A DNA stretch of 8,509 nucleotides, taken from IMG/VR virus record IMGVR_UViG_2648501784_000014. The stretch is one strand, 5' to 3'. Shown here piece after piece: positions 1-8,509 of this stretch; the first letter of the stretch is position 1, and each line of letters opens with the position of its first letter. Source of the DNA: a virus. Taxonomy: Monodnaviria; Loebvirae; Hofneiviricota; Faserviricetes; Tubulavirales. The notes below the pieces were generated by a model that was given only the letters and a program-made list of their open reading frames with translations, had not been told where the DNA came from and did not search any database. The position numbers and the translations under genes were made by a program.

Positions 1-374
<374 letters not shown>

Positions 375-665
375 CGCAGCGGCCTTTTTATACATAACGT
401 CATTGTGCGCACTGAACCTTAAAGGATTTCAGTGTCCTTACTTAGTTTGTTGTGTATGGTCATCACCAACGGTAGGACAAGCGTTATCAGGCTGAATATT
501 GTCATGCCTGTGATGCTGCCAACAACAAAATGCTTTATCAGCAGGTCAAGAATTAAGTCACTGGTTGTCTGCATATTGCTTTTTAGCAATCATGTAATAC
601 TGCACTTTTGTACCACGGGTGGTACTTTTTGCTCTTCTAGCAATCGCCAAATCGTTTTGTGATTA

Positions 666-854
666 CTATTTTTTTTGTGTAATTTCATTTTTCGAAATCA
701 TATCTTGTTTTGCATCGTTTAAATATTCATCTATCAGATAATTCACGATCTCCGACCATTTTGTGACTTTTCCTGTTTTGGCTGTGATATCTACGGCTGC
801 TCTTTCTATTCTCAGATATCTCTCGTTGCTTATACCAATACTTTTCCTGCTCAT
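666..854 (-). CDS. Small DNA-binding regulator, ribbon-helix-helix (Arc/CopG-like) pattern; putative phage repressor
   Basis: 62-aa ORF with ATG at 854 and a GGGAGA Shine-Dalgarno about 8 nt upstream on the - strand. Sequence KSIGISNERYLRIERAAVDITAKTGKVTKWSEIVNYLIDEYL fits the strand, helix, G-turn, S/T-x-S-E-helix layout of ribbon-helix-helix proteins. Transcribed divergently from rep. Confidence 0.65.
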   Translation of the reverse strand: MSRKSIGISNERYLRIERAAVDITAKTGKVTKWSEIVNYLIDEYLNDAKQDMISKNEITQKK

Positions 855-885
855 TTTTTGTTCTCCCGTTCTTTTGGCTTAGTTT

Positions 886-3002
<2,117 letters not shown>

Positions 3003-3032
3003 CTGAATTTTTAACATTGAGGAGTCTGATTT

Positions 3033-3458
3033 ATGAATCAAATTTATGACAGTTTTCCGTTTCCTTCCCCTGAGGGTTTTACTGCAGGTATGACAATGGC
3101 GGGATTTTTTATTCACGCCACTGTCATAAATGATGAGGAGTTAAAACCCACGGGTTCTCATTATAACCCTGAGGCTAAACCCAAATATGCCATTGTTATT
3201 GGCTATCCGTATGAGGACCGAAAATTAAAAGTCCGCCGTGAGGAGCATGAGCGATTTTCCTGTACTGAGGAGGATTTTAAATTTTTTAATTCATGTCCTG
3301 ATTTGCAGGGCAAACCTGTTTATCTCACGGTGGATGTTAACTCATGGTCGACAGGCTCTGAACGTCATGGTGTCTGGTATCGTTTTATTTCCGGCTCCAT
3401 GAAACGTTTTGACGGTCAGCCGCTGGGTGCACTGCCCGCAGGTAAAGAAAAAGGCTGA
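3033..3458 (+). CDS. Hypothetical 141-aa protein in the gene-V position; candidate ssDNA-binding protein
   Basis: ATG 3033 with GAGGAG Shine-Dalgarno (3019-3024) at 8-nt spacing, starting 30 bp after the rep stop. Hydrophilic with several beta-like segments (FFIHATVIN, KYAIVIGYPY, KPVYLTVDVNSWS, HGVWYRFISGS). Function assigned by synteny only; no similarity to M13 gVp seen. Confidence 0.7.
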   Translation: MNQIYDSFPFPSPEGFTAGMTMAGFFIHATVINDEELKPTGSHYNPEAKPKYAIVIGYPYEDRKLKVRREEHERFSCTEEDFKFFNSCPDLQGKPVYLTVDVNSWSTGSERHGVWYRFISGSMKRFDGQPLGALPAGKEKG

Positions 3459-3462
3459 TGAT

Positions 3463-3603
3463 ATGTCTGACGCTGATTTTCTGAACTTTGTTTTATTTGC
3501 TGCGCCTGCAATGATTTTATTTTCTTCAGGTTTTGGCATCGGAATAAAACTGATTCGCGCCTGTGACTCACAAAGCATTACTGTTCAGCGTTATTATGAC
3601 TGA
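3463..3603 (+). CDS. Small hydrophobic protein (46 aa); putative minor coat protein, pVII/pIX-like
   Basis: ATG 3463 lies 4 nt after the upstream stop. Sequence MSDADFLNFVLFAAPAMILFSSGFGIGIKLIRACDSQSITVQRYYD has one predicted membrane helix. Position matches gVII/gIX of Ff phages. Confidence 0.55.
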   Translation: MSDADFLNFVLFAAPAMILFSSGFGIGIKLIRACDSQSITVQRYYD

Positions 3604-3766
3604 ATTTGATTTCAGCGGTGTTTTATCCGCACTGAATTCTGGCGTACAGGACGGAGAACTTTACTGGGCCGTTCTGTATGTCTGGATTGTCTGCTGGCTT
3701 CTTGGCTTTGGCCTTGGTGTTATTTTCACTCTGGTCTGCCGGATGTTCAGCGATGCTGTTAATTAA
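3596..3766 (+). CDS. Small hydrophobic protein (56 aa); putative minor coat protein, pIX/pVII-like
   Basis: ATG 3596 overlaps the upstream ORF by 8 nt (ending at 3603), suggesting translational coupling. MTEFDFSGVLSALNSGVQDGELYWAVLYVWIVCWLLGFGLGVIFTLVCRMFSDAVN has one membrane helix. The alternative upstream start at 3563 is less likely. Confidence 0.5.
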   Translation: MTEFDFSGVLSALNSGVQDGELYWAVLYVWIVCWLLGFGLGVIFTLVCRMFSDAVN

Positions 3767-3772
3767 TTTTAA

Positions 3773-4033
<261 letters not shown>

Positions 4034-4048
4034 TAGTTATTTAACGAC

Positions 4049-4072
4049 AGCGTCCTTCGGGGCGCTTTTTTA
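4049..4072 (+). terminator. Rho-independent terminator after the major coat gene
   Basis: Stem AGCGTCC (4049-4055) / GGGCGCT (4060-4066) with one G-T wobble, TTCG tetraloop (4056-4059), then a T-run through 4071. Same position as the strong gene VIII terminator in Ff phages. Confidence 0.75.
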
Positions 4073-4075
4073 ATC

Positions 4076-5503
4076 ATGCCAGGAGTGTTTTGCTTGATTC
4101 GTTTTATTATTTCGCTTCTGTTTTTGTTCTTTTCTTCGCTTTCTTTTGCTGAGGAGAAAGAAGATCCGGATAAGCTTGTTCAGTGTTTTGGCCGTTTCCA
4201 CTGCAGAACAGCTTATTCAGATGCGGGGGCATCGATTAAATTAGCCAGGGGAGCTGGTCATATTTATTGTGGTTCCGGTAGTTACGATGCGTGCTCCGGA
4301 ATAATTCATTATTGCGGTAATAGGCTATCAGACTCGTCTCAAGCGCCTTCCACCGTTGGGGTTTTTGTCCATGCCCGGTGGTTCGCATATAAAGTCTGGG
4401 ATTTAGAGAAGCGAGAGTGGAGTACCTGCACTCTTCAATATCAGGGTGGTGAGGGGGATTTGACACCTGAATATAATAAGCCGCCAACTGACGAGATTTG
4501 TCTTTCTCGTCCGGTTCTTGATGGTATGACTTTTCCTGGTGTTTATAAAGGTGATGACGGGACCCGTTATGTTAATGTGCAGGGGTGTATTTATGAGGCA
4601 ACCGGCAATCCTTTTATTTGTAATCCCGATGATGATACGGTTTGTACTGCCAACTGGAAACCAGTTGCTGTAGATCCTGCATTCTCCGATGATAAGGAGG
4701 ATGGCGGTAGCTCAGGTGGCGGCAGTTCCGGTGGTGGTAACTCTGGCGGCGGTAGCTCAGGTGGTGGCAGTTCTGGCGGTGGTAGCTCAGGTGGCGGCAG
4801 TTCCGGTGGTGGTAACTCAGGCGGTGGTAGCATAGGTGGTGGCAGTTCTGGCGGTGGTAGCTCAGGTGGCGGCAGTTCCGGTGGTGGTAACTCAGGCGGT
4901 GGTAGCATAGGTGGTGGCAGTTCCGGTGGTGGTAACTCAGGCGGCGGCAGCTCAGGTGGTGGCAGTTCCGGTGGTGGTAACTCAGGCGGCGGCAGCTCAG
5001 GTGGTGGTAGTTCCGGTGGCGGTAGCTCAGGCGGTGGCAGTTCCTCCGGCGACGGCTGGCTTGGTGATATTCTTGGCTGGTTGCAGCGTATTTGGGTTTC
5101 AGTGAATGATTTAAATAATGCTTTTTCTGTTTCTCAGGATGATATTACCAGTGCGGTTAGTTCTTATGATTCACAGTTAAATGAATTAATTCATTCTGTA
5201 ACGCCTGAACAGGATGATATGTCTTCATTTGCTGACAGGCTTTTCAGCCTTCTTCCTGATGAGTGGCTTTATATTAATTTTGATAAATTACTTTTAACTG
5301 GTGAACTGCGTCGTTCTGGTGCTCAGCCAGTTCAGATTGAATTTCCGGGAATAAATGGGTTGTATTTTACAATTGACACATCTGATTTTGCTTCAGTTTA
5401 TGATGACATTATCAGGCCTTTATTAGAGTATGCTCTTTATGCATTAACGACTTTGCGTTGTTATTTTATTGTTCGTCGTGTTCTTTTTGTTGACAGGGGG
5501 TAA
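4076..5503 (+). CDS. gIII: Adsorption/minor coat protein pIII-like (475 aa from ATG 4076)
   Basis: N-terminal signal peptide, Cys-rich N-terminal domain, 116-aa Gly/Ser linker, and a C-terminal domain (PVQIEFPGINGLYFTIDTSDFASVYDDIIRPLLEYALYALTTLRCYFIV) resembling the M13 pIII C-terminus (recalled). ATG 4076 has no clear Shine-Dalgarno; in-frame TTG 4094 sits 8 nt after AGGAG (4081-4085) and is an alternative start. Confidence 0.8.
   Translation: MPGVFCLIRFIISLLFLFFSSLSFAEEKEDPDKLVQCFGRFHCRTAYSDAGASIKLARGAGHIYCGSGSYDACSGIIHYCGNRLSDSSQAPSTVGVFVHARWFAYKVWDLEKREWSTCTLQYQGGEGDLTPEYNKPPTDEICLSRPVLDGMTFPGVYKGDDGTRYVNVQGCIYEATGNPFICNPDDDTVCTANWKPVAVDPAFSDDKEDGGSSGGGSSGGGNSGGGSSGGGSSGGGSSGGGSSGGGNSGGGSIGGGSSGGGSSGGGSSGGGNSGGGSIGGGSSGGGNSGGGSSGGGSSGGGNSGGGSSGGGSSGGGSSGGGSSSGDGWLGDILGWLQRIWVSVNDLNNAFSVSQDDITSAVSSYDSQLNELIHSVTPEQDDMSSFADRLFSLLPDEWLYINFDKLLLTGELRRSGAQPVQIEFPGINGLYFTIDTSDFASVYDDIIRPLLEYALYALTTLRCYFIVRRVLFVDRG
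4703..5050. repeat. Tandem 15-nt periodic repeat encoding about 23 GGG(S/N)(S/I) pentapeptides (pIII linker)
   Basis: Near-identical GGT GGC GGC AGT TCC-type units; the peptide NSGGGSIGGGSSGGG occurs twice. The opposite strand reads as ELPPP repeats, which explains the spurious ORF at 4591-4908. Confidence 0.9.
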
Positions 5504-5505
5504 TA

Positions 5506-7076
<1,571 letters not shown>

Positions 7077-7085
7077 GACAGAGGA

Positions 7086-7150
7086 CACTCCGCTCGCCGC
7101 AGACCCAGCGACCGAACGTAGTGAGCGAGTGGTCGAGGAAGCGGAATATC
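7086..7150. other. GC-rich intergenic element resembling the ColE1/pMB1 region downstream of ori; candidate primosome-assembly / single-strand initiation site
   Basis: CCGCTCGCCGCAG (7090-7102), GACCGAACG, AGTGAGCGAG and GAGGAAGCGGAA closely match the pBR322/pUC sequence CCGCTCGCCGCAGCCGAACGACCGAGCGCAGCGAGTCAGTGAGCGAGGAAGCGGAAGAG recalled from memory. Imperfect inverted repeats (ACTCCGCTC / GAGCGAGT; TCCGC / GCGGA). Sits in a 111-bp spacer between gene I and gene IV. Confidence 0.4.
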
Positions 7151-7157
7151 TTCATGA

Positions 7158-8509
<1,352 letters not shown>

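Follow-up and report, generated by a model that had tools for sequence, protein, structure and literature searches.

The protein whose gene comes right after the replication initiator gene (Rep) in this E. coli inovirus prophage, termed ORF141, is most probably the gene-V equivalent of the phage, i.e., a cytoplasmic single-stranded DNA (ssDNA)-binding protein with an OB fold. This reading is preferred because of the position of the gene, its evolution under purifying selection, the predicted fold class and structural neighbours of its product, and a local match to the Pfam family PF17426; such a protein is also expected in the phage because every inovirus needs one. The preliminary description had left the choice between a divergent ssDNA-binding protein and something else, and the structural model described below favours the first option. 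The sequence family of ORF141 is new but its functional kind is known, so that an annotation gap is filled without surprise, and a function is proposed for a core gene labelled "hypothetical protein" in RefSeq and "unknown function" in PHROGs. ssDNA binding, cooperativity, and any regulatory role, e.g., translational repression of Rep, are properties that we infer for the protein.

Gene position and conservation

The window, i.e., the whole stretch of 8,509 bp that was analysed, contains a single inovirus genome, which is complete and has overlapping ends; because bases 1 to 300 are identical to bases 8136 to 8435, the unit comprises 8,135 bp. Its genes follow the order Rep, ORF141, a pair of small membrane ORFs, major coat protein, terminator, pIII, pVI, pI/Zot, and pIV (Table 1). 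As previously described, the ORF list and its translation show a 141-residue frame including both quoted peptide segments, and the gene indeed occupies the gene-V slot, with Rep upstream and ORF46, ORF67, and the major coat gene downstream. It begins with ATG, and the GAGGAG motif preceding it sits 17 nt past the Rep stop codon; use of this upstream start is supported because the N-terminal residues D6, G15, and F16 are conserved. The hairpin behind the major coat gene, terminator-like by consensus match, probably closes the Rep-to-coat block and mirrors the placement of the strong terminator after gVIII in the Ff phages.

Table 1. Features of the window and of ORF141 (positions refer to the window)
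Feature	Position	Strand	Remarks
Repressor-like ORF, 62 aa	666-854	-	
Rep, replication initiator, P2-gpA-type HUH endonuclease (Pfam Phage_GPA)	903-3002	+	RefSeq start at about 1002
Shine-Dalgarno sequence GAGGAG	3019-3024	+	Read from the sequence; 8 nt before the ORF141 ATG
ORF141, 141 aa plus stop, predicted gene-V-type ssDNA-binding protein	3033-3458	+	phrog_30648
ORF141, N-terminal arm, residues 1-19	3033-3089	+	pLDDT 71-78; global hhalign alignment starts at residue 20
ORF141, predicted OB-fold core, residues 20-128	3090-3416	+	β1 20-31, β2 52-62, β3 67-76, helix 79-86, β4 95-101, β5 from 116
ORF141, β4-β5 hairpin (L45), residues 102-115	3336-3377	+	W105 and G113 invariant; W115 near-invariant
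ORF141, C-terminal tail, residues 129-141, QPLGALPAGKEKG	3417-3455	+	Variable in the alignment
Hydrophobic ORF46, gVII-like position	3463-3603	+	Start 5 nt past the ORF141 stop
Hydrophobic ORF67, gIX-like position	3563-3766	+	56 aa in RefSeq
Major coat protein precursor, gVIII-like	3773-4033	+	
Terminator-like GC hairpin AGCGTCCTTCGGGGCGCT, then TTTTT	4049-4066	+	Consensus match only; directly 3' of the major coat gene
pIII with Gly/Ser repeats	4076-5503		
pVI	5506-5862		
pI/Zot	5865-7076		
pIV secretin	7188-8396		

No isolated phage resembling the window was found by megablast. Matching prophages are present in 338 of 5,426 complete E. coli genomes, six E. coli records match with at least 80% coverage and 89 to 98% identity, and the same 426-nt CDS is annotated by RefSeq in E. 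coli prophage copies. Comparison with seven homologues sharing 38 to 97% amino acid identity gave dN/dS values of 0.11 to 0.27 for ORF141, which is thus a real gene under purifying selection.

The protein matches phrog_30648 end to end, and a Pfam search returned no family above threshold. The family is small, with 17 to 23 clusters among 5.8 billion proteins and nine representatives among 1.84 billion; all named members examined in cluster look-ups are E. coli "hypothetical proteins," and several others come from metagenome assemblies. A scan of the GTDB species genomes yielded a single locus, in Salmonella enterica diarizonae, and one of IMG/VR 22 loci, nearly all of them close relatives. 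With tblastn, nothing beyond chance matches to Staphylococcus terminases emerged from 50,697 phage records, and phmmer against the PDB gave noise. Identity with the YPO2275 family of Ypfphi was considered and rejected because no Yersinia sequence is found among the named members examined.

In P0023, which at 22% identity is the member most distant from ORF141, the gene lies after a Phage_GPA Rep and before Coat_B, pIII, DUF2523, and Zot, and the same order is seen in the Salmonella diarizonae locus L029 and in locus L028. Those relatives whose contigs show the region have all retained the slot directly behind a P2-gpA-type Rep. Residues F16, G24, F26, K51, V96, W105, and G113 are invariant in the family alignment, and G15, P59, K64, C77, W115, Y116, R125, D127, and G128 are nearly so. 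Aromatic residues make up 14% of ORF141, conserved positions include Trp, Tyr, Phe, Lys, and Arg, and the protein is slightly acidic overall (pI 6.1; 17 K+R versus 19 D+E). Its N-terminus is acidic, Pro-rich, variable or absent in relatives, and devoid of a signal peptide. The Cys/acidic stretch highlighted in the preliminary description corresponds to the end of strand β3 and the model's single helix (residues 79 to 86); C77 is nearly invariant, but C88 is missing in distant members, and therefore ORF141 has no conserved metal-binding or disulfide pair.

Predicted fold and relation to known gene-V proteins

AlphaFold2, run with an alignment of 22 sequences that is shallow (Neff of about 3), produced a model with a pLDDT of 83.2, a pTM of 0.72, and the topology β1-β2-β3-helix-β4-β5, i.e., a predicted OB-fold barrel. 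With 14 close homologues only, the pLDDT was 36; the model described here was obtained only after adding members of 22 to 46% identity from an exhaustive representative search. A further short helix (residues 34 to 37) is placed inside the long β1-β2 loop, the tip of the β4-β5 hairpin (residues 107 to 111) has low model confidence, and residues 134 to 141 are predicted to be disordered (pLDDT below 50). The hairpin is presumed to form a DNA-binding wing, and the binding surface is likely composed of this hairpin, with W105 and W115/Y116, together with F26, K51, K64, and R125.

Foldseek searches of the PDB with this model returned SSB or PriB chains as the 13 best matches and as most of the 50 matches listed, and matches in BFVD include phage SSBs, such as that of Thermus phage OH3; the structure scores are modest. 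The best neighbours, bacterial and mitochondrial SSB and PriB (PF00436 superfamily), have the same topology as the ORF141 model, and an aromatic residue in the β4-β5 hairpin is common to both, W105 in ORF141 and W88 in E. coli SSB. The acidic C-terminal tip of SSB (DDDIPF type) is absent from ORF141, the tail of which ends in ...PAGKEKG. At the sequence level, ORF141 had no PF00436 match, and hhalign against E. coli SSB gave a probability of 0.1%. The model did not resemble Ff gVp or the Pf3 ssDNA-binding protein closely enough to count as a structural match. Structure prediction had been proposed as a check that might reveal a clearly non-binding fold; the OB fold predicted here argues against such a fold, because most of its closest neighbours of solved structure bind ssDNA. 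The case for ssDNA binding is weakened by the shallow alignment behind the model, the modest structure scores, the mildly acidic pI, and the many other functions that OB folds have.

One of these other functions is that of the AB5-toxin B subunits, in which case ORF141 would be a binding subunit encoded by a cargo or virulence gene. We regard this as very improbable: the protein lacks a signal peptide, no A-subunit gene is present, the gene is placed within the block running from replication to coat genes, away from the accessory ends, relatives with informative contigs have it as a core gene beside Rep, and the family matched in the profile comparison is a gene-V family.

That family, PF17426 ("Putative_G5P"), was identified via a UPphi-type prophage (L038) retrieved with the published UPphi901 primer (PMC7307601). 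Its 105-residue ORF, which follows a Phage_CRI Rep, matches PF17426 with an E value of 8e-51 and was described as gene V, >85% identical to the Ypfphi gene (PMC7307601). PF17426 thus is the putative gene-V family of UPphi and, we infer, of Ypfphi/CUS-1. ORF141 itself reached 14 bits (E = 0.057) against this family, compared to a Pfam gathering threshold of 25 bits; 11 of 14 close family members match weakly, the best with an E value of 0.006, and none of five tested distant members (P0018 to P0023) does. Comparison of the ORF141 family with PF17426 by hhalign gave a score of 30.7, a probability of 56%, and an E value of 1.2e-4 over only 33 columns, corresponding to residues 89 to 121 and taking in the β4-β5 hairpin. 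In 200 column shuffles the score was 11.6 ± 2.2 and never exceeded 17.9, and reversed profiles scored about 10.7; judged by these profile comparisons, the local match is non-random. A forced global alignment, not significant alone, is colinear, placing residues 20 to 128 of ORF141 onto the whole 105-residue PF17426 protein and pairing G24/F26 with G5/F7 of PF17426, residues that are invariant in their respective families.

Taken as a comparison of sequences, these results suggest, but do not prove, remote homology between the two families. Members of both are encoded in the slot next to Rep, on its downstream side, in dif-integrating inoviruses of enterobacteria and have in common the β1 G-x-F pairing and the hairpin pattern GK.V.I.V.V..WS....GV.Y, whereas their Rep partners differ, being Phage_GPA for ORF141 and Phage_CRI/G2P_X_C for the PF17426 proteins. 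The comparison with other dif-integrating enterobacterial inoviruses that had been proposed previously thus produced a local match to the UPphi gene-V family; since it falls below the Pfam threshold, ORF141 is not filed as a PF17426 member. In view of the global alignment, the additional length of ORF141 (141 versus 105 residues) is accounted for by the N-terminal arm (residues 1 to 19), a longer β1-β2 loop, and the C-terminal tail (residues 129 to 141). No relative was found when the PF17426 profile was searched against the PDB.

A profile match of a different kind, to aminopeptidase C in the PDB (E = 0.003, residues 67 to 131) and more weakly to ficin and cruzipain, could indicate a degenerate papain-like peptidase domain. 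It is centred on the resemblance of VNSWSTGS..GVWY in the hairpin motif VNSWSTGSERHGVWY (3336 to 3386, residues 102 to 118) to the papain-family pattern NSWG..G.WY. However, the Asn of NSW varies, a conserved His partner was not found in the family alignment, and no papain-fold structural neighbours were found. The match being confined to one hairpin, we rejected a papain-like relic, which is hardly credible, and regard the resemblance as a coincidence of β-hairpin motifs.

Among the gene-V proteins, that of the Ff phages (M13/f1/fd; PF02303) has the same genome slot and presumed role as ORF141. Ff gVp is a small β-barrel related to the OB fold. The earlier observation that ORF141 shows no similarity to M13 gVp holds with profile methods: there is no PF02303 match even at E ≤ 10, and hhalign of the ORF141 family against M13 gVp gave a probability of 0.3%. 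As a positive control, the 91-residue protein of a neighbouring satellite (see below) matched PF02303 with an E value of 2e-17. The positional equivalents in other inovirus lineages, i.e., Pf1 g5p, orf104 of fs2/VFJ and the Dolos SSB (phrog_5738), and VGJphi ORF112 (DUF1293), belong to PHROG or Pfam families different from that of ORF141. The hhalign probabilities for Pf1 g5p, VFJ orf104, and VGJphi ORF112 were ≤0.6% each, and the scores against these three, M13 gVp, and E. coli SSB were 10 to 14, i.e., noise. The description of ORF141 as unusually large stands in comparison with Ff gVp (87 residues), fs2/VFJ orf104 (104), UPphi gV (105), and VGJphi ORF112 (112), but not with Pf1, for which the annotated ssDNA-binding protein has 144 residues.

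Pairing with the replication initiator

The Rep protein of the window is not of the Ff gII type; it matches Phage_GPA with an E value of 6.5e-49 and belongs to phrog_91. Phage_GPA Reps are unusual among enterobacterial inoviruses, and the nearest isolated inoviruses by Rep are Vibrio VFJ/fs2 and Shewanella Dolos, with the gpA-type Rep in common; in these, the slot corresponding to that of ORF141 holds a 104-residue protein annotated as ssDNA binding. Rep and ORF141 diverge together in relatives, with identities of 46, 43, and 35% for Rep and of 36, 36, and 22% for ORF141, respectively, and form a replication module. The ssDNA-binding protein thus travels with its Rep, and at least three such pairs exist in enterobacterial inoviruses: gII (Phage_CRI) with PF02303, Phage_CRI with PF17426, and Phage_GPA with the ORF141 family. 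For annotators, the latter provides a handle on inovirus replication modules without a Pfam match. The window morphogenesis genes match M13-type PHROGs, and with a Rep closest to those of the Vibrio and Shewanella phages the genome has the appearance of a mosaic in which replication and structural modules are combined.

By analogy with Ff gVp, the g5p proteins of Pf1 and Pf3, VGJphi ORF112, and CTXphi RstB, the following mechanism can be proposed. The gpA-type Rep would nick the replicative form, and rolling-circle synthesis would displace plus strands. The accumulating ORF141 protein would coat these cooperatively and so block their conversion back to double-stranded DNA, and the protein-ssDNA complex would then reach the pI/pIV export machinery, at which ORF141 would be exchanged for the major coat protein. 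The preliminary description had considered that an ssDNA-binding gene might lie elsewhere; none of the other ORFs of the 8,135-bp unit matched any such family.

Attachment region and prophage arrays

Two inverted dif-like sites are located at 320 to 413 of the window, AGTGCGCATAATGTGACACGCGTTATGTTGAAA at 320 to 352 (plus strand) and AGTGCGCACAATGACGTTATG at 393 to 413 (minus strand), and the region is repeated from 8455. Between them, at about 353 to 390, lies a GC-rich hairpin with a T run, and the whole looks like an attP of the CTXphi/Ypfphi style forming in folded ssDNA. The full 28-nt E. coli dif was absent from the window at up to three mismatches; only diverged dif-like half-sites were found.

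An integrated arrangement is seen in E. coli 700481 (NZ_CM129038.1, 598000 to 646000; coordinates below refer to this segment), where an array at 21382 to 44116 is positioned at dif, directly after hipA. It comprises two tandem window-like prophages followed by two tandem copies of a 3.56-kb element. dif half-sites lie at its ends and junctions: a XerC arm, GGTGCGCATAA, at 21382, a XerD arm, TTATGTTAAAT, at 44106, and AGTGCGCATAA at the junctions 29279, 37176, and 40731.

The 3.56-kb element (37654 to 41213 and 41214 to 43772) is a satellite-like mini-inovirus in tandem, encoding a 62-residue repressor-like ORF, a Phage_CRI/G2P_X_C Rep (349 residues), a gVp (PF02303, 91 residues), an 87-residue ORF, and a 201-residue HTH protein. 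Coat and assembly genes are absent from it; the element recalls RS1 or TLC beside CTXphi, and its packaging may require the window-like phage. As it has its own Rep and its own Ff-type gVp within the same dif array, each replicon there encodes a Rep and, behind it, a small protein of the ssDNA-binding type that is its own, and the satellite pair fits a rule of one Rep and one ssDNA-binding protein per replicon.

A 97%-identical phage variant (NZ_AP022261.1, 3174114 to 3188518) is located between hcxB and ybiB/dinG, and not at dif. In this copy, an IS110-family transposase gene directly upstream of Rep replaces the repressor and attP region, an arrangement suggesting that this phage backbone has a second way of integrating.

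RstB of CTXphi binds ssDNA and is in addition required for integration. With this in mind, ORF141 could be an OB-fold accessory of the gpA-type Rep or of integration in place of a bulk ssDNA-coating protein, either as a PriB-like adaptor at the origin or as an RstB-like factor presenting the folded ssDNA attP to XerCD. The presence of PriB among the best structural neighbours, the covariation of ORF141 with a Rep type unusual for enterobacterial inoviruses, and the paired inverted dif-like sites of a phage that sits at dif agree with such a role. On the other hand, every characterised inovirus needs a coating function, for which the unit has no candidate ORF besides ORF141, and the variant away from dif, with its IS110-family transposase, retains the ORF141 gene; an exclusively accessory role is therefore unlikely. 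It overlaps with the preferred reading as a gene-V-type protein, because RstB-type roles work through ssDNA binding.

As an extension of the gene-V reading, it is conceivable, although doubtful, that ORF141 founds a distinct gene-V lineage associated with P2-gpA-type Reps, in which the N-terminal arm and the tail give the protein a second job beyond coating. At the origin, ORF141 might couple to the gpA-type Rep; alternatively, with RstB as the model and the inverted dif-like sites as the target, it might shape the folded ssDNA attP for XerCD.

The prophage copies also differ in pIII. In the window, a long array of 15-nt repeats at 4627 to 5106 codes for GGGSS/GGGNS linkers, and the repeat length varies among E. 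coli copies, pIII having 385 aa in 700481, 469 aa in WP8-S18-ESBL-07, and 475 aa in the window.

Follow-up and report, generated by a model that had tools for sequence, protein, structure and literature searches.

The two small genes between the gV-position gene and the major coat protein gene of this inovirus, ORF46 and ORF56, are likely to encode its pVII-like and pIX-like minor coat proteins, with a putative location in the virion. The products are most likely the functional equivalents of pVII and pIX, and they are probably also remote homologues of these proteins. In M13, pVII and pIX are tiny cap proteins that start virion assembly. The window, which is the whole stretch of 8,509 nucleotides that was analysed, contains a complete E. 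coli inovirus (prophage) with a unit of 8135 nt, and its genes follow the full Ff order, with a replication gene, the gV position, the two small genes, and the genes for coat, pIII, pVI, pI, and pIV. pI matches phrog_1675 ('protein I of M13') at 6.6e-50 and pIV matches phrog_1012 at 1.7e-114, the N1 domain of pIII (PF05357) was found, and a PHROG match for a pVI-like protein was found as well. The gV-position protein matches phrog_30648, whose function is unknown, over its full length, while its similarity to Pfam Putative_G5P is weak and below the threshold; from its position, we infer that it is the ssDNA-binding protein. Neither this protein nor the small-gene region had a match among deposited phages in blastn and tblastn searches.

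ORF46 extends from an ATG at 3463 to a TGA at 3601–3603 and encodes the 46-residue product MSDADFLNFVLFAAPAMILFSSGFGIGIKLIRACDSQSITVQRYYD, and ORF56 extends from an ATG at 3596 to a TAA at 3764–3766 and encodes the 56-residue product MTEFDFSGVLSALNSGVQDGELYWAVLYVWIVCWLLGFGLGVIFTLVCRMFSDAVN, as read from the sequence. The ATG of ORF46 follows the stop of the gV-position gene by 4 nt (GGC TGA TGA T ATG), ORF56 begins within the final three codons of ORF46 (tATTATGACTGA), and the coat gene begins 24 nt downstream of ORF56. The initial annotation had placed a 46-aa and a 56-aa ORF at these coordinates between the gV-position and coat genes, with the second start overlapping the last codons of the first ORF, and both statements stand, the overlap being 8 nt. 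The coat protein ends with GFLSRAT, a C-terminus that is common to the relatives. The terminator-like hairpin behind the coat gene resembles the arrangement in Ff and IKe, which have a terminator after gene VIII, and the annotation of IKe shows a stem-loop terminator at the equivalent place. The features are listed in Table 1.

Table 1. Features of the region from the gV-position gene to the end of the coat gene; positions are those of the window.
Feature	Position	Strand	Basis or remark
gV-position gene, 141 aa	3033..3458	+	ORF list; upstream partner of ORF46 for coupling
ORF46, pVII-position gene, 46 aa	3463..3603	+	PGAP, selection, one predicted helix
ORF46 33-aa core	3463..3561	+	alignment A3, extended set, hhalign
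ORF46 13-aa C-terminal tail CDSQSITVQRYYD and stop codon	3562..3603	+	absent beyond own clade
8-nt overlap ATGACTGA, ORF56 start codon and ORF46 stop codon	3596..3603	+	
ORF56, pIX-position gene, 56 aa	3596..3766	+	PGAP, selection, hhalign
ORF56 N-terminal extension, residues 1–23	3596..3664	+	homologue lengths, selection
ORF56 membrane-helix region, residues 24–56	3665..3766	+	hhalign, alignment A4, AlphaFold2
Strong Shine-Dalgarno AGAGGA of the coat gene	3780..3785	+	upstream sequence ttgtcaaagaggaatttt, then ATG
Major coat protein gene, 80 aa with signal peptide	3791..4033	+	ORF list; weak PHROG 'major coat protein' matches
Intrinsic-terminator-like hairpin with T-run	4049..4072	+	directly 3' of the coat gene

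One reading of the region is that both ORFs are untranslated chance frames in a T-rich intergenic stretch that is rich in hydrophobic codons. Hydrophobic ORFs are common in the alternative frames of this genome (the ORF at 3678–3794 is one that is hydrophobic too), ORF56 lacks a Shine-Dalgarno sequence, and gene callers missed the homologous ORFs in several relatives. Since hydrophobic ORFs arise by chance in a T-rich genome, selection is the decisive test, and polymorphisms among 11 distinct natural variants were therefore scored in each frame, with binomial p values. In the frame of ORF46, the ratio of synonymous to nonsynonymous changes was 6:3, as compared to 0:9 in both other frames (p = 0.006), and in the frame of ORF56 it was 17:4, as compared to 3:18 in both other frames (p = 4.5e-8); the N-terminal extension of ORF56 alone gave 6:1. 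Both frames are intact in all 11 variants, and the length of the ORF46 tail is constant in 11/11, the sole polymorphism there being S38I. The amino acid sequences of the small proteins are also kept in relatives whose DNA has diverged beyond the reach of blastn. ORF46 and ORF56 are thus real genes, with purifying selection acting on the called frames and on no others, and the very improbable reading as chance frames is effectively refuted by the selection data. In close relatives, NCBI PGAP calls both genes at exactly the same coordinates under the name 'hypothetical protein'. With regard to the start of ORF56, the aligned homologues begin with MFDFSE.. or MFDSSE.., which argues for the ATG at 3596 and not for the upstream GTG at 3563. 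A seemingly different first small ORF in EC12 turned out to be an annotation artefact that stems from a frameshift in the gV-position gene, and ORF46 is intact in EC12.

Collinear homologues at both positions were found in ten prophages (L102, L109, L108, L103, L104, L105, L106, L107, L119, and L117) of E. coli, Enterobacter roggenkampii, Salmonella enterica, and Edwardsiella tarda, whose pI is 34–75% identical to that of this phage. These ORF pairs have the same position and orientation as ORF46 and ORF56 and can be regarded as true family members. The initial annotation had suggested a comparison with the small ORFs of related inoviruses as a check, and this comparison revealed conserved homologues at both positions. 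From them we defined two alignments, A3 for the family at the pVII position and A4 for the family at the pIX position. The pVII-position homologues have 28–35 residues, with one exception of 80 residues, and the A3 members are 21–55% identical to ORF46, with F20 and G27 invariant; the pIX-position homologues have 50–58 residues, with one exception of 71 residues, and the A4 members are 23–50% identical to ORF56, with W30, G37, and F51 invariant. The first 33 residues of ORF46 form a core that is collinear with the 28–35-aa pVII-position proteins of the related prophages and with Ff pVII, whereas the tail is present only in the clade with a pI identity of at least 75%. In L109, L108, L103, L105, L107, L104, and L106, the pVII-like protein stops at about residue 33, and in the relatives other than L102, which is the closest, the two genes are spaced by −1 to +19 nt instead of overlapping by 8 nt. 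An N-terminal extension of similar length as in ORF56 occurs in 9/9 other family members. Many of these enterobacterial ORFs escape gene finders, and all of them lack a name. The number of small ORFs between the gV and coat genes is one in L007, three in L034 and L106, and several in L117, and L109 has an extra ORF of 75 aa in this region. The exhaustive phmmer search with ORF56 against 1.84 billion representatives recovered nothing beyond its own cluster except a single protein of 50% identity and a spurious match to a repetitive sequence, a word-indexed protein search returned only relatives that were at least 96% identical, and scans of viral contigs with the single proteins gave close relatives or nothing. 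P0090 was recovered by exhaustive phmmer at E = 5e-9.

The two genes are inherited together with the structural genes. As the mosaic relative L007 shows, they follow the structural and not the replication module. In E. coli E400634, the replication and gV genes are the same as here, and the junction to another structural module, which has its own single small membrane ORF, lies exactly at the end of gV.

When the families were compared with Ff-type proteins by hhalign, each found its own counterpart. The ORF46 family aligned with Ff-type pVII at a probability of 66–77% (P = 2e-5 to 5e-5), as compared to 1.6–3.8% in the crossed comparison with pIX, and the ORF56 family aligned with Ff-type pIX over 38 columns at 57–64% (P = 7e-5 to 1e-4), as compared to 4–11% in the crossed comparison with pVII; the direct probabilities are moderate, and the result for the ORF46 family, which is supportive, is below the level that is usually accepted alone for short membrane helices. 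Membrane helices inflate profile–profile scores. When columns were shuffled, the real score was reached in 1/200 trials for the ORF46 family and in 0/200 trials for the ORF56 family. The ORF56 alignment spans residues 19–56, and Ff-type pIX has 32–38 residues. In a phmmer search against 1775 small ORFs, the top four matches of ORF56 were the pIX-position ORFs of L034, L039, L085, and L090, and the top match of ORF46 was the pVII-position ORF of L089. At the level of single sequences, the shuffle p for the ORF46 family was 0.03–0.15. The crossed hhalign pairs also beat most of the shuffles.

Established models do not reach these families. ORF46 had no match in Pfam and PHROG at E values up to 1, including PF19978, phrog_7781, and phrog_19107; ORF56 had no PHROG match, including phrog_10143 and phrog_28333, and only a sub-threshold hit to Pfam DUF2798 (15 bits, cutoff 23.5); and none of the eight family members that were scanned against Pfam and PHROG matched a pVII or pIX model. 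In the controls with pVII of M13 and IKe, E values were 1e-21 and 2e-17 for PF19978 and close to 4e-20 and 4e-18 for phrog_7781 and phrog_19107, and pIX of M13 and IKe gave PHROG matches at 3e-26 and 1e-23. HMMs that were seeded with Ff proteins and iterated over 79 pI-related loci detected pVII in 47 and pIX in 58 loci, and they never recovered ORF46 or ORF56 (E = 1–8; 1.0 bits for the pVII HMM on ORF46, and 5.6 bits with E = 1.2 for the pIX HMM on ORF56). Among PDB sequences, the A3 and A4 profiles gave only chance matches to membrane helices and no f1 pVII or pIX chains.

The likeness to the Ff, IKe, I2-2, and If1 proteins extends to gene arrangement and sequence pattern. As in the case of pVII (PF19978, Inovirus_G7P_2), the ORF46 gene directly follows gV with a tightly coupled start, at a spacing of 4 nt here and 1 nt in M13, and the protein lacks a signal peptide, has a D-F motif in its acidic N-terminus, and contains a single predicted hydrophobic helix as well as a G-x-G stretch of small residues, after which a basic residue stands at position 32/33. 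As in the case of pIX, the ORF56 gene immediately precedes the coat gene, it begins within the end of the gene before it (an overlap of 8 nt here and of 4 nt between VII and IX in M13), and the protein has a long helix with a W..GFG.G pattern that compares with A-Y/W-x-x-G-W-x-x-G and is followed by a basic residue. There are also differences. ORF46 has 46 residues, as compared to the 28–33 residues of Ff-type pVII, at an identity of about 20% or less, and its excess length is due to the 13-residue tail, so that its arginine is not C-terminal; ORF56 has 56 residues, as compared to 32–38 in Ff-type pIX, and is longer because of the conserved acidic N-terminal extension of about 20 residues. In M13 pIX, E29 is essential (PMC10480500); an equivalent acidic residue is not conserved in the ORF56 family, and ORF56 itself has D53. 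It had been pointed out in the initial annotation that both proteins are larger than their M13 counterparts (33 and 32 aa), and this discrepancy is real, but it resolves into two additions: the pIX-like protein is extended N-terminally by about 20 residues throughout the family, and the pVII-like core of 33 residues bears a 13-residue tail that is specific to the clade. The assignment to pVII and pIX that had been proposed there is supported by gene order, module linkage, homologues, and profile pairing. We also considered that ORF56 could be the pVII homologue, as it shares FGLGVI with If1 pVII; the profile comparison, the position, and the homologue series favour pIX.

Each of the two proteins has one hydrophobic segment, with Kyte-Doolittle maxima over 15 residues of 2.23 for ORF46 and 2.35 for ORF56, within the 1.7–2.55 of reference pVII and pIX proteins. 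AlphaFold2 predicts one helix for ORF46 (residues 3–45, pLDDT 86) and, for ORF56, a long helix of residues 19–55 (pLDDT 86–94) that is preceded by a short helix of low confidence at residues 6–14. Hydropathy and structure prediction thus agree with the single membrane helix per ORF that had initially been proposed, apart from the additional short helix of ORF56. A Foldseek search of both models against the PDB gave no matches, which is expected because the models are single helices. ORF46 has no signal peptide, and its core combines an acidic N-terminus (D3, D5, F6) and a hydrophobic helix, predicted as single, with K29 and R32 at the putative cytoplasmic end. R32 is at the pVII-equivalent position with 14 residues beyond it, and the spacing from F6 to R32 equals that from F7 to R33 in M13 pVII. 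The extension of ORF56 contains the acidic residues E3, D5, D19, and E21 and no basic residues, and the helix region carries a W..W..GFGLG motif and has R49 on the presumed cytoplasmic side. From the charge distribution, we predict that the N-termini are outside and the C-termini inside, as in f1, which would place the extension of ORF56 on the periplasmic side of the membrane and, in the virion, at the surface of the tip. In f1 and M13, the N-termini lie at the tip and the C-termini are turned towards the DNA, and R33 is important for function (PMC10175506, PMC10480500).

With regard to expression, translational coupling links gene V to gene VII and gene VII to gene IX in f1 (PMC12548453, citing Ivey-Hoyle and Steege 1989 and Blumer et al. 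1987). The 18 nt that precede position 3596 (ttactgttcagcgttatt) contain no Shine-Dalgarno-like sequence, and ORF56 therefore probably depends on coupling. This differs from several relatives in which the pIX-like gene does not overlap the upstream gene and has its own Shine-Dalgarno sequence. The tail of ORF46 may serve to bring terminating ribosomes over the ORF56 start: ribosomes that end at 3603 would re-initiate at 3596, which would permit a low and stoichiometric expression of both proteins by translational coupling, and the strong ribosome-binding site of the coat gene would mark the end of this coupled low-expression block. RNA folding at both starts was no better than that of shuffled sequences (z = −0.9 and −1.2), so that a coupling of the unfolding type is unsupported. 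A small hairpin that holds the AUG of ORF56 is present and is not significant.

By analogy with f1 and M13, each protein would enter the inner membrane without a signal peptide, with the acidic N-terminus in the periplasm and K29/R32 of ORF46 or R49 of ORF56 in the cytoplasm. A cap may be built from five ORF46 and five ORF56 subunits plus the first subunits of the coat. At the pI complex, this cap would recognise the packaging hairpin, and it would displace the gV-position protein and emerge as the leading tip when the filament is extruded. In this arrangement, the acidic extension of ORF56, with its 23 residues, would be accessible at the leading tip, and the ORF46 tail of 13 residues would be directed towards the lumen.

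One or both proteins could be small inner-membrane accessory factors, for example peptides for superinfection exclusion or host modulation that bind a host envelope machine, instead of or in addition to a role in the capsid. In Pf1, the order is ssDNA-binding gene, orf30, an 83-aa ORF, and coat gene; orf30 and orf83 of Pf1, like the orf30 homologue PfsE of Pf4, are small inner-membrane proteins at the same two genomic positions, with orf30 at the pVII position directly after the ssDNA-binding gene. PfsE (PA0721, 30 aa) binds PilC and acts from the inner membrane to block type IV pili, and its role in superinfection exclusion has been shown, with a reported cytoplasmic N-terminus (PMC8764522), which distinguishes it from the proteins described here. 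An accessory role would also agree with the conserved and selected N-terminal extension of ORF56, which is absent from Ff pIX, and with the failure of the curated pVII and pIX models on both proteins. However, neither PfsE nor Pf1 orf83 was matched by the family HMMs (E values of at least 10), the genes are co-inherited with the module for coat, pIII, pVI, pI, and pIV, the profile similarity is specifically to pVII and pIX, and an Ff-like phage needs leading-tip proteins, for which the 8.1-kb genome offers no other candidates. We therefore consider an accessory function unlikely, although a dual role is conceivable.

A related possibility is that just one of the two is a virion tip protein, with the other being a membrane peptide that is not incorporated and acts only in assembly or regulation. 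The small ORFs between gV and coat differ in number and size among the relatives, and the ORF46 family is statistically the weaker one at the level of single sequences, which would fit such a division. Throughout the enterobacterial series, however, homologous proteins occur at both positions, the best Ff match of each family is its own counterpart, and in f1 pVII and pIX are both structural proteins with five copies each (PMC10175506). A division of roles is thus unlikely, and minor coat proteins at both positions are the preferred interpretation.

It is also conceivable, though rather improbable, that the acidic extension of about 20 residues in the ORF56 family has a function of its own and is more than tolerated extra length. 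If so, it could be a peptide that the phage naturally displays at its leading tip, or, alternatively, the periplasmic segment of the membrane-resident form, where it would bind a component of the host envelope. Such binding could result in superinfection exclusion or host modulation, similar to PfsE at the equivalent genomic position.

In conclusion, what is new here, judged from the sequences, is a variant with an N-terminal extension on the pIX-like protein and a clade-specific tail on the pVII-like protein in a somewhat enlarged enterobacterial branch. No annotated phage relative of the lineage has been deposited, and pI identities in the phage collection peak at about 35%. The finding is of modest weight, as the understanding of filamentous phage assembly is unchanged by it. 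It provides names and starts for two genes that pipelines call 'hypothetical' or miss in prophages of E. coli, Salmonella, Enterobacter, and Edwardsiella, and the alignments A3 and A4 could seed family models for inovirus annotation. The proteins encoded at the leading-tip gene positions span 28–93 aa, far beyond the Ff paradigm of 32/33 aa, and the natural N-terminal extensions sit at the very end to which fusions are attached in pVII and pIX phage display.

The window is a complete inovirus genome of 8509 nt with terminal redundancy: positions 1-374 are repeated exactly at 8136-8509 (including 1-300 at 8136-8435), and as the spacing of 8135 nt corresponds to the unit length, it represents either a full circular genome or a piece of a tandem prophage array. 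E. coli chromosomes carry this phage at 96-98% identity, often in tandem prophage copies; in E. coli 700481, tandem copies are annotated. With the exception of the replication gene, the gene order matches the Ff layout, and, as in Ff and IKe, a hairpin resembling a terminator lies just past the coat gene. The product of the gV-position gene, which lies directly upstream of the two small genes considered here, matches phrog_30648 (unknown function) over its full length but no functional family, its Putative_G5P match being below threshold. Its length is kept at 140-150 aa in relatives with a GPA-type replication gene, whereas relatives with an Ff-type gene II have a gene V of 87-118 aa instead (PF02303 in locus L105). 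In E. coli EC12 (locus L002, 5627-6051), a 1-base deletion in a T-run caused the gV-position gene to be annotated as two fragments, suggesting prophage decay or an assembly error; ORF46 is intact there yet unannotated. In the linker of the pIII-like gene, a 15-nt unit coding for GGGSS or GGGNS is repeated in tandem about 21 times, and protein lengths of 385, 432, 445, and 488 aa in close relatives, compared with 475 aa in the window, suggest repeat expansion or contraction. A divergent 62-aa ORF, which matches phrog_2503, a family of unknown function (E = 1e-28), is located where integrative inoviruses have repressor-type regulators; in locus L008, a second small minus-strand ORF lies next to its counterpart.

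Features of the inovirus genome in the window
Feature	Coordinates	Strand
Divergent 62-aa ORF	666-854	-
Phage_GPA-type replication endonuclease	1002-3002	+
gV-position gene, 141 aa	3033-3458	+
ORF46 (pVII position)	3463-3603	+
ORF56 (pIX position)	3596-3766	+
Coat precursor, 80 aa	3791-4033	+
Terminator-like hairpin 3' of coat gene	4049-4066	
pIII-like protein, g3p N1 domain and Gly/Ser linker	4076-5503	+
Tandem 15-nt units in pIII-like gene	4627-5106	
pVI-like protein	5506-5862	+
pI/Zot	5865-7076	+
pIV secretin	7188-8396	+

The initial annotation described two overlapping ORFs of 46 and 56 aa with one hydrophobic segment each, and this is exactly what the sequence contains; the segments are comparable to those of reference pVII and pIX, the cap proteins of Ff phages, and PGAP calls both genes at identical coordinates as 'hypothetical protein'. 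ORF46 starts 4 nt past the two stop codons that end the gV-position gene, and the ATG of ORF56 falls inside the final three codons of ORF46 (ATGACTGA, 8-nt overlap) with no Shine-Dalgarno sequence upstream, while the coat gene, 24 nt downstream of ORF56, has a strong one (AGAGGA). AlphaFold2 models, built using family alignments, predict a single helix at residues 3-45 of ORF46 (pLDDT 86), and in ORF56 a short helix 6-14 followed by a long helix 19-55 (overall pLDDT 81). Both proteins have acidic N-termini and basic residues following the helix. As chance hydrophobic ORFs are frequent in a T-rich genome, selection was tested by comparing substitutions over 11 distinct natural variants in the called and alternative frames (binomial p). 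The ratio of synonymous to nonsynonymous changes was 6:3 for ORF46 versus 0:9 in alternative frames (p = 0.006), and 17:4 for ORF56 versus 3:18 (p = 4.5e-8), with 6:1 in the N-terminal 23 residues of ORF56 alone. These data rule out chance ORFs, and it is thus confirmed that the observation is more than chance.

No Pfam or PHROG family was matched by either protein, although the same libraries recognized pVII (PF19978, phrog_7781/19107) and pIX (phrog_10143/28333) of M13 and IKe with E = 1e-17 to 1e-26. A word-indexed protein search returned near-identical E. coli sequences and nothing further, an exhaustive phmmer search of 1.84 billion representatives with ORF56 added one relative (58 aa, 50% identical), and neither searches of PDB sequences nor Foldseek produced an informative match. 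Among deposited phages, there was no pI above about 35% identity to that of the window and no nucleotide match to the ORF46/ORF56 region. The comparison with related inoviruses that the initial annotation had proposed was made with pI as query, which gave graded relatives from 98% to 30% identity whose genomic contexts were compared. At all loci with a pI 75% to 34% identical, both positions are occupied by collinear homologues of the respective ORFs; these loci come from E. coli, Enterobacter roggenkampii, Salmonella enterica, and Edwardsiella tarda, and in three cases (L109, L117, L119) from sequencing-run assemblies. The pVII-position homologues are 21-55% identical to ORF46 and have 28-35 aa (33 aa in L109, for example), except for one N-terminally extended form of 80 aa, and from these shorter relatives ORF46 reads as a 33-aa core with a 13-aa C-terminal tail. 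This tail occurs only in the clade with pI at least 75% identical (the window and L102). The pIX-position homologues are 23-50% identical to ORF56, with W30, G37, and F51 invariant; they measure 50-58 aa, or 71 aa for the L117 protein, and in every one about 20 residues precede the helix. Several pVII-like ORFs had been missed by gene finders (L104, 3711-3812; L105, 3682-3944; L107, 2745-3013; L119, 2136-2243), and at some of these loci the pIX-like ORF was uncalled too, so that stretches of 180-360 nt look 'intergenic'. Small proteins at this locus are not always two in number: between gene V and the coat gene, three or more small membrane ORFs are found in L034 (4685-5027), L106 (2073-2507), L117 (1954-2853), and L109 (3648-3875), the last with an extra, very hydrophobic ORF of 75 aa.

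Locus L007 of E. coli E400634 is a mosaic inovirus (L007 5634-6489 compared with window 3033-3460). It shares near-identical replication and gV-position genes with the window, and the similarity breaks off precisely where the gV-position gene ends; downstream follows a different structural module with other coat, pIII, pVI (DUF2523), pI, and pIV genes, and with one unannotated 57-aa membrane ORF (6065-6238) ahead of the coat gene. This break shows that ORF46 and ORF56 are inherited with the virion and assembly genes. An IS110 transposase adjoins the L007 replication gene. Some relatives carry Ff-type gene II and gene V domains (PF05144/PF05155 in L104, PF05155 and PF02303 in L105), which means that different replication modules combine with this structural module.

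When one genome per species was scanned with a pI alignment, 75 Ff-like loci emerged, their pI 27-38% identical to that of the window. HMMs seeded with M13, IKe, I2-2, and If1 pVII and pIX, and iterated over all 1775 plus-strand ORFs of small size that lie upstream of pI, identified a single pVII in each of 47 loci and a single pIX in each of 58; where both were present the genes were adjacent, and most inspected pairs were overlapping or tightly spaced. These HMMs did not pick up ORF46 or ORF56 (E = 1-8). Compared with shuffled residues, ORF56 scored weakly over background with both HMMs (p about 0.001-0.009), whereas for ORF46 the excess was not clear (p 0.03-0.15). Among the 1775 ORFs, the top four phmmer matches of ORF56 were pIX-position ORFs (L034, L039, L085, L090), and the best match of ORF46 was the pVII-position ORF of L089. 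Tip-gene size is not fixed, as pVII-position ORFs of 53-93 aa occur in marine gammaproteobacterial prophages (L028, 730-912; L032, 4624-4824; L043, 4635-4916; L095, 1634-1795; L085, 4553-4801). The first four have a signal-peptide-like N-terminus followed by a pVII-like C-terminal helix, and L085 has a long hydrophilic N-terminal extension instead; the long forms suggest a cleaved or two-helix tip protein that the Ff-seeded HMMs miss.

Profile-sequence searches did not connect the enterobacterial families to Ff-type pVII and pIX, but profile-profile comparison links them, with moderate confidence, in the right pairing. With hhalign, the ORF46 family matched pVII (probability 66-77%, P 2e-5 to 5e-5) and the ORF56 family matched pIX over 38 columns (57-64%, P 7e-5 to 1e-4), whereas crossed pairs reached 1.6-11%. 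For matched pairs, 1 of 200 and 0 of 200 column-shuffled query alignments attained the real score; for crossed pairs, whose real scores are much lower, 1 of 200 and 4 of 200 did. F6 and R32 of ORF46 are spaced like F7 and R33 of M13 pVII, which in the M13 cap form a ring at the top and lie near the DNA, respectively (PMC10480500); nothing equivalent to the essential E29 of M13 pIX is conserved across the ORF56 family. It is conceivable that the two proteins have an accessory role like that of PfsE, since Pf1 orf30 and Pf4 PfsE, which blocks type IV pili, occupy the pVII position (PMC8764522), but PfsE has no sequence similarity to the window's proteins, and the genome offers no other candidate leading-tip proteins. 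One of the two alone might also be structural. In L120 (452-808), the pVII position is taken by Pf1 orf30, a PfsE homologue with the motif YAWGW, and the pIX position by orf83. This aromatic-Gly-Trp motif recalls A-Y/W-x-x-G-W of Ff-type pIX, with HMM scores that are not significant (E = 0.4-1.7). Ff gene order, structural-module linkage, family conservation, and profile pairing support the initial pVII/pIX reading, and the excess over the 33 and 32 aa of M13, also pointed out initially, is real and now explained by the ORF46 tail and the N-terminal part of about 20 residues in the ORF56 family. The two genes are best regarded as a divergent enterobacterial version of pVII/pIX that has no name and is unmatched by curated family models.

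By analogy with f1 and M13 (PMC10175506, PMC10480500), both pVII/pIX-like proteins would enter the membrane without a signal peptide, leaving the N-terminus outside and the C-terminus inside. The cap would be formed by five copies of each and the first coat subunits; it would engage the packaging hairpin at pI and become the leading tip, with the ORF56 extension exposed and the ORF46 tail directed inward; display fusions to pVII and pIX are tolerated at the same end as the ORF56 extension. Expression of the two genes is probably coupled, as it is for f1 genes V, VII, and IX (PMC12548453), given that ORF56 lacks a Shine-Dalgarno sequence, with the ORF46 tail carrying terminating ribosomes 5 nt beyond the ORF56 AUG. 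Predicted RNA structure was not significant at either gene junction, and where relatives lack the overlap, a Shine-Dalgarno sequence is often present. A pVII/pIX-like pair is what one expects to find in an Ff-like genome.
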